Source: Candidatus Poribacteria bacterium
Lineage (GTDB): Bacteria; Poribacteria; WGA-4E; WGA-3G
Direction of reading: 5' to 3'
Assembly: GCA_965205015.1 (NCBI GenBank)
Contig: OZ242029.1
Coordinates: 5,024,001 to 5,088,000 of the forward strand
DNA: 64,000 nucleotides
A program made the position numbers and the translations under genes. The notes under the pieces are model-generated. The model did not search any database, had not been told where the DNA came from, and saw nothing but the letters and a program-made list of their open reading frames with translations. Shown here in pieces: positions 1 through 64,000 of this stretch; position 1 is the first letter of the stretch; the number at the start of each line of letters is the position of its first letter.

Positions 1-215
1 GACGTCCAATTCGGAAAAAGCGTCGGGTTGCGTTCGTGAACTTCCCGGAGTATATAGTTTTCGTGATTGTGATATACCTTTAAAATGTGTGCGTTGTGGA
101 CATGCGCGGGTCCGTCTTGGGTCCCGGTATACTTGAACAGCCAAGTCGGCAAAACATGTATCACCAAAAGTACAATCACGATACTGTGCTGGATAGAGAA
201 TCGACGCACTTTCAT
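1..215 (-). CDS. Partial (runs off window start) hypothetical membrane protein
   Basis: Not in ORF track. Read manually from ATG at 215: MKVRRFSIQHSIVIVLLVIHVLPTWLFKYTGTQDGPAHVHNAHILKVYHNHENY..., open to the window edge. Hydrophobic N-terminal helix followed by a T-Q-D-G-P-x-H-x-x-N motif seen in uncharacterised multi-TM (GT-C-like) proteins. Confidence 0.7.
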   Translation of the reverse strand, partial: MKVRRFSIQHSIVIVLLVIHVLPTWLFKYTGTQDGPAHVHNAHILKVYHNHENYILREVHERNPTLFPNWT

Positions 216-314
216 AGTTGCCTCGCTCTTGAACAACCGTCTTTCGCACGAATAGAATCGGATGTTGCTATTCTACAAGAACTTTGCCGCAAGGTCAACA
301 AAAACTGTGGATAA

Positions 315-462
315 GGCGAGGTTAGATGAAGATTAATTTTTTAATTCGGTAATATGCGGGCAGGCACAAGCCCTGGGGAAACACCCAAGCAAAAACCCCC
401 TACAATGTCTTTTTTGGGATAGGATTACCGAAATATTTATTTAAATTTCATTCAACCGCGCC
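315..462. repeat. MITE-like element with long imperfect inverted ends, enclosing an interrupted REP
   Basis: 315-353 ggcgaggttagatgaagattaattttttaattcggtaat is an imperfect inverse of 424-462 attaccgaaatatttatttaaatttcattcaaccgcgcc. Confidence 0.6.
356..404 (-). repeat. GTAG-type REP hairpin interrupted by a 21-bp insert (376-396)
   Basis: Removing 376-396 gives gcgggcaggcacaagccctgcccctaca, 26/28 identical to the uninterrupted copy at 13033-13060. Confidence 0.8.
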
Positions 463-479
463 AACGGGGAATGTAAGCA

Positions 480-507
480 TCGGGAATCGGAGTTCCCTCC
501 TACAGAA
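480..507 (-). repeat. GTAG-type REP element
   Basis: tcgggaatcggagttccctcctacagaa is the exact 28-bp reverse complement of 28803-28830. Hairpin gggaa/ttccc with GTAG at its foot. Confidence 0.85.
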
Positions 508-535
508 AAGCTAAATGCTCTATGTGGATAAAGCA

Positions 536-1381
536 CTAAAAAGGTGAGTCTTGGGCTTGTGTATTTTCTGCTTGCGCGTCACTCGAAGCTGCAGTCTCTT
601 GATTCGCGGATTCCTCAGATTCAGGGACTTCGCTCTCCTGTGCAGCCGTTGTTAATTGCTTTACACGCTCGCAGAGTTCATCTAACAACTGTGGTGAGGT
701 TTCCGCCGCTTTCAGTTCCGCAGAAAGCTGCGTCCACTGCATCTCGGTCATATCGTTCCGAGATTCCACACCATATTTACGTTTGATGTAATTCCAGAGA
801 TCCGCCTTATCGACACCTTTTCCTTCAAGAGGTCCCGCCAGATTGTTCGCGATAGCAAAAGCCGCTTTTTGGGCGTTAGCGATATTTCCAGCGCCCTGCT
901 GTAACCGCGGTTGTTGCGCCGTATTACCACTCCCCGCTTTTCGGTTCAGGTAGAAATTCAGGACCTCGCGGATGACCGGCACGGGGATCAACTGTTTAAT
1001 TGCGTTACGCTGCGCTTTATGAATCGCTTTGGTGAAGGCGAACGGATCGGCGCGTCCGCCAGCCATCTTCAGTTGCTCATAAGCACCGTAACGAGAGGAA
1101 CCGGTGATTGTATCGACGGCTTTCGCAGTCGCAATCCAAGAATGCTCGCGCTCCTCATAATCAATTTCTTCGATCTGGATACCGCCCCGGCGATTTGCGG
1201 CTTCGTTAATACCGGCTAAAGTCAACCCTTCAACAGTACGTCCGCCCTGTTTGAAGGAGTAGACATAATCCTGAATCGTCTGTCCAGTCATCAACTCAAT
1301 GATGGCCTGGTCATCCACCTGATCGACAACTTCATATTCTGCGGTAACTGGTACCATTTCGTTCTTTTTTTCTTCAGCCAT
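536..1381 (-). CDS. Putative Rad52/Sak-like single-strand annealing protein
   Basis: N-terminal domain YVYSF..VEGLT..G..EAA, then beta-strands, then helix DPFAFTKAIHKAQRNAIKQLI, resembling the Rad52/22 K-A-x-x-x-A-x-K/R helix. Q-rich linker, small helical domain (LWNYIKRKYGVESRNDMT), acidic tail ending in PF. RBS ggagg. Confidence 0.55.
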   Translation of the reverse strand: MAEEKKNEMVPVTAEYEVVDQVDDQAIIELMTGQTIQDYVYSFKQGGRTVEGLTLAGINEAANRRGGIQIEEIDYEEREHSWIATAKAVDTITGSSRYGAYEQLKMAGGRADPFAFTKAIHKAQRNAIKQLIPVPVIREVLNFYLNRKAGSGNTAQQPRLQQGAGNIANAQKAAFAIANNLAGPLEGKGVDKADLWNYIKRKYGVESRNDMTEMQWTQLSAELKAAETSPQLLDELCERVKQLTTAAQESEVPESEESANQETAASSDAQAENTQAQDSPF

Positions 1382-1453
1382 GATATCCTCCGATTTCTAA
1401 ATATATAATTAGTATAACATATCTTTAGATATATATCAAAAAAAAATGCTATT

Positions 1454-2266
1454 TCATTCATCGTCGGCAATGCCCGTCGTAATTTCGATCTGTACTCCAT
1501 CTGTTACAATGCTTTCAACGTAGAGCGTGAATGTATACATCTGATGGTTCTCGTATTTTTGAAGTTTGGAAGGAAAGAGACCTTCCCCTGCAACATCATC
1601 TATAATCCAAAATGTCACATTTCTATTGTTTGTGTCAAGTGTCATCGCGCCTGAATAATTTTTTACCCATTCCGGGTCTACATCATCTCCAATGCCCAGC
1701 AGTTCATTTAGTCTTTTAAGTGAAACCGTCTCATTTTGAAGACGCACTGTTTTTCCGACATACCTCTGACCCCCAGCGACAATCTGCTCAAGCGTCGTGT
1801 CGAGCACCTCAATATCCGCTTTCGCGGTGTGTTCAGGGACATCAGCCCAGATAGTGAAGAAACGCTCGCCATCTGCGGCTGTGTCTCCGGAAATGTCTTT
1901 TATTAGAAGTGTAAAAGTGTAAGTGGTATGCCCCCGAATATGTCGTAGACCACTCTCCATGTAATTTAAATAATAGTGGCGCACAAACTGCGGGTCAGAG
2001 TCGGTGATGAAAAAACGGACTGTCTTGTGATGCGTAAACAATTCTAACCTTGGTGGGTCCCCATCAGCACTCGGATAAATTCTGCCAGCAGCGGTAATCG
2101 TAACCTTCCGTCCCTTGTACTTTGAGTTGATGCCATTTACTTCAACATCGTTGATAATATCGGTGAGGGTGCCAAGTTTGACGCTGGGGGATATCCGATG
2201 AAATTTTGCACATCCTCCAAAGATAGTAATGGCAAAACATGCACATAAAGATGTAAAAAGTTTCAT
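1454..2266 (-). CDS. Hypothetical lipoprotein with two tandem OB-fold-like repeats
   Basis: Lipobox-like FGGC. Internal repeat: TLTDIIN...KYKGRKVTI...VRFFITD...TYTFTLLIKDI versus TTLEQIV...RYVGKTVRL...VTFWIID...MYTFTLYVESI. Confidence 0.6.
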   Translation of the reverse strand: MKLFTSLCACFAITIFGGCAKFHRISPSVKLGTLTDIINDVEVNGINSKYKGRKVTITAAGRIYPSADGDPPRLELFTHHKTVRFFITDSDPQFVRHYYLNYMESGLRHIRGHTTYTFTLLIKDISGDTAADGERFFTIWADVPEHTAKADIEVLDTTLEQIVAGGQRYVGKTVRLQNETVSLKRLNELLGIGDDVDPEWVKNYSGAMTLDTNNRNVTFWIIDDVAGEGLFPSKLQKYENHQMYTFTLYVESIVTDGVQIEITTGIADDE

Positions 2267-2277
2267 GTTTTTTTAAT

Positions 2278-2389
2278 TGGGACTTACGCAATTTTCCATG
2301 AAATGCTCCATATTGCGCCAGTGGCGAGGTTAGGAGGGAAACACCCAAGCAAAAACACCTCGCCAGCGGGACGGGCTGCGTAAGTCCTG
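2278..2389. mobile_element. MITE with GGACTTACGCA terminal inverted repeats, containing an interrupted REP
   Basis: tgggacttacgca (2278-2290) and tgcgtaagtcctg (2377-2389), flanked by ttaat on both sides (2273-2277, 2390-2394). Internal hairpin tggcgaggtt/aacctcgcca is interrupted by the 21-mer at 2336-2356. Confidence 0.7.
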
Positions 2390-2618
2390 TTAATTATACC
2401 TTGCGGGAGAATAACGTGAGTTTGAATGTTTGACGCACCTTCTTTATATCCGCCTGCGTGTTTTTGCAAACGCTAAAATCCAATGCGAAGAAAGTATTTC
2501 TGCGTATTGTTGCAGGCTACGTGTCTGGTAGAAAGTTGTAAAGTGTTCCAAAATCTGTGAAGTTGGGCAAGAAAGTCAGTAAAGTATTTTGGTTTAAGAA
2601 TTATAACGACTTCCATTT

Positions 2619-3980
2619 GTCACTTACCCCCATTTTTTTTCGAGAGTAGATTGTAGTTGATGTAGTCAGGTTTTTCTGTGAGAAAGTCAGTCAGTGAGTG
2701 GGTCCGAAAAGTGGATCCCCTCTGGCACCTATCTCGGTGAAAAAGGAGATAAGAAAGTGTTGGTTCCATAAGTCGGTGAGCACGCGTTTGATAATAGTAA
2801 TAACAGAAAAAGTTTTTCTGTTATTACTATTATATGCCCTCTGCCAATGCGTAGAGGCGACCTTCTCGTAACTGATAAACAGCAATCCATAAGCGAGGCA
2901 GGCACATAACCAAAGGACCTCCAGACGCGCTTGTGTCGGTTTTTTCAAGACGAGTTTACCAAATCCGAAGCACGACTTTATATCTCGAAACCCGTGTTCA
3001 ATCTGCATGCGGCGTTTGTAGCAGTGATGTATCTGATGTCCACTGAGGCGATTGGAGATAAGATACATCGGGTCTTTGAAGGTCTCATCTCTGAGGATAT
3101 AGAGTTGAAGCGGTATCTGCTCCTGCGCCTGATAAAGGATATGCCGATACCAGCCCGCTTCGAGGTCATCAAGTTTCTTCAGACTCCCATCATGCCGGAT
3201 ACCGACATTTCTCGCAACACGCATCACGAACGGGATATCCCGTGCCTTGAGAAACTTGATGACGTATCGCGCACGCCCAAAACCACGGTCAAACACCAGA
3301 ACAGGTCGTTGTTGATGCCGCGACACCACCCCTAAAGCCTCTTGATAAACATGGACACAGAAGTATTGGATAATCTCATTATGACTCTTATAGATACCCT
3401 CGTGAAGCTGGTGATCGCTATAGATGAACCAAAAGACAGGGATCGCACGATGCCGAAACGGGATCGAAACAACAAGGGCTTTCCACCCGGCAATCAGAGA
3501 CGTCTCATCAACGAGCAAATACAGATGAGCACCCGCATCCTTGAAAAACCAACCCACAACCGACACGAACCACGCTTCTTTGAGCGCATCAATCGGCAGT
3601 GGGGTGTCAAGGAAACGCAGAAACCTTTTCTGTTTCGACTTCTCCCGCTTGACGACGAGCGACAAACGCGACGCAACTTCATTGATCCGAAACGTCGGGG
3701 CAACACTGATCGCTATCAAGACCAATACCAGATTCCGAAAAACCGGTTTTTTCATACCAACAGACTTGAAGATTTCTCCAAAACGTGTTATCATCGTTTC
3801 TGGATTTACCCGTTTTGGGTATCTCTTTTTCATAAAATACCTCCTTACATGTTTTGTAAAATGCGTTTACAAACAGTTGCTGTAAGGAGGTATTTTATCA
3901 TAAACCCACTGAGTTTCTCACACTTTTTACAACTAAAACCTTTCACCACAAACCTTCAGAAAAAAATGGGGGTAAGTGAC
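2619..3980 (-). mobile_element. Complete insertion sequence, IS4-like (DDE_Tnp_1), 1362 bp
   Basis: 21-bp perfect TIRs gtcacttacccccattttttt (2619-2639) and aaaaaaatgggggtaagtgac (3960-3980). 9-bp target duplication cttccattt (2610-2618, 3981-3989). Confidence 0.92.
2691..3833 (-). CDS. IS4-family DDE transposase
   Basis: LVDET, FDRGF and YKRRMQIEHGFRDIK (YREK signature) motifs. Lies inside the TIRs. Confidence 0.9.
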   Translation of the reverse strand: MKKRYPKRVNPETMITRFGEIFKSVGMKKPVFRNLVLVLIAISVAPTFRINEVASRLSLVVKREKSKQKRFLRFLDTPLPIDALKEAWFVSVVGWFFKDAGAHLYLLVDETSLIAGWKALVVSIPFRHRAIPVFWFIYSDHQLHEGIYKSHNEIIQYFCVHVYQEALGVVSRHQQRPVLVFDRGFGRARYVIKFLKARDIPFVMRVARNVGIRHDGSLKKLDDLEAGWYRHILYQAQEQIPLQLYILRDETFKDPMYLISNRLSGHQIHHCYKRRMQIEHGFRDIKSCFGFGKLVLKKPTQARLEVLWLCACLAYGLLFISYEKVASTHWQRAYNSNNRKTFSVITIIKRVLTDLWNQHFLISFFTEIGARGDPLFGPTH

Positions 3981-4048
3981 CTTCCATTTAACATGTCAAA
4001 TTATATGGGAAACCCATCCAATTCGCTGAAAAACGCCACTCGATAAAC

Positions 4049-4077
4049 TTGACCACCAATCCGAATTCTGCTATAAT
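4049..4077 (+). promoter_or_regulatory. Sigma70-type promoter for the xylG-tsaE-GT4 operon
   Basis: TTGACC-17 nt-TATAAT with an extended TG. Confidence 0.7.
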
Positions 4078-4110
4078 AATCGTAAACCGAGCATCGGAGA
4101 TTGACGAACA

Positions 4111-5733
4111 GTGACAACCCCTCTTCTCCACATGCAAGCCATTACCAAAGATTTTCCCGGCGTGCGCGCCTTAGATGACGTCTCTTTTGAAGTACATCCG
4201 GGTGAAATCCATGCCCTGTGTGGAGAAAACGGGGCGGGCAAATCAACGTTGATTAAGATACTCGGCGGTGTCTATCCGTACGGAACTTACGAAGGACACC
4301 TGAACATCAATGGAAACGCGCAGCAATTCTATAGCGTGCGGGATGCAGAACGTGCTGGAATCGCCGTCATCCATCAGGAACTGGCACTTATTCCAGAAAT
4401 GACGGTCGCTGAGAACATCTACCTCGGCAAAGAACCGTGCCACTTCGGCACTATTAACAGGCATCGTCTCTACCACGAAGCAGGCGAACTCCTTTCGCAG
4501 TTTGGATTGACGATTCCACTGCATAAATCCGTCCATGAACTCGGGATCGGACAACAACAACTCGTAGAAATCGCGAAGGCTTTAGGACGTAGCTTGCAAG
4601 CCAACAGCGAAGCGTCAAGGAGTGCCTTGTTACTCGTGCTGGACGAACCGACAGCCGCTCTGACCGAAAGCGAAGTAGACATCCTTCGGCAGATTCTGAC
4701 CCAACTCCGGGAAAAGGGGGTCGCCTGTATCTACATCACCCATAAACTCAAGGAGATTTTTCAGATTGCTGACCGAGTAACGGTACTACGAGACGGTAAA
4801 GCAGTTGCAACGCACTCCATTAAATCATCTGAATGTACCGAAGAAGTACTCATTTCACAGATGGTCGGACGCGAACTAACCGCCCTGTTTCCAAAACGGC
4901 GAACGCCCTCTACTGATGAAAATGGGGCACGTCAAGAAGATGTAGCACTCCGAGTAGAAAACTTAAACACCTATCCATTGGAACCTCCTCAGCTGAAAGA
5001 TATCAGTTTCGAGGTACGACGCGGGGAAATCCTCGGAATCGCAGGTTTGATGGGCGCGGGAAGGACAGAATTGATCAGTACCATTTTCGGTGCGTATGAG
5101 GGTAGGCAGAGTGGCGAAATCGTTATAGACGGTACCACCGTTCAGATTCACGCGCCACTCGAGGCAATACAGCACGGAATGGCACTCGTTAGCGAAGATC
5201 GGAAACGCTACGGTCTTCTTTTAGACGTGGATGTCGTTCGCAACATGACGCTTGCGAGTCTCAATGTGTCGTCAGGCATCACATCACACGGAATCATTAA
5301 CGAAAACACGGCACTCGAAAAAAGCGAGCATTACGTGGATTCCCTCCAGATTAAGACGACTTCACTTGAAGCTCCTGTGAACCACCTCAGCGGCGGCAAC
5401 CAACAGAAAGTCGTTCTCGCGAAATGGTTGATGACACATCCGAAGGTGTTATTTCTTGATGAACCGACACGCGGGATTGATGTCGGTGCGAAGGCAGAAA
5501 TTCACACGCTGATGGCAGAACTTGCGCAAGCGGGTGTCGCAATTGTGTTTGTCTCCTCTGAACTCCCAGAAATCCTTGGCATGAGCGATCGGGTCATAGT
5601 GCTACATGAAGGCAAAATCACGGGTGAATTTATCAACGATAACCTGACACAAGCGGACATTTTGCGATGTGCCGCTGGTAATTATGAGCTCCAAGCAAAA
5701 ACACCCGCCTCACCGAACCGCAAGGTAAATTAA
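4111..5733 (+). CDS. xylG: Monosaccharide (CUT2) ABC transporter ATP-binding protein, XylG-like
   Basis: Two ABC domains: GENGAGKST, LDEPT, degenerate GLMGAGRTE, LSGGNQQK, LDEPTRGIDVGAK. GVYPYGTYEG is typical of XylG/GguA. Confidence 0.8.
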   Translation: MTTPLLHMQAITKDFPGVRALDDVSFEVHPGEIHALCGENGAGKSTLIKILGGVYPYGTYEGHLNINGNAQQFYSVRDAERAGIAVIHQELALIPEMTVAENIYLGKEPCHFGTINRHRLYHEAGELLSQFGLTIPLHKSVHELGIGQQQLVEIAKALGRSLQANSEASRSALLLVLDEPTAALTESEVDILRQILTQLREKGVACIYITHKLKEIFQIADRVTVLRDGKAVATHSIKSSECTEEVLISQMVGRELTALFPKRRTPSTDENGARQEDVALRVENLNTYPLEPPQLKDISFEVRRGEILGIAGLMGAGRTELISTIFGAYEGRQSGEIVIDGTTVQIHAPLEAIQHGMALVSEDRKRYGLLLDVDVVRNMTLASLNVSSGITSHGIINENTALEKSEHYVDSLQIKTTSLEAPVNHLSGGNQQKVVLAKWLMTHPKVLFLDEPTRGIDVGAKAEIHTLMAELAQAGVAIVFVSSELPEILGMSDRVIVLHEGKITGEFINDNLTQADILRCAAGNYELQAKTPASPNRKVN

Positions 5734-5737
5734 AAAA

Positions 5738-6238
5738 GTGGAAAACAGAAACGAAACGTTTAAAACAGAAAGCCCAGAGGAAACCCAGGCATTCGGAGAA
5801 AAATTGGGCAAAACGCTCAAGCAGGGAGATGTCATTGCCCTCGTCGGCGACCTCGGCACGGGTAAAACCTGTTTGACACAAGGCATTGCGCGCGGTGTCG
5901 GTATCGCGTCGGATGCAGTCGTCAACAGTCCTTCCTATATCCTGATTAACGAGTACAATGGGGCAATACCGATCTACCATATCGATCTGTACCGCCTCGA
6001 AAATAGTGAGGAGATCGCCGAACTCGGACTCAGTGAATATATGGAAGGCGATGGAATTTGCATTATTGAGTGGGCAGAACGGATGACAGACGCATTGCCC
6101 GATACCTGTATCAAGATACACATAACATTAGCAGCAAGCACCTCACACAGCAATGACGAAACTCACATGTCAATGTTCCAAAGTCCTGAAGATGAAAACA
6201 TCCGACACATCGAAATTCAATATCCTATATCTCGATAG
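5738..6238 (+). CDS. tsaE: tRNA threonylcarbamoyladenosine biosynthesis ATPase TsaE
   Basis: GDLGTGKT P-loop, VNSPSY, YHIDLYRL, IIEWAE. Confidence 0.95.
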   Translation: MENRNETFKTESPEETQAFGEKLGKTLKQGDVIALVGDLGTGKTCLTQGIARGVGIASDAVVNSPSYILINEYNGAIPIYHIDLYRLENSEEIAELGLSEYMEGDGICIIEWAERMTDALPDTCIKIHITLAASTSHSNDETHMSMFQSPEDENIRHIEIQYPISR

Positions 6239-7367
6239 CGGTTCGGGCATCGGCGGTGGGCAACGGAGTCTCCTACTCCTGCTACACCTATTAGACAAGG
6301 ATCGTTTTACACCTTTCGTGGGATGCCTCGGTGATAGTCCTTTCGCCGCGGCGGTAGGAAAGACAGAGGCAAACGTCGTCCCCTTGGCTCTACCCGCCGC
6401 GCACAACAAAACCGATAAGGTCCGACGATTTACGTTCCGCGATCTGCTTGAAGATTTCCGGCAGCTTGGGGTTATCCTCCAACTTCATCGGATGGTAAAA
6501 CGGTATGCGATCGACCTCATTCATGCGAACTCGCTTTCGGTGGCACTGCTCGGCGGTATCGTTGCCAGGCTAAACCGTATCCCCATCCTGATGCACAAAC
6601 GCTACGCGACTTCCTACGGCATTCTGGATCGGATTTGCGAAAGATTTTTGCACCGCGTGATTCTCGTTTCGGAGGCAACCCGCTGGAATTTTGCGCCTAC
6701 AGCAAAACAGACGTTAATCTATAATGGCGTCGATTTAGACGCTTTTCAAGCGTCCGCAGAAGAGGTGGAAACCCTCCGATCAGAACTCCTTCCCGATGCA
6801 TCTGATGCCTCAATCGTCACGGGAGTCGTGACTCGGATTACACCAGAGAAAGGTATCCATTTTTTAGTGAGAGCAATAGCAGACCTCAAAGGAAAAATAG
6901 ACAGCAAACTGCTGATCGTTGGCGGTCCTTACTTCCAAAAAGATATTGACTATATGGAGGAACTTAAACAAGAGGTTACAGATTTAGGCGTTGAAGACTC
7001 TGTCATCTTCACTGGATTTGTGTCGGATACACGGGTGGTTACAAGCCTCCTTGATATCGTATTGGTGCCCTCTATTATTCCAGAGGCATGCCCGCGCACC
7101 ATTATTGAAGCAATGGCGGTCGGCAAACCGGTCATTGCCACACCACTCGGTGGAAGCAAGGAACTCGTCACCCCCGAAACAGGGGTCTTAGTGCCACCTG
7201 AAGACGCCTCGGCGATTGCGGATGCTATCGCAACACTCGCAACCCATCGAGAACGATTGAAAGCAATGGGTGAAGCCTCCCGCAACCGTGCTGAGCAGTT
7301 ATTCAGCAGCGAAAAGAACACAGCATTGACGGAGGCTGTCTACACTGAATTGTTAGCCGTACGATAA
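6192..7367 (+). CDS. Glycosyltransferase family 4 (GT-B)
   Basis: GIGGGQRS, LIYNGVD, RITPEKG, PEACPRTIIEAMAVGKPVIA. Start taken at ATG 6192 (track ORF begins 6153); overlaps the tsaE 3' end. Confidence 0.9.
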   Translation: MKTSDTSKFNILYLDSGSGIGGGQRSLLLLLHLLDKDRFTPFVGCLGDSPFAAAVGKTEANVVPLALPAAHNKTDKVRRFTFRDLLEDFRQLGVILQLHRMVKRYAIDLIHANSLSVALLGGIVARLNRIPILMHKRYATSYGILDRICERFLHRVILVSEATRWNFAPTAKQTLIYNGVDLDAFQASAEEVETLRSELLPDASDASIVTGVVTRITPEKGIHFLVRAIADLKGKIDSKLLIVGGPYFQKDIDYMEELKQEVTDLGVEDSVIFTGFVSDTRVVTSLLDIVLVPSIIPEACPRTIIEAMAVGKPVIATPLGGSKELVTPETGVLVPPEDASAIADAIATLATHRERLKAMGEASRNRAEQLFSSEKNTALTEAVYTELLAVR

Positions 7368-7385
7368 GAGGTCTTCGCATTCCCA

Positions 7386-7410
7386 GTAGGAGCAATCTCC
7401 GAATAGCGAC
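7386..7410 (+). repeat. Degenerate GTAG REP-like element
   Basis: gtaggagcaatctccgaatagcgac has the same GTAGGAG...CGA(C) layout as 28807-28831. Confidence 0.5.
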
Positions 7411-7479
7411 ATCTCCTGTATAACACACAGATCAACAGAATTGCATGTTTCTACTATACCGACATAGGAGTTATCCATC

Positions 7480-8496
7480 ATGAGAGGAAAAACGATTAGT
7501 CCGGGGCAAGGTGCCCAAGCGAGTCAAGGTCAGGTGAGACAAGTATCTCAACTGTTCGGTGAGGGCATCGGTGGCACCCCGGAATGGGTTGAAATCCACC
7601 GCACCAACGATGAATGGGAAGTGAAGCTCATCCAAGCCACTTTGAGCGCGCAACAGATCCGGTGCCGTCCCATCGAATTAAGAGAGGAACGCCAAACCGC
7701 TCTCCTCGTAGCCCCGGAACACGAAGTGGAAGCCATGGAACTCATAAGCCGTATTGACGCAATCGTTACGGATAACGAAATGGCGACGCAAGCCGAAGAA
7801 ACAGCGGAAGCACTCAAACAACGCGATATGACTGTCCCTCAGAAAGATACGCATCAACACGCGGATCCCGGTGATTCAGCAGAACTCGTCTTCGCCGAAC
7901 GTGAAGGTATCGGCAGTGTCGTCTATATGGCAGGACAGGGATACGAACTCCGTGTCGGTCCAGAACCCTACGTCATCGTTCCAGAGCGCGATTGGGAGGA
8001 GTTCACAGACTTTAGTGCGCAACGCCAAGAGTTCGTGATCCTCCTCCGCCACGAATACCCCGATCTCTTCGAGTGGATTCAAGACGGGAAACTCCTCGCA
8101 GAATTCATCCGTCTCATCGAGATGACGTACCAAGAAGGCGCGCCGCCGCTCCCGCATCGAGCCAGTGCCGCAACTGACGCTGACGAGCTCGATGCGACGC
8201 CTTACCATCCGCTTGCCCAATTGAGTCTCACTGTCGCCGTGATTTCGCTCATTGCCGTGCTTTTTCAGATTCCGTGGCAGATCAACCTTGTGTTGGCGGT
8301 CGTCGCTGTGGCATCAGCAGTCGTCGCGAAATACCAGATCGATGTTAGCGACGGGGCATCCACAGGTGTTCCCATGGCGCTGAGTGCGATTGTGCTTGCG
8401 TGTCTTGTTGTCGTTTTTGCGTGGTGGCTGAGCCAGCGTCCGGAGCCGGTAGCACCAGAGAGACCCGCCACTCGTGAGACGATTGAGGATCGGTAG
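7480..8496 (+). CDS. Hypothetical membrane protein, N-terminal DUF2007-like domain, three C-terminal TM helices
   Basis: WVEIHRTNDEWEVKLIQATLSAQQIRC...LLVAPEHEVEAMELI fits the DUF2007 pattern. Hydrophobic C-terminus. RBS aggag. Confidence 0.6.
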   Translation: MRGKTISPGQGAQASQGQVRQVSQLFGEGIGGTPEWVEIHRTNDEWEVKLIQATLSAQQIRCRPIELREERQTALLVAPEHEVEAMELISRIDAIVTDNEMATQAEETAEALKQRDMTVPQKDTHQHADPGDSAELVFAEREGIGSVVYMAGQGYELRVGPEPYVIVPERDWEEFTDFSAQRQEFVILLRHEYPDLFEWIQDGKLLAEFIRLIEMTYQEGAPPLPHRASAATDADELDATPYHPLAQLSLTVAVISLIAVLFQIPWQINLVLAVVAVASAVVAKYQIDVSDGASTGVPMALSAIVLACLVVVFAWWLSQRPEPVAPERPATRETIEDR

Positions 8497-8524
8497 CTTA
8501 CGTTTGATACCGAAAAAACAGAAG

Positions 8525-8553
8525 TTGACACTTCATGGGATATATGGTAGGGT
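8525..8553 (+). promoter_or_regulatory. hicAB promoter (copy 1)
   Basis: TTGACA-17-TAGGGT with extended TG. The same motif recurs at 11155-11183. Confidence 0.65.
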
Positions 8554-8583
8554 TAAGGGTCAAAGTGCCGCCACGGTTAGAGC

Positions 8584-8850
8584 ATGAATACACGCTTAAA
8601 CAAAAAGCACCAAAGGACATTAGAGGCTATTTTTAGCACACAAACGCCAGCAACGTTGCAATGGCGGCGGATTGAAGCCCTTTTCAAAGCACTGGGTGCT
8701 ACAAAAAAGGAGAGACGAGGCTCGGGTGTGACATTTAGGTTGAATGGAGAAACTGTCGGTTTTCACCTCCCTCACCCTCGCAAAGAGGCACATCGATATC
8801 ACATTCGTGATGCCCGAGATTTTTTGAAACGAGTAGGAATAACATTATGA
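8584..8850 (+). CDS. hicA: HicA family toxin (mRNA interferase)
   Basis: LNKKHQRTLEAIF..P..LQWRRIEALF.ALG...ERRGSGV.F.L...FHLPHP.KEA is the E. coli HicA-type pattern. Confidence 0.9.
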   Translation: MNTRLNKKHQRTLEAIFSTQTPATLQWRRIEALFKALGATKKERRGSGVTFRLNGETVGFHLPHPRKEAHRYHIRDARDFLKRVGITL

Positions 8851-9098
8851 AGACAATAACATATAAAGGATACACTGCGGAAATTATCTATAGTGACGAG
8901 GATGATTGCTTTGTTGGTCATATCATCAATATTGATGCCATTGTTGGTTTTCATGGCGATACTGACGAAGAATTGCGCGACGCTTTTGAAAACATGGTAG
9001 AACTTTACATCGAAACCCTTGAGGCACCAGAAAACGCGCCGCAAAAGCATGATGCTGGTGGTTTTTGGGCACGCCTACGTGAAGTTTTCCATCTGTAG
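8847..9098 (+). CDS. hicB: HicB family antitoxin, short form without RHH/HTH domain
   Basis: YKGYTAEI.Y..ED..FVG.I..I...V.FHGDT..EL..AF...V..Y. ATGA overlap with hicA. Confidence 0.85.
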   Translation: MKTITYKGYTAEIIYSDEDDCFVGHIINIDAIVGFHGDTDEELRDAFENMVELYIETLEAPENAPQKHDAGGFWARLREVFHL

Positions 9099-9167
9099 AA
9101 ATACCACCTTCGCTATTTACACTTGAGCGGGTTAGTTCTGGTTCACGCAAGGGAATTCTACCTATAC

Positions 9168-11126
9168 ATGGAAGGCGACCATGTGAAAAAAAGACGACAT
9201 CACTCCCACATCGGAACTGAAACGACCTCGCTCCTTCCGCCGCTCACCATCGGCGTGGCTCTGATCCTTCTCAACGCGTATTGGATCGCCTTCGTCAGTG
9301 GTATCCATCACTCCCTGAATCCTGCTTATGCCTCCCTGTTTATCGCCCCAATCGTCAACCTCTTTTTTCTCCTGTTAATCAATACACTGCTGAAACGGAT
9401 CCGTCCACAACTCGCTTTGAGCCGCGCCCAACTCCTCTTGGTCTATCAGATGTTGGTCATGCTATGTGTCGTCTCCGGACACAACCCGATGGACTTCATT
9501 CTTGGAATCCTCGCGCATCCGTTCTGGTTCGCTACCTTTGAAAACGAATACGCAACACTTTTCCATCGGTATATCCCGACTTGGTTCACGGTTCAAGATA
9601 AAGGCGCGCTCACCGGTTTTTTTGAAGGGAACTCGACCTTATACACACCGAGACACCTACTCGCATGGATCGGTCCTGTGCTGCTTTGGTCGTTTGTCAC
9701 ATTCGTTCTCTTTTTCATCTTGATGTGCTTCAACAGCATCCAGCGTTTGCAATGGAGCGAACGGGAACGACTCAGTTATCCGATCGCACAACTCCCGATA
9801 GAGATGACGACCCCCCGCTTTTTTTCGAGAAGATTATTGTGGCTTGGGTTTAGTATCTGTGCCGTGATAGAACTCCTCAACGGACTCCACTTTCTCTATC
9901 CGTTTGTGCCGGGTGTGCCGCTTAAAATACCCGATTTTGGGGCGAAAATCTTTACGGCGAAACCTTGGAACGCGATTGGATGGTTACCGCTCTTCTTTTA
10001 TCCTTGGGTCATCGCATTGACGTTCTTTGTGCCGCTCGAACTCTCATTTTCAGTGTGGTTTTTCTTTCTATTTACAAAATTTCAGTTGATTGTCGGGAGC
10101 ATCGGCGGCTGGAAATCGCTGCAAGGGTTTCCGTATTACAATCAACAGGGAATCGGGGCATGGTTGACCCTTGGAATTCTCATCTTATGGACGAGCCGCA
10201 AGCATCTCAAGGCAGTATTTACGACGGCTTTGAAGCCTCTTGGAAACAGGGCGACCCCCGCCAGTAATGAACCGTTTCACTATCGCACGGCACTGCTCGG
10301 CATCTTGGTAGGTACTGCGATCCTCGTTATCATTTTTCAACAGGCTGGTATGTCCGTTGGAATTCTCCTCGCCTTCCTATGCCTCTATTTCCTCATGTCT
10401 ATCGCGATAACATACGCGCGGGCGGCGGTCGGTGTGCCGTATCATGAAGTCATTTGGACGCATCCGCCGCTGATGATCGTCTCGGTTTTAGGCACACGAC
10501 GGACGGGTGCGGCGAATTTGACGCTTTTCTCTTTCTTATATCCGTATGTTCGCGACAACGTCTCGCACCCAATGCCGAGTCAGTTAGAAGGGTTCAAAAT
10601 CGCCGAACGCGCCCCGGTTTCCCAGAGAAAGATGGCGATCGCTATGATAGTCGCCCTATTGGTTGCCATCCCTGTCTCTTTCTGGGCGTATTTGCACCTC
10701 ATCTATCAACACGGCGCAGTGCGAACTGAGGGGTATATTATTGGCATCGGTATTGAAACCTTTGAACGTATGCTACTCCCATGGTTACAACAGTCACACG
10801 CGACAGATAGCACGGGATTGAGTTTCACTGCGTTCGCCTCGCTGTTTACGTTGGGATTAATGTTTCTGAGAAGACAGTTTATCTGGTTCCCTTTCCACCC
10901 AACGGGTTATGCACTCGGTTTATCTGCGGGGATGGTTTGGGTCTGGAGCGCGATCTGTGTGGGTTGGATCATCAAGGCGGTTCTCCTCAAATTCGGGGGG
11001 TTACGCATCTACCGGAAGGCGGCTCCATTCTTTGTCGGCGTGGTTCTGGGTGACTTTCTGATCGGAACGTTTTGGAGTTTAGTGGGTGGGATTTTTGGGA
11101 TACCCGTCTATCGGGTTTGGTATTAA
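9168..11126 (+). CDS. Large multi-pass membrane protein (DUF6785/DUF6784-like, OPT-like peptide transporter)
   Basis: Many TM segments; QWSERERLSYPIAQLP, WFPFHPTGYA, KFGGLRIYRKAAPFFVGVVLGD. Start uncertain (ATG 9168 or GTG 9183). Confidence 0.7.
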   Translation: MEGDHVKKRRHHSHIGTETTSLLPPLTIGVALILLNAYWIAFVSGIHHSLNPAYASLFIAPIVNLFFLLLINTLLKRIRPQLALSRAQLLLVYQMLVMLCVVSGHNPMDFILGILAHPFWFATFENEYATLFHRYIPTWFTVQDKGALTGFFEGNSTLYTPRHLLAWIGPVLLWSFVTFVLFFILMCFNSIQRLQWSERERLSYPIAQLPIEMTTPRFFSRRLLWLGFSICAVIELLNGLHFLYPFVPGVPLKIPDFGAKIFTAKPWNAIGWLPLFFYPWVIALTFFVPLELSFSVWFFFLFTKFQLIVGSIGGWKSLQGFPYYNQQGIGAWLTLGILILWTSRKHLKAVFTTALKPLGNRATPASNEPFHYRTALLGILVGTAILVIIFQQAGMSVGILLAFLCLYFLMSIAITYARAAVGVPYHEVIWTHPPLMIVSVLGTRRTGAANLTLFSFLYPYVRDNVSHPMPSQLEGFKIAERAPVSQRKMAIAMIVALLVAIPVSFWAYLHLIYQHGAVRTEGYIIGIGIETFERMLLPWLQQSHATDSTGLSFTAFASLFTLGLMFLRRQFIWFPFHPTGYALGLSAGMVWVWSAICVGWIIKAVLLKFGGLRIYRKAAPFFVGVVLGDFLIGTFWSLVGGIFGIPVYRVWY

Positions 11127-11154
11127 GGACTGCGGGTGGACCAGATTTTTTAAG

Positions 11155-11183
11155 TTGACACTCCAACCGGTATATGATAGGGT
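11155..11183 (+). promoter_or_regulatory. hicAB promoter (copy 2)
   Basis: aagTTGACAct...tatatgaTAGGGTtaagg matches 8522-8558. Confidence 0.65.
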
Positions 11184-11187
11184 TAAG

Positions 11188-11250
11188 GCAAAGTGGTATC
11201 AAATTAAGCGTGCCCGTAATTTTCTGGAAAAGATAAAAGTAATACCATGA
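11188..11250 (+). pseudogene. hicA: 3' remnant of a second hicA
   Basis: Reads AKWYQIKRARNFLEKIKVIP*, homologous to the hicA C-terminus AHRYHIRDARDFLKRVGITL*, with the same ATGA overlap into hicB. Confidence 0.8.
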
Positions 11251-11498
11251 AGACAATGACATACCGAGGGTATACAGTGGAAATTATCTACAGTGAAGAA
11301 GATGAATGCTTTGTCGGGGATGTTATCAATATTGATGATATCATTTGTTTCCACGGTGATACCGATGAAGAATTACGCGTTGCTTTTGAAGGCGTGGTAG
11401 ATCTCTATCTGGAGGCACTGGAGGAACCAGAGAACCCGCCACAAAAACACTTTGCGTGGCGGTTTCTATCGCGTCTACGGCAAGCCTTCCACTTGTAA
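11247..11498 (+). CDS. hicB: Second HicB antitoxin (orphan)
   Basis: 83 aa, 58/83 identical by hand alignment to 8847-9098. Confidence 0.85.
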   Translation: MKTMTYRGYTVEIIYSEEDECFVGDVINIDDIICFHGDTDEELRVAFEGVVDLYLEALEEPENPPQKHFAWRFLSRLRQAFHL

Positions 11499-11558
11499 AA
11501 GCAGAAGGTTACTCGGCTCAGTACACGAACAAAACCATGAGAATAAGGAATTTTACCG

Positions 11559-12248
11559 GTGAAGACATGTATCATTGTTTTTGCTAAGAATCCGGTGCCG
11601 AACCAAGTCAAGACGCGGCTCGTCCCACCCCTCTCACCGGAACAAGCGGCGACAGTGTATACGGCGTTTCTCACAGATGGGTGTGACACACTCGCCAAAC
11701 TTCCCGAGGTGGACCGCATCATCGCCTATACACCGGCAGGAGCACAATCCGATTTACAAGGGCTTATCAGAGACGATGCCATTTACATCCCACAAATGGG
11801 GGCTGACCTCGGGGAACGGCTCGCCTCGGCAACACAGTGGGCAATTGAACAGGGATATACAAAAATTTTACTCGTCGGGTCCGACAGTCCGACACTACCG
11901 ATTGCTTATGTCACAAAAGCATTCACACTGCTCGACTCGCGTGACGTCACCATCGGACCGAGTACAGACGGTGGCTATTATCTCATCGGCTTTTCGGCAA
12001 CGAACATAGCGACGACCGTCCCGTTTATTTTTCAGGAAATCGCATGGAGCACGGCAGATGTCTTTCAGCAAACAGTGGCACGTATCCGCTCGCTAAAGGG
12101 AACCTTAGGACTCTTACCACCGTGGTATGATATAGATACGGCTGCAGATTTGGCGTTCTTGCACGCTCACATCTCGGCGATGCGACTCGCGGGCGAAACA
12201 GTAGCAGCCGTCAGAACAGAATCACTATTGACAGAACTATTTTCGTAA
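11559..12248 (+). CDS. DUF2064/TIGR04282 family CofC-like transferase
   Basis: IVFAKNPVPNQVKTRL, QMGADLGERL, LVGSDSP, IGPSTDGGYYLIG, WYDIDTAADL. Confidence 0.85.
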   Translation: MKTCIIVFAKNPVPNQVKTRLVPPLSPEQAATVYTAFLTDGCDTLAKLPEVDRIIAYTPAGAQSDLQGLIRDDAIYIPQMGADLGERLASATQWAIEQGYTKILLVGSDSPTLPIAYVTKAFTLLDSRDVTIGPSTDGGYYLIGFSATNIATTVPFIFQEIAWSTADVFQQTVARIRSLKGTLGLLPPWYDIDTAADLAFLHAHISAMRLAGETVAAVRTESLLTELFS

Positions 12249-12272
12249 ACAGTAAGGAAAGGAGACTTAATT

Positions 12273-13004
12273 ATGGGACAATTAGATGGAAAATTTGCGA
12301 TTGTAACGGGTGGAAACCGAGGCATCGGAAGAGGGATTGCGAGAGGGCTTGCTGCTGAGGGCGCGACGCTCACAATCGCCGCAAGGGATGCCGACCTCCT
12401 TGAAGAAACCGCCAACGAATTCCGCGCAAACGGCACAAAAGTGTTGACTGTCCCGACCGATGTAACGGACGAGGCACAGATCAAAGCACTCTTTGAAAAG
12501 TCGATGGACGCGTACGGGCGTTTGGATATCCTCGTCAATAACGCAGGGGCATTCAATGGGGGTCCCATCGGTGAACTCGCAACGGAAGATTGGGATTGGG
12601 TTATTAATGTGAATCTCCGTGCGCCGTTTATCTGTTCACGCGAGGCATTCGCAATTATGAAAGCACAAGGTGAAGGGGGACGTATCATCAACGTCGGGAG
12701 TATCTCTGCGCATCGCGTCCGTCCCCGAACAGCCCCTTACAGTGCGAGCAAATTCGGTATCTGGGGCTTGACCCAGGTAACAGCTCTTGAAGGTAGACCG
12801 TTCGGTATCACAGCGAGTTGTTTGCAACCGGGGAACACTTACGTAGAACGGCACCAAAACCGCCCACAAGCCCCTATGGAACCGATGATGGACGTTGACG
12901 ATCTCGCGCAAGCCGCCGTTCTCATGGCGACGCTTCCGCCGAATATCAATATGCTGGAAGCAACCGTCCTACCGATCGGTCAACTCTATGTCGGGCGTGG
13001 ATAA
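12273..13004 (+). CDS. Short-chain dehydrogenase/reductase
   Basis: TGGNRGIG, NNAG, YSASK. Confidence 0.93.
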   Translation: MGQLDGKFAIVTGGNRGIGRGIARGLAAEGATLTIAARDADLLEETANEFRANGTKVLTVPTDVTDEAQIKALFEKSMDAYGRLDILVNNAGAFNGGPIGELATEDWDWVINVNLRAPFICSREAFAIMKAQGEGGRIINVGSISAHRVRPRTAPYSASKFGIWGLTQVTALEGRPFGITASCLQPGNTYVERHQNRPQAPMEPMMDVDDLAQAAVLMATLPPNINMLEATVLPIGQLYVGRG

Positions 13005-13032
13005 CTTTTTAATTTTACCTTGCGGCGCATTG

Positions 13033-13060
13033 GCGGGCAGGTACAAGACCTGCCCCTACA
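13033..13060 (-). repeat. GTAG REP hairpin (uninterrupted)
   Basis: gggcagg-tacaaga-cctgccc followed by ctac (GTAG on the minus strand). Confidence 0.8.
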
Positions 13061-13115
13061 AGATGCCTATTTATTCCTCTGGTTTACTATTTGTCGTGTA
13101 TATCTCGAATTTGAA

Positions 13116-13197
13116 GAAACACCCAAGCAAAACACCCTGCGCCGTTGTTGCAGGCTGCGTTTTTGGTTAAGAATCGCGAGCACAACTCGCTCTTACA
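13116..13197. repeat. Repeat cluster: variant 21-mer core, TTGTTGCAGGCT repeat and a REP
   Basis: gaaacacccaagcaaaac (13116-13133). ctgcgccgttgttgcaggctgcgtttttggt resembles ctgcgtattgttgcaggctacgtgtctggt at ~2500-2529. gcgag-cacaa-ctcgc-tcttac hairpin at ~13175-13196. Confidence 0.6.
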
Positions 13198-13224
13198 GGA
13201 AAATCTTCACCGATGGAGACAATT

Positions 13225-14445
13225 ATGCAAGTGAATCGGACCCAATTCATGGAACAAGGGTATCTCGTTCTCCGAGAGGTGATCCCACCGGAAGAACTGG
13301 ACGCGCTTCGGGAAAGTTATGAATTAATGGTATCGCGTCAGCGAGATATCTGGGCGCGAGAACGCGGACCGAACGAACCACCGGGCGGTGTTTGGGAGTC
13401 TTCACCACAACCTCGCTTACACCTTGGACGGGGTCCACTCGCAGGGCTTGTCGATGAAAAAACGGCGAGTGCTGTCGAAATTTGGGCACACGAAAACACG
13501 CAAGGTGTCAGCAGTGAACTGCTCGGTGAGGCGGATGCCGGGGTTACTGAGATGATGCTCATGTGCAGTCCCGTCAAAGACTGTGGACCCGCCGCGTGGC
13601 ATCGCGACCATCACCCGATTGATACCGCCCCATTGCAAGGCTATATCGACGATATCGTAGAGACGGGACCGCGCTACGTTCAGTGGAATCTCTCACTCTA
13701 CGACGATAACGTGCTGTGGGTGCTACCGGGGAGTCATCTGCGGGTGAACACCGAAGCGGAAAACGAGCTGCTGCTGGCAGATCCAAAAGTACCATTACCG
13801 GGTGCCGTTCAAACACATCTCAATGCGGGGGATGGTGTCGTTTACATTTTGCCGATCTTACACTGGGGAAGCAACTACAGTCGGAAGATGCGCCGCACGA
13901 TTCACGGTGGATTTGCAAATCATACGCACTATCAAGCGTTCGACTACATAGATTACCTCTCACCGGAAATCCGAGAGATGTTTGATCGGTGGAATGAACG
14001 TAGTCATCAAATGCGGGACTGGACCGAAAGCGCGCTCCGAGCGGCTATAGAAAAGGATGCCACTGCCTACCACGCAGCACTGGAAAACCTCCACCCAAGT
14101 AGAGGCGAAAAGGGGAAGATGTTATCAACCGTCTTTTTGTGCAAAGCCGCCTGTTTCGTGGCACTCGAACACGGCTATGAACTCCCAGAAATCCCGGATG
14201 ACCTTCGGAATCGAGGTAAGGGTTTCCATGCCATTACCCTCAATTGGGGACCGCCCTTCGCCGAACGATTCACGAAAGCGGAAGCCGCTACGCTCTGGGA
14301 GCGCTTTAAGCCACTCGACGCATTACTTAAAACTGACGAAGAGTTGTATCTACCGGGTTTCCAATCCGGTCCGATGCATTACTATTTCAATGAAATGCCC
14401 GCCAATTTCGGTGTCGCAGATTTCATTAAAACGTGGGACCTATAG
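13225..14445 (+). CDS. Phytanoyl-CoA dioxygenase (PhyH) family Fe(II)/2OG enzyme with C-terminal extension
   Basis: QFMEQGYLVLR, WHRD (HxD), PGSH, AGDGVVY...HWG. Start 13225 (after ggag) or 13213. Confidence 0.85.
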   Translation: MQVNRTQFMEQGYLVLREVIPPEELDALRESYELMVSRQRDIWARERGPNEPPGGVWESSPQPRLHLGRGPLAGLVDEKTASAVEIWAHENTQGVSSELLGEADAGVTEMMLMCSPVKDCGPAAWHRDHHPIDTAPLQGYIDDIVETGPRYVQWNLSLYDDNVLWVLPGSHLRVNTEAENELLLADPKVPLPGAVQTHLNAGDGVVYILPILHWGSNYSRKMRRTIHGGFANHTHYQAFDYIDYLSPEIREMFDRWNERSHQMRDWTESALRAAIEKDATAYHAALENLHPSRGEKGKMLSTVFLCKAACFVALEHGYELPEIPDDLRNRGKGFHAITLNWGPPFAERFTKAEAATLWERFKPLDALLKTDEELYLPGFQSGPMHYYFNEMPANFGVADFIKTWDL

Positions 14446-15234
14446 CGGTAAACCGAGCATCCCGCTGAGATAGAAATACGCTTCCTCGGTATAACGCGGC
14501 AGATTCTCTGGATCTTCAACTTCCAACTCCAACGTCAGATCGCCTTGGTAGCCGACCTCTTGGAGCGTTTCGATAATCTGCTTGAGTTTGAGTTCACCGC
14601 GTCCGATACCGACAGATACAGTCCCGAGATGGTCCTTGAGATGTACCGCATAGATACGAGAACCGAATTGACGGATCGCCGCGAGCGTATCAACACCCGA
14701 CGAGTGGAAATGTCCTGTATCTATGCAGACCCCGACCCGTTCGTCAGGAATAGCGTCTAAAAGCGTTTGGAAATCCTCGGGTTGTTCAAGCACATTTCCG
14801 TGGTGTGGTTCAAGCGTCAACTTGATTTGACTCTCCGCGGGCATACGCTGCAACACTTCGCTCACGCAGGAGGCAACCCTGTCCAAGGCACCGGGTTCCG
14901 TTCTCGGTTGTGCACCACTTGTCGTCAGATGTGTTGCCCCGAGTCCTTCAGCGATTTCAACACATCTTGCGATGGCACCTGCGCGTGTGTCAACATCGGC
15001 AGTGTCTTGTCCACCCCATCCGGGCGGATAGAGTCCTGCACACTTCATGCCGGAGGCATCGACCTTCGCCTTCATATCGTTTATGTCAAGGGTATGCGCA
15101 GCGTCAACACTCCAAATAAGCGGTCCATGAATCTCCATCAATCGGTAGCCGATTTGCGGTGCGTATTCCAAAGTCGCGGCGACTTCATCTTCGGCGTAGC
15201 CGCGGTAACAGATAGAAGCACAGATAATGTCCAT
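14440..15234 (-). CDS. Sugar phosphate isomerase/epimerase (xylose isomerase-like TIM barrel)
   Basis: LEPHHG, DTGH, HLKD, LELE metal motifs. Confidence 0.88.
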   Translation of the reverse strand: MDIICASICYRGYAEDEVAATLEYAPQIGYRLMEIHGPLIWSVDAAHTLDINDMKAKVDASGMKCAGLYPPGWGGQDTADVDTRAGAIARCVEIAEGLGATHLTTSGAQPRTEPGALDRVASCVSEVLQRMPAESQIKLTLEPHHGNVLEQPEDFQTLLDAIPDERVGVCIDTGHFHSSGVDTLAAIRQFGSRIYAVHLKDHLGTVSVGIGRGELKLKQIIETLQEVGYQGDLTLELEVEDPENLPRYTEEAYFYLSGMLGLPL

Positions 15235-15297
15235 AAAAATGTCCTTTATTTCAAGTTATCTCAGAAAACTATAAGACCATATATGCAATCTTCCAAA

Positions 15298-15564
15298 CTA
15301 TTGTATCAACCGCATGTATTCGTCGTGTACCCCGATCCAAAACCAGAAGAAAACTCCCTCTTTTTCATAAGCGAGCGTGCGATATTTAGGACCGACTCTT
15401 GCCGACCAATAGGTACGGACCCTCTTTAAGGTTACAGACGGATGCATCGGATTTTGTTTTAGCAGTTCAAAACTCTTGTCGGCAAGCTGCTGAACATGGC
15501 GAGGGAGATCTTGGTAGTGCTTCCGAAAATGCTGAGTTTTTACGTGCTTTATATATCTTCGCAT
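15298..15564 (-). CDS. RelE/ParE-superfamily toxin
   Basis: F.K.Y..LP..VQ..ADK.F.LLK.NP.HPS, WSARVG..YR.LA, WFWIG.HDEY. Confidence 0.8.
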   Translation of the reverse strand: MRRYIKHVKTQHFRKHYQDLPRHVQQLADKSFELLKQNPMHPSVTLKRVRTYWSARVGPKYRTLAYEKEGVFFWFWIGVHDEYMRLIQ

Positions 15565-15860
15565 TTGCCTGCCTGAAAATCGGCAAGTGCCTCCTCGGCG
15601 AATCGATCAAGTTTTCCAGCCTTCACGTCTTCCTCAAACTGTTTATCCCATACTTTCGCCTCCGCTTCATATACTTCTAAAAGATCACGGAGCTCAACTT
15701 CCAGGGTTTTCAATAATTCTTTTTTTGTCTTTTTTTTGCAATTCACCTCCGGTAGTTCCTGTATCCACCCAATCCATCCATCTCCGTTTCTTTCAATATG
15801 GGCTGTATAGGTTTCGCTACATCTCTGTTCTTGGAGATTGACAGTATGAACCTGTGCCAT
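15549..15860 (-). CDS. Antitoxin: HicB-like N-domain fused to a WD..FEED..AGKLD tail
   Basis: YTAHIERNGDGWIGWIQELPEVNC...T..EL...L (HicB-like) plus WDKQFEEDVKAGKLDRFAEEAL. Upstream of and overlapping the toxin. Confidence 0.7.
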   Translation of the reverse strand: MAQVHTVNLQEQRCSETYTAHIERNGDGWIGWIQELPEVNCKKKTKKELLKTLEVELRDLLEVYEAEAKVWDKQFEEDVKAGKLDRFAEEALADFQAGKCEDI

Positions 15861-15895
15861 GGCATGCTCCCTTCGTGTAAAAGTTAGTATACCTT

Positions 15896-15962
15896 ATTGT
15901 ATCCTCTAAAAGGCCTAATTGTCAAGCTATCCTCTTGAAAAATTGAATAGATAGGGTATAAT
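15896..15962. promoter_or_regulatory. Divergent sigma70-type promoters (TA operon and yjbQ)
   Basis: Minus strand TTGACA(15925-15920)-18-TACAAT(15901-15896); plus strand TTGAAA(15935)-16-TATAAT(15957). Confidence 0.5.
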
Positions 15963-16001
15963 AAACAAAATTAATCAGCAAATCAAGGAGTACACTGAAA
16001 A

Positions 16002-16412
16002 GTGATTCAGCACATTGAAATAACCTTACCCGAATATCCGCGCGGTTTCCATCTCGTCACAGATGAAATTATGAAATCGCTCGGTGAATTGCCGAAAGCA
16101 GGTATCCTGCACCTGTTCATCAAGCACACTTCTGCGGGATTGACTATTAACGAAAACGACGACCCGACGGTCCGTGAAGATTTCGCCAACAGCTTTGATC
16201 GTCTCGTCAAGGAACGCGAACCCTTCTACAAACACACCATAGAAGGCGATGACGACATGCCTGCGCATATCAAAGCGTCGCTCGTCGGTTTTACCGTCTC
16301 CGTCCCGATTACGAACCATCAGCTCAATTTAGGCGTCTGGCAAGGCATATACCTGTGCGAATTCCGAAATCGTGGCGGCAGCCGGAATCTAACGGCAACA
16401 CTCTATTCCTAA
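16002..16412 (+). CDS. yjbQ: YjbQ/UPF0047 family protein
   Basis: HTSAGLTINENDDP, DDMPAHIKASL, LGVWQGIYLCEFR. Confidence 0.93.
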   Translation: MIQHIEITLPEYPRGFHLVTDEIMKSLGELPKAGILHLFIKHTSAGLTINENDDPTVREDFANSFDRLVKEREPFYKHTIEGDDDMPAHIKASLVGFTVSVPITNHQLNLGVWQGIYLCEFRNRGGSRNLTATLYS

Positions 16413-16431
16413 CGATACCTCTGTAAGATTC

Positions 16432-17190
16432 CTACAACGCGTTATAGAGTTCTATATGTCTTTGTAGGACCGCCTCGGAATCCGGTGGATTGATGACCTC
16501 AATAGAGACGAACCCGTCGTATCCATCTTCTGCCAGAAGTGTAAGCGAATCTTTCTCCGTGTCCGGTAAGGGTCCACTGTCGCCGAAGTTGACATGCGCA
16601 TGCCGCACCTTGCCGCGTAGATGCACGTAAGCGACATTGACGGGTTCCCCGTGTCGAACATGATGCGCCGCGTGCCAATTCGCGAAGGTGTTCTGTGCTT
16701 CCGCTCGATATAGCGTCTCCGTTACGTAACTCGCGATGAGATTGCCGTGTGTCTCCAAACACAGAGCCACTCCCGCGTCGCCAGCCAAGCCGTCGCAAGC
16801 CCGAATGCCCTCCGCTTCCCAATCCAAAGTTTGGGACACCTCAACAGGGGTTTCTGGTACCCGATCCCCGAAAATCCGAATATTCTTGGCACCCATCGTT
16901 TCGGACAAGTCTATATACCGTTTGAGCAACTCCACCTGTTCGGCGCGTTTTTGGGCGTCCGGGTCTATGAATCGTACCCCAGTCGCGATACAGGAGAGTT
17001 CAACACCACTATCGGCAAATCGGTGGCGCGCCTCCTGAAGCTGCTGGGGGGTCGAATCTAACTCCACGCCGTGCCCGTGATCCCACTCCACACGGAGTTC
17101 TAAGTGTTCGTAATTGTAGTGTTTCGCTTTGTCAATGAGTTCCGCCAGTGTTAACGGCGGACACACAGACGACATAAAACCAAATTTCAT
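16432..17190 (-). CDS. Sugar phosphate isomerase/epimerase (TIM barrel)
   Basis: ELR, IRIFG, LETHG, HAHV, GYDGFVSIE. Confidence 0.82.
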   Translation of the reverse strand: MKFGFMSSVCPPLTLAELIDKAKHYNYEHLELRVEWDHGHGVELDSTPQQLQEARHRFADSGVELSCIATGVRFIDPDAQKRAEQVELLKRYIDLSETMGAKNIRIFGDRVPETPVEVSQTLDWEAEGIRACDGLAGDAGVALCLETHGNLIASYVTETLYRAEAQNTFANWHAAHHVRHGEPVNVAYVHLRGKVRHAHVNFGDSGPLPDTEKDSLTLLAEDGYDGFVSIEVINPPDSEAVLQRHIELYNAL

Positions 17191-17213
17191 ATAAAGCCTC
17201 CAATTTTGTTAGA

Positions 17214-20200
17214 TTAACCTCGAATGTCAATAGATGAACTGCCGTTTCCCCGTTTTCTAACATTGATTTTGACGGGCAAACGCCTCGTTAACTCCTGAAT
17301 GTGGCTGATGAGAAAGATGCTGCGTCCCTGCATACGGAGTCCTTCCAGTGCGGCGATAGCAACGTCAAGTGTCTCGGTATCGAGGGTGCCGAATCCTTCG
17401 TCAAGAAACAGCGAATTGAGTTGCGCTCGTCCGCGACTCAGATCCGCAAGTGCGAGTGCCAACGCGAGACTCGTCAGGAACGATTCCCCACCGGAGAGGG
17501 TTTCAACAGGACGTTCTTCATTGGCATTCCATCGGTCGATAACAGTCAAATCACCGATTCCCTCAACTTTAAGCTGGTACCGCTCAGAGGTGAGGTATTT
17601 TAACTGATCGTTTGCTAAATTGCCCATCTGCCTAAACATAATCTCCAAAGCAAAATCGCGTAAGTCATTAGCAGGGATTATCTCCCGTAGCCTTTTCCAA
17701 CGCGTCAATTCCACTTCGGCTGCAGCGATTTCACTACCGAGAGCCTCCCGTTTTTCAAGTGCATCTTTTAAGTTGTCAATTCTCTGCTGTTGCGCGCCAA
17801 CTTCCTGCTGTGCTGCTTGAAGTTGCTCTCCAATTTCTGCGGCTTGAACTTCAATTCGTCCTAATGCTTCTGGATCGAACGGCGTTTCCTCAAATCGGGT
17901 TCGCAACGTGGCAATTTCGATCTCAAGTTGTTGCTTTTCATCTTCGTAAGCATCAATTTGATCAGTGAGTTCCTGCAGCTGCGAATCATCTCGAAAAGCG
18001 TTGTCGTGTGCTTCTGGTGAATCAAATCCTGCCTCACTTAATTTTTGAAAGTAAGCATCGCGCGCGGTTTTAAGTTTTTCGGAGGCTTCTTTATACTGAT
18101 TCTCACAATGCACATGCGTCGTCTGCTTTTGGGTAAGCAGCGTTTGACTCTCTTGCAATTGTTGAGTAGCCTCATCGCGCTCAGTGTTTTTCAACTGGAG
18201 CCGCTTTTCCAATTCATCAATAGCAGCGTTAATCGCATCCTCCGTTTCCAAGCCACCGGTTTTGGCACGAACGACATTCAAAAACGCCGCGCCTTCGCGG
18301 CGGTATTCGTCTATCTCGGCTTGCAAATTATCACGGTCTTGCCGTAAATTCTCAAGACTATTCTGGTCTGCCTCAATTTTAGCGTCAAGCAGTTTAAGAT
18401 CGGTTTGTGTCGTATCCAGTTTGTCCTTGTGCGTCTCAACTTTCTCAATCTTCTCGCTAAACTGCTGCACAGCCTCCTTCGGCACAACGCCATGAAAAAT
18501 CCTCGGTAGTAACTCCCAAAAACGATTCTCAGTAGACGCAATGTCCACTCTCAAAGTCTCAACATCACTACTCACATTTCGCAATTGCGCCTCCGCTTCA
18601 TCCAAAGATTGATTCTCGCTTTTAATGTTGCTTTCACAGTTTTCGAGTCGTTGTGTCGCCATTTGGCAAGCGTGCTGTGCCTGTGTATGTGCTTGGTCAG
18701 CTTCCACAATATCCGCAATAGCAATGTCCGCCTCCGCGATCTGCTCGGCTATCCACTCGGCTGAAATATCAGTATCCGGATAGAACTCCTGCCATTCAGT
18801 GAGAAGTTTCGCTGCCTCCGCTCGCAGCGTCTCTATTTCTGCTGCGCATGTTTCAATTTGATCGACAGTGTTGCGTTCATTCTGTTCGGTTTGAATATGC
18901 TTCGTTTGCAGAGCCTGCAGCTGCTCTTGTGCGGCTTGTGCCTCAGTTTTCGCGTTTTTTAAGGCACTTTCAGCGGCTTGTATCAGTTCCTCACCTTCAG
19001 GTTCCATAATATCAGCGAATGGATGTTCCGTCGCGCCACACACCAAGCAAGGTTCTCCCGTGTGCAGATGCTGTCGAAATTCATTGATCGGATTTGCCCA
19101 CATCACCGATTTTAGTTCACCTTCACAGCGTTGGACAACTTCGACTGCCAACTGACATACCTCTGTGCGTCGGTCTAATTCGGTTTTAAGCTGTTCAAGT
19201 TCTGTGTCCACCGCTGCTTTTGCTGTGTTTAGTTCGCGCAAACGATTTTCGGAATCTGCCAAGTCATCTATCGTCGTGTCATATTTCTGCACAATAGGCT
19301 GTGCTTTGGCAGCCTGCTGTTTTCGGGATGTCCATTCCTCTCGAGTACTGGTTGCCAGCAGTTCGTTCAATTCAGCCGAGGCTTCTTTTAACGTAACCTC
19401 TGCCTCTGCCTTTTCCGCGAGTCCTTTTTCGTGAGCCTTAGACAGTTCTTCGATGTCACATCTTAACGACGATACTTTCTTTTCATGCTGTGCTTTGTTC
19501 ATCGAGGCGGTTTCCAACTGATCTGTTTGCGAATCGAGTTGTGCCAGAAAACCGGTTGCCCGCGTAAGACGTTGTTGTCGGTCTAATGGAAGCGGGTTTT
19601 CATCTAAAAAGGTGTGTGCCTCGTTAATCTGTTTCTGCAAATCGGTTTGTTCAGTCTTTTTGCTGGCTAACCCGTCTGAAAGTATCTTAATCTGATTATC
19701 CAAGTCTGTCAATTTTGGAGTTCGGTTAGCCGCCTCTTCCAATTGATCCAAGGCACGTCTTACATCCAATTTAGCAGCATTGTAAATCGCCGTTTTTTCT
19801 GTGTGTTCCGTTGATGCTGCCTGATACACCTCTTCTTTTTCGTCAAAATCGGCTTTGTCGGCTTTCACCTGTTTTTCCGCATCCGTTTTCCCGGTTGTTG
19901 CTGTATCAAGTGCCTCCTCTGCCTCTTCGCGCTCCGATTTTGCGGTATCATACTCCCGTTTTTCAGAGCGTAAATCCTTAGCACGTTGTGCATGCTCCAA
20001 TTCTACTTGGAGGGCATCAACCTCCGGTTGCAGATTCAGGAGTTCTACTTGACGCTTTTCTGAAGATTGGAGTTTTTCGGAGTCCTCTTTGCGTTTCGTT
20101 TCCCGATCTTTCTCCTGCTGAATTTGCTGACTTTGCCCCCCTAACGCCTCGGCTTCCACCTGTAAATTGTCAAATTCTGTCTCGGCTTCCGTGAGTTGCT

Positions 20201-20858
20201 CGTGAGAGGCTTCTGGGATTTTGTTCAATTTGTCCAGGACATCGGCATTCGCTGCCTCCACCTCGTTAATTTTATCATTTAATGTTTGTCTGAGTAAATC
20301 GTAGATATGGATACCCGCGGTCGCTTCCAATATTGTGCGTCTATCTTCCTTACTCGCTTTCAAAAACGCCGCAAATTCCCCTTGCGCCAGCATAACAGAA
20401 CGTTTGAAGGCATCAAAATCAAGCCCCAAAATTGCCATAACTTCTTCGCTTACCGTGTTTTGGCTCATACCGAGAGATTTACCGCGGCTTGACAGTTTAT
20501 CACTGATTAATTTTCCATCCTCCGCATAAAGTAACTGCCCTTTTGGAGAACCTCCTTGTTTAACAGACCAAGTGGCGATATAACGGGTATTATTTGCAAT
20601 AAAATGGACTTCAGCGAACCCTTCTTTTTCGCCATGACTGATAAGGTGCTTCGGATTTTGGCTGCCTTGTCCGGTCAAACGCGGTGTTTTCCCGTAGAGA
20701 GCGACACAAATAGCGTCCAACAGTGTCGTCTTCCCCGCGCCTGTCGGACCGGTAATCGCCACGAGCGAAGCATCATCTAACGGTGGGTTTTCAAAATCAA
20801 CTTCAACCTGCTCCCGAAAACTATTCAGATTCTTAAGTTTTAATTTACATATTTTCAT
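17214..20858 (-). CDS. sbcC: SbcC (Rad50-like SMC ATPase)
   Basis: GPTGAGKT, LAQGEF, long coiled coil, zinc hook CLVCG, LSGGE, FLDEGFG. Confidence 0.95.
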   Translation of the reverse strand: MKICKLKLKNLNSFREQVEVDFENPPLDDASLVAITGPTGAGKTTLLDAICVALYGKTPRLTGQGSQNPKHLISHGEKEGFAEVHFIANNTRYIATWSVKQGGSPKGQLLYAEDGKLISDKLSSRGKSLGMSQNTVSEEVMAILGLDFDAFKRSVMLAQGEFAAFLKASKEDRRTILEATAGIHIYDLLRQTLNDKINEVEAANADVLDKLNKIPEASHEQLTEAETEFDNLQVEAEALGGQSQQIQQEKDRETKRKEDSEKLQSSEKRQVELLNLQPEVDALQVELEHAQRAKDLRSEKREYDTAKSEREEAEEALDTATTGKTDAEKQVKADKADFDEKEEVYQAASTEHTEKTAIYNAAKLDVRRALDQLEEAANRTPKLTDLDNQIKILSDGLASKKTEQTDLQKQINEAHTFLDENPLPLDRQQRLTRATGFLAQLDSQTDQLETASMNKAQHEKKVSSLRCDIEELSKAHEKGLAEKAEAEVTLKEASAELNELLATSTREEWTSRKQQAAKAQPIVQKYDTTIDDLADSENRLRELNTAKAAVDTELEQLKTELDRRTEVCQLAVEVVQRCEGELKSVMWANPINEFRQHLHTGEPCLVCGATEHPFADIMEPEGEELIQAAESALKNAKTEAQAAQEQLQALQTKHIQTEQNERNTVDQIETCAAEIETLRAEAAKLLTEWQEFYPDTDISAEWIAEQIAEADIAIADIVEADQAHTQAQHACQMATQRLENCESNIKSENQSLDEAEAQLRNVSSDVETLRVDIASTENRFWELLPRIFHGVVPKEAVQQFSEKIEKVETHKDKLDTTQTDLKLLDAKIEADQNSLENLRQDRDNLQAEIDEYRREGAAFLNVVRAKTGGLETEDAINAAIDELEKRLQLKNTERDEATQQLQESQTLLTQKQTTHVHCENQYKEASEKLKTARDAYFQKLSEAGFDSPEAHDNAFRDDSQLQELTDQIDAYEDEKQQLEIEIATLRTRFEETPFDPEALGRIEVQAAEIGEQLQAAQQEVGAQQQRIDNLKDALEKREALGSEIAAAEVELTRWKRLREIIPANDLRDFALEIMFRQMGNLANDQLKYLTSERYQLKVEGIGDLTVIDRWNANEERPVETLSGGESFLTSLALALALADLSRGRAQLNSLFLDEGFGTLDTETLDVAIAALEGLRMQGRSIFLISHIQELTRRLPVKINVRKRGNGSSSIDIRG

Positions 20859-22027
20859 TGCGTCTCCTCAACCATCTGGAGCAATTCGCTGAATGTTTGC
20901 GTCAAGGTTGCATCCGGTGATTCACCCTCGAATTTTGCCTTGTAAAATTGTTCAAAGATTTTTTCGGGACGTTCCATTTCCTCAAGAGGGATCGGAGGTC
21001 CCTGCTTTACTTCCGGCACTTCAATCTCAACGCTCAGCACCTCGCCGCCACGTTCGCTGAAGGCTTGACGAATTTTATCACCGATACCAACGGTTGGTTG
21101 ATTTAATTTCAGTTTCACTTGGATGTATTTGCCATCCCATGTCCCTGTTCCTGCTTCCCAAAGGATGGAATTCGCATCACCTTCAACAGTACACAGTGCC
21201 TTGAAAACAGGAATCTCAATCCCTTCATCTCGCACCAGCGATCCATCATCAAGCAATTCCAACAGATAAATTTGCTTGGAATAGTTTGCCTCGTTGAACC
21301 GCAGGGGGATTGGTGAACCTGAATACCGGATGGGGTAATCGGTGCCTTTAATAGTTTGCGGCCTGTGGAGATGCCCAAGCGCAACATAATTCACACCGTC
21401 TGGAAAATCAGTGGCGCGTATAGCGGTTGCTCCGCCAATCTGAATATTTCGCTCAGAATGGGTCTCTTGTCCACCGTGAACGAAGAGATGTCCCATCAAA
21501 ATTTTAGGGAGTTCCGCCGGCATGGTGCCGACACAATCGGCATAGAATGATTTGAGGCGCTCTCGATACCGTTCGCTCTTTTCTATCTCTGTCTCATAAG
21601 AGAGATATGGGAGCTCTGTCTCGGAAAGGTAGGGGACAGCTGCAACTGTAACCTGTGGATCGTCGGGCGGAAAGGAGAACACACACGCATGTGCTTCAGC
21701 TGCGAGTCCAACGACGTGGATCCTCCCCATCTTAAGAAATTCTCGCGGCGCTTCTAAGTGTCGCGCTGAATCGTGATTGCCAGCAGTAATTACCGTGTAG
21801 ACATCGGTTTCATTGAAGAGGCGGTAGAGAAACCGATAATAGAGGTTCGTTGCTTCTGCTGAGGGGAGGGACGTATCAAAAATATCGCCGGAAACGAGGA
21901 GGAGATCGACCTTACGTTCCTGAATTGTTTCAAGGAGCCAATCCAAGAATTGTGCGTGTTCATCAAGTCGGGAGCGTTCGTGGAGCCGTTGTCCGATGTG
22001 CCAATCGGCGGTGTGTATGATTTTCAT
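20855..22027 (-). CDS. sbcD: SbcD (Mre11-like nuclease)
   Basis: HTADWHIG, SGDIFD, GNHDS, GHLF, ALGHLH, YSGSP. Confidence 0.95.
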   Translation of the reverse strand: MKIIHTADWHIGQRLHERSRLDEHAQFLDWLLETIQERKVDLLLVSGDIFDTSLPSAEATNLYYRFLYRLFNETDVYTVITAGNHDSARHLEAPREFLKMGRIHVVGLAAEAHACVFSFPPDDPQVTVAAVPYLSETELPYLSYETEIEKSERYRERLKSFYADCVGTMPAELPKILMGHLFVHGGQETHSERNIQIGGATAIRATDFPDGVNYVALGHLHRPQTIKGTDYPIRYSGSPIPLRFNEANYSKQIYLLELLDDGSLVRDEGIEIPVFKALCTVEGDANSILWEAGTGTWDGKYIQVKLKLNQPTVGIGDKIRQAFSERGGEVLSVEIEVPEVKQGPPIPLEEMERPEKIFEQFYKAKFEGESPDATLTQTFSELLQMVEETQ

Positions 22028-22133
22028 AGAGGTTCGTGAGCCGTGCTAAAACGTCTGTTAAAGATAAAGAGTACAGGTATCATACCAAATTTCGGATATA
22101 TTTTCAAACAGAATTCATTAATAAACCTTTTCT

Positions 22134-23473
22134 CAGGGTCATTCAATTTTAAGATTCCTCATTTTATGAGGTTAACTGCGAGTATAGGTTTTGCTGCGAG
22201 ATATTGGAGAGCATCAGTGATTTTTGTATGTCCGGTGAATCGTAAAACAGAAAGTGCCGTGTTTCGCATGGCTGCCATGACTTGAGGGATCACGCCGGTT
22301 CGGACGCATGAGGCATCCTCTCGAAAGACGGTATCTCGGACCCAATGAAGTTTATTCTCAATCGTCCAATGCTCACGTCGGAGTTTGAGCAAATCCGCTG
22401 CCGAGGCACGTTGAGGGGTCAGACTCGTGATGCCATACTGCACGTGGCACTTGACCTTTTTGGTGTTTTTCTGTTCCTGGTGTGTGATGTATTGATAAAC
22501 TTGCTGTAGCCCTGGCCAGTCGGAATCCTCTCTCAAGAGGGTGCTTGCGGTGAGGGTGCGAGTGGTAATCCTACCTTTTGCGTCTTCTATGTCTGTATAC
22601 GTCTGAAGTGTTGCCTCGTTTTCTACGTGAAGGTTTTCAAACCGGCGATGCTCGACTTCAGGGGGGTCAGTTTCATCAAAGGGTTCAAAGAGGTCTCGAA
22701 TATCTTCATATAACTGCTTCTGATTCGCTTTGACGGGGAGGCAATAATCTGCGTGATTTTCAAGAATCTGTTGACAGAACTTACGTTGGCTGAGAAGGGC
22801 ATCGGTGGTAATAACCAGACCTGCGACATCAAAGGCTTTCAGGAGTTCGATGGAAAGTGGGATTTCATTGGTCTTTTCACCCACCGCAGTTTCTGCCACA
22901 GGGATGCCTACCTCATGAAAGACGGCTGCGAGGAGATGTGTCCTGCGGGCATCTTCGCTATGACTGTTGCCTAAGGTTTTGCCATCTATGGCAAGTCCCT
23001 TCAAGCCAGACGTGGAAATGGGCAAACTGGCTAAAGTCTGTGTTGTCCACTGCGTGAGCGTCTTTTCTACAGCCGTGATGTCCAGACGTTGATAAAGATA
23101 ATGAAACGTCGATGCTGCCGGGGTTTGTTTGGCTCTGAACCCCAAGGCGTTTGGCAGGTCTGGGTGGAGGCGTGCCCATTTGGCAATCTGTGTATAGCTG
23201 CGTTGTCCACACAAGAGTCCGACAACCGTGAGGGCGAGCATCGCGGCTAAGGGGTGGCGGCGTCCTTTTTTCTTGCGTGGATCTGGCACTTTTGCTAACA
23301 TATCAAGTAAGTGGCAAGAGGAACGTCTTGTCATGATTCACCTCAAAAACGTGGTAATTTTTAGGGTGAAGTATAGCAGAAGTCGCGTGAAAAGTCACGC
23401 GACTTCTGCTTATCTGAAAATATTAACACCTGTGAAAAATATGACACCAAAAACCTACAATTGAATGGCCCTG
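22134..23473 (-). mobile_element. Complete ISAs1-family insertion sequence, 1340 bp
   Basis: TIRs cagggtcattcaatt (22134-22148) and aattgaatggccctg (23459-23473), 14/15 match. 10-bp target duplication aaccttttct (22124-22133, 23474-23483). Confidence 0.93.
22159..23334 (-). CDS. ISAs1 family transposase
   Basis: VPDPR...GRRHPL, AIDGKTL, KTNEI, TDALLSQR, VKANQ, REHWTIENKLHWVRD..FRED. Confidence 0.95.
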   Translation of the reverse strand: MTRRSSCHLLDMLAKVPDPRKKKGRRHPLAAMLALTVVGLLCGQRSYTQIAKWARLHPDLPNALGFRAKQTPAASTFHYLYQRLDITAVEKTLTQWTTQTLASLPISTSGLKGLAIDGKTLGNSHSEDARRTHLLAAVFHEVGIPVAETAVGEKTNEIPLSIELLKAFDVAGLVITTDALLSQRKFCQQILENHADYCLPVKANQKQLYEDIRDLFEPFDETDPPEVEHRRFENLHVENEATLQTYTDIEDAKGRITTRTLTASTLLREDSDWPGLQQVYQYITHQEQKNTKKVKCHVQYGITSLTPQRASAADLLKLRREHWTIENKLHWVRDTVFREDASCVRTGVIPQVMAAMRNTALSVLRFTGHTKITDALQYLAAKPILAVNLIK

Positions 23474-23492
23474 AACCTTTTCTACATTCTAC

Positions 23493-23521
23493 TTGACAAT
23501 AAACAAGGACTTCGCTAAAAT
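23493..23521 (+). promoter_or_regulatory. Sigma70-type promoter for the Uma2 gene
   Basis: TTGACA-17-TAAAAT. Confidence 0.65.
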
Positions 23522-23618
23522 TAGAGGAAACCTTTCAGCAACTTTCAAAAACTGGTGAGGGCGGTTTTCACGCGCTTACGCACGTCAGGAACAGCCGCGC
23601 ACGGATACGGAGGAAACC

Positions 23619-24503
23619 ATGGGTACCCTAAACGATTTTCAACGCAAGCAAAGAAAATACATGCCTATCTTTCCAAAAGCACCCGGAAAACCGACCATTT
23701 ACATCGAAGGCTACCCTTGTGAGGACGATGAGCCTATGGCGGCAACAGGATTTCACGGTGAACAGATTGGAATCTTTTCTGAACAACTCTTGCGATATTT
23801 TGCGATCAATCCACACATCTACATTGGTGTTGACAACTTTATCTATTACCGGGAAAGCGACATCACAAAATTCGTTGCTCCCGATGTTTACGTTGTTTTT
23901 GGCGTTGCTAAATATCCACAGCGGCGAAGTTTTTATACCTGGGCAGAAGGTGCCGTTCCTACGGCGGTCTTTGAATTTCTGTCCGATGCGCCAGCAGATC
24001 AGGATCGCCACGAAAAAGTCCGCCTCTATCTGAGGGATATGGGGGTTCAAGAGTATTTTATTCATCAACCCGATATGGAGCGTCCTATAGAATTCCGCGG
24101 GTGGCGGCGAACTGCCACAAGCGACATCCTTGAGATTGAATCTGATGCACAGGGGGGCTTGTTCAGCGAAGCGTTAAATCTCTATTTTCGGTGGGAGGAT
24201 CAACTTGAGACCCATGTCAGACTTTTGCGTCCGTATCTTCCAGATAGCACGCCGATTACGACTTCTATGGAGGAGCATCACCTTCGGTTGGAAGAGACCC
24301 AACGGAGAGAGGCAGCAGAAATGCGCGAAACTGCAGAAGCACAACGGCGACAGGAAGCCGAGATACACGCCGCTGTAGAAGCACAACGGCGACAGGAAGC
24401 TGAGACACACGCCGCTGTAGAAGCACAACGGCGACAGGAAGTAGAAGCCGAGTTAGAACGTCTCCGTGCCCAACTCGCTAACTCACAAGAAAGCGACACT
24501 TAA
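23619..24503 (+). CDS. Uma2 (DUF820) PD-(D/E)XK endonuclease-like protein with coiled-coil tail
   Basis: EPMA....H, DNFIYY, VAPDVYVVFGV, VFEFLS, GVQEYF; E/A/R/Q-rich tail. RBS ggagg. Confidence 0.88.
   Translation: MGTLNDFQRKQRKYMPIFPKAPGKPTIYIEGYPCEDDEPMAATGFHGEQIGIFSEQLLRYFAINPHIYIGVDNFIYYRESDITKFVAPDVYVVFGVAKYPQRRSFYTWAEGAVPTAVFEFLSDAPADQDRHEKVRLYLRDMGVQEYFIHQPDMERPIEFRGWRRTATSDILEIESDAQGGLFSEALNLYFRWEDQLETHVRLLRPYLPDSTPITTSMEEHHLRLEETQRREAAEMRETAEAQRRQEAEIHAAVEAQRRQEAETHAAVEAQRRQEVEAELERLRAQLANSQESDT
24336..24441 (+). repeat. 42-bp in-frame tandem repeat (~2.5 copies)
   Basis: gaagcacaacggcgacaggaag recurs at 24336, 24378 and 24420, encoding EAQRRQEAE[I/T]HAAV. Confidence 0.9.
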
Positions 24504-24523
24504 CGGGTTCTTCCCCCACGTAC

Positions 24524-24901
24524 CAATTACGTGCCGAAAGCGACGGCTCAATGAAATACGAACACGCCATCGCCTTCTTCCAAAGTCTTTTAGCATCCAT
24601 CCGTCCCACTGAGACGCAACTGTTTACCAACTATCCGAACCCATTCAATCCAGAAACCTGGATACCGTATCAGTTAGCGAAGGCGAGCGATGTGCAGATT
24701 ACGATTTACGATGGGCGCGGGATAGTCGTTCGGCAGTTGGTGTTGGGGCATCAAACCTCAGGCGTTTACACGAGTCGGAGCCGTGCGGCGTATTGGGATG
24801 GTCGCAATACTTTAGGTGAGCGTGTCGCCAGTGACATCTATTTCTACCAACTCCAAGCAGCGGGGGTTTCATCCTTGAGAAAGATGTTAATCCTAAAATA
24901 A
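24524..24901 (+). pseudogene. Orphan C-terminal FlgD-Ig/T9SS-sorting-like domain, probably a remnant of a large secreted protein
   Basis: TQLFTNYPNPFNPETWIPYQLA...WDGRN..GE.VAS..YFYQL...RKMLILK. No signal peptide; plausible coding continues upstream of ATG 24551 (QLRAESDGS-MKY). Confidence 0.65.
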
Positions 24902-24936
24902 GGGTGTATACTGCTATTACATACGGAGCGAAAATC

Positions 24937-26457
24937 ATGAACACAACCATCCAAAAAACAGAAGCACTCATCCATTCCACACGCGTACTCGATGCGATGT
25001 ATGAGAGTGATCCTTACCGACCCCGTTACCATTTCACACCGCCGTTCGGTTGGATGAACGATATCAACGGTTCGATCTTTTGGAAGGGACGCTACCATAT
25101 CTTCTATCAACACAACCCTGAAGGTGGCTATTGGAAATGGATGCAATGGGGACACGCATCGAGCGTGGATCTGGTGCATTGGGTGCATCATCCCATCGCT
25201 TTAACGCCCGACCTCGATGGACCTGATCGAAACGGATGCTTTAGCGGTGGTGCCCTCGTGAGCCGAGAGGGAGTCCCGGCGTTCATCTATCATGGGGTCC
25301 CCGACGGAACGTGTATCGCAACGAGTGATGATGATTTACTCATCACGTGGGACAAACATCCAGCCAACCCGGTAATTCCAGTCCCCGCACCCGGCGAGAA
25401 AGGACACGGTGAATATATTGTATATGATCCATGTGCTTGGTTGGAAGGTGATACGTATTACGCCCTCATCGGAAACACGATCCCCGGACAGATTGGGGAC
25501 GGAACTGCCCTGTTTAAGTCGTCTGACCTCGTGGCATGGGAGTTTGTCCGCTCCTTTTATCAATCGCGGCGCGAATGGACAGATCCAGAGGAGGACTGTG
25601 CGGTCCCCGATTTTTATCCGTTAGGCGATAAGCACATGTTGCTGTTCTGTAGCCACTGGCAAGGCACACAGTATTACCTCGGCAGATTTGAAAATGAACG
25701 GTATTATGCTGAAAGTTACGGACGGATGAGTTGGGCGGGCGGACTGCTCGGTGGACCCCGCTCGCTGTCAGACGCGCAAGGACGCCGTATCTTTTTCGAT
25801 TGGATTCGCGAAATTCGCGGCGTTGAACAGGAACGTGCCGCGGGTTGGTCAGGGGTTATGACACTCCCACGAATTCTTTCTCTCGCAACCGATGGTAGTT
25901 TACAGATTGGACCCGTGCCGGAATTGGAGTGTCTACGGATGAACCCGAAAGCACGTAAAAATATCACGCTGAACGCGGATGCGTTGAACTTAGAAGAAAT
26001 CCAGGGGAACTGCCTTGAATTGGTTGTCGAAATTGATCCCGGCGATGCAACCGAAGTCGGCGTCCAGGTGCTCTGCTCACCCGATCAGGCTGAACACACC
26101 GGTGTTTTATATGTTCCAACGGAAAGAACGTTAAAAATTGACATCAGTCGTTCCACTCTAAACGAAGCCATCGTGTATCCACACTACCGAGACCCGGGTG
26201 GCACTGCGAGATTGCCGGAATCAGAGCAGTTTGTCGATGCACAGCGCGCACCGTTCACGCTGAAGGACAGAGAAACGCTCCAACTCCGCATCTATGTTGA
26301 TAAGTCCGTGGTTGAAGTGTTCGCGAATGGTAGGCAGTGTATTACACAGCGGGTCTATCCGACGCGAGCCGAGAGTACGGGGGTTCGATTGGTAAGCAGT
26401 GACGGACTGGCACACTTTCGATCCGTTCAAGCATGGGAGATGGCACCCGCATTTTGA
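24937..26457 (+). CDS. Glycoside hydrolase family 32
   Basis: RPRYHF, WMNDING, YHIFYQHNP, WGHASS.DL, FSG, YDP (RDP-like), EVFAN. Confidence 0.92.
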   Translation: MNTTIQKTEALIHSTRVLDAMYESDPYRPRYHFTPPFGWMNDINGSIFWKGRYHIFYQHNPEGGYWKWMQWGHASSVDLVHWVHHPIALTPDLDGPDRNGCFSGGALVSREGVPAFIYHGVPDGTCIATSDDDLLITWDKHPANPVIPVPAPGEKGHGEYIVYDPCAWLEGDTYYALIGNTIPGQIGDGTALFKSSDLVAWEFVRSFYQSRREWTDPEEDCAVPDFYPLGDKHMLLFCSHWQGTQYYLGRFENERYYAESYGRMSWAGGLLGGPRSLSDAQGRRIFFDWIREIRGVEQERAAGWSGVMTLPRILSLATDGSLQIGPVPELECLRMNPKARKNITLNADALNLEEIQGNCLELVVEIDPGDATEVGVQVLCSPDQAEHTGVLYVPTERTLKIDISRSTLNEAIVYPHYRDPGGTARLPESEQFVDAQRAPFTLKDRETLQLRIYVDKSVVEVFANGRQCITQRVYPTRAESTGVRLVSSDGLAHFRSVQAWEMAPAF

Positions 26458-26464
26458 GAGAAAG

Positions 26465-26493
26465 TTGACTTTTGTATCAAAATAGCATATACT
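26465..26493 (+). promoter_or_regulatory. Sigma70-type promoter
   Basis: TTGACT-17-TATACT upstream of the AKR gene. Confidence 0.65.
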
Positions 26494-26516
26494 CTTCCTA
26501 ACGTTCAAGGATAAAT

Positions 26517-26614
26517 TAGCGATCAGCAAAGAGGTGTTCTTAAGCGAGACACTCTTCTACTGACGGAGACCGAAAGGGTTTTTTCAAAAAATTCGCCCCG
26601 ACTGCTGATGGCTA
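26517..26614. repeat. Structured MITE-like element (homologous to 42521-42630)
   Basis: Ends tagcgatcagca/tgctgatggcta (11/12 inverted); internal hairpin aagag...ctctt. Confidence 0.6.
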
Positions 26615-26644
26615 TTCTTGCGGATAGCCATAGAGGTAAACATC

Positions 26645-27451
26645 ATGGCTTATGAAATTCCGAAAACAGTCTTAGGTCGTACAGGTTTGACAGTGACTCG
26701 ACTCGGTACCGGTGGCGCGTATTGCGAATCCGCTGACGGCTACCGCAAAGCACTTGATGCCGGTGTCAATTATATGGATACGGCGCGCGCCTACAGAGAT
26801 GGCGAGGATGAAAAAGTCATTGGAGCCGCCATAAAAGGGCAGCGCGATCGGCTGATTCTTGCGACGAAAACTGATAAGCGCGACGCAAAAAGCGCACGGA
26901 CAGATCTCGAAACATCGTTACGGCTGCTTGGCGTTGATTATATTGATGTCTATCAACTCCATCATCTGAATACAAAAAATGAGCGCGACCAAGCCTTGGC
27001 ACCCGGCGGCGCATTGGAGATGGCGCAAAAGGCACGAGATGAAGGCCTCATCCGCTTCATCGGTGTCACTGGACACGATTGGGTCGAGATACAGCACGCC
27101 GTTGACACGGGATTTTTCGATACCGTCCTTTGTTGGTATAACTGTGCAATGAAGACCCCAGAGGATACGGTTTTCCCCGCTGCCGACAGACATAATACCG
27201 GCGTGGTCATTATGAATGCTTCGCGGAATGACAGACTTTTTGGGGACGCAGACGCACCAGCTCCAGAGCAATTCTACCGCTATGTGCTCAGTCATAAGAG
27301 TGTAAACCTCACGATTATGGGATTGAGAGACATTGAACGCTTCCATCGGGTTGCAAAGGCACTCTCCGAACAAGAGACCTTAGCATCGGAGGCGCGAATA
27401 GATATGGAAAAATACGGCGCACAACGGCTCGAAGAAGGCGCGCTCACTTAA
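26645..27451 (+). CDS. Aldo/keto reductase
   Basis: LGRTGLTVTRLG, DTARAY, LATK, SLRLLGVDYIDVYQLH. ATG 26645 follows gagg. Confidence 0.92.
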   Translation: MAYEIPKTVLGRTGLTVTRLGTGGAYCESADGYRKALDAGVNYMDTARAYRDGEDEKVIGAAIKGQRDRLILATKTDKRDAKSARTDLETSLRLLGVDYIDVYQLHHLNTKNERDQALAPGGALEMAQKARDEGLIRFIGVTGHDWVEIQHAVDTGFFDTVLCWYNCAMKTPEDTVFPAADRHNTGVVIMNASRNDRLFGDADAPAPEQFYRYVLSHKSVNLTIMGLRDIERFHRVAKALSEQETLASEARIDMEKYGAQRLEEGALT

Positions 27452-27507
27452 CACCAACACTGACATGCGTCAACGAGACAACTTGGTAACAACGGATAGG
27501 ATTTTTA

Positions 27508-28782
27508 ATGAATAAAAGCGCATCAGATCAGACAAACCCCGGTTCGGAAGAATCTTATCCGTCCGAAAAGCGCAATTTAGTTGTCTTTGCGCTAAACCAG
27601 ATTCTGATGCGGCTCGGTTGGATGTTCAAAGCCGAGTCTGTCGTCATTCCAGCGTTTATCGATATCTATACCTCGTCTGGAACCATCCGCGGATTGCTAC
27701 CCCTCATTCTGCGGATCGGACAGAGCCTCCCCCAGTTTCTCGTCGCACAACGCGTCGCACAGATGCCAAAAAAACAGGGGTTTTTCATTCTCACAGGATT
27801 CGGTTTTGCCATTCCGTGGTGTGTGTTGTCGCTGATATTGGGCTTAACGAGTTGGTCAGCAAACGTCATAGTTGCTATTTTTCTTCTGCTATGTACTGTG
27901 CACTGGCTCATGGTCGGTTGCAATCATCTGGCGAACGGGACCTTGCAAGGCAAGCTCATCAGCCCCGAAAAACGGGGCAGACTTCTCGCCTATTCCAACG
28001 TCATCGGTTGTTCACTTTCGATCGGACTTGCTGTGTACCTCATGCCGCGCTGGCTTTCTGAGAGCAACCCGCATTACGCCGTGATCTTCGGTGTAACGTC
28101 GGGTGCCTTCGGTATCGCCGCTTTCATCAGTTTTGGGTTTAAGGAACTCCCATCACAGCCAGAAGGCACGGCCCCTTTTTTCAAATTTCTCGGGGATGCA
28201 CTCCTCTTGCTGAGGTATGATAGGAATTTTCGTCGATTTGCGCTCGTTATTCTACTGTTCTACTCCATCTGGCCCCTTTTTCCACACTATGCGGTCTTCG
28301 GAAAGCGGACATTAGGGCTCGCCTCCTCCGGTTTTGTTACGTTAATAGTTGCGCAAAATGCCTCTAACGCCGTCGGTGCCGGTATCATGGGCAACATCGC
28401 CGACCGCTCAGGGAACCGATTCGTCCTGCGGCTTCTGATATTAATCAGTGCTTTTACGCCGTTACTGGCGGTCGTCATCAGTCGAATGCCTTCCGGGGCG
28501 CAGTTGTACTGGATTATCTTTGCGCTAATCGGATTCACACCCGTGTCTGCCCGGATCGTCACAAACTACACCCTTGAAATCGCACCACAGGAAAAACACC
28601 CGCAATATCTCGGCGTGATGAGTCTTTTTCAAGCGATCCCTCTGTTTGTTTCGCCGTTGATTGGCGCGTTAATCGAGGAATTCGCCTTTGAACCGGTTTT
28701 TATCACGTGTTCGGTACTTGTTTCACTTGGATTCTTGCTGACCTTCAAATTGGCTGAACCGCGGTTTAACCAAAGGACTTAA
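27508..28782 (+). CDS. MFS transporter
   Basis: About 12 TM helices; GNIADRSGNR motif A. Confidence 0.85.
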   Translation: MNKSASDQTNPGSEESYPSEKRNLVVFALNQILMRLGWMFKAESVVIPAFIDIYTSSGTIRGLLPLILRIGQSLPQFLVAQRVAQMPKKQGFFILTGFGFAIPWCVLSLILGLTSWSANVIVAIFLLLCTVHWLMVGCNHLANGTLQGKLISPEKRGRLLAYSNVIGCSLSIGLAVYLMPRWLSESNPHYAVIFGVTSGAFGIAAFISFGFKELPSQPEGTAPFFKFLGDALLLLRYDRNFRRFALVILLFYSIWPLFPHYAVFGKRTLGLASSGFVTLIVAQNASNAVGAGIMGNIADRSGNRFVLRLLILISAFTPLLAVVISRMPSGAQLYWIIFALIGFTPVSARIVTNYTLEIAPQEKHPQYLGVMSLFQAIPLFVSPLIGALIEEFAFEPVFITCSVLVSLGFLLTFKLAEPRFNQRT

Positions 28783-28802
28783 GAATCGGTATTCTATAGT
28801 TC

Positions 28803-28830
28803 TTCTGTAGGAGGGAACTCCGATTCCCGA
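28803..28830 (+). repeat. GTAG REP element
   Basis: Exact reverse complement of 480-507. Confidence 0.85.
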
Positions 28831-28888
28831 CTCTTCGCTGTAGAAGTTTATACACAGTCAAATAAGTTGGCACAGAAGGAGCACCCCC

Positions 28889-30028
28889 ATGACGGCGAAA
28901 ATGTCGTGCCCATTTTGTGGGACACAGGTTGAATACGCTATCGAAAATTCGCCTGAGTGGTATCGCGATCCGTCGCTCCCCGTCTACCGAATCGATTGCC
29001 GTGATAAATGTAGACAGTATTGGCTTGAAGCGATCTCTGACCCCCACCCACACATCGATCCAACGATCCTTGCCTTCTTAGATTCCATCAATGATGAACA
29101 ACGAACGTTTATCTCTGAATCAACACGACACGCCTGTGACAACGGCATTTTGATAGTTTATAGCAGCAAGATTTTACAATACCTTACCACCGATTGGCAC
29201 TATGCAAAAGCGGCGGTTATGTTGTATGAATTCAATAACGTTTCATTCCGAATCAGTGGTGCTGGATTTGATGTTGCGAATATGTTGTTTTTCGTAGATA
29301 CTGCGGACGCACGATTCACACTGAGACTCTATCAGGCTGGAACGCCTATCCATAAAATTCGATCTGAAATCTATTGGTTACAAGTACTTTGGAACAAGGG
29401 ACGCGTCAAGACCCTCTCACCTGTGTCTGGACGGGACGGGGAGAGGGTTCAGTGTATCTCCCCAAACGATCTACCGCCGCGCTATGCGACTGTATACGAT
29501 TGGATTCCCGGTGAAACGCTTAATACACTTCCCGCATCAGAAAGAACGTCAGGACTGATTCGGCGGCTCGGTATCATGGTGGGTCGCATGCACGCTGTGT
29601 CGGAGACCTTAGCACTACCCCACTGGTTCACCCGTCCTCGATACGATATAGATTGGATTGCCTCAAAAATTGAAGGGGCACTTGGAAGTGATGCCATGGA
29701 CGCTTCGGTGGAGGAACTTACAAAACTTTCCACGCTCCGCTCGCGCTTCTCACGATTTGCCGCAGAACAGGGGGAAGGACGGGATGTTTTTGGACTCATC
29801 CATTCGGATCTGGAACCCCATAATATCATTATCTCCGACGGACAACTCTGCCCAATTGACGTGCGCGAGTTTGGGTTCGGTTACTATCTCTCCGATATTC
29901 TCACGCTTTCACGCCATCTCAATGAAGATGAAGGGGCAATTTTCTTTGAGGGTTATCAAGAAATCCGATCGCTCCCAACAGATTACCCTCAACAGTTGGC
30001 GCTATTTGAAGAGTTGCGCATGCTGTAA
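28889..30028 (+). CDS. APH/homoserine kinase type II-like phosphotransferase with N-terminal Cys-rich domain
   Basis: LRLY...SEIYWL..L, WIPG, LG..VGRMH, IHSDLEPHNII, PID; N-terminal CPFC...CRDKC. Confidence 0.8.
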   Translation: MTAKMSCPFCGTQVEYAIENSPEWYRDPSLPVYRIDCRDKCRQYWLEAISDPHPHIDPTILAFLDSINDEQRTFISESTRHACDNGILIVYSSKILQYLTTDWHYAKAAVMLYEFNNVSFRISGAGFDVANMLFFVDTADARFTLRLYQAGTPIHKIRSEIYWLQVLWNKGRVKTLSPVSGRDGERVQCISPNDLPPRYATVYDWIPGETLNTLPASERTSGLIRRLGIMVGRMHAVSETLALPHWFTRPRYDIDWIASKIEGALGSDAMDASVEELTKLSTLRSRFSRFAAEQGEGRDVFGLIHSDLEPHNIIISDGQLCPIDVREFGFGYYLSDILTLSRHLNEDEGAIFFEGYQEIRSLPTDYPQQLALFEELRML

Positions 30029-30092
30029 CCCAACGACGGACGCATTAAAAAAATCGAAAACGCAATGCTTCGTCGGAATATGCTCCTTATGA

Positions 30093-30121
30093 TTGACTCA
30101 CCTTTACGTCTGTGATAACAT
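30093..30121 (+). promoter_or_regulatory. Sigma70-type promoter
   Basis: TTGACT-17-TAACAT with an extended TG. Confidence 0.5.
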
Positions 30122-30160
30122 ATCCGCACGGAAGATACGAAATTTCTAAGGAGTCTCCAC

Positions 30161-31552
30161 ATGGAACATCGCTATCTTTTCCTCGACCTACAGCACGTCA
30201 CCCGAATCGAAAGACTTTACCGGCGGATGCACCAACCGCAACGGCATCCCGATAACCCAGTCTTGCGCGGTGAAAATCCGTGGGAGAGCGTCGCATCCCT
30301 CTACGGCACAGTCCTCTACGACCCGCAGGACTCGCGCTTCAAAATGTGGTATCTCACAGGACCTTATGTGGATGGGATGGTGAAAATCCGCCAACGGAAC
30401 GCACTCGGTAATGTGACACTCCTCGCGTATGCCACCTCAATCGACGGCGTGCAGTGGGAGAAACCGATCCTAAACCAAGTCGATTTTGAAGGAAGCACTG
30501 CCAATAATCTTGTGGATGTCGGACGCACAAACTGCGAAGGCATGGCTGTCATCTACGACGAAGGCGAAACGGATCCTGCCCGTCGTTACAAAGGCTTTTA
30601 TTGGGAACACGGCGGGATCGACACCTTCATCCAGCACGAAGGACGCACGATCTGGGGACAGGGGGACGGAGACGGCATGTGGATGTCGTTTTCACCGGAT
30701 GGCGTTCACTGGACGAACTGCGAGACGAATCCCGTGATTCCGCTCGGTAGCGACACAACCCAATCCTTGGTGTGGGATCCCAGAATACAGAAATACGTCG
30801 TCTTTGGACGGTTCGGTGCAGGCGGACGCAAAACCGCTCGCGCCGAGAGTCCCGACGCGATCCACTTCAGCGCGCCGAAACGCGTGTTTGAATGCGACGC
30901 GATTGATGAGGAAGGTACACAAATCTACGGCATGCCCATCAATCTCTACGAGGGTATCTATCTCGGTATGATCTGGGTCTATCGTGAAGGCGTTGACGGC
31001 ACGATTGACACATCCCTCGCGATGAGCCGTGACGGTATCAACTGGCAACGCGTCTTGGATCGGCAAACGTTCCTATCGCTCGGACAAGCGGGCAGTTGGG
31101 AAGACGGGATGGTGAGAATCAGCCAGAATTTCGTCACACGCGGCGATCAGATCTATTTCTATTACGGAGGCGTGAACGGACCGCACACCGGCAGGAAATT
31201 CAAGCAGGTCGAACGGCAGCACACATCCATGCTCGGCTTGGCGACGTTGCGACGTGACGGGTTCGTCTCACTGGATGCAGGTGAAACCGAGGGATCCATG
31301 CTAACAAAACCGTTGACACTCAATAGTGGAGAATTACACCTCAACGTCGATGCGAGTCGAGGTTACGTCGTTGTTGCAATTACGGATGATATGGGCACCC
31401 CTTTAGAGAATTACACCGCTCACCAAATTGCTGGAAACCAATTAGATGCGGAGGTTAAATTCAGCCATTCGTTGGAGGTGCTCAAAGGGAGAGAGGTCCG
31501 ACTCCAGTTTCAAATCAGGAACGCAAGTCTATATTCCTATTGGTTCGCTTAG
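30161..31552 (+). CDS. Five-bladed beta-propeller glycoside hydrolase-like protein
   Basis: Repeated S.DG..W boxes (ATSIDGVQW, SPDGVHW, SRDGINW), NPVL, LRRDGFVSL; C-terminal beta-sandwich. Confidence 0.7.
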   Translation: MEHRYLFLDLQHVTRIERLYRRMHQPQRHPDNPVLRGENPWESVASLYGTVLYDPQDSRFKMWYLTGPYVDGMVKIRQRNALGNVTLLAYATSIDGVQWEKPILNQVDFEGSTANNLVDVGRTNCEGMAVIYDEGETDPARRYKGFYWEHGGIDTFIQHEGRTIWGQGDGDGMWMSFSPDGVHWTNCETNPVIPLGSDTTQSLVWDPRIQKYVVFGRFGAGGRKTARAESPDAIHFSAPKRVFECDAIDEEGTQIYGMPINLYEGIYLGMIWVYREGVDGTIDTSLAMSRDGINWQRVLDRQTFLSLGQAGSWEDGMVRISQNFVTRGDQIYFYYGGVNGPHTGRKFKQVERQHTSMLGLATLRRDGFVSLDAGETEGSMLTKPLTLNSGELHLNVDASRGYVVVAITDDMGTPLENYTAHQIAGNQLDAEVKFSHSLEVLKGREVRLQFQIRNASLYSYWFA

Positions 31553-31607
31553 AGAAGGATGTAATTTGTGGTAATCAGGAACATAAAATTTAATTTTGGA
31601 GGAAAAA

Positions 31608-32018
31608 ATGAAGCATATCTATCACAAAGAGGATGCCGAAGTCGTCCGAATTGAAGACGAGGCGCCCCGCACATTGTACACCCTCATTGAGCCGAATACC
31701 GTTGGCACGAAACACTTCTCTATGGGGTTGGAAGAAATTGATCCGCATAGTGAAATTCCGCTCCACTCGCACAGCGAATCCGAGGAAATTATTTTTGTCT
31801 ACGGTGGACAAGGGAAAGCATTTGTCGGTGATGAAGTTGCTGATCTGAAACCCGGTACAGTCATCTATCTCCCACCGAATGTTGAACACCGTTTTGTCAA
31901 CACAGGCGATGAACCGCTCTGGATTACATGGACACTCTCACCCCCGGGTTTCGAGAAACAAATCCGTAAGATTGCGGACGGTTCCGCAGGAATGGAAGTC
32001 TTTAGCGAAACGCCTTAA
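31608..32018 (+). CDS. Cupin domain protein
   Basis: PLHSHSESEEIIFVYGG...PG....LPPNVEH. Confidence 0.9.
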   Translation: MKHIYHKEDAEVVRIEDEAPRTLYTLIEPNTVGTKHFSMGLEEIDPHSEIPLHSHSESEEIIFVYGGQGKAFVGDEVADLKPGTVIYLPPNVEHRFVNTGDEPLWITWTLSPPGFEKQIRKIADGSAGMEVFSETP

Positions 32019-32033
32019 AATCTCTGGTATGAA

Positions 32034-32069
32034 GTAAACCGATTAAAGGCAATTGCGTTATTATAATAT
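32034..32069 (+). promoter_or_regulatory. Candidate ECF-sigma promoter for the TPR-MoxR operon
   Basis: GTAAAC-16 nt-CGTTA followed by ttataatat; similar motifs at 56380 and 59753. Confidence 0.4.
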
Positions 32070-32127
32070 CCCAAATTGCGACTCGTCAGTTGTTAAGAAC
32101 GAACGATTTCAATCAAGAAGTATCTGT

Positions 32128-32168
32128 AATCCTATAAATCCTTGAATCCTGCCAATCCTGATTCTGAC
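32128..32168 (+). repeat. Short AATCCT tandem repeat element
   Basis: aatcct at 32128, 32137, 32145 and 32154, then gattctgac. Confidence 0.7.
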
Positions 32169-32185
32169 AGTAAGGAGATCCCCTC

Positions 32186-35100
32186 ATGTTCGGACGAGAA
32201 AAGCGCGCAATCGTCGTATGTGTATTGTATCTTGTCGCCTGCACCTTTTATCTTTCCTCAATGACCTTTGCCCAAGATGAAAAAATCATTGAACGCTATA
32301 AGTTAATGCTCAGTCGTAACCCAAAAGAGGGAAGCACCTTTGACCGGCTCTATCAGTTTTATCTCGAAGGGGCGGGCTTAGATGCCATGATTGCCGATTA
32401 TCAGGCGGAGGCAGAAGCCAAACCCAGCGATTCGAACATTCAACTCATCTTGGGGCACATCCACAAACGACTTGGCAAGGATATTGAAACCGTTAACGCA
32501 TACCAGGGCGCTGTTAAACTTGCACCAAACGAGTATTATCCGCATTTCGCTTTGGGACAGATGTTCGCGACGTTGCGTCAGCATGAGGATGCAATTCGCG
32601 AGTTAACGAAGGCCGCGGAACTCTCGGAACAGACACACGCAGCATCCCCCGAAGAATTAATGGAAATTTACAAAGCACTCGGGCGCGCCTATTTCAGCCG
32701 GGACCGCGTGGACGAGGCGATTTCGGCATGGGGGAAAATTCCCGAACTCGACCCAGAAAATATCTTCTCCCGCATCGAACTCGCAGACCTCTTCCGAGAA
32801 CAGGAACTCTATGAACAAGCCATCGCGCAGCATGAAGCGATTATTGGACTTAAGACAGACGATCCGTACCGGGTCTGTCTGAGCCTTCGGGACATCGGAA
32901 ACATCCACGATGAGAAGGGCGATTATGAGGGGGCAATACAGAGTTACGATGCTGCAATGGCGTTGACGGCACCCGGCAATTGGCTACGGAAAGACCTTCA
33001 ACACCGCGTTATCGGTATCTACGCCGCTGATGGCAATTGGGAAGGTTTGATTGCGCACTATCAAAGGAAACTTGAAGACACACCGAACGACCCAGAATTG
33101 ATCGGCTTGTTGGCTTCCGCGTATATTGAAAACCAGCAGCTCGACGAAGGTATCGCCACCTATCAAAAAGCGGTGGCGCTCGCGCCGACAGACACGGGAA
33201 TTCGGTTAAACTTAATCACTGCCCTTCGCAGTGCTGAGAAACTCGAAGACGCAGCAACCGCTTACGAATCTCTCAGCGAGCAACAACCTGACGACTTCGG
33301 CATCTACCGCGAACTCGGTGAGTTGTATTTACAATTAGAGGACGAAGGCAAAGCAAGGGCAACATATCAGCGAATGCTTGACCGTGACCCCGAAAATGCC
33401 AGTACGCATCTCATCCTTGCTGAAATCTACGCTGGAAATGACTGGATAGACGCTGCCGTCGCAGCCTATCAAAAAACAATCTCACTTGAACCTAACACTC
33501 TCGATTATATTGAATATTTCGGTGAATTCTATTTCCGTCAGGGAAACCGTGAGAAAACTATAGAGACATGGAATCAGATGATTGCTGGGGACAGGACCAG
33601 CGCTGAGAATTATGACCGGTTGGCGCAGCTATTGGATGCCAAGAATTTTCCTGCCGAAGCCATTGTCGCACGTCGAAAAGCGGTTGAATTGGCACCCGAT
33701 TCCTATCCCTATCGTGAGGCATTGGCGCGGCAGCTCACAGAGAATAAAAACTACGACGAGGCGTTGGCAGAATATGCTGAAGCAGCCAAACTCGCACCAA
33801 ACGAATTTTTCGCCGAGCAGATGGCTGACCAGCAGATCGAAATCTATCGGCGGCAAGGGACGCTTATTGAGAAAATCGAGGCATTGGAGGCGGACCTCGA
33901 AAAGCCTGGGATTGCCGATGCTGACGCCTTCACGCAACAGAAGCAGCTTGCCAAGATGTACCTCAAGTTGGGCAATATCACTTATGCGATCGAAGTCCTT
34001 TTGAAAACAAAGGCACTCCACCCCGATGATGTCCTCGTCAATCGTTGGCTCGCAGAGGTCTATGACCAGCAGGGTTTGCGCGATGAAGCCAATGCCGTTT
34101 ATACGCACCTAATTGAAATCGATAGCGCGAATGCACGGGAATACTATGCAAACATTGCCCGCGCTGCTATGATCGTCATGGATTTTGATGCCTCGACGGA
34201 CGCGGCGAAGCAGGCCGTGGCGCACAGCCCACGCAATCCTGAAGGACATCAGATGCTCGCGCAGATCGCCAAACAGGTTGGAAAGTATCAGACAGCCATT
34301 GACAGCCTCAAACAAGCCAGTCGCCTGCGACCGGAGGCAACCAACATTCGTTCGGAACTCGCAGAGGTTTACAAACTTTCGGGGGAGACCCGGCAGGCGA
34401 TTGAGCAGTACTGGCGGTGCTGGGAATTGAGCGCGAGTGTCAATGATAAACTGGCATTCGTCAGACCGCTCTCTGAAGCATATTACGACTTGGGACGACG
34501 TAGCGAATTAGAAGAAAAGTTGAAGCAGATGTCAAGAACAAGCACTTCTATTGTAGGTCCGGTCGTTGCCTTGGCGGAACTCTATCAGATGGAGGGCGAC
34601 CTACCCAACGCACGTTTCCAACTCGCGCGAGCGTTAGACAGGGACCGCGAAAACCCGGATCTGTTAGCGCAGCTCGTCAAAGTCAGTCTTGACCTCGGCG
34701 ATACCCAAGAGGCACTCACCTATCAACAGCGGCTCGTCAAATCACAACCTGATCCCATCCACCGGCAACGACTCGGTGAACTGTTATTTGATACCGGACG
34801 CGAACAGGAGGCAATCCAAGCCTGGACGAAATTGCTACATGCCAAGAACCAACAGCTTGAGGCGGAGATTAAACTTGCAGCCTTACTCATCCGCCACGGG
34901 CTGCTTGATGAAGCCGTGTCTGTGCTCAACCGCGCATCGGAAAAGATAACAGGGGCAGACACCCATATTGCACTCTATCAACTCGGGGCAGCGTTGGTTC
35001 GGATGAATGAATTCGACCAAGCGCAACCCTACTTCCAACGGATTCTGGACATGCCCAAACCCTCTGAGCCTGCAACCCAGAACGTCACCGCGAGCGCATC

Positions 35101-38100
35101 CGGTTCATCATGGGGTCCCCCTGGAATCAATATACGCAGATTTGAGCTCCCACAACAACTCGTCTGGGACATTCAAGGACAATCCTTTGCCTCCAGGAGT
35201 GGACAACAGTGGACACCCAAAAGCTTTGAAGAGGCGCGAGCCGGCGCGCTCGTGCAATTGACAACAATCGCACAACAGCAGCGGAAATTGACGCAACTGA
35301 TCCAACAATTTGAAGCAGACGCCGACGCGAATCCGAAGAATATCCAGAATCTTGAAATATTGGTACAAATCTATACCTTGACGCAAAACACCGACAAAGC
35401 GAAGGAAACAATCAATCGATTGCTCGCTGTATCCCCGAACGATCCTGTCTATCAAAGCCTACGATTGAGTCGTTTACTACGGCAAGACGTTGATTATGAG
35501 ACTTTGAAGCAATACTTGGATGAGATAACCGGGCTAACAGTCGAGGCGCGACTCTGGTATACCGCTCTGTATGCCGGTGATTTCTATCGGCGTGGATGGA
35601 AGGCGGATGCCGAAAAACTCGTGACGGCGCTTGAGGCAGCACAGGTAACCAATCTCGGCACTGGTTCTATGCTCGTGGGAACACTCGCGCAGATGAACAG
35701 GACCGACGCAGCAGAGAGAATCCTCGCACAATTGCCGGTACCAGCACTCTCCACACGTCCCCAGAATTCGGCGATGGGACCGTTGTCACCCCTTCAGCAA
35801 CAATGGCGCCAATATACAAGTATCTATGAAAGTCTCGTCGATGCTTACGTTCGGGCGGAGCATATTGACAAAGCAGTCGGTCTGATTTGGACATTCTTTG
35901 AGCGGACGAAACCCTACGCGACAAATGCACGGCGCGTCTTGAGCATCGCACGCACCTCTCGCGCCTACGGGGGATATACACCCCTTCAGTCAAGCTACCC
36001 ATCTGCCACGACTCACTACGATCAGAACCGTTTGGAGTATCTCCAGCGGGTTTTCAGTCAATTGTGGACGGCGAATCGGCAGGACGCGTTGTACGCCAAA
36101 TTACAGACGGAGTTGGACATCGCGAAAGGCAGAGACCGTATTTATCCCGGCTTGGCATTGAGTTACTGCTATTGGTGGGAAGGACAGCGCGACAAAGCAC
36201 AAGAGGTTCTGTCAGCGTTGCAAAAGGAATTTTCCGATGATCTGACGCTCAAACTCAACACCGTTTTTGCTGCTATCCAGATAGGACAGCATGCCAAAGC
36301 ATTAGCGTTGCTTGAAGAACTCGCCGATGTAGATGCAAAAAACCGTCATCGGTATTATAACCTCACGCTCCAACTTGCCGCACATACGGGGGACACCGTT
36401 GCTGTCCGAGAGTTGGTAACAAAAGTACTGAATTCCCCGATCGGTGTTCGGGAACTGTATCAATTTTCACAAAAACTCCAACAGAGTGGACTCACGCAAT
36501 ACGCGATTCCGATCGCTAACAAAGCAGCCACCTTGGCAATGGCACAGCGCGATCCAAACTTCTTGATAGATTTAAGTCAACATTTAGAGGATTTAGGGCG
36601 CGGGAAAGATGCATCGCGTATCGCTGAACTCGCCTTGCGTTTCGCCAATCAGCGCGACCGGTACGGGCGGACGCTGTATGCCTGGCATTTTCAGCAAGCC
36701 TCTCGGATGGTGGGACGTTCCAAAGTCGTACGAGAACGCGAACCCCAATTGGTTGAAGCCGTCCAGAAAGCCCCAGATTCATTTCAGGCACGGGTTAGAT
36801 TGGCGACGTTCTATGAAAGTACCAATCAACTCAAACAGGCAGCAGACGCGTTTGAGGCAGCACTCACACTGCGCCCTAAAGACAGCATGACTCGAAAACG
36901 GTACGCCCAGATGCTGCAGCGAAGTGGACAGGCGAAAGCCGCTGTCACGCAATACAGGGCACTTCTCAAAGACAACCCGAATACACTCGGTTACAACTAT
37001 TGGGAGGTCATGGAGACCTTCTTCCAAGCAGGCGAAGTTGATGCGCTCGTTTCCATCGCCAAAGAAATGATCGCGCCATCTGTTGGCAGGAATTTCGGCA
37101 ACGATTTCGCTCGAAGCGCAGCACGCCAGTGTATTGAGAGTAACAGACCCAAAGCCGCCATTGAACTCTATGAAAAGATTGTTGAGGCGCAGCCTGACCA
37201 GACGCATACGTATGGCGATTTAGCGTCCGCCTATGCTGCCGCCGGTGAACCAGAGAAAGCGATCCAGTTCCTGCGTGAGAAACTGGAAACCGAAAATGCA
37301 AGACTGATACAAGACGCTTATGCACACGTCCAAATTGTATCCAAACTCACCGAACTCTATAAAACGTCAGGTGGGTTAGAAACATGGGTAACGGAGTATG
37401 CGGCGAAACTCGCTGAGAAACCGGAAGACCCCGCATTGATCTACCTCGTTGCCACAATGAAAATCGCAGCGGACGACCTCGACGGGGCAGATACACTCGT
37501 TAACCAACTCCTTGATGACCCGACGCCAGTGAACTCACGATGGATAAGCGGGCTTGCGGATGCCTATCGGTCCGCGAATGACCGAGACCGTGAACGGCGT
37601 CTGCTTGAATCCGCACTCGCAAAGATCGGTCCGCAGGATACGTGGGGACTCTCGGAAAACTACCAAAAACTCGGCACAGTCTACGCCCGACAAGACGAGA
37701 AAGCGAAAGCACAGGATGCCTTCCGTAAGATGGGGACCCTCCGGCTGCTACGAGGCGGCGGTTTCTACGAGAAAGAGCAGATAGCCAATACTTACATGCA
37801 ACATGAGATGTGGGACGATGCCGAAGCACTTTTCAATGAAATCATCAATGATTTCTCAGCCCAACAGTGGACTCGCCAACAGGTACAGCGACAGTTGATG
37901 GAGATTCAACGCCGCCGCGACGCATCAACAATGGCAACCCGAACGCCTGAAGAACCACCGAAATTCAACGTCGGGATGCAGCGAACATTGGCACAACAAC
38001 ATGCCCAGCGCGGTCAGGTCAAGAAAGCTATTGATATTTATGAGCAGATTGAAAAAGTGATGCCTGAAGACCTTGAATCACGGGCACAGCTCGCAACGCT

Positions 38101-41002
38101 CTATTCACGTCAGAATAAGCACGATAAGGCGGTCGATATCTGGAAAGCCTTACTCGAAGCCGATCCGGAGAATACCAAGTACCAGGACGGACTCGTTGAT
38201 ACCTACCAAGACGCTGATAAAACCGATGAAGCCGTTGAACTCGCCCAACAATACATCGCATCGGATCCGGAAAGTAGTGTCCACCATATCCGGCTTGCTG
38301 GACTCTACGCTGCCGACGATCAGGTAGATGCGGCTATTGCCACCTATGAGAAAGCGATTGAACTCGGGATCGGCGATGGAGCGGCGTATCTCAAGTTGGC
38401 GCAGCTTCATCTTCGGAAAAATAACCTCGATGCCGCCGAAAAAGCGTTTGAAGAAGCCATTCAACACACCGGACAGGAGTGGGAACGGCGGAATATCGAG
38501 CAGCAGCTGATGAGTCTTTACCGCCGGCAGGGCAAGTTGGAAGGTATGCTAAAGCAAGCAGAAGACGCAGGCACGTTGACGCTTGAGATGCAGCAGGAAC
38601 GTGCCAGAGAATACCGGAACGCTGGGGAATTGGAAAAAGCCGTCACTGCTTACAAGAAAGCGTTGGAGATGACATCCCAAAGCTGGGATCGGGGGGAACT
38701 TTCTAATGAGTTACTGCAAGTATACGCCCAACTCGGTGAGAACGATTCGGCGATAGAACTCTATGAAACACAGTCTCAGTCTCGTTCAATGGGAATGTCA
38801 ATCCACCACGGACCATTGGGCATCAAAGTGATGTTCGGTGGTGATGAGGCACGTGAAACCTTGATTAACGCCTATAAGAATCAAGGGAAACTTGAAGCGT
38901 TGCGGGTTATTTTTGAAGGTAGGCTCGAAAAAGATGCGGATAATCCAGCGCTGCTCGAGATGCTCGCTGAAATTCACCGGAATGCCAACAATCATGAAAA
39001 GGCAGCGGAAGCCTATCAGACACTCTGCAAAGCACAACCCAGCAATGTCCGTAGTTTTTACTATGCTGCCGCCGCCCTCCATAAAAGTAACCAACCGGAT
39101 CTGGCGAAAGAATTGATGAAGCAAGGCGAGGTCGCGCTTGCAGCAAATACTCGCAGTCAGGATATGTGGTTTCTCGCAGCACTCGCCTCTATCTGTGTTG
39201 AAGGTGAGATGTATGACCCCGCTATCAAATTCGTCGAAGATGCGATCGCGGCAAGTTCAAGATACGGGGGATTCTCGTCGGGGATCGGGGATTTATACGG
39301 GATTCTTGGGAAAAGTTACTTAGGCACAAAACAGTACGAGCAAGCCGCCAATGCGTATCAGCAGATGGTGAACCGCTCCAGACACAATTATGAGCGGGAG
39401 AAGGCAGAAGCCGGTTTACGTCGAGCACATATAGAAGGCAACCTTTATGAAAAACAGATTCCCGAGCGGTTGCAGCGCGTTGAGGAAAATCCTGAGGATC
39501 CCGATATCCGCTTCGACCTCGCCCAAACTTACGAGTGGAGTGATAGAGTTGACGAGGCAATCGCGCAATACGAAAAAATCGTCGAACTCCAGCCCGACAC
39601 CGCCGAATGGCACAAAAAGATTGGGGATCTCACTCGAAAATCGCGGCAGGCAGACGAAGCGACTCGACTGGCAAAGGCGAGTGCTGCCTATGAAAAAGCA
39701 ATTGAACTTGAACCGACCTCGTATGAATTTTATAGCCTGCTGGCACAGACTTACGTGAAAAGTGAGCGATTCTCAGATGCTGAAGGGGTGTATCGTCGCG
39801 CGCTGGATGCTTCTCTTGAGGAACGCGACTATAATAGGGCACTCCGGGGCATTTGGGAACTTTACGCTGACACCGAGCAAAACGACAAAGGCATCACTGC
39901 CCTTGAAGAACTGAAACCGAAAATGAAGAAAAATGCCGTGCTTCTTGAACTGTTGGGGGATGCCTACAAGGAGGCGGATAATACCGAAAAATCAGATGCT
40001 GTCTACGCTGAATGGCTGGCGATTCGACAGAAAGAGGTGAACCGGACGCAACGCGAGTGGGACTATCGTCAGCTTGCCGGTCAACTTCTCGGAAAAGGGA
40101 TTATGCCGGAGAAGGCGTTGGAACTCGCCGAGCGCGCCTCACAAATGAGGAGCGATTGGAATTTCGCCTTAACCTTGGGACACGCTTATCTCGCGAACGA
40201 CCGCTATGAGGCGGCGCTTGAACAATTCACACGCGGTATGAACAGCATAGGACAGCAGAGACACATCATACCCACGGATATGGCGAGGCAGTTTTGGACA
40301 CGCATTGCACAAACCGGCAAAAACGCCAAGGACGAAGGGCGTTACGTTGACATAGTAAACCGACTGGTAGCCCTGCCTTCTGGTCAGCCAACGACCCAGT
40401 TGTATGCCAATGTGGCACTGGCACAATTTTATCATGAACGCGATCTCCCTGAGAAAGCAAAAGCGTATATGGATAAAACCGCCTTCATCGCTGAAAATGC
40501 ATGGTGGATTATCGGTCCATTTGACAATGCCGATGGAATCGGATATAATAAAGTTTACATTCCAGAGACCGAGACGCAGCTTGACACAACTGCGACATAC
40601 GATGGGATAGAGGGACAGGTGCACTGGAAGAAGCAGGCAGATGATACTTTTGATGGTTTTATCGATTTCCGAAAAATCTTTGACGAAAATGTCAATTGGA
40701 ACACCGCTTATGCATGGACAACCGTCAATTCACCCGATGAACGGGAAGCGCAACTCCGCTTCGGTAGTGGAACGCAGGCGAAACTCTGGTTAAACGGCGA
40801 AGAGGTGTTTACGCACAGTGACGTTCATACGCCAGTGGTGGATCAGGACACGATTCCAATAACCCTCAAGGCGGGTAAAAACAGTATCCTCGTCAAGGTC
40901 TGTGGTGAGATGTACGGTTTAGGATTCTACCTGCGCCTGACGGATAGGGACGGAAGGCCTTTTGTGGATGGGGTATTGATAAGGGATTCCACAAACGAGT
41001 AA
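32186..41002 (+). CDS. Giant secreted TPR-repeat protein (2938 aa) with C-terminal beta-sandwich domain
   Basis: Signal peptide (..SSMTFA/QD); dozens of TPR motifs (A...Y.KA..L.P); C-terminal WWIIGPFDN...LWLNGEEV...LKAGKNSILVKV. Confidence 0.9.
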   Translation: MFGREKRAIVVCVLYLVACTFYLSSMTFAQDEKIIERYKLMLSRNPKEGSTFDRLYQFYLEGAGLDAMIADYQAEAEAKPSDSNIQLILGHIHKRLGKDIETVNAYQGAVKLAPNEYYPHFALGQMFATLRQHEDAIRELTKAAELSEQTHAASPEELMEIYKALGRAYFSRDRVDEAISAWGKIPELDPENIFSRIELADLFREQELYEQAIAQHEAIIGLKTDDPYRVCLSLRDIGNIHDEKGDYEGAIQSYDAAMALTAPGNWLRKDLQHRVIGIYAADGNWEGLIAHYQRKLEDTPNDPELIGLLASAYIENQQLDEGIATYQKAVALAPTDTGIRLNLITALRSAEKLEDAATAYESLSEQQPDDFGIYRELGELYLQLEDEGKARATYQRMLDRDPENASTHLILAEIYAGNDWIDAAVAAYQKTISLEPNTLDYIEYFGEFYFRQGNREKTIETWNQMIAGDRTSAENYDRLAQLLDAKNFPAEAIVARRKAVELAPDSYPYREALARQLTENKNYDEALAEYAEAAKLAPNEFFAEQMADQQIEIYRRQGTLIEKIEALEADLEKPGIADADAFTQQKQLAKMYLKLGNITYAIEVLLKTKALHPDDVLVNRWLAEVYDQQGLRDEANAVYTHLIEIDSANAREYYANIARAAMIVMDFDASTDAAKQAVAHSPRNPEGHQMLAQIAKQVGKYQTAIDSLKQASRLRPEATNIRSELAEVYKLSGETRQAIEQYWRCWELSASVNDKLAFVRPLSEAYYDLGRRSELEEKLKQMSRTSTSIVGPVVALAELYQMEGDLPNARFQLARALDRDRENPDLLAQLVKVSLDLGDTQEALTYQQRLVKSQPDPIHRQRLGELLFDTGREQEAIQAWTKLLHAKNQQLEAEIKLAALLIRHGLLDEAVSVLNRASEKITGADTHIALYQLGAALVRMNEFDQAQPYFQRILDMPKPSEPATQNVTASASGSSWGPPGINIRRFELPQQLVWDIQGQSFASRSGQQWTPKSFEEARAGALVQLTTIAQQQRKLTQLIQQFEADADANPKNIQNLEILVQIYTLTQNTDKAKETINRLLAVSPNDPVYQSLRLSRLLRQDVDYETLKQYLDEITGLTVEARLWYTALYAGDFYRRGWKADAEKLVTALEAAQVTNLGTGSMLVGTLAQMNRTDAAERILAQLPVPALSTRPQNSAMGPLSPLQQQWRQYTSIYESLVDAYVRAEHIDKAVGLIWTFFERTKPYATNARRVLSIARTSRAYGGYTPLQSSYPSATTHYDQNRLEYLQRVFSQLWTANRQDALYAKLQTELDIAKGRDRIYPGLALSYCYWWEGQRDKAQEVLSALQKEFSDDLTLKLNTVFAAIQIGQHAKALALLEELADVDAKNRHRYYNLTLQLAAHTGDTVAVRELVTKVLNSPIGVRELYQFSQKLQQSGLTQYAIPIANKAATLAMAQRDPNFLIDLSQHLEDLGRGKDASRIAELALRFANQRDRYGRTLYAWHFQQASRMVGRSKVVREREPQLVEAVQKAPDSFQARVRLATFYESTNQLKQAADAFEAALTLRPKDSMTRKRYAQMLQRSGQAKAAVTQYRALLKDNPNTLGYNYWEVMETFFQAGEVDALVSIAKEMIAPSVGRNFGNDFARSAARQCIESNRPKAAIELYEKIVEAQPDQTHTYGDLASAYAAAGEPEKAIQFLREKLETENARLIQDAYAHVQIVSKLTELYKTSGGLETWVTEYAAKLAEKPEDPALIYLVATMKIAADDLDGADTLVNQLLDDPTPVNSRWISGLADAYRSANDRDRERRLLESALAKIGPQDTWGLSENYQKLGTVYARQDEKAKAQDAFRKMGTLRLLRGGGFYEKEQIANTYMQHEMWDDAEALFNEIINDFSAQQWTRQQVQRQLMEIQRRRDASTMATRTPEEPPKFNVGMQRTLAQQHAQRGQVKKAIDIYEQIEKVMPEDLESRAQLATLYSRQNKHDKAVDIWKALLEADPENTKYQDGLVDTYQDADKTDEAVELAQQYIASDPESSVHHIRLAGLYAADDQVDAAIATYEKAIELGIGDGAAYLKLAQLHLRKNNLDAAEKAFEEAIQHTGQEWERRNIEQQLMSLYRRQGKLEGMLKQAEDAGTLTLEMQQERAREYRNAGELEKAVTAYKKALEMTSQSWDRGELSNELLQVYAQLGENDSAIELYETQSQSRSMGMSIHHGPLGIKVMFGGDEARETLINAYKNQGKLEALRVIFEGRLEKDADNPALLEMLAEIHRNANNHEKAAEAYQTLCKAQPSNVRSFYYAAAALHKSNQPDLAKELMKQGEVALAANTRSQDMWFLAALASICVEGEMYDPAIKFVEDAIAASSRYGGFSSGIGDLYGILGKSYLGTKQYEQAANAYQQMVNRSRHNYEREKAEAGLRRAHIEGNLYEKQIPERLQRVEENPEDPDIRFDLAQTYEWSDRVDEAIAQYEKIVELQPDTAEWHKKIGDLTRKSRQADEATRLAKASAAYEKAIELEPTSYEFYSLLAQTYVKSERFSDAEGVYRRALDASLEERDYNRALRGIWELYADTEQNDKGITALEELKPKMKKNAVLLELLGDAYKEADNTEKSDAVYAEWLAIRQKEVNRTQREWDYRQLAGQLLGKGIMPEKALELAERASQMRSDWNFALTLGHAYLANDRYEAALEQFTRGMNSIGQQRHIIPTDMARQFWTRIAQTGKNAKDEGRYVDIVNRLVALPSGQPTTQLYANVALAQFYHERDLPEKAKAYMDKTAFIAENAWWIIGPFDNADGIGYNKVYIPETETQLDTTATYDGIEGQVHWKKQADDTFDGFIDFRKIFDENVNWNTAYAWTTVNSPDEREAQLRFGSGTQAKLWLNGEEVFTHSDVHTPVVDQDTIPITLKAGKNSILVKVCGEMYGLGFYLRLTDRDGRPFVDGVLIRDSTNE

Positions 41003-41041
41003 CCCCGTGAAGATGTTTATATTCTAAAATGGAGGCACCTC

Positions 41042-42523
41042 ATGCCAGAAAAATTAATTCTCGAAAAAATTCAGCGTGTCCGACACCGTTTGAACGTCCA
41101 ACGCTATTTTCAGACCTTCGCGACGTTCCTCTTCTACGGATTTCTGGCGTGTATCCCTGTGGTCATTGTTGATAGTGTTGTCGCATCCTTTAACGTCCCA
41201 CCCTTCGTTTTTCTCTGGGTGGCACTCGGGATCGCCGTAGGTGCTGTGGCGGTTCGTCTCATTCGACCCGTGAGTCTCTACGAGGCGGCGCGGACAATTG
41301 ACACGGGCGCGTCTCTTAAAGATCGCGTCGTCAGCGGCTTGGAGCAGATTCAACAGAGAATCGATGCGCCTCTGACGGCACTTCAAATTCAGGATACCTC
41401 TAACAAATTGCGAGCGGTCCCCGTGAATCAGGTCGCCCGCTACGCCGTGCCGCGTGAAACGAAGTTCATCGCACTCGTCGCCGTATTTCTCGTCGCTTTT
41501 TCGTTCGTTGAATTTTTCGCACCCCCAGCGACCTCAACGGAGATTGACTTTTCACCACAAATCGCAGCCGAAGCAGATACACTGTTAAAACGGATTGAAG
41601 CGGCAAAAAAGGATGCGGAACAGAATGAAGACGCTGAACTTGAGGAACTCTTGAAAGAACTTGAAAAAAGGGCACTTGAATTAAAGAAACCACAGATTAC
41701 CCCTAAGGAAGCACTTGCCAGAATGACGGAGCTGAGTGCGCTCTTAAAAACGAAGGTCGATCCGCTTAAGATGGCACAACAGCAGGAGCTTATGAAAGGG
41801 TTGGGGCAGCAATTCATCGGCAATCCGTATCTGGGTGAATTCGGGCACCAACTGAAACGCGGCGATTATCAACAGGCGGCGACAGAACTTGACGATCTAA
41901 CAAAAAAACTTCCAGAATTCGACAAGGAGAAACGCCGAAACCTTGCCGACGAACTCACGCGTGGGGGCAACAGTCTACAAAGCACAGAACTTGATGGACT
42001 TGGAGCGGAGCTGTCAGGAGCGGGAGAAGGTTTGGCAGTTGATGACGTTGAGGGTGCGCAAACGCGGCTCCGTGCATCGATCAAAAAGATTCGCAATCTC
42101 GATCTGCTCAGGAATCGAAACTCGCGGTTGGCGCAGTTACTGTCCGAGTGTGAGGCTTGCAAAGCAGGTGTTGCTGCCGCTTGTAACGGCAAAGGAATTA
42201 ATAAGGCTACGGGGTTAACCTATGCCTTGAGTACTACGCCGGGGGCCGGTATTGGCAACAAAACGTCCGCGAGTCAACTCGGTCAATTGACCTCACTCGA
42301 CGCCATCTTAAATCTTGAACAGATCACCGGTGTCCAGGGAGAAGGCACTGCTACTGTTCAAACCTCTAAGACCTCCGCAGAAGGACAGCAATCCGCTGTG
42401 AGTTATAAAGAAGCCTACACAAAGTACCAGAAACTCTCCGAGGATGCTCTCACCCAAGAACAAATCCCCTTAGGGTATAAGTTTTACGTGAAACGCTACT
42501 TTGAATCGATTAAACCTGAATAG
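41042..42523 (+). CDS. Membrane-anchored coiled-coil protein of MoxR/vWA operons (DUF4175-like)
   Basis: N-terminal TMs, AARTID....LKDRVVSGLE, coiled coil, G-rich linker, C-terminal IPLGYKFYVKRYFESI. Confidence 0.7.
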   Translation: MPEKLILEKIQRVRHRLNVQRYFQTFATFLFYGFLACIPVVIVDSVVASFNVPPFVFLWVALGIAVGAVAVRLIRPVSLYEAARTIDTGASLKDRVVSGLEQIQQRIDAPLTALQIQDTSNKLRAVPVNQVARYAVPRETKFIALVAVFLVAFSFVEFFAPPATSTEIDFSPQIAAEADTLLKRIEAAKKDAEQNEDAELEELLKELEKRALELKKPQITPKEALARMTELSALLKTKVDPLKMAQQQELMKGLGQQFIGNPYLGEFGHQLKRGDYQQAATELDDLTKKLPEFDKEKRRNLADELTRGGNSLQSTELDGLGAELSGAGEGLAVDDVEGAQTRLRASIKKIRNLDLLRNRNSRLAQLLSECEACKAGVAAACNGKGINKATGLTYALSTTPGAGIGNKTSASQLGQLTSLDAILNLEQITGVQGEGTATVQTSKTSAEGQQSAVSYKEAYTKYQKLSEDALTQEQIPLGYKFYVKRYFESIKPE

Positions 42524-42630
42524 TTATCGGTGTGCATTGCTACGCAATGCTTTCGGTTATCGGTTACAAAGGGGGTTTGTTAAACGAAAGTCCCTTAACC
42601 GACAACTGTTCTTCCGACGACTGACGACCA
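42521..42630. repeat. Structured intergenic element (homologous to 26517-26614)
   Basis: Hairpins gcattgc/gcaatgc and gttatcggtta/taaccgacaac; core 42567-42596 is 21/30 identical to 26527-26556. Confidence 0.6.
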
Positions 42631-42647
42631 TTTTCATAGGGGGCAAC

Positions 42648-43634
42648 ATGTCCGAACACGCCGAAGAAAAATATGAAGAATTCCGTGAGGCTTTCCTGAG
42701 AATACAGCAGGAGGTCTCCAAGCGGATCGTCGGACAAAAGGAGACCATTGAAGGGGTGCTCATCTGCCTTATGACGGGAGGACACGCGCTGTTAGAAGGT
42801 GTCCCTGGATTAGGGAAAACCCTGCTTATCCGAACGCTCCATGAGGTACTGGACCTCAAGTTTTCCCGAATTCAGTTTACGCCGGATCTGATGCCAGCCG
42901 ACATTATCGGTACCACCGTTGTCGCTGAAGATGAAGACGGACGCAAATTCTTTGAGTTTCAACCCGGTCCTGTATTCGCCAATCTTATTCTTGCCGACGA
43001 AATCAACCGCGCAACCCCTAAGACCCAGTCCGCCTTGTTGGAGGCGATGCAAGAGAAATCTGTGACCGTTGCCGGACGACAGCGGGAATTAAAGCTGCCG
43101 TTCTTTGTGATGGCGACACAGAACCCTTTAGAAATGGAAGGCACTTATCCGTTGCCAGAGGCGCAACTCGACCGATTCTTTTTCAAACTTAAGGTTAAAT
43201 ACCCGAGCCTTGATGAACTTGACCTCGTTATGGAACGGACGACGAAACGGGATATGCCGACTGTTGACAAAGTTTGCGATGGTGAGCAGATTAACGCCTT
43301 GGAACAGAGCGTCCGAGATATTCTCATCGCTGAAGACGTACGCAGGTACGCCCTGCGAATCGTCCTCGGTACCCACCCCGAGTCAGAGGACGCACCGGGA
43401 CTCACGAAAAAATATGTTCGCTACGGTTCCAGTCCACGCGGCGCACAGGCATTAATTCTCGGCGGGAAGGTCCGGGCAATCCTTGATGGAAGATACAATG
43501 TGGCGCGCGAAGACATTCAAGCCGTCGCACTCCCCAGTCTGCGGCATCGCCTCATCTTAAGTTTTGAAGGCGAAGCAGAGGGAATTGACCCGGATGACAT
43601 CATCCAACATCTGCTGACAGAGATTGACCGATGA
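42648..43634 (+). CDS. moxR: MoxR family AAA+ ATPase
   Basis: GHALLEGVPGLGKT, RIQFTPDLMPADI, LADEINRATPKTQSALLEAMQE, ATQNP.E.EGTYPLPEAQLDRF. True start ATG 42648. Confidence 0.95.
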   Translation: MSEHAEEKYEEFREAFLRIQQEVSKRIVGQKETIEGVLICLMTGGHALLEGVPGLGKTLLIRTLHEVLDLKFSRIQFTPDLMPADIIGTTVVAEDEDGRKFFEFQPGPVFANLILADEINRATPKTQSALLEAMQEKSVTVAGRQRELKLPFFVMATQNPLEMEGTYPLPEAQLDRFFFKLKVKYPSLDELDLVMERTTKRDMPTVDKVCDGEQINALEQSVRDILIAEDVRRYALRIVLGTHPESEDAPGLTKKYVRYGSSPRGAQALILGGKVRAILDGRYNVAREDIQAVALPSLRHRLILSFEGEAEGIDPDDIIQHLLTEIDR

Positions 43635-44518
43635 ACGATACACAATCTGCCTTTGACAGCGAATTCCTCAAAAAACTTGAATACCTCTACATCGTTTCCA
43701 AAAAGATTTTTGCCGGACGCATCAAAGCCGAGCGGCGCAGTACACGACGGGGGGTCAGCGTCGAGTTTGCCGATTACCGGAACTATACCGCTGGCGACGA
43801 TTTTCGCTACATTGATTGGAACGCTTTCGCACGCTTGGATGAACTCCTGCTGAAACTTTATGAGGAACGGGAAGACCTACATATCTACTTCCTCGTTGAT
43901 GCCAGTCAATCAATGACCTACGGCACACTGCCGAAATTGATTTATGCCAAACGCGTTGCTGCTGCACTTGCCTATATCGGTTTGTCCAACCTTGATCGGA
44001 TTGGCATTACAGCCTTCAACAACGCCGGAGTGGACCGGCTTCCGACAGAGCGTGGCAAAGGTAAAATCTTCACCGTGCTTGACTTCCTGGATCAGATTAA
44101 CGGCACCGGCGAAACGGATTTAGAAAATGCCTTCCATAACTTTGTTCATACGACGAAACGCCGGGGGCTCGTCGTCCTCATTTCTGACCTCTTTGATCCG
44201 AGTGGATTTACCAACGCGTTGAATGTCCTGAAGTTTCAAAAGCACGAACTCTTTGTGATCCACATCGTCGACCAGAAAGAAGCCGCTCCCGATCTGCTCG
44301 GCGACTATCATCTCGTCGATGTTGAGACGAATCAACTGCGTCAGGTCACGATAAACGAGAATCATCTCAAGCGGTATCAAGCACTTTTCCAAAAATATTG
44401 CGATGATATGGATGTATACTGCACACAACGTGAAATTGGGCTCGTAAGGACGACAACGGAGTCCCCCTTTGAAGAACTCATCCTGCGCATTTTCAGGATG
44501 GGAGGCTTTGTTTCTTAA
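43631..44518 (+). CDS. DUF58 family protein (vWA-like)
   Basis: G.SVEFADYRNY..GDD.R.IDW, DASQSM, ISDL. Confidence 0.93.
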   Translation: MNDTQSAFDSEFLKKLEYLYIVSKKIFAGRIKAERRSTRRGVSVEFADYRNYTAGDDFRYIDWNAFARLDELLLKLYEEREDLHIYFLVDASQSMTYGTLPKLIYAKRVAAALAYIGLSNLDRIGITAFNNAGVDRLPTERGKGKIFTVLDFLDQINGTGETDLENAFHNFVHTTKRRGLVVLISDLFDPSGFTNALNVLKFQKHELFVIHIVDQKEAAPDLLGDYHLVDVETNQLRQVTINENHLKRYQALFQKYCDDMDVYCTQREIGLVRTTTESPFEELILRIFRMGGFVS

Positions 44519-46555
44519 ATGAATTTCCTATCCCCGACCTCACTTTTTCTATTTGGGTTGGCTATTCCGATTGTCGCACTGTACATCCTCAAACTGCGCC
44601 GCCGGCGCGAACCTGTCTCTACGCTCATGTTCTGGGAGGAACTCTTCAGAGAGCGACAGACCACCTCCCTGTTTCAGAGACTGAAGCATCTCCTATCGCT
44701 CCTGCTGCAACTTCTATTTCTGGCACTTTTAGTGCTTGCCGTGGCGCGACCGCAGTTCGCATTTCTAACGAAGTCCGCTCGACAGCTCGTGTTGATGATC
44801 GACCGGTCAGCGAGCATGAACGCCGTTGAGGGGTCCGACGGACTCACACGGCTGGAATCTGCTAAGCGGAGCGCTTTGCAAACAGTCGATAGGCTCCGCT
44901 TCATGGACGAAATGACGGTGATAAGTTCCCATAAACGTCCTATAATTCACAGTCCCTTTACCAATCATCAGAAATCGCTGCGAGAAGCGATCAACGCAAT
45001 CCAGCCGACCGACATTGGCACGAACCTTGAGGCTGCAATAGATTTGGCGTATGCGGTTGCTCAAACAAAGCCTAACCCCGAAGTTGTTATCCTCAGCGAT
45101 TTTCAGTCTGTTTCTGAAGCACTGCTTGCCAAACTCAATAGCAAAATAGAACAGAGCGAGAGTACTGAAGAGCCAAACCAAAAGATAAAACACCATCTGA
45201 TACGTGTAGGAGAAGCGAACAACAATATCGGCATCACGCAATTTCGAGTCAGAAAGAGTCTCGTTAATCCTTTTGATTATGAAACGCTTTTACGGATCAT
45301 CAACACCTCAGCGGAAGAGAAACAGTTCAATGTTGAGCTCTATTTTAAGGAAGATCTCTTTGATGTCCGTCCTTACACGCTTGCACCTGGCGAAAGCAGA
45401 TCCGAGATTTTTAGCAACTTTACGTTTGAAGGCGGTAAACTCAGAGCCGTCTTGGATATTGAAGACGCCCTGTCCACCGACAATGTTGCCTATGCCGCAC
45501 TCCCGAAACGTGAACGTGTCTCTGTTTTACTCGTGACAGAGGAGAACCCGTTTCTTGAGAAAGCACTCGCTGTTGATGAACAGTTAAATCTCAGCGTTGT
45601 CACACCAACAGTGTATGCGTCCAACGCATTCCAGCGAAACGAGAGTACCTATCGGGTCGTCATCTTTGACCGATACAGTCCACCGACCCTTGGTGATGGG
45701 AATTACATGTTCATCTATCCACCCGCTACGGCTTCGGTTTTGGAAACTTCCGGTACTGAGCTGAAATGGGATATCGGCGCCTCCCTTGAAACACCGATTA
45801 TCACGGATTGGGAGCGGACACACCCAATTCTGCGGCACGTCCACTTGGAAAATGTTCAAATTGGCGAGGCGTATCAGATTACGCCACCGCCGACAGCACA
45901 GGTGATTGCCCGCTCTTTCGAGTCGCCTGTGTTGTTTGTTGATGTTGCTCCGAACCGGAAAATCGTCTTTGCTGCTATCGATATTCTGCAATCCGATCTG
46001 CCGCTTCGTATCGCTTTTCCCGTGATTATCGCCAACACAATTCAGTGGTTTCAGCAGGGTTCAGGGATCCAAGAATACTATCTCCATACCGGCGAAGTCC
46101 TACAGCAGCGGATTGCCTCGCTAACGGAAGCAGATTTACCACAAGATGTGCCGAGAAGTGTCACAATCACGGGACCAGGAAATGAAACGTGGGAAGTTCC
46201 CGTTGAGCGAAACGAGGTACTATTCAGTCAAACACAGCGTGCCGGTTTTTATGAAGTGAAATTTGAGGGGAGTTCGCTACGAAAGGTAGCCGCACCTACC
46301 GGGGAGGCGGATTCCGCACTGGAAGCAACCGCTCCCGCGGAAGATAACAATGGAACCTTGTGGGCTGTCAACCTCGCCGATGAAACCGAGTCACACATCG
46401 GGACGGATCCGCGGATTGAGAGTCTGCTTGAAATATCAGGGCTACCGAGCGGTGCTGCGCTTTTGCACTATCCCCCTTGGGTTTACTTCGTATTCGTGGC
46501 TGTCATATTGAGCAGCGTTGAATGGTTTTTATACCAACGCAGAAGAATCGATTAA
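44519..46555 (+). CDS. BatA-domain + vWA membrane protein
   Basis: MNFLSP..L......P....YILK; LARP-like AVARP; MIDAS DRSASM; LSDF; C-terminal TM. Confidence 0.88.
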   Translation: MNFLSPTSLFLFGLAIPIVALYILKLRRRREPVSTLMFWEELFRERQTTSLFQRLKHLLSLLLQLLFLALLVLAVARPQFAFLTKSARQLVLMIDRSASMNAVEGSDGLTRLESAKRSALQTVDRLRFMDEMTVISSHKRPIIHSPFTNHQKSLREAINAIQPTDIGTNLEAAIDLAYAVAQTKPNPEVVILSDFQSVSEALLAKLNSKIEQSESTEEPNQKIKHHLIRVGEANNNIGITQFRVRKSLVNPFDYETLLRIINTSAEEKQFNVELYFKEDLFDVRPYTLAPGESRSEIFSNFTFEGGKLRAVLDIEDALSTDNVAYAALPKRERVSVLLVTEENPFLEKALAVDEQLNLSVVTPTVYASNAFQRNESTYRVVIFDRYSPPTLGDGNYMFIYPPATASVLETSGTELKWDIGASLETPIITDWERTHPILRHVHLENVQIGEAYQITPPPTAQVIARSFESPVLFVDVAPNRKIVFAAIDILQSDLPLRIAFPVIIANTIQWFQQGSGIQEYYLHTGEVLQQRIASLTEADLPQDVPRSVTITGPGNETWEVPVERNEVLFSQTQRAGFYEVKFEGSSLRKVAAPTGEADSALEATAPAEDNNGTLWAVNLADETESHIGTDPRIESLLEISGLPSGAALLHYPPWVYFVFVAVILSSVEWFLYQRRRID

Positions 46556-46556
46556 A

Positions 46557-46584
46557 GTAGTAGGCACACTCCGTGTGCCGTAAC
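46557..46584 (+). repeat. GTAG REP-like hairpin
   Basis: gtagta-ggcacac-tcc-gtgtgcc. Confidence 0.6.
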
Positions 46585-46588
46585 CTCT

Positions 46589-49165
46589 ATGGAAATTACA
46601 CGTCCGATCCTACTTCTATTGCTCTTGCTACTACCGTTCCTTTACTACGGCTACCGGCGCAGCCTCGTGGATTTGTCGCAAACGCAGCGAGTCCTTAGCC
46701 TCATCACGCGGGTCATTATTGTCGTGTTGCTTATCTTGAGCAGTGCAGGCGTCCAATATCTGAAAACCGATAGCAAATTAGCGGTTCTGTTTTTGGCGGA
46801 TATCTCAGATAGCATATCAACCGACGGTTTGGTAGAGACAATGGATCATATCAATACAGCACTGAAATCACGCGATCCTAATCAAGAGGTGGGTCTCATC
46901 ACCTTTACCGATAGAACGGAGATCGTCCAGGATTCATTGAAAGATGGCAGAGAACTTCATGGGGAGTCGCAACTCACTGAAATCAAGAAAGAGTGGTTGG
47001 AGCTGGACGAGGACGTAGGTGACACGACAAACATCGCGCAAGCAATTGAGACTGCATGGGGGATTTTCCCCGCAAATGCGAATAAACGCATCGTCCTCAT
47101 CACCGATGGTGTTGAGACACAAGGGGATGCTGTTCACACGGCACTCCGCGGGAAAAGTTTTGGCATACAAATCGACACGGTGCCGATATATCCGAGCGAT
47201 GAACCGGAGGTCATGGTTCAGAGGCTTGAGATGCCCGCACACGTCAAGCAGGGCGCTCCGTTCAATGTAGAGGTGTGCATCCACAGTAACCATGAAGATG
47301 TGGCAGAGATCCGCCTCTTCAAGAACAAATTTGAGGTCGCGAAACAGGAGGTTCGGCTTGAGGCGGGTGAAAATCGGGTCGTATTTACCGAGACGGTTAT
47401 GGAGAGCGGCACCCTTACCTACGATGCTATCTGCCGCACAACGAGGGACACGCGCTATGATAACAACCGGGCACTCGGTATCGTCGCCGTCACAGGGAAA
47501 CCGAAAGTCCTTCTCATCGACGAGAACGAATCGCAAGCCCGTTACTTAGCACGTGCCCTGGAAGATGCCAAAATTCGTGTGGATGTCCGTAACGGATTAG
47601 GCGTGCCGAATGAACTCGCCGATCTGCAAAACTATGAACTCGTCATTTTCAGTGATGTGCCAGCGAACCGACTCACCCAAAATCAGATGGAGCTGATTCG
47701 CACTTACGTCCAAGACCTCGGTGGCGGTTTCATGATGCTCGGCAGTGAAAACAGTTTCGGGCTTGGTGGCTACTACAAAACGCCTATCGAAGGGATCTTG
47801 CCCGTCCGCACCGACACCGAAAAGAAGAAGGAAACACCATCGCTCGGAATGGTTTTGGTTATTGATAAATCGGGGAGTATGGGCGGGATTAAGATCGAAC
47901 TCGCCAAAGAGGCCTCGCGCGCAGCGGTTGAACTCCTCGGGCGGCGTGATAAAATCGGAATCGTCGCATTCGACGGTTCACCCTTCTGGATTTCAGAAAT
48001 GCATGATGCCTCCGACAAACAGTACCTTTCAGATCAGATCGGTTCACTCACTGCAGGGGGCGGTACAAATCTCTATCCGGCGCTTGAACAGGCATATTTC
48101 GCCCTCACAGAAACAACCGCGAAACTCAAGCACGTCATTGTTCTCAGCGATGGACAGTCCCAGGATGGCGACTGGTACGGGATTGCGAGTGCTATGCGGG
48201 CGGATCGCATCACGGTTTCAACGGTTGGCATCGGCAGCGGGGCTGATATGAATCTGCTCGGTAACCTCGCGAATTGGGGGGGCGGACGCGAGTACTTTAC
48301 ACAGGACCCGTATAACATCCCGCAGATTTTTGCGAAGGAGACTGTCACCGCCTCGAAATCCGCAATTATTGACGCACCCTTCATCCCACAGTATATTAAA
48401 CCGACCCAAGTTTTGAGTGGTATAGACCTTGAACTTGCCCCGTTTCTACTCGGCTACGTCGCAACACAGCCGCGACCGACCGCTGAAATATTTCTTGTCT
48501 CCGACCGCGGGGACCCGCTGCTCGCGAGTTGGCAATACGGTTTGGGGAAATCCGTCGCATTTACTTCTGATGCCAAAGCCCGTTGGGCATCCGATTGGTT
48601 GGAGTGGCCCGGCTACGGCAAATTCTGGACACAGTTGGTCCGCGATACAATGCGGAAGGCAACGCTCAGCAACTTTCAAGCGGAAATCAGCCAAGAAAAA
48701 GGGGTTGCCCACCTTGCAATTGATGCCCTTGATGATACCGGAGATTTTCTAAACGCACTTGAAAGCGAGATCTCCCTCATCTCTCCGGACCTCAAGAGGG
48801 AAGAACTCGCTGTCACGCAGACAGCACCCGGTCGATATGAACTTGATTTCCCGACACAAGAGGTGGGTCCCTATTTCCTGAATATCAGACAGAAACAGGC
48901 AGGCGACGTCGTTAACACCCAAGTGACTGGCACCGTCGTCTCTTACCCACAGGAGTACCTCGTTCACAACGCCAACGATGCCCTTCTAACCCAACTCGCC
49001 GCGGTATCGGGTGGGAAATTCAACGCGTCGCCCGAAGATGCCTTCCGTCCGCCTGAAGAACCCGTTGTGCTCCGCGTCCATCTATGGCGACCCTTCCTCA
49101 TCACTGCTCTGTTTCTGTTGCTTATAGACATCGCCTTGCGCCGAATTGATCTCAGACGCGGCTAA
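46589..49165 (+). CDS. Double vWA + glutamine amidotransferase-like domain membrane protein
   Basis: MIDAS DISDS and DKSGSM, ITDG/LSDG, GGGFMMLGSENSFGLGGY, YGLGKSVAFTSD, terminal TMs. Confidence 0.88.
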   Translation: MEITRPILLLLLLLLPFLYYGYRRSLVDLSQTQRVLSLITRVIIVVLLILSSAGVQYLKTDSKLAVLFLADISDSISTDGLVETMDHINTALKSRDPNQEVGLITFTDRTEIVQDSLKDGRELHGESQLTEIKKEWLELDEDVGDTTNIAQAIETAWGIFPANANKRIVLITDGVETQGDAVHTALRGKSFGIQIDTVPIYPSDEPEVMVQRLEMPAHVKQGAPFNVEVCIHSNHEDVAEIRLFKNKFEVAKQEVRLEAGENRVVFTETVMESGTLTYDAICRTTRDTRYDNNRALGIVAVTGKPKVLLIDENESQARYLARALEDAKIRVDVRNGLGVPNELADLQNYELVIFSDVPANRLTQNQMELIRTYVQDLGGGFMMLGSENSFGLGGYYKTPIEGILPVRTDTEKKKETPSLGMVLVIDKSGSMGGIKIELAKEASRAAVELLGRRDKIGIVAFDGSPFWISEMHDASDKQYLSDQIGSLTAGGGTNLYPALEQAYFALTETTAKLKHVIVLSDGQSQDGDWYGIASAMRADRITVSTVGIGSGADMNLLGNLANWGGGREYFTQDPYNIPQIFAKETVTASKSAIIDAPFIPQYIKPTQVLSGIDLELAPFLLGYVATQPRPTAEIFLVSDRGDPLLASWQYGLGKSVAFTSDAKARWASDWLEWPGYGKFWTQLVRDTMRKATLSNFQAEISQEKGVAHLAIDALDDTGDFLNALESEISLISPDLKREELAVTQTAPGRYELDFPTQEVGPYFLNIRQKQAGDVVNTQVTGTVVSYPQEYLVHNANDALLTQLAAVSGGKFNASPEDAFRPPEEPVVLRVHLWRPFLITALFLLLIDIALRRIDLRRG

Positions 49166-49184
49166 AATTGATAGGAGTTTACCG

Positions 49185-49874
49185 ATGGAAATTACAAAAT
49201 GGATTGCAAGCGCATCCTCAGAACATTTTACCTATAGAACAGAAGCAAAGCGTCCGTGGGACCCTGAAATGGTGCTTGAATTGTTGGAACAGACACATCG
49301 GAATTTTGAAAAACACATGGGACCGGGCTTGGATACTGTTATTGAGGTTGAAGACAGAATCTGTGAACCTAATAACTTGGGTGCGCGAGCCGAGATAAAC
49401 AAACAGGTTCATTCCGATCAAGAGTACACGATAGAGGTCAAATTTATCTGTGAATTTCCGCCGAACTATGGGCATGCACCGCAGGAGCAGGATCTCGCAT
49501 ACCATTTCTTTGTGCATGAACTTTTTCATTGCTGGATTGGTGGATCGGTATCAAACGGCTATGGATTGATCGTTGAAGCGGTTACTCAGTATATGACGGA
49601 TTGGGTACTCGTCCATTTGGGATGGTGCAGCGAGGATTTACGCATTCGGGGAAGAATAAACTGTCAGCAGATTATAGACAACGCAGACCCGCCACACACG
49701 ACAATCGCCAGATACAAACTCCTATTTGACCAGATGCACACCGCTGATCCAGAAACCCTACTCGCGTTCTGTAGAGATTTAGCCGACTGTTTCCGTCGAC
49801 AGCGAAGTCGAAAAGAAACCGATATATTTCCTGTTTTACAGCGATACTTGGGAACACGCTTGAAAGAAAATTAG
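49185..49874 (+). CDS. Putative gluzincin-type zinc metallopeptidase
   Basis: FVHELFHCW (HExxH) with downstream EAVTQY. RBS aggag before ATG 49185. Confidence 0.7.
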   Translation: MEITKWIASASSEHFTYRTEAKRPWDPEMVLELLEQTHRNFEKHMGPGLDTVIEVEDRICEPNNLGARAEINKQVHSDQEYTIEVKFICEFPPNYGHAPQEQDLAYHFFVHELFHCWIGGSVSNGYGLIVEAVTQYMTDWVLVHLGWCSEDLRIRGRINCQQIIDNADPPHTTIARYKLLFDQMHTADPETLLAFCRDLADCFRRQRSRKETDIFPVLQRYLGTRLKEN

Positions 49875-49891
49875 GAAACATTGCTTTCCCC

Positions 49892-50134
49892 AGCAACCGG
49901 TCGTTCGTCGTTGAAACACACAGTGACTACATGATTGACCGCGCCCGTATTGAAATCAGAAAGGGCAATATCTGTCCCGAAGATGTATCCCTAATCTATT
50001 TTGAACCGAAGGGACGAATTGTTAACGTACATAATATTGGTTTTGATAAGATAGCGAATCTAACCAATGTCCCAACACATTATAGAGACTTTTTCCTAAA
50101 AGAGTCTAAACGTCTCATGGGATTTGAGGATTAA
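49892..50134 (+). pseudogene. C-terminal fragment of an ABC/AAA_21-type ATPase (DUF3696-like tail)
   Basis: The frame upstream of ATG 49931 reads SNRSFVVETHSDYMIDRAR (H-loop ETHS), followed by V.LIYFE...I..D....L.N.P..YRDFF. No Walker A or B present. Confidence 0.7.
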
Positions 50135-50137
50135 ATA

Positions 50138-50566
50138 ATGTGCGTGATTTTGGATGCGAACACTTTTGGTAAATTCAGAAATGCAAACGATGAAGATATG
50201 GCCCCTGTATGGAAATGGTTAGATAACAGAAACGGCACAATTGTTTATTCTAACACTGAAAAATTTGAACATGAATGGGAGAGAGGTGGAATGAGCCACT
50301 TAAGAGACCAAATGATGCGGGCTGGTCAACTCAAATTGGTATCTGAAGGTGTAGAAGAAAAAGCAGATGAACTGAAAGGCGAAATAGCATCAAACGACGA
50401 ACATATTATTGCATTGGCTCTAATAGCCGGGGTAAAGGTGATGGTATCCTACCCTGAGGACGATAGGGATTTATTCACGGATTTTAAGAATCGTGAGTTG
50501 GTTGGAGGCAAAGTGTATACAAGAAAGCAACATGCACATTTGTTGAAGAAGGATACCTGTCCTTGA
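50138..50566 (+). CDS. PIN-like domain protein
   Basis: MCVILDAN, SNDEHIIALAL, D.DL..DF acidic PIN pattern. Confidence 0.7.
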   Translation: MCVILDANTFGKFRNANDEDMAPVWKWLDNRNGTIVYSNTEKFEHEWERGGMSHLRDQMMRAGQLKLVSEGVEEKADELKGEIASNDEHIIALALIAGVKVMVSYPEDDRDLFTDFKNRELVGGKVYTRKQHAHLLKKDTCP

Positions 50567-50572
50567 AATGAA

Positions 50573-50602
50573 GTAGTGCGGGCTGCTAAAACCTCGCACT
50601 AC
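50573..50602. repeat. GTAG REP-like hairpin between convergent genes (possible terminator)
   Basis: gtagtgcg...cgcactac inverted repeat. Confidence 0.55.
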
Positions 50603-50616
50603 CACACAACCTGTCT

Positions 50617-52290
50617 TTAAGAAGGCATCCACGTCCGGGGTGCAATCCCTTCCACATGCGTTTTCACATCCACAACCGCCGGTCTCCCCGAATCGAGTGC
50701 CTGATCCAACGCACCTGCGAGTTCACTCGGTTTATTGACAGTAATTCCGAGACATCCCATTGATTCCGCCATCTTCGCAAAGTCCGCATCTGGGAACAAC
50801 CAGAGTTCATCGGAACCCGCCGTGCGCCCACCGTAGACGGACTCAACACCGCCCTGCTCCTGATTCAGTGAGTGATTGTTGTTCACAACGATAACAGCGT
50901 TAATCCCGGACTTCATTGCCGTATCGAGTTCCGCGATATGATACCAGATGCCGCCGTCGCCTGTGAAACAGATCACCGGTCTATCGGGTTGCGCGCACTT
51001 CGCACCCATCGCCGCGGGGAGTCCCCACCCCAACGAGCCTGAGCAGCGGATGAAACTCTGATCGGGGTGTTTGAAGTCGATCATCGTGCCTGTCCAGATA
51101 CCTGAATGCCCTGTGTCGGAGACGAGGATCGCGTCTGACGGCAGATAGTCCGTCAGTTCACGACAGAGCCGTTCGGGTAGCATCGGCAACCGTTCCGAAT
51201 TCACTTTTTCACTGACCTCGTCTTTCCAGTTTTGCACCAATTCTTGGACGCGACTCACCCATCCCGTCCGCGGTTCGGCGGTTTCTGACGCTTCGAGCAT
51301 CCGGCGGAGTGTGTTCCGCACGTCTCCCTGCATCCCTAACTGGATAGGATAATTTCGTCCGAGTTCATCAGGGTTAATGTCGAGTTGTATAATCGGTGTG
51401 CCTTGTGGCGGGATCTTGTATCCGTTGGTTACCTGTCCACCGGTATGACTTCCGATGAAGAAGACAAGGTCTGCTTCGCATACGGCTTGGTTGGCGCACG
51501 CCCGCGAGTATGAACCCGGTGTCCCGACTGCCAGTGGATGGTCGCTCGGGAACATCGCCTTTGCATTCAGGGAGGTCGCCACTGGAATCGAGAGTTTCTC
51601 TGCCACTGCGACGAGTTCTGCGCGTGCGTCCGAAGCCGTTACGCCACCCCCTGCCACAATGATGGGGCGTTCCGCATCGGAGAGAAGTCTAAGGGCTTCC
51701 GTTACCTTTTCTGCTTCTGCTTCCGGTCGGAACGGCGGTAATTGGGTAAACGCCTCTTCAATGATCACCTCAAGTTCGCCTTCTCGATCAATAACTGATG
51801 TCCCAGCGATGCCTTCAAAATCGAGGTGTGCGGGTCCCGGTGTTCCTGTTGTCGCCGCACGGAAGGCTTGACGGAGATAGAAGGGCAGCTGCTCCGGTGT
51901 CGCGACGTAAGCACTGTATTTCGTGACAGCAGAGAACGGGTTGACGTGATCCACCTCTTGATAAGCGTGCCGTTGTTGATTGATTTGATTTTCCTTACCG
52001 GTAATCGCAATCACCGGCGCGCAAGCGAGATAGGCATCTTGTAACCCCGCAGCGAGGTTCACGGCACCGACCGATTGTGCCATGCAGAGGCTCGGCGCGC
52101 GGTTCACACGGGCATAAGCGTCAGCCATGTATGCTGCGGCTTTCTCGCCGTGCGTCTGAACCCGCTTAATCCCAAGACTTTCCATCTCCATTAAAGTCCG
52201 CGGTCCGATATACGGCATAAAAAAAACGTGCGTAATTCCATATCCGTGGACGGTATCAGCAATAAATTTAGCACCTGTCATTTTCGGCAT
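50617..52290 (-). CDS. Thiamine diphosphate-dependent enzyme (acetolactate synthase-like)
   Basis: HGEKAAAYMADAYAR, PGP, GSLGWGLPAAMGAK, TGDGG...NN. Confidence 0.92.
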   Translation of the reverse strand: MPKMTGAKFIADTVHGYGITHVFFMPYIGPRTLMEMESLGIKRVQTHGEKAAAYMADAYARVNRAPSLCMAQSVGAVNLAAGLQDAYLACAPVIAITGKENQINQQRHAYQEVDHVNPFSAVTKYSAYVATPEQLPFYLRQAFRAATTGTPGPAHLDFEGIAGTSVIDREGELEVIIEEAFTQLPPFRPEAEAEKVTEALRLLSDAERPIIVAGGGVTASDARAELVAVAEKLSIPVATSLNAKAMFPSDHPLAVGTPGSYSRACANQAVCEADLVFFIGSHTGGQVTNGYKIPPQGTPIIQLDINPDELGRNYPIQLGMQGDVRNTLRRMLEASETAEPRTGWVSRVQELVQNWKDEVSEKVNSERLPMLPERLCRELTDYLPSDAILVSDTGHSGIWTGTMIDFKHPDQSFIRCSGSLGWGLPAAMGAKCAQPDRPVICFTGDGGIWYHIAELDTAMKSGINAVIVVNNNHSLNQEQGGVESVYGGRTAGSDELWLFPDADFAKMAESMGCLGITVNKPSELAGALDQALDSGRPAVVDVKTHVEGIAPRTWMPS

Positions 52291-52545
52291 AGTTCTTTTG
52301 TCTCCCTTTTCGCAACTTGCTATTAGAAGTCGGCGTGGTTTACAACGCTATGTGAAATCCATTTTACCAGTTTTCGGTGTAACGTGCAAGCGTGAACTTA
52401 GCATCGGAATAAATTTGGTAAGAAATCGCCAGAGGTGCTATAATTGTCTCATCAATTTTAAATGCAAACTTTAGACATCATGAACCACACCAGAAATTTT
52501 CCATGGATGCGGAAATAAACCCGCTTCCGCGAGGGGGAAAGCACT

Positions 52546-53388
52546 ATGAAAAGGCCAATCTGTTTTCTCTTATTCACGCTAACGATCGCTATACTTTCCC
52601 ACAATGGGTATACAGGAACCGTAGTGACAGATGGACTCGTGAGTTATTGGACGTTTGATCGGCAGGACATCGCCGGTGGCACAGTCAAAGATGTCTGGGG
52701 CGAGAATGACGGCACGATCGTCGGTGCCCCGAAAATCGTCGGCGGACAGGTCGGAGAGGCACTTGAATTTGATGGAAACGATGATTATGTCAACTTAACA
52801 AACCTCGGCAATTTTGGCGAGCAGGTCGGGGCATCTACCTTTGAAGCCTGGGTTAAAACCGATTTCAAAAAAGATTGGACAACCCTCTTCAAAGTGCTTG
52901 ATCAGGGATGCAATATGGCGTGGGCAATCGATGTCAATCGGAGTGCGAAAGCGGGTTTCCCGCTTGCTGAGGACATTGTCCACTACTACGTTCGCCAGAA
53001 ATCACCTGCGGGGTGCAACGCCATCGCCGTTGAAATTGAGTTCGCCTTGTCGGATGGCAAATGGCACCACATCGTTTTCGCAATTGTGGACGCCGGCAAG
53101 TCCGAGGTCGGTATCTATATGGACGGTGAGCCGCAGGAAGTTATCGAAGGGGCTGTGAAAGATCTCGACACCTTTATTCCGTTTGTGGAACCGGTCTATA
53201 TCGGCGCAGCAAACAATCGCGGCAAGGTTGAGAGGCATTTCTCCGGGATCATCGATGAAGTCCGCATTTACGATCGACCCCTTACCGCAGCCGAAGTGAC
53301 TCGGAATTTTGAGTCGAAAATCGGGTTATCCGTTCAAGCAGCTGAGAAACTGCCCCTTGTCTGGGCGACGCTCAAAACAGCAAGGTAA
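52546..53388 (+). CDS. Secreted LamG/concanavalin-like domain protein
   Basis: Signal peptide; GLVSYWTFD, ALEFDG.DDYV, WHHIV, IDEVRIYDRPLT; tail SVQAAEKLPLVWATLK. Confidence 0.88.
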   Translation: MKRPICFLLFTLTIAILSHNGYTGTVVTDGLVSYWTFDRQDIAGGTVKDVWGENDGTIVGAPKIVGGQVGEALEFDGNDDYVNLTNLGNFGEQVGASTFEAWVKTDFKKDWTTLFKVLDQGCNMAWAIDVNRSAKAGFPLAEDIVHYYVRQKSPAGCNAIAVEIEFALSDGKWHHIVFAIVDAGKSEVGIYMDGEPQEVIEGAVKDLDTFIPFVEPVYIGAANNRGKVERHFSGIIDEVRIYDRPLTAAEVTRNFESKIGLSVQAAEKLPLVWATLKTAR

Positions 53389-53392
53389 CACT

Positions 53393-54178
53393 ATGCTAAC
53401 ATCTCACGAAAAATGGTTCTTTGATCACCACGGATTCATTATCCTCCGCAAAGTCGTTCCGTCTGAGGATATCGAGCGAATGATTGAACTTGGCAACCAG
53501 TGGCATGACATGACGCTTGATGAGCTACCGCCACCGCTCACCTCTACATCTCGGACGGGCAAACGTTCACCGACGATTGCCCATTGGATTAATCATATCC
53601 AATACGGCGACCCTGTTTTCCAACGGCTTGTGCTGAATCGAGAGATTCTGCGCGTGATTGTTGCCCTCACGCGAGGGGCTCCGTGCCTTGTTGATTGCGC
53701 CTTGACCAAGAATTACAAAACCTCCGATGACATCCATTTCCACGCCGCCGGTCAAGATTACAGTGTAGAGAAATCAGGACCCCGAGCAGGCTTTCTCAAC
53801 ACGGCTATCTCACTGGTGGATGTGCCACCGGGGACGGGATTTGTCTGTCTACCGGGAAGCCATAAGCGCAACTTTGAGCCACCCGATAACCTCTCCATCT
53901 ACGACGGACCGCCTACGGTTGTCAATGTCCCCGTCAATGCTGGCGATTGTGTCGTCTTTACAGAAGCACTCTATCACGGTGGAAGACGCTGGACAGAATC
54001 CTATCCGCGCTTCACTATTTTTAACCGCTATATTGATAACGCATCACACAATTCCCTTCCCATTGAAAGCCATAAACACCTGATTCCCGATGAGGTCTAT
54101 GAATTAGAACAACCCGCGGTTCAGGGACAACGAAAACGGGTTGTAGAACGCATCTTGAGTGAATTGGACGCACGCTGA
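53393..54178 (+). CDS. PhyH family Fe(II)/2OG oxygenase with non-canonical HxA motif
   Basis: FFDHHGFIILR, FHAAG, LPGSHK, AGDCVVFTEALYHG, distal R. Confidence 0.82.
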   Translation: MLTSHEKWFFDHHGFIILRKVVPSEDIERMIELGNQWHDMTLDELPPPLTSTSRTGKRSPTIAHWINHIQYGDPVFQRLVLNREILRVIVALTRGAPCLVDCALTKNYKTSDDIHFHAAGQDYSVEKSGPRAGFLNTAISLVDVPPGTGFVCLPGSHKRNFEPPDNLSIYDGPPTVVNVPVNAGDCVVFTEALYHGGRRWTESYPRFTIFNRYIDNASHNSLPIESHKHLIPDEVYELEQPAVQGQRKRVVERILSELDAR

Positions 54179-54187
54179 GGTGTTGCG

Positions 54188-56326
54188 ATGCAAACACACC
54201 TGCCTACTGAACATGAACCATATCCAATCGGTGAACCCGGACAAATGGCGATGTATCGCCATGAAAGTGAGCACTCGCTACCGAACACCGTTGTAAAGAC
54301 GCTGACTGTAGCGATCGGTGCGATTGCGGAAAATGCGGGTGTGCTGTCCCAATGGATCTGTCTCCGTGCAACGAAAGCATCCGGTGAAAAATTCGCAGTC
54401 TGGTTGCTCGGCGAAAACGTACCGTCCGAGGATCTGAAGGGAGACCGCGCAACCACATCTCGCTATATCCTACAGATTGGGGACGACATTCCCTTGGAAT
54501 TTCGAGATAAGTTTACTGAGAAACCTGTTCTTCCCGGTCTCGGTGCGTGGCGATATCTTTTCCCGAAACCTGCGGACAAAGAAGCACCAAGTGCTCTCTT
54601 TCCACAAACGGTAAAATATCTCGGACATACCTATCGACTGACACACATATCCGACTCAGACGAATCTGTCGTACCACCGGACACACAACGCCTTTCCCTC
54701 CGTCCGGATGTCCTCATCGGACCGCCCAGCAACACGAGACAGAAAGACGAAACGCGTCGTTACGATATGTCTGATTATGAACTCATTCAACTCACTGAAA
54801 CCGATTACGTTGAAATGATTGGGGCGGGGATCAACTGTGTTCGTGTGGATACCGAACAGGTCGAATGGGTTAAAAATCGAGACGTTTTTTACTGGGGAAT
54901 CGACGCGGTGACACTCGGTTATCCTGAGTGTTTATACCGAAGCAACTACCTCGGTCCTGCCCTTTTCATGGACGAACCCGCTGTCTGCACGCGGGACCAT
55001 GTGCTTCGTCCTCAGCTGGAAGCGGATCCTGACTTTCGGAAAGCAGTGACACCGCAACTCGCGTTTGAGGCGTTTCAAGATTACTTCCATACCGCCAAAT
55101 ACGATGGCGCACCGACACGGCTATGCAAAGGCTTAGAAGCGCATCCGGATGTAGAGGTGGGAGATATGCAGTTTCTTCAGGAGAATCTATATACGTGGGA
55201 GACCATCATCAGTTCGGCGGCATATCAACTCTCAGAGGGAGACACGGAATCTCCTGCCGCAATAGTCTTTGAACCACCCGGTAGAGTCGGGACGATGCGA
55301 ACGCTACCCGAAATGAATATGACGTACGGTTGCCAGATCCCGATAGACACCCCGAAGCATCTGGCGAGTATCCTCTACGGGTTCCTGCGCGGTGCTGCCC
55401 GACAAACCGATAAAAGTTGGGGTATGAGTATCTACGGACAGGTCCACCGCGCCGACGCGTTCTGGCTACAGACATACGCTTACGATTTGGGTGCGCGGCA
55501 TTTCCATTACTGGGACAACTACCAACTCGCCTGTGTGCCTTACGGTGAAATCCTCGCACTTTCACGAAATTTAAGTGCTCACGCCGAAAGCCATCCGCAT
55601 AGAAATCTTGATGCGTTACGCAGAGCGGCAGAAACGGTTATCCTCCTACCGCCCGGCTACAACTTGGGACATGTTGAGATGGGCAGGGGAAATCTCTGGG
55701 GGTTAGGCGAACTCAATTTGGAACGGCGCAATAGAGAGGATGTCAAATACCGCACCGTAATGCACAACTTCTTCACCGAAATTGAGAGAGCGATTCGACT
55801 CGGTGTTGCGTTTGACCTTGTCTGGAATTTAGAAGGACTTGAGTTATCCGATTATCGCGAAGTCGTCCGAATTCGGGAGGACGGTAAGGTTGAGGTCCAT
55901 GAGGACAATGATATGGTTTTACACGACAGTGCGAGGATACCCACCCGTCCAACCGGCACGTCGCCGACCTTAGCTGTTGATGCTTCTATACTGCAAACCG
56001 ATGCCTCATTTGAAGTCCATGCCTGTGCCACTGTAACCAAAGGATCCGCCGCTGTTTACTACACGCGGGGCGCAGACAAAAACGGTATCTACAATAACGA
56101 GATGGTGCTTTGGGAATTGTTCGGTCCAGAGGAAGAGGATTACCGTTTCCTGAACAGAGATCACTCCGAAATTCGCATCGCTCAAACGGAAGCGGTAGCC
56201 GAGGTGGAGATTCGTTTTCCCCTTAAACGCCCTGGGAATTATCGGCTCCGAGTCGCAACCGTTGACATGGCAGGACGCACAGCAGTCGCATGGGACACTA
56301 TTACTATGCCTGATAAACACGTCTGA
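54188..56326 (+). CDS. Hypothetical protein, possible glycoside hydrolase-like barrel
   Basis: 712-aa ORF with normal codon usage; GINCVRV, FMDEP, AYDLGARHFHYW; C-terminal Ig-like strands. Confidence 0.55.
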   Translation: MQTHLPTEHEPYPIGEPGQMAMYRHESEHSLPNTVVKTLTVAIGAIAENAGVLSQWICLRATKASGEKFAVWLLGENVPSEDLKGDRATTSRYILQIGDDIPLEFRDKFTEKPVLPGLGAWRYLFPKPADKEAPSALFPQTVKYLGHTYRLTHISDSDESVVPPDTQRLSLRPDVLIGPPSNTRQKDETRRYDMSDYELIQLTETDYVEMIGAGINCVRVDTEQVEWVKNRDVFYWGIDAVTLGYPECLYRSNYLGPALFMDEPAVCTRDHVLRPQLEADPDFRKAVTPQLAFEAFQDYFHTAKYDGAPTRLCKGLEAHPDVEVGDMQFLQENLYTWETIISSAAYQLSEGDTESPAAIVFEPPGRVGTMRTLPEMNMTYGCQIPIDTPKHLASILYGFLRGAARQTDKSWGMSIYGQVHRADAFWLQTYAYDLGARHFHYWDNYQLACVPYGEILALSRNLSAHAESHPHRNLDALRRAAETVILLPPGYNLGHVEMGRGNLWGLGELNLERRNREDVKYRTVMHNFFTEIERAIRLGVAFDLVWNLEGLELSDYREVVRIREDGKVEVHEDNDMVLHDSARIPTRPTGTSPTLAVDASILQTDASFEVHACATVTKGSAAVYYTRGADKNGIYNNEMVLWELFGPEEEDYRFLNRDHSEIRIAQTEAVAEVEIRFPLKRPGNYRLRVATVDMAGRTAVAWDTITMPDKHV

Positions 56327-56379
56327 CCTCACTTTTTCCTCATTTTGATTGTAAAATTTTCCATAAATCTTGTGTTTTA

Positions 56380-56415
56380 TGCAACCTTCCTCCCTGCAGC
56401 ACATCTCTTAATATT
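56380..56415 (+). promoter_or_regulatory. Candidate autoregulatory ECF promoter
   Basis: TGCAAC-16-CATCT-cttaatatt, 30 nt upstream of the ECF sigma gene. Confidence 0.5.
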
Positions 56416-56446
56416 ATGAGAGACAACATGTTTTTGGAGGTGACGC

Positions 56447-57385
56447 ATGAAAAACAGTGACGTTGAATTGATTCAACGGACCTTGGCGGGCGATCAACGG
56501 GCTTTCAGCACCCTTGTGCGGAGATATCAAAAGTCGCTCCATGCCCTTGTATGGCGAAAAATCGGCGACTTCCACATCGCTGAAGAAATCGCACAAGATA
56601 TATTCCTTAACGTCTACAAAAAACTTCAGACGCTGAAGCATCCGAATCGGTTTGCCGGATGGCTTTATGTAATTGCCACTCGCCGATGCATCGCTTGGTT
56701 GAAGAAGAAACGGATTCCGATGGCGTCTTTGGATGCAATGCCGCCAGATGAATTGGAGGAATTGGCGTATGCCCAATATCACGCTGAACAGCAGGAGGAG
56801 GTCGTGAATGAGAAACACCGCGAGGTTGTCAAACGTCTCCTGCAAAAGCTGCCGGAGAGTGAACGCACTGTTGTAACGCTTCACTATCTCGGTGACATGA
56901 CATGCGAAGACATTAGTAAGTTTTTGGGGGTATCACCGAACACCGTCAAGAGTCGACTCCATCGCGCCCGTAAACGGTTGAAGAAGGCGGAACATATCGT
57001 TCGTGAAGTGTTAGGCGGTTTCCAATTGGCTACGACGTTAGCCGAAAATGTTCTACGAGAAATTGCGCATATCAAACCCGCAGCGCCAACGGAGAGTAAG
57101 CCGTGGCTGCCGTGGACAGTAGCCGTCTCGACTACCCTTTGCGTTATGCTGCTGATGGGAAGTGGCACGCAGTACTTAGCCCGATTCCAGCAGCCTTACA
57201 GTTTGGATGCCAGGTCAGAAATGACTGTGGAGCTCGTTGATACATCTCTTGTCCGTGTGTCAAAGCAGAAACCGAGTGTGAGAAATCAATTCGGAAATGC
57301 GGATACACGGGACAAACCAAGGACTTTACCGTCTTACCGCGGGGTCTTGGGCAAAGTTGCTCGTCTACGGTCCCCAATTTATTAA
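56447..57385 (+). CDS. ECF sigma-70 factor with C-terminal TM extension (N-terminal part of a frameshifted fusion)
   Basis: Region 2 AEEIAQDIF...FAGWLY.IA; region 4 LPESERTVV.L.Y...EDIS.FLG...NTVKSRLHRAR; then a TM helix. Confidence 0.85.
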   Translation: MKNSDVELIQRTLAGDQRAFSTLVRRYQKSLHALVWRKIGDFHIAEEIAQDIFLNVYKKLQTLKHPNRFAGWLYVIATRRCIAWLKKKRIPMASLDAMPPDELEELAYAQYHAEQQEEVVNEKHREVVKRLLQKLPESERTVVTLHYLGDMTCEDISKFLGVSPNTVKSRLHRARKRLKKAEHIVREVLGGFQLATTLAENVLREIAHIKPAAPTESKPWLPWTVAVSTTLCVMLLMGSGTQYLARFQQPYSLDARSEMTVELVDTSLVRVSKQKPSVRNQFGNADTRDKPRTLPSYRGVLGKVARLRSPIY

Positions 57386-58904
57386 TTCGTTAGTAGCCAT
57401 CGAAAATAGACTCTATGTTATAGCAGGTTTCGATTTTACACGGTCTGCAAACTTGTTTGAGGAATCCCATAAACTTGATCACTCGGTTGAGATATTAAAG
57501 TTTCCACCGAGAATTTTTCGTTCAGTCGACTTCGGCGATACTTGGGACGACCTTTCACCGATAGAGGGAAAAGGAACAGGGGGCAGATTATGGGTGGAAT
57601 TACCGCCAACTGATGACAATTTTCGGCTCCAGATGTTCAGTGGTATCCAGTTGGTTGCAATCGATGAAAGACTTACGGTGATGGGGACCGGTGTCCTGCT
57701 GCGTTCAAATGATAGTGGAGACACATGGACGCATGTAAAAGTGGGCAGAAATGCGTTGAGTCAGAGTATCTTTCCCGTTGTCGCTTTGGACGAAAATAAT
57801 TTTTACACATCCGATATTTCTGGGATAGCACGATCAAAGGATGCTGGTATCTCGTGGCACCCCTTTTCTGCCGGGATGATCAGCTCTCATGTTCAGAAGT
57901 TACTCATGTTTGAAAACGTTCTCTATGCACTCACGCCTGAAGGGATCCTCAAATCAATGGATCTCGGGGAATCTTGGACATCCGTTCGAGTAGATGCCGG
58001 TGACGGTGTTGTGAAAAAAGGAATACTTGAAAAAAAACAGACGGCTCCAGATTTACTGAGTCATGCCAAAATCGTAAAAGCCAACGGTTCGCTCTATGTC
58101 AGCAACAGTACAACCGATAAGGTCGAACTTTTTCATATTTCATCTGATAGAGATGTTCTAAAACCTGTCCGACGGATGCCAGTTTTCACCGAGGACACAC
58201 TGGAAGTTAAATGGCAGAAAAGGTTTAAAAACGCGCCTCGCGATGTGAGTGAGTTGAGTCGCCAACGGCGAGCAGATATGCCACGTATTATGGAAGAGCG
58301 TCTCACGAATGGTGGATTTACGATCGCTGACAATACTGTCTTCATGGAGTACCGACGGAAACTCTTCAAGTGGCACCGAAGTGAAAGACGGTGGTTTGAT
58401 ACAGGGCTTGTGGATCCCACCGAACGCGCCCACGGTGCTGATACATCAAAGGGGTTCACGCTCGCGGCATCCGACAACGTGGTCTATGCGGGTAAACGGG
58501 ATGGTTCGCTATTTCAGTCTCTTAACAGGGGTGATAGTTGGAAAGAGGTTACTGCGGACTTACCCTTCTCTTTTGCCTATTTCCAAGACATAGTCTTCGC
58601 TGGGACAACCGTTTATCTGATAACCGATCAAGGGGTTATGAATTCGCGCGATGGCATCAACTGGAACGCTCTCACGGATACCGAAGGAAATCGAATTCCT
58701 ATCTTTCGGATAGCAGTGGATGATAGTAGGATTTACGGTGTGTGCAACCAAGGTGTGTATCGGATAAATCCTAAGACGGATACGTGGATTCAAATTTCAC
58801 CCGAAGTTCCGGACGAGGCAACTGCTTTCGCTGTGGATCGTGGCATGCTCTACATCGGCACGCGGCACAGCGGTGTCCTCCGTTTACACCTGAATGAATT
58901 GTAG
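57297..58904 (+). pseudogene. BNR/Asp-box beta-propeller, probable C-terminal part of a disrupted sigma-TM-propeller fusion
   Basis: Repeated S.D.G..W boxes. No signal peptide or RBS; overlaps the sigma ORF by 89 nt and starts mid-blade (GTNQGLYRL). Confidence 0.65.
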
Positions 58905-58928
58905 AAATTAATTTTCAGGAGGTATCTC

Positions 58929-59699
58929 ATGCAATTCATCGGAAATATACGTTTGGCAGTTATAGGCATTGTTATGATGATGCCTTTTACGCTTTTTGCG
59001 GCGCCCCACGCACCCTCCCCCGCTGGAGGCGGTTGGCTTGAACTGAATCCAGAACTGCCACTCGTGCAAACCGAAGCACCGTGGTTTCCCGAATATCCAG
59101 GTCCGCTAACGATTGAAGCGTGGGTATACATAGACAAACCTCCCCGCGTTCAGGGTGTCATATCGCTGGAGGCTGGATCCCGTACTGCTTTCTCTATTGT
59201 GGGTCAAACAGACCGCTTTACCTGTGCCATTGTCGGTGATGGGTACAAAGCCAGTCCTGCTATCGCCACAAGGGGAGTCGTGGGTGGATCCGCAAAGATA
59301 TGAGGAATGCTACCTACCGGGCGGTGGGTCTACTATGTGGCAATAATTGACAGCGGCTCTACCGTTGGGTGCGGCGGTTCGATCTCTGGACTGGTACCGG
59401 GGAGTCATCTTGCATCTGCGAGCGAACCGCTCCTTATCGGAGGCGTTCCAGTTCTAAAGGGGAGTGGACTGAAAGTTGTTCCTGCTTCTGGGATGTATAT
59501 TGACGAGCTGCGAATTAGTTCTATTGTTCGTTACGGGCAAGGCAGATATACCGCGCCTCCGAAAGCATTTACCCCAGATGACGACACGTTGGGGTTATAC
59601 CATTTCGATGGAAAGTCAACCGAACGTTATGAAGATGCCTCACCACATCAGAGTCTCTTGATCCGCGTTAAGAAAGATACCCAACCCAGATCAAATTAG
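58929..59699 (+). pseudogene. LamG-like secreted protein interrupted by an in-frame TGA (59301-59303)
   Basis: ORFs 58929-59303 and 59307-59699 share a frame; LTIEAWVY and IDELRISS..RY...D.DTLGLYHFD are halves of one LamG-like domain. Confidence 0.75.
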
Positions 59700-59752
59700 T
59701 AAATGCCTTGGGTTCAACATTCTCTATTAGCGGTATCCCTTTTTTCACATAA

Positions 59753-59788
59753 TGTAACGTTTTGCCTAAAAATTGTGTCTTTAATATT
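59753..59788 (+). promoter_or_regulatory. Candidate ECF promoter
   Basis: TGTAAC-17-TGTCT-ttaatatt. Confidence 0.45.
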
Positions 59789-59842
59789 GTAGTGCCATAA
59801 ATTCGACACGACATATTACACCTATCGTCGATTGGAGCAGCC

Positions 59843-60430
59843 ATGAAGCCACAGATTTTTTTCAGAGGGAATGCGCCGGTAAGCCTCATCGGGTTTCTTC
59901 TGCTCGTGACAGCAACGTCAATGGGATGTGGGGTTTTTGTCTATCGCGTCTTAGGACTCGATCCCGTTAGCCTCACGCAGGGGGATCTCCACAAGATGGG
60001 ATTAACGAAGAATAACCGCATTGATGCGCGAGGCAGATCGAGTTCCCGTATAAAGGGATCATCTGTTATTGCAGGATTCCAGGAAGGCGGGAGTGATGCT
60101 CTAACAATTCAATATTGGTTATTTGATACCTCGTCCACTGCCCAAAAAGCGGCGGCGGACCAGTGGACATGGACCTTTGCCGCCCCAGCAGATTTCCAGC
60201 CCGAGCTGAATCCCGATGACGTCATTGGGGATGCGACATGGCGCAACATCCACAGGACCCAGAGGGAATGGGAACACAATATGTGGGAAGACAATATGAC
60301 TGACATCTATTTCGTGAAATACAATCTCCTTGTCAGTGTCAGGGTAAGCGGACATGGACACTTAAAGTACGCCCGGGACGTTGCCCGACATATTGAATCG
60401 AAAATAGAGATAGTATTGGAGAAAAAATGA
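59843..60430 (+). CDS. Hypothetical lipoprotein
   Basis: Lipobox SMGC; RBS ggag; paralogous to the next gene. Confidence 0.7.
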   Translation: MKPQIFFRGNAPVSLIGFLLLVTATSMGCGVFVYRVLGLDPVSLTQGDLHKMGLTKNNRIDARGRSSSRIKGSSVIAGFQEGGSDALTIQYWLFDTSSTAQKAAADQWTWTFAAPADFQPELNPDDVIGDATWRNIHRTQREWEHNMWEDNMTDIYFVKYNLLVSVRVSGHGHLKYARDVARHIESKIEIVLEKK

Positions 60431-60961
60431 AACCACAGATTTTCTCAATGGGGAATGCGCTGATAAGCCTCATCGGGTTTCTTCTGTTCATGACAACAGC
60501 ACTGATCGGGTGTGCGATTCTCTCTAATGCCTATCCCATCATGTCCCTGTCTCCCGTTCTCCTCACACAGGATGACCTCCCGACAATAAATACGACTAAT
60601 GAAAAGTGAGACGGAGCGCACCAGTGGACCCACAGAATTATCTCTTATCACAAAATGCAAGCAGCGGTGGGGTGAAGGCCAACTGACTGTTCGCTATTAT
60701 TTATTTAACTCTACGTCCGCTGCCCAGAAAGCAGCCTGGCCACTCTTTCCTGCCAAGGCGATCCATCGTCCCGAGCCAAATCCCAAGGAAGTTATAGGGG
60801 ATGCGACGTGACGCGTCAAAAGTGGCTACATCTATTTCGTGAAACACAATGTCTTGGTCCACATCATAATGGAAGGAGACTCGTCAAATCAACTACAGTT
60901 CGTCCGGGAGGTTGCCCGAAAGATTGAAACCAAAATTGAAGCGGTATTGCCAAAAAAATGA
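60427..60961 (+). pseudogene. Tandem paralog of the 59843 lipoprotein, with a frameshift and a nonsense codon
   Basis: MKPQIF...LIGC, frameshift near 60605, then LTVRYYLFNSTSAAQKAA...VIGDAT*(60809-60811, W in the paralog)RVKSGYIYFVKHNVLV...AR.IE.KIE..L.KK*. Confidence 0.8.
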
Positions 60962-61311
60962 ACACAGAGTGCCCAAGAAACTTGGTGCGTTTGAAAAACA
61001 GTTCTATCCAAATACCCTCTATCACACCACACATCTTTTCCTTTAGGTCTCTGAATCCCACCCGCAAGCCCCTGAATCTATCTGCTTTTAGACTGGCTGC
61101 TGACGGCTATTTTGCTAACAACCATTCCTCAATTTAAAACCTTTCTCAAAAATACCAGAAGTGATATAATAATATATCGAAAGATATGCAGACACAAAAT
61201 CGTCTGGTGTGCTATCACAAGTGCAGTGCGACGAAGTGTTCTAACAGGCACACCCAGTTAAACATTCAGACTTTCTTCATCGTCTTAAAATTGTAGATAC
61301 ACATAAAATAC

Positions 61312-62649
61312 ATGAGGAGGAGCAGAAATTTGCACCACCGAAAACCGATCTTTTGTCGGCTATTTGTCTGCCTTTTTTTGGTTGCCATTCCTATGCATGC
61401 TATTGCTGGCGATTGGCCAACATGGCGGGGACCAAATCAGGACGGCACTTCTGTCGAAACCGGACTCATCACATCTTGGTCGACTGAAGGTGAAAACCTT
61501 CTCTGGAAGGCAGAATTTATAGGGCGTTCTACACCGATCGTTCTCAACGACAGCGTCTACGTCATCGGACGTGTCGGCAAAGACATCACCGAACAGGAAC
61601 GCATCGCCTGCTTCGATGCCGAGACCGGCGAACTGATCTGGAATTATCAATTCAACGTCTTCCATACCACGATCTCCTTCAACCGAGTCGGCTGGACGAG
61701 CCTCGCGGGTGATCCAGAAACAGGGAATATCTATGCGCACGGTGTCCAGGGCCTCTTTTTCTGTTTCGACAAAGAGGGTACTATCCTCTGGTCGCGTTCG
61801 CTTACAGAGGAGTATGGGCGGATATCCGGGTATGGCGGACGGGTTCACACCCCTATTATCGCAGGCGACCTTGTCGTGATTAGTTATCTCAATTCGGGAT
61901 GGGGCGACCAAGCCGCGACACGCCACCGTTACTTCGCGTTCAACAAACACACTGGTGAACTGATTTGGGTTTCAACTCCCGGGGGTAGACCCTTAGACAC
62001 GACCTATTCCACACCCGTCGTTGTCAATATCAACGGGCAGCCACTCATCATTGGCGGCAATGCGGATGGCGGTATCTATGCCATGAAACAGAGCACCGGG
62101 GAGATGGTCTGGGGATTTAAACTGAGTCAGAGGGGTATCAATACGTCCGTCATTGTTTCAGGCACGAAAGTCTATGCATCACATAGTGAAGAGAATATAG
62201 ATACCACCGCAATGGGACGCGTCGTCTGTATTGACGCGACAGGGACTGGCGATGTCACGCAAACCCATGAAGTCTGGCGATATGACGCCGTCAACGTCGG
62301 GTACGCGTCGCCTACAATTCACGCCGGACACCTCTATGTTATAGATAACTCCGCGAATATCCATGCTGTGAATGCTGAGACCGGTGAGGTCTACTGGGAA
62401 CACAACATCGGCAAAGTCGGGAAAGGGTCTCCTGTCTGGGCAGACGGTAAACTCTATGTCACGGAAGTCAACGGTGGATTTATTATCCTTCAACCGGACG
62501 AAAACGGGTGTGAGACGCTGAGTGCCCAAGAGATAAGTCGGGCTGAGGAAGATCACTACGTCGAAATCTACGGTTCACCCGCTATTGCGGATGGACGCAT
62601 CTATTTCACGACAGAAGAACACCTCTACTGTATCGGAGGGGCAAGATAA
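61312..62649 (+). CDS. PQQ-like (BamB-like) beta-propeller protein
   Basis: Signal peptide, DWPTWRGP, repeated TGE..W and SP motifs. Start may be TTG 61330. Confidence 0.88.
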   Translation: MRRSRNLHHRKPIFCRLFVCLFLVAIPMHAIAGDWPTWRGPNQDGTSVETGLITSWSTEGENLLWKAEFIGRSTPIVLNDSVYVIGRVGKDITEQERIACFDAETGELIWNYQFNVFHTTISFNRVGWTSLAGDPETGNIYAHGVQGLFFCFDKEGTILWSRSLTEEYGRISGYGGRVHTPIIAGDLVVISYLNSGWGDQAATRHRYFAFNKHTGELIWVSTPGGRPLDTTYSTPVVVNINGQPLIIGGNADGGIYAMKQSTGEMVWGFKLSQRGINTSVIVSGTKVYASHSEENIDTTAMGRVVCIDATGTGDVTQTHEVWRYDAVNVGYASPTIHAGHLYVIDNSANIHAVNAETGEVYWEHNIGKVGKGSPVWADGKLYVTEVNGGFIILQPDENGCETLSAQEISRAEEDHYVEIYGSPAIADGRIYFTTEEHLYCIGGAR

Positions 62650-63569
62650 TGAAAAATTTTATCCCATTTTACGGCATTCTCATGGTATGTATTCTCGCTG
62701 CTGGTTGTGCCAGTAAGGAAATCGCACCGGAGCCTGTGAAGGTGTCAACTGCGCCTGCTGTTTCGCTGCTGCTTACGCCCGCTGAAACACTCACATCGGG
62801 TGAACCTGTCGAACTCAGCGCTGTAGCTTTCGATGCGGATGGAAAGCAGACGGGTGCAGCTGATGCTATAGAATGGGCATCCAGCGGCTTGGTTGGTACA
62901 CTCCATGCGGGTAAATTCACACCTGATACAGATGCTGGGGCGCATGCAGGCACGATTACTGCTCAATCGGGGGATATGAAGGCGATGGCTCGCGTTCGTG
63001 TGATTCCGTCGCTCCCGTGGACAGAGGATTTTGAAGCGATTGAGCTCGAAAAAATACCCACGCACTGGATCGGTGCGACCGGCAAATTTTTTGTGCGTGA
63101 AAAAGATGGCGGTAAAGTCTTAGTCAAGACACCTGTTCAACGCGGCTTAAACCGGTCCAACGTTTATCTCGGTCCCTCAACAATGAAGAACTATCAGATT
63201 CAAATTGACTTGATGGGAACCAAAAATAAACGTAGACTGCCAGACTTGGGCTTAATTGCGAATCGTTACACATTAGATATGCAGGGCAGACACCAACGCT
63301 TACAAATTCGTTCGTGGGCATCCGATTTACGCATGGCAAAGACAATCGATTTCTCGTGGGACGTCGATGTCTGGTATACAATGAAGATGATGGTGGAGGT
63401 TATGGAGGATAAGGCTGTGATTCGAGGGAAGGTCTGGCGAAGGGGCGAACCGGAACCAGCAGAATGGACGATCACTGCTGAAGACCCGCTACCCAATCGT
63501 GAGGGAAGCCCCGGTATCTATGGCTATTCCGCAACTGAAATTTATTACGACAACCTAAAAGTATGGTAG
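62649..63569 (+). CDS. Lipoprotein with Ig-like and lectin-like beta-sandwich domains
   Basis: Lipobox AAGC; WTEDFE...WYTMKM...GKVW..GEPEP.EW...GSPGIYG...YYDNLKV. Confidence 0.75.
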   Translation: MKNFIPFYGILMVCILAAGCASKEIAPEPVKVSTAPAVSLLLTPAETLTSGEPVELSAVAFDADGKQTGAADAIEWASSGLVGTLHAGKFTPDTDAGAHAGTITAQSGDMKAMARVRVIPSLPWTEDFEAIELEKIPTHWIGATGKFFVREKDGGKVLVKTPVQRGLNRSNVYLGPSTMKNYQIQIDLMGTKNKRRLPDLGLIANRYTLDMQGRHQRLQIRSWASDLRMAKTIDFSWDVDVWYTMKMMVEVMEDKAVIRGKVWRRGEPEPAEWTITAEDPLPNREGSPGIYGYSATEIYYDNLKVW

Positions 63570-63585
63570 TAAAGGAGTCATTCAA

Positions 63586-64000
63586 TTGAAACCCCAATTT
63601 ATCTACATCGCAAATCTTGCCGTGCTGCTCACTTTCGCGGTATCCGGTGTTTCGGCGGAGAAAGAGATTGCCTTGTGGGGCGGCACGTTAAGCCGTAACA
63701 TGGTCTCTGATGAAACGAATATCCCCGGGAGTTGGGATCTGGAAAGCGGTGAAAATATTAAGTGGACCGCAGAACTCGGTTCCCAAAGTTATGCAGGTCC
63801 GCTCATCATCGGCGAAAAAGTTTTCGTCGGAACGAATAACAAAGCACTTTACAATCCCAAATTAACCGGCGACCGCGGGAATCTCATGGCGTTTAACGAA
63901 TCCGATGGCAAGTTCCTTTGGCAAGCCACCCATACCAAACTCACTTCAGGACGGGTTAACGACTGGCCCCTACAGGGCATCTGTTCCACGCCGTTTATTG
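63586..64000 (+). CDS. Partial PQQ-like beta-propeller protein (runs off window end)
   Basis: TTG after aaggag: MKPQFIYIANLAVLLTFAVSGVSAEKEIALWGGTLSRNMVS...NIKWTAELGSQSYAGP, open to the end. Confidence 0.85.
   Translation, partial: MKPQFIYIANLAVLLTFAVSGVSAEKEIALWGGTLSRNMVSDETNIPGSWDLESGENIKWTAELGSQSYAGPLIIGEKVFVGTNNKALYNPKLTGDRGNLMAFNESDGKFLWQATHTKLTSGRVNDWPLQGICSTPFI

What the first reader, a model, noticed from the sequence alone, without database searches (positions are those of the whole stretch)
356..13133. An identical 21-bp oligomer inserted cleanly into unrelated REP hairpins
Seen: GGGAAACACCCAAGCAAAAAC occurs exactly at 376-396 and 2336-2356, with a near copy (GAAACACCCAAGCAAAAC) at 13116-13133. 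Deleting it at 376 restores a REP 26/28 identical to the empty REP at 13033-13060. Deleting it at 2336 restores a perfect 10-bp hairpin (tggcgaggtt-agg-aacctcgcca) of a different family. There is no target duplication. Established: GTAG REPs are substrates of HUH REP-associated tyrosine transposases (RAYT), and some IS110/IS3 elements target REPs. Inference: this is a tiny mobile unit or a fixed excision scar of an unknown element or enzyme that recognises hairpin structure rather than sequence. I know of no described 21-nt REP-parasitic insert.
Basis: partly seen in the sequence, partly recalled or inferred. Interest (0 to 1): 0.75.

Follow-up and report, generated by a model that had tools for sequence, protein, structure and literature searches.

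The report
Tiny interspersed 21-base repeat module
A 21-25-base A/C-rich DNA snippet is scattered tens to hundreds of times through the genomes of one group of sponge-symbiont bacteria (Poribacteria), in or beside many different small palindromic repeats and once in-frame inside a gene, and no known mobile element explains how it gets there.

Summary
The 21-mer is exact at 376-396 and 2336-2356, with a variant at 13113-13135. Removing it restores a REP (26/28) and a perfect 10-bp hairpin. I found two more degenerate copies (2458-2500, split; 5693-5706, half).

It is the core of a ~23-28 nt unit, (C)TGG-GGAAACACCCAAGCAAAAA-CAC(C), with longer stuttered forms. It is confined to one Poribacteria clade: 59 of 175 genomes in the phylum hold 20-222 copies.

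It lies in at least 39 sequence contexts, mostly GTAG-type REPs and small MITE-like elements. Its place relative to the hairpin is not fixed (loop, arm or outside), and helices enclosing it are not enriched. Orthologous sites are filled in some species and empty in others, including one in-frame insertion in a GH2 glycosidase gene. Junctions replace 0-6 nt between short matches (…TGG / ACC).

Its orientation follows the replichores in G004, G001 and G089, is reversed in G002 and absent in G005.

No flanking transposase, longer parent element, master locus or phage source was found. Reverse transcriptase is undetected in three genomes rich in the unit.

Best reading (0.4): a non-autonomous mini-insert placed at single-stranded DNA by a trans-acting enzyme, then multiplied by riding on its REP/MITE hosts. 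Main rival (0.33): a passive module spread by recombination.

The parts
373..399 (+). Unit copy 1: extended unit CTGG-GGAAACACCCAAGCAAAAA-CCCC, with the 21-mer core at 376-396.
356..404 (+). Host REP of copy 1, CTAC-tagged. The unit splits its 3' arm (CCTG | CCC), and the region no longer folds better than shuffles (z -0.39 and +0.19).
   Evidence: No REP of this kind is seen at this position in any of the 16 orthologous intergenic regions retrieved.
482..503 (-). Empty REP, GTAGGAGGGAACTCCGATTCCC. The orthologous REP is filled with the unit in G004 (L173) and empty in G001, G112 and G120.
2333..2359 (+). Unit copy 2, with the 21-mer core at 2336-2356.
2322..2365 (+). Host hairpin of copy 2: a 9-bp stem, TGGCGAGGT / ACCTCGCCA, with the unit in a 26-nt loop (z -2.7 and -3.0).
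2280..2387 (+). 108-nt MITE-like element with perfect 11-bp terminal inverted repeats (GGACTTACGCA / TGCGTAAGTCC) that carries the hairpin and copy 2. It is absent from all 15 loci aligned beyond the upstream gene.
   Evidence: fold z -3.5, 0 of 200 shuffles as good.
2453..2520 (-). REP of the CCTGCGCCGTTGTTGCAGGCTAC family holding a fourth copy on the minus strand. The copy is split into GTGTTTTTGC (2458-2467) and TATTTC (2495-2500) by 27 unrelated nt (2468-2494).
   Evidence: Of the 11 syntenic loci L167-L177 the orthologous REP is fully filled in 2, filled with a 1-nt deletion in 1, partly filled in 3, empty in 3 and absent in 2. L183 is also empty.
5693..5706 (+). Partial copy, 3' half only (AAGCAAAAACACCC), followed by the same 'caccgaaccgcaagg' repeat that follows full units in other genomes.
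13033..13060 (+). Empty REP, 26 of 28 identical to host REP 1 with its unit removed. Intact 8-bp stem.
13113..13135 (+). Unit copy 3: the 'GAA-GAAAC' subfamily with one A fewer (GAAGAAACACCCAAGCAAAACAC).
   Evidence: The AGAAAC variant is common genome-wide.
13136..13158 (+). REP CCTGCGCCGTTGTTGCAGGCTGC directly 3' of copy 3. The unit lies outside this hairpin.
   Evidence: The same arrangement occurs in 8 copies from other genomes.

Best explanation
The 21-mer is the conserved core of a clade-specific, non-coding, non-autonomous mini-insert. The usual unit is about 23-28 nt, with longer stuttered forms up to about 55 nt. I propose that it spreads on two levels.

(1) Rare primary events place it in new DNA: mostly loops, arms or feet of GTAG-type REPs and small MITE-like elements, and occasionally unique sequence. 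The insertion replaces 0-6 target bases between very short junction matches (…TGG on the left, ACC or CCC on the right) and makes no regular target duplication. I infer that this happens on single-stranded DNA at the replication fork, through a trans-acting nuclease/ligase. The HUH Y1 (RAYT / IS200-type) enzymes that these genomes encode are the most plausible candidates.

(2) Most copies then multiply passively, because the REP or MITE host that carries the unit is itself copied around the genome.

Shown: the unit's extent, copy number and clade limit; its many contexts; filled and empty states at orthologous sites; the junction anatomy; hitch-hiking; strand polarity in some genomes.

Inferred: insertion on single-stranded DNA, coupling to replication, and the identity of the enzyme.
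For: Discrete unit with constant ends in many contexts: 118 exact copies fall into 39 flank groups, with the profile.

Gain or loss in place at orthologous sites:
- the GTAGGAGGG REP beside site 1 is filled in 1 of 5 genomes;
- the CCTGCG REP shows every state from full to empty;
- G001 L178 is filled where L173 and L171 are empty (all);
- L003 is filled where L107 is empty.

Insertion into unique coding DNA: in a GH2 gene, 21 of 32 orthologues have a 40-aa segment, 5 carry +5 aa encoded by the unit, and 1 carries +18 aa. At the DNA level 5 nt are replaced by 20 nt between pre-existing CTGG and ACC.

A unit variant (ACGCCC) occurs in at least 5 different contexts within one genome.

Strand polarity: G004 62 of 81, G001 56 of 78 and G089 62 of 100 copies have the A/C strand on the lagging side of a DnaA-box array. 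In G004 the flip brackets that array within 70 kb. The polarity is much stronger than for two host REP families in the same genome (Fisher p = 2e-6 against permutation p of about 0.1), and orientation is unrelated to neighbouring gene direction (50 against 44).

Y1_Tnp genes are present in 5 of 5 genomes, and one is a typical REP-flanked RAYT. Y1 enzymes act on single-stranded DNA at the lagging-strand template (passages of 10.1101/279083).

Hitch-hiking: copy 2 lies in a TIR-bounded element that is absent from the orthologous loci, and the G109 variant rides mostly on one larger repeat.
Against: No enzyme is tied to the unit. Six Y1 loci have no unit within 1.5 kb, and the REPs flanking the RAYT in L125 lack it.

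The unit has no hairpin of its own, which known Y1 transposases need at element ends.

Junctions are imprecise: 0-6 nt are replaced, the G-run varies in length, and one case shows a 5-nt flanking repeat. That looks more like microhomology-driven repair than a site-specific cut.

Stuttered forms (10 of 20 solo right halves directly follow a full unit) fit slippage.

Polarity is not universal: G002 is reversed (18 of 56 on the lagging side, p = 0.01) and G005 shows none (27 of 59). G001 and G004 share ancestry, so they are not independent.

Which strand is leading is not secure. rpoB and the L16 operon are co-oriented with the A/C strand in 5 of 6 cases. Third-position skew gives only weak support for the DnaA-box array being the origin.

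Contig data could not show filled and empty alleles within one population.
Confidence: 0.4

Rival explanations
1. A passive mosaic module with no insertion activity of its own. The unit arose once, perhaps in a REP loop that already read …TTAGGAAACC… or in a repeat containing GGTGTTTTGTGTTTTCC. It spreads only by hitch-hiking on REP/MITE hosts, by gene conversion between paralogous repeats, and by rare microhomology-mediated template switching or repair, which would also account for the GH2 case.
For: - Junction microhomology with replaced bases.
- Empty targets often already resemble the unit's ends: TTAGGAAACC, GGGAAC, GAAAACC, CTGGAA…ACC.
- Stutter and deletion derivatives at orthologous sites.
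- The CCCCAGC variant in G109 sits on one larger repeat in 8 of the 11 copies examined.
- Copy 2 sits inside a MITE-like element.
- Alternative short and long loop variants within one REP family are already documented (passages of PMC3733652).
- No dedicated enzyme was found.
Against: - The unit's ends are the same across 39 unrelated contexts, which template switching does not predict.
- The GH2 target shares only 3-4 nt with the unit on each side.
- The same REP family is hit at two positions and in both orientations.
- The unit's replichore polarity exceeds that of its hosts.
- One variant occurs in at least 5 contexts in one genome.
Confidence: 0.33
2. A functional polar DNA motif, for example a binding site for a clade-specific protein acting in replication, segregation or recombination in the way Chi or KOPS do, kept by selection. 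REPs would only be tolerant landing places.
For: - Near-identical sequence in 59 species-level genomes.
- An internal direct repeat, AAACACC-N7-AAACACC.
- Two-arc strand polarity of 72-77% in G001 and G004, with breakpoints about half a chromosome apart and one at the DnaA-box array.
Against: - Polarity is reversed in G002 and absent in G005.
- Copies decay, are split or are deleted at orthologous sites.
- About 46% of the G002 matches within 2 mismatches carry exactly 2 (64 of 140).
- Copies occur inside coding sequence.
- Five genomes listed among the high-copy group hold only 0-12 copies.
- A 21-nt motif cannot accumulate by point mutation, so an insertion process is needed in any case.
Confidence: 0.12
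3. Templated addition by a reverse transcriptase or similar polymerase copying a short RNA template, as telomerase does. The terminally redundant AAACACC…AAACACC would allow re-alignment and produce the stuttered tandem forms.
For: The terminal redundancy of the unit. Tandem partial repeats with a 13-14 nt period in L072, L043, L171 and others.
Against: RVT_1 was not detected in G001, G003 and G004, each of which holds 100-213 copies; only 2 of 5 genomes match. No conserved master locus was seen. Slippage between the 7-nt repeats explains the stutter. Only PF00078 was searched.
Confidence: 0.05
4. An excision footprint: the joined ends of a larger REP-targeting insertion sequence (IS110, IS3 or IS200/605 type) left behind after it excises. 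This was one of the first reader's options.
For: REPs are known targets of such insertion sequences (established knowledge; passage in PMC3733652). There is no target duplication at window sites 1 and 2.
Against: In 1.89 Mb of Poribacteria DNA, 25 solo left halves (about 14 expected by chance) lie in unrelated, mostly coding contexts. Of 20 solo right halves, 10 are stutter copies behind a full unit. No shared longer sequence continues from a half-unit. No transposase recurs among 222 neighbouring ORFs. The window's split copy holds 27 nt of filler, not an element.
Confidence: 0.03

Closest known systems
REP / BIME / REPIN repeats and their RAYT (TnpA_REP) enzymes
   Same: High-copy, mostly intergenic and clade-specific. 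The hosts are GTAG/CTAC-tagged palindromes: CTAC lies within 25 nt downstream in 55 of 118 copies. RAYT genes with flanking REP arrays are present. BIMEs are mosaics of REPs plus extra short motifs (passage of 10.1101/279083; the named linker motifs are recalled, not checked).
   Different: The unit is not palindromic and carries no GTAG. It sits inside, across or beside palindromes of several unrelated families, and in a gene. BIME linker motifs lie between REPs of one system, not within unrelated stems.
Alternative loop variants within REP families (Di Nocera et al. 2013, PMC3733652; passages read)
   Same: Members of one REP family can carry short or long loops, up to 27 bp. REPs can lie in frame inside genes.
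   Different: Here one and the same loop sequence is shared by different stem families. It also occurs outside hairpins and without any REP, as in the GH2 gene.
IS200/IS605 single-strand 'peel and paste' elements
   Same: No target duplication. Insertion next to a very short sequence. Orientation tied to the replication fork (lagging-strand template). Y1 HUH enzymes are present in every genome tested.
   Different: Those elements are at least several hundred bp long, have subterminal hairpins, insert precisely 3' of a 4-5 nt target and encode or borrow TnpA. The unit is 21-28 nt, has no hairpin, has imprecise junctions and has no linked enzyme.
Rickettsia palindromic elements (RPE)
   Same: A small repeat found in frame inside a functional-looking protein gene (the GH2 case). 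RPEs are cited in a passage of PMC3733652.
   Different: RPEs are palindromic and about 100-150 bp (recalled). The unit is about five times shorter and not palindromic. Only one clear case inside a gene was worked out here.
Neisseria dRS3 / NIME mosaics and DNA uptake sequences
   Same: Repeats of 10-20 bp present in hundreds to thousands of copies, associated with other small repeats and hairpins, and restricted to one lineage.
   Different: dRS3 is an inverted repeat and a phage integration site. Uptake sequences arise by point mutation and biased uptake, and are not present or absent as blocks. The unit is an indel-type block with strand polarity.
Polar chromosomal motifs (Chi, KOPS) (recalled)
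   Same: Orientation skew of about 75% that switches at origin and terminus in G001 and G004.
   Different: Those motifs are 8-mers kept by selection in every strain. The unit is 21+ nt, decays, and its skew is reversed or missing in two of the five genomes tested.

Membership tests
REP (GTAG-type repetitive extragenic palindrome) | An imperfect palindrome of 20-40 bp that forms a stem-loop. | tested here: not met
   The unit alone has only a 3-bp self-pairing (GGG/CCC) in the folds. The hairpins belong to its hosts.
REP (GTAG-type repetitive extragenic palindrome) | A conserved GTAG/CTAC tetranucleotide at one end. | tested here: not met
   The unit does not contain it. It is present in the flanks: CTAC downstream in 55 of 118 copies, GTAG upstream in 23 of 118.
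REP (GTAG-type repetitive extragenic palindrome) | High copy number, mostly intergenic. | tested here: met
   100-213 copies per genome. 127 of 160 copies lie between long ORFs.
MITE | Terminal inverted repeats and a target-site duplication. | tested here: not met
   The unit has no terminal inverted repeats, and sites 1 and 2 have no duplication. The 108-nt host of copy 2 does have 11-bp terminal inverted repeats.
IS200/IS605-type single-strand element (or a derivative) | Subterminal hairpins recognised by the Y1 transposase. | tested here: not met
   The unit has none. A host hairpin is present in only a minority of copies.
IS200/IS605-type single-strand element (or a derivative) | Insertion without duplication, 3' of a fixed 4-5 nt target. 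| tested here: inconclusive
   No regular duplication is seen. On the G/T strand the target ends in G-T or G-G in most copies (from the +2/+3 positions), but 0-6 nt are replaced and one case has a 5-nt flanking repeat.
IS200/IS605-type single-strand element (or a derivative) | Orientation bias relative to replication direction. | tested here: inconclusive
   72-77% in G001 and G004 and 62% in G089, but reversed in G002 and absent in G005.
IS200/IS605-type single-strand element (or a derivative) | A cognate Y1 transposase in the genome. | tested here: inconclusive
   PF01797 matches occur in 5 of 5 genomes, but none of the six loci examined is linked to the unit.
Polar motif under selection (Chi / KOPS type) | The same strand skew relative to the origin in all members of the lineage. 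| tested here: not met
   G002 is reversed and G005 is unbiased.
Excision footprint of a larger insertion sequence | A longer element exists whose two ends equal the two halves of the unit. | tested here: not met
   None was found in 1.89 Mb. No recurrent transposase neighbour.
Retroelement-templated insert | A reverse transcriptase is present wherever the unit is abundant. | tested here: not met
   RVT_1 is absent from G001, G003 and G004. Other reverse-transcriptase models were not searched.
RPE-like in-frame genic repeat | An in-frame insertion in a conserved gene, with orthologues that lack it. | tested here: met
   GH2 gene: 21 of 32 orthologues lack the insert, 5 carry +5 aa and 1 carries +18 aa, all with open frames.

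The most novel reading that the evidence does not exclude
The ~21-28 nt unit is itself the cargo of a dedicated single-strand DNA cut-and-join (or copy-in) activity. That would make it the smallest mobile DNA unit yet described. It would be inserted at replication forks into transiently single-stranded DNA with only 2-4 nt of junction specificity, with REP hairpins as favoured but not obligatory landing sites, and it could add short peptide loops to proteins.
Probability: 0.25. Interest if true: 0.85.

Novelty: new variant of a known kind. Interest (0 to 1): 0.6.

Why it matters
Small interspersed repeats such as REPs, BIMEs and MITEs are usually treated as units that move whole. Here a much smaller block, about one-fifth the size of the smallest MITEs, behaves as a separable module. 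It is gained and lost in place at orthologous sites, is shared by unrelated host repeats, enters a protein-coding gene in frame, and in some genomes keeps an orientation that mirrors the replication forks.

If an enzyme inserts it, that enzyme would be a natural tool for writing short defined sequences into single-stranded DNA at the fork. If not, the unit is an unusually clean natural record of microhomology-driven sequence transfer between repeats.

Either way it is a lineage marker for one clade of sponge-symbiont Poribacteria and a source of genome and protein-loop variation in them. I found no description of it: two full-text searches pairing 'Poribacteria' with repeat terms turned up nothing relevant. 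Subscription journals and supplementary files were not visible to me.

Tried and rejected
- Whole genome of the window: none is held, so genome-wide work used related genomes.
- Rfam at gathering thresholds on the whole window: 0 matches.
- Exact 11+11 nt 'empty' junctions over a grid of boundaries: 0 hits in 0.95 Mb. Gapped search then found empties.
- Hairpin enclosure: exact stems of 7 bp or more in 13% of copies against 5% of controls, but enclosing helices from folding in 42% against 38%, not significant.
- GC skew in 40 sampled 20-kb windows of G001: too noisy to define replichores. Third-position skew: weak (TA3 p = 0.0035, GC3 p = 0.12, with an unexplained overall strand asymmetry).
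- Public reads: only assembled contigs were available. One X1 contig bridges site 2 in the filled state. One X1 contig carries 19 letters of REP 5' half (17 of 19 identical to 357-375) directly before position 397, which could be an empty allele of site 1 or a paralogue. X1 and X15 each have a joint skipping 354-423 with unknown letters between. None of this decides whether filled and empty alleles coexist.
- Y1 gene flanks: no unit.
- Recurrent neighbour genes: only metabolic families.
- Half-unit-ended long elements: none.
- Master locus in low-copy genomes: the copies there lie in the usual REP contexts, some on tiny contigs that may be mis-binned.
- Viral contigs: 6 hits, at about the number I estimate for chance (estimate not computed). 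Only L293 has the typical context.
- Two genome-contig hits (L028, titled Pyrinomonadales, and L106) are one homologous coding sequence and were dropped from later counts.
- Not tried: structure prediction, complex prediction, and large protein searches. There is no candidate protein to test.

Full report
**1. Observation.**
The 21-mer GGGAAACACCCAAGCAAAAAC is exact at window 376-396 and 2336-2356. No shuffle of the window gives even one match at up to 3 mismatches. Its 17-nt core recurs at 13116-13132. Removing the 21-mer in silico restores a 28-mer that matches the REP at 13033-13060 at 26 of 28 positions, and at the second site a perfect 10-bp hairpin with an AGG loop. Neither site has a flanking duplication.

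I add two degenerate copies. One is a minus-strand copy in a REP at 2453-2520, split by 27 unrelated bases. The other is a 3' half at 5693-5706.

**2. Extent, abundance and distribution.**
Of the 80 titles shown to me, nearly all are Candidatus Poribacteria MAGs. Two hits (L028, L106) are one unrelated coding sequence and were dropped.

A positional profile of 122 copies shows that conservation runs beyond the 21-mer: G-G on the left (73% and 68%, preceded by a weaker C-T) and C-A-C-(C) on the right (96%, 79%, 96%, 66%). The unit also contains a direct repeat, AAACACC-N7-AAACACC.

Five genomes hold 100-213 copies at up to 2 mismatches, against 0-1 for the reversed pattern. Across the 175 genomes of the phylum that were searched, 59 hold 20-222 copies, five genomes listed among them hold 0-12, and the other 111 hold 0-6 (my tally of the table). 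The unit is therefore an expansion in one clade.

Variants form subfamilies: AGAAAC…, …ACGCCC…, …CCCCAGC…. There are longer forms with extra 5' modules (GGGGAAATCCGCA-, GAAGAAATTGA-) and with stuttered 3' halves.

**3. Context.**
The 118 exact Poribacteria copies fall into 39 flank groups.

Many hosts are GTAG/CTAC-tagged palindromes. CTAC lies within 25 nt downstream in 55 of 118 copies and GTAG within 25 nt upstream in 23. The reverse arrangements number 3 and 11, and I estimate about 10 by chance for each.

The unit has no fixed place in the hairpin. In the window it sits in a loop (site 2; the stem stays intact, z about -2.7 to -3.0), inside an arm (site 1; the fold is lost, z -0.39 and +0.19) and just outside the hairpin (site 3). 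A helix enclosing the unit is predicted in 49 of 118 copies against 151 of 400 mismatched-flank controls (p = 0.52). The idea that hairpin structure is what gets recognised is therefore not supported.

Orientation is unrelated to the neighbouring genes: 50 <U<, 44 >U>, 17 <U>, 16 >U<. A further 33 of the 160 copies lie inside crude long ORFs.

**4. Filled and empty states.**
Joined flanks find uninterrupted relatives for 18 of 124 copies, against 2 of 124 controls.

At orthologous positions:
- L003 is filled where L107 is empty, next to a ribosome-binding site and start codon.
- The GTAGGAGGG REP beside window site 1 is filled in G004 but empty in the window, G001, G112 and G120.
- A site in G001 (L178) is filled where G004 and G112 are empty.
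- The CCTGCG REP downstream of site 2 shows a full series in the 11 syntenic loci: full in 2, full with a 1-nt deletion in 1, partial in 3, empty in 3, absent in 2. It is also empty in L183 and split in the window.

The clearest case is a conserved GH2 glycosidase gene (Pfam) close to the origin. Of 32 orthologues, 21 have a 40-residue segment, 5 have 41, 5 carry five extra residues encoded by the unit (…GKHPSKN… or …EEHPSKN…), and 1 carries 18 extra residues from a long stuttered form. All frames are open. At the DNA level the closest empty gene reads …GCCCTGG AACCG ACCG… and the filled ones read …GCCCTGG GGAAACACCCAAGCAAAAAC ACCG…. Five bases are replaced by twenty between a pre-existing CTGG and ACC.

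Across all cases the junctions replace 0-6 bases. The left edge varies (…TGG, …TAGC, …TGAA, with a G-run of variable length) and the right edge is ACC, ACT or CCC. One case shows a 5-nt flanking repeat. The insertion at window site 1 is clean.

**5. Two levels of spread.**
Copy 2 lies at the centre of a 108-nt element with perfect 11-bp terminal inverted repeats (2280-2387; fold z -3.5). This element is absent from all 15 loci aligned past the upstream gene. The REP that hosts copy 1 is not seen in any of the 16 orthologous intergenic regions. These copies probably arrived inside their hosts.

In G109 the CCCCAGC variant sits on one larger repeat in 8 of the 11 copies examined. That is hitch-hiking. 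In G001 the ACGCCC variant occurs in at least five different contexts. That points to transfer or homogenisation at the level of the unit itself.

**6. Strand polarity.**
Exact copies cluster by strand along the chromosome in G001 (n = 78, permutation p = 5e-5) and G004 (n = 81, p about 1e-4). Each genome divides into two arcs of 47-49% and 51-53% of the chromosome.

Dense arrays of 11-13 DnaA boxes within 600 nt lie next to dnaA in G001, G002 and G004. The other 47 20-kb loci have 0-4 (the box consensus is recalled). In G004 the plus-to-minus flip (2,761,725 to 2,832,388) brackets this array (about 2,785,400).

Taking the array as the origin, the A/C-rich strand is on the lagging strand in:
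- G004: 62 of 81 copies
- G001: 56 of 78
- G089: 62 of 100 (chromosome length assumed to be 5.4 Mb)
- G002: only 18 of 56 (reversed, p = 0.01)
- G005: 27 of 59 (not significant)

In the first three, the G/T-rich complement therefore lies on the lagging-strand template.

Two host REP families in G004 show much weaker clustering (p about 0.1 each, against Fisher p = 2e-6 for the unit).

Caveats:
- G001 and G004 share ancestry, so they are not independent.
- rpoB and the L16 operon are co-oriented with the A/C strand in 5 of 6 cases, which is unexpected if the array is the origin.
- Gene-strand bias (305 of 558 long ORFs leading) and third-position skew support the array only weakly.
- GC skew in the 20-kb samples was uninformative.

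**7. Search for the machinery.**
- Y1_Tnp genes are present in 5 of 5 genomes, with 3-6 matches each, and L125 is a classic RAYT flanked by REP arrays. Those REPs lack the unit, and six Y1 loci have no unit within 1.5 kb.
- RVT_1 is undetected in G001, G003 and G004.
- Among 222 ORFs next to units, the largest similarity groups (8, 7, 6, 6 …) are ordinary metabolic families.
- No longer element ends in half-units.
- Low-copy genomes show no special locus.
- Viral contigs hold the core at about the number I estimate for chance.
- Public runs are held only as contigs and could not show filled and empty alleles within one population. They gave hints only.

**8. Interpretation.**
What is shown: a discrete unit with constant ends, many contexts, gain and loss in place, an insertion into unique coding DNA, hitch-hiking on hosts, and replichore-related polarity in some genomes.

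My best reading (0.40) is a non-autonomous mini-insert placed on single-stranded DNA at the fork by a trans-acting enzyme, most plausibly of the HUH Y1 kind, and then multiplied by its REP/MITE hosts. Y1 enzymes act on single-stranded DNA, mainly at the lagging-strand template (passages of 10.1101/279083).

The main rival (0.33) needs no such enzyme: a passive module moved by gene conversion between repeats and by occasional microhomology-mediated template switching. The imprecise junctions, the resemblance of targets to the unit's ends, and the stutter and deletion derivatives all favour this rival. The constant ends across 39 contexts, the GH2 target, the two insertion positions and orientations within one REP family, and a polarity stronger than that of the hosts all favour the enzyme.

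A selected polar motif (0.12) fits the conservation, but not the reversed or missing polarity or the decay of copies. Reverse-transcriptase templating (0.05) and an excision scar (0.03) are largely excluded.

**9. Comparison and novelty.**
The unit behaves like a module of the REP/BIME world, and alternative short and long loop variants within one REP family are documented (passages of PMC3733652). It fails the defining tests of a REP, a MITE, an IS200/605 derivative, a polar motif and an excision scar (see the membership table).

I found no description of it. Searches pairing Poribacteria with repeat terms returned nothing relevant, and searches on REP/RAYT with insertion terms returned only the general REP literature. 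Subscription journals and supplementary files were not visible to me.

I rate it a new variant of a known kind, with interest 0.6. The bold reading, the smallest known mobile DNA unit, remains open at about 0.25.

Noticed in passing
L232 (G004 ~2,785,306-2,785,551), L236 (G001 ~2,347,666-2,347,930), L241 (G002 ~2,199,457-2,199,705): Very dense arrays of 11-13 DnaA-box-like 9-mers within 600 nt, many spaced 11 nt apart and in two opposed blocks, next to dnaA. In G002 most boxes read TTATCAACA instead of TTATCCACA.
   Followed up: partly
G001, G002, G004: Relative to that DnaA-box array, the L16 ribosomal-protein operon lies on the lagging strand in all three genomes, and rpoB does so in two. 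That is unusual for bacteria, and I have no explanation for it.
   Followed up: partly
G002 chromosome and its 250-kb second contig: Unit polarity is reversed relative to the origin in G002, and 15 of 17 copies on contig C2 are on one strand. The cause could be a rearrangement, an assembly error or a real difference.
   Followed up: partly
window 250-540 and the orthologous loci L167-L185: This intergenic region is hypervariable between species. It is 75-110 nt with a single terminator-like hairpin in some, and 190-450 nt packed with REPs, heptamer repeats and MITE-like elements in others.
   Followed up: partly
L171, L173, L176, L178 and many unit flanks: Tandem heptamer repeats (CAGCGGT / CAGCAGT / AACTGGT types), reminiscent of cyanobacterial STRR repeats (recalled), are abundant next to REPs in these genomes.
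   Followed up: no
L125 (G001:C1:2863423-2866767): A Y1 (RAYT-like) gene flanked on one side by at least 7 tandem copies, at 50-nt spacing, of a palindrome with GTAG in its centre (CACCCCGTAGGGGTG…), and by inverted copies on the other side. This is a textbook REPtron.
   Followed up: partly
L088:250-600: An array of a different palindromic repeat (GGTATGAATGCCTTAGGGCATTCACCGG and variants) next to two unit-bearing REPs. A 186-nt segment is duplicated 2.2 kb away.
   Followed up: no
window 2468-2494: 27 nt of unrelated sequence replace the middle of a unit copy. Orthologues in close relatives have the unit intact or partly deleted there.
   Followed up: no
L119, L064 (G002): In one MITE-like family the unit's reverse complement sits where related copies read GGTGTTTTGTGTTTTCC. 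This could be a deletion derivative of the unit or a precursor of it.
   Followed up: no
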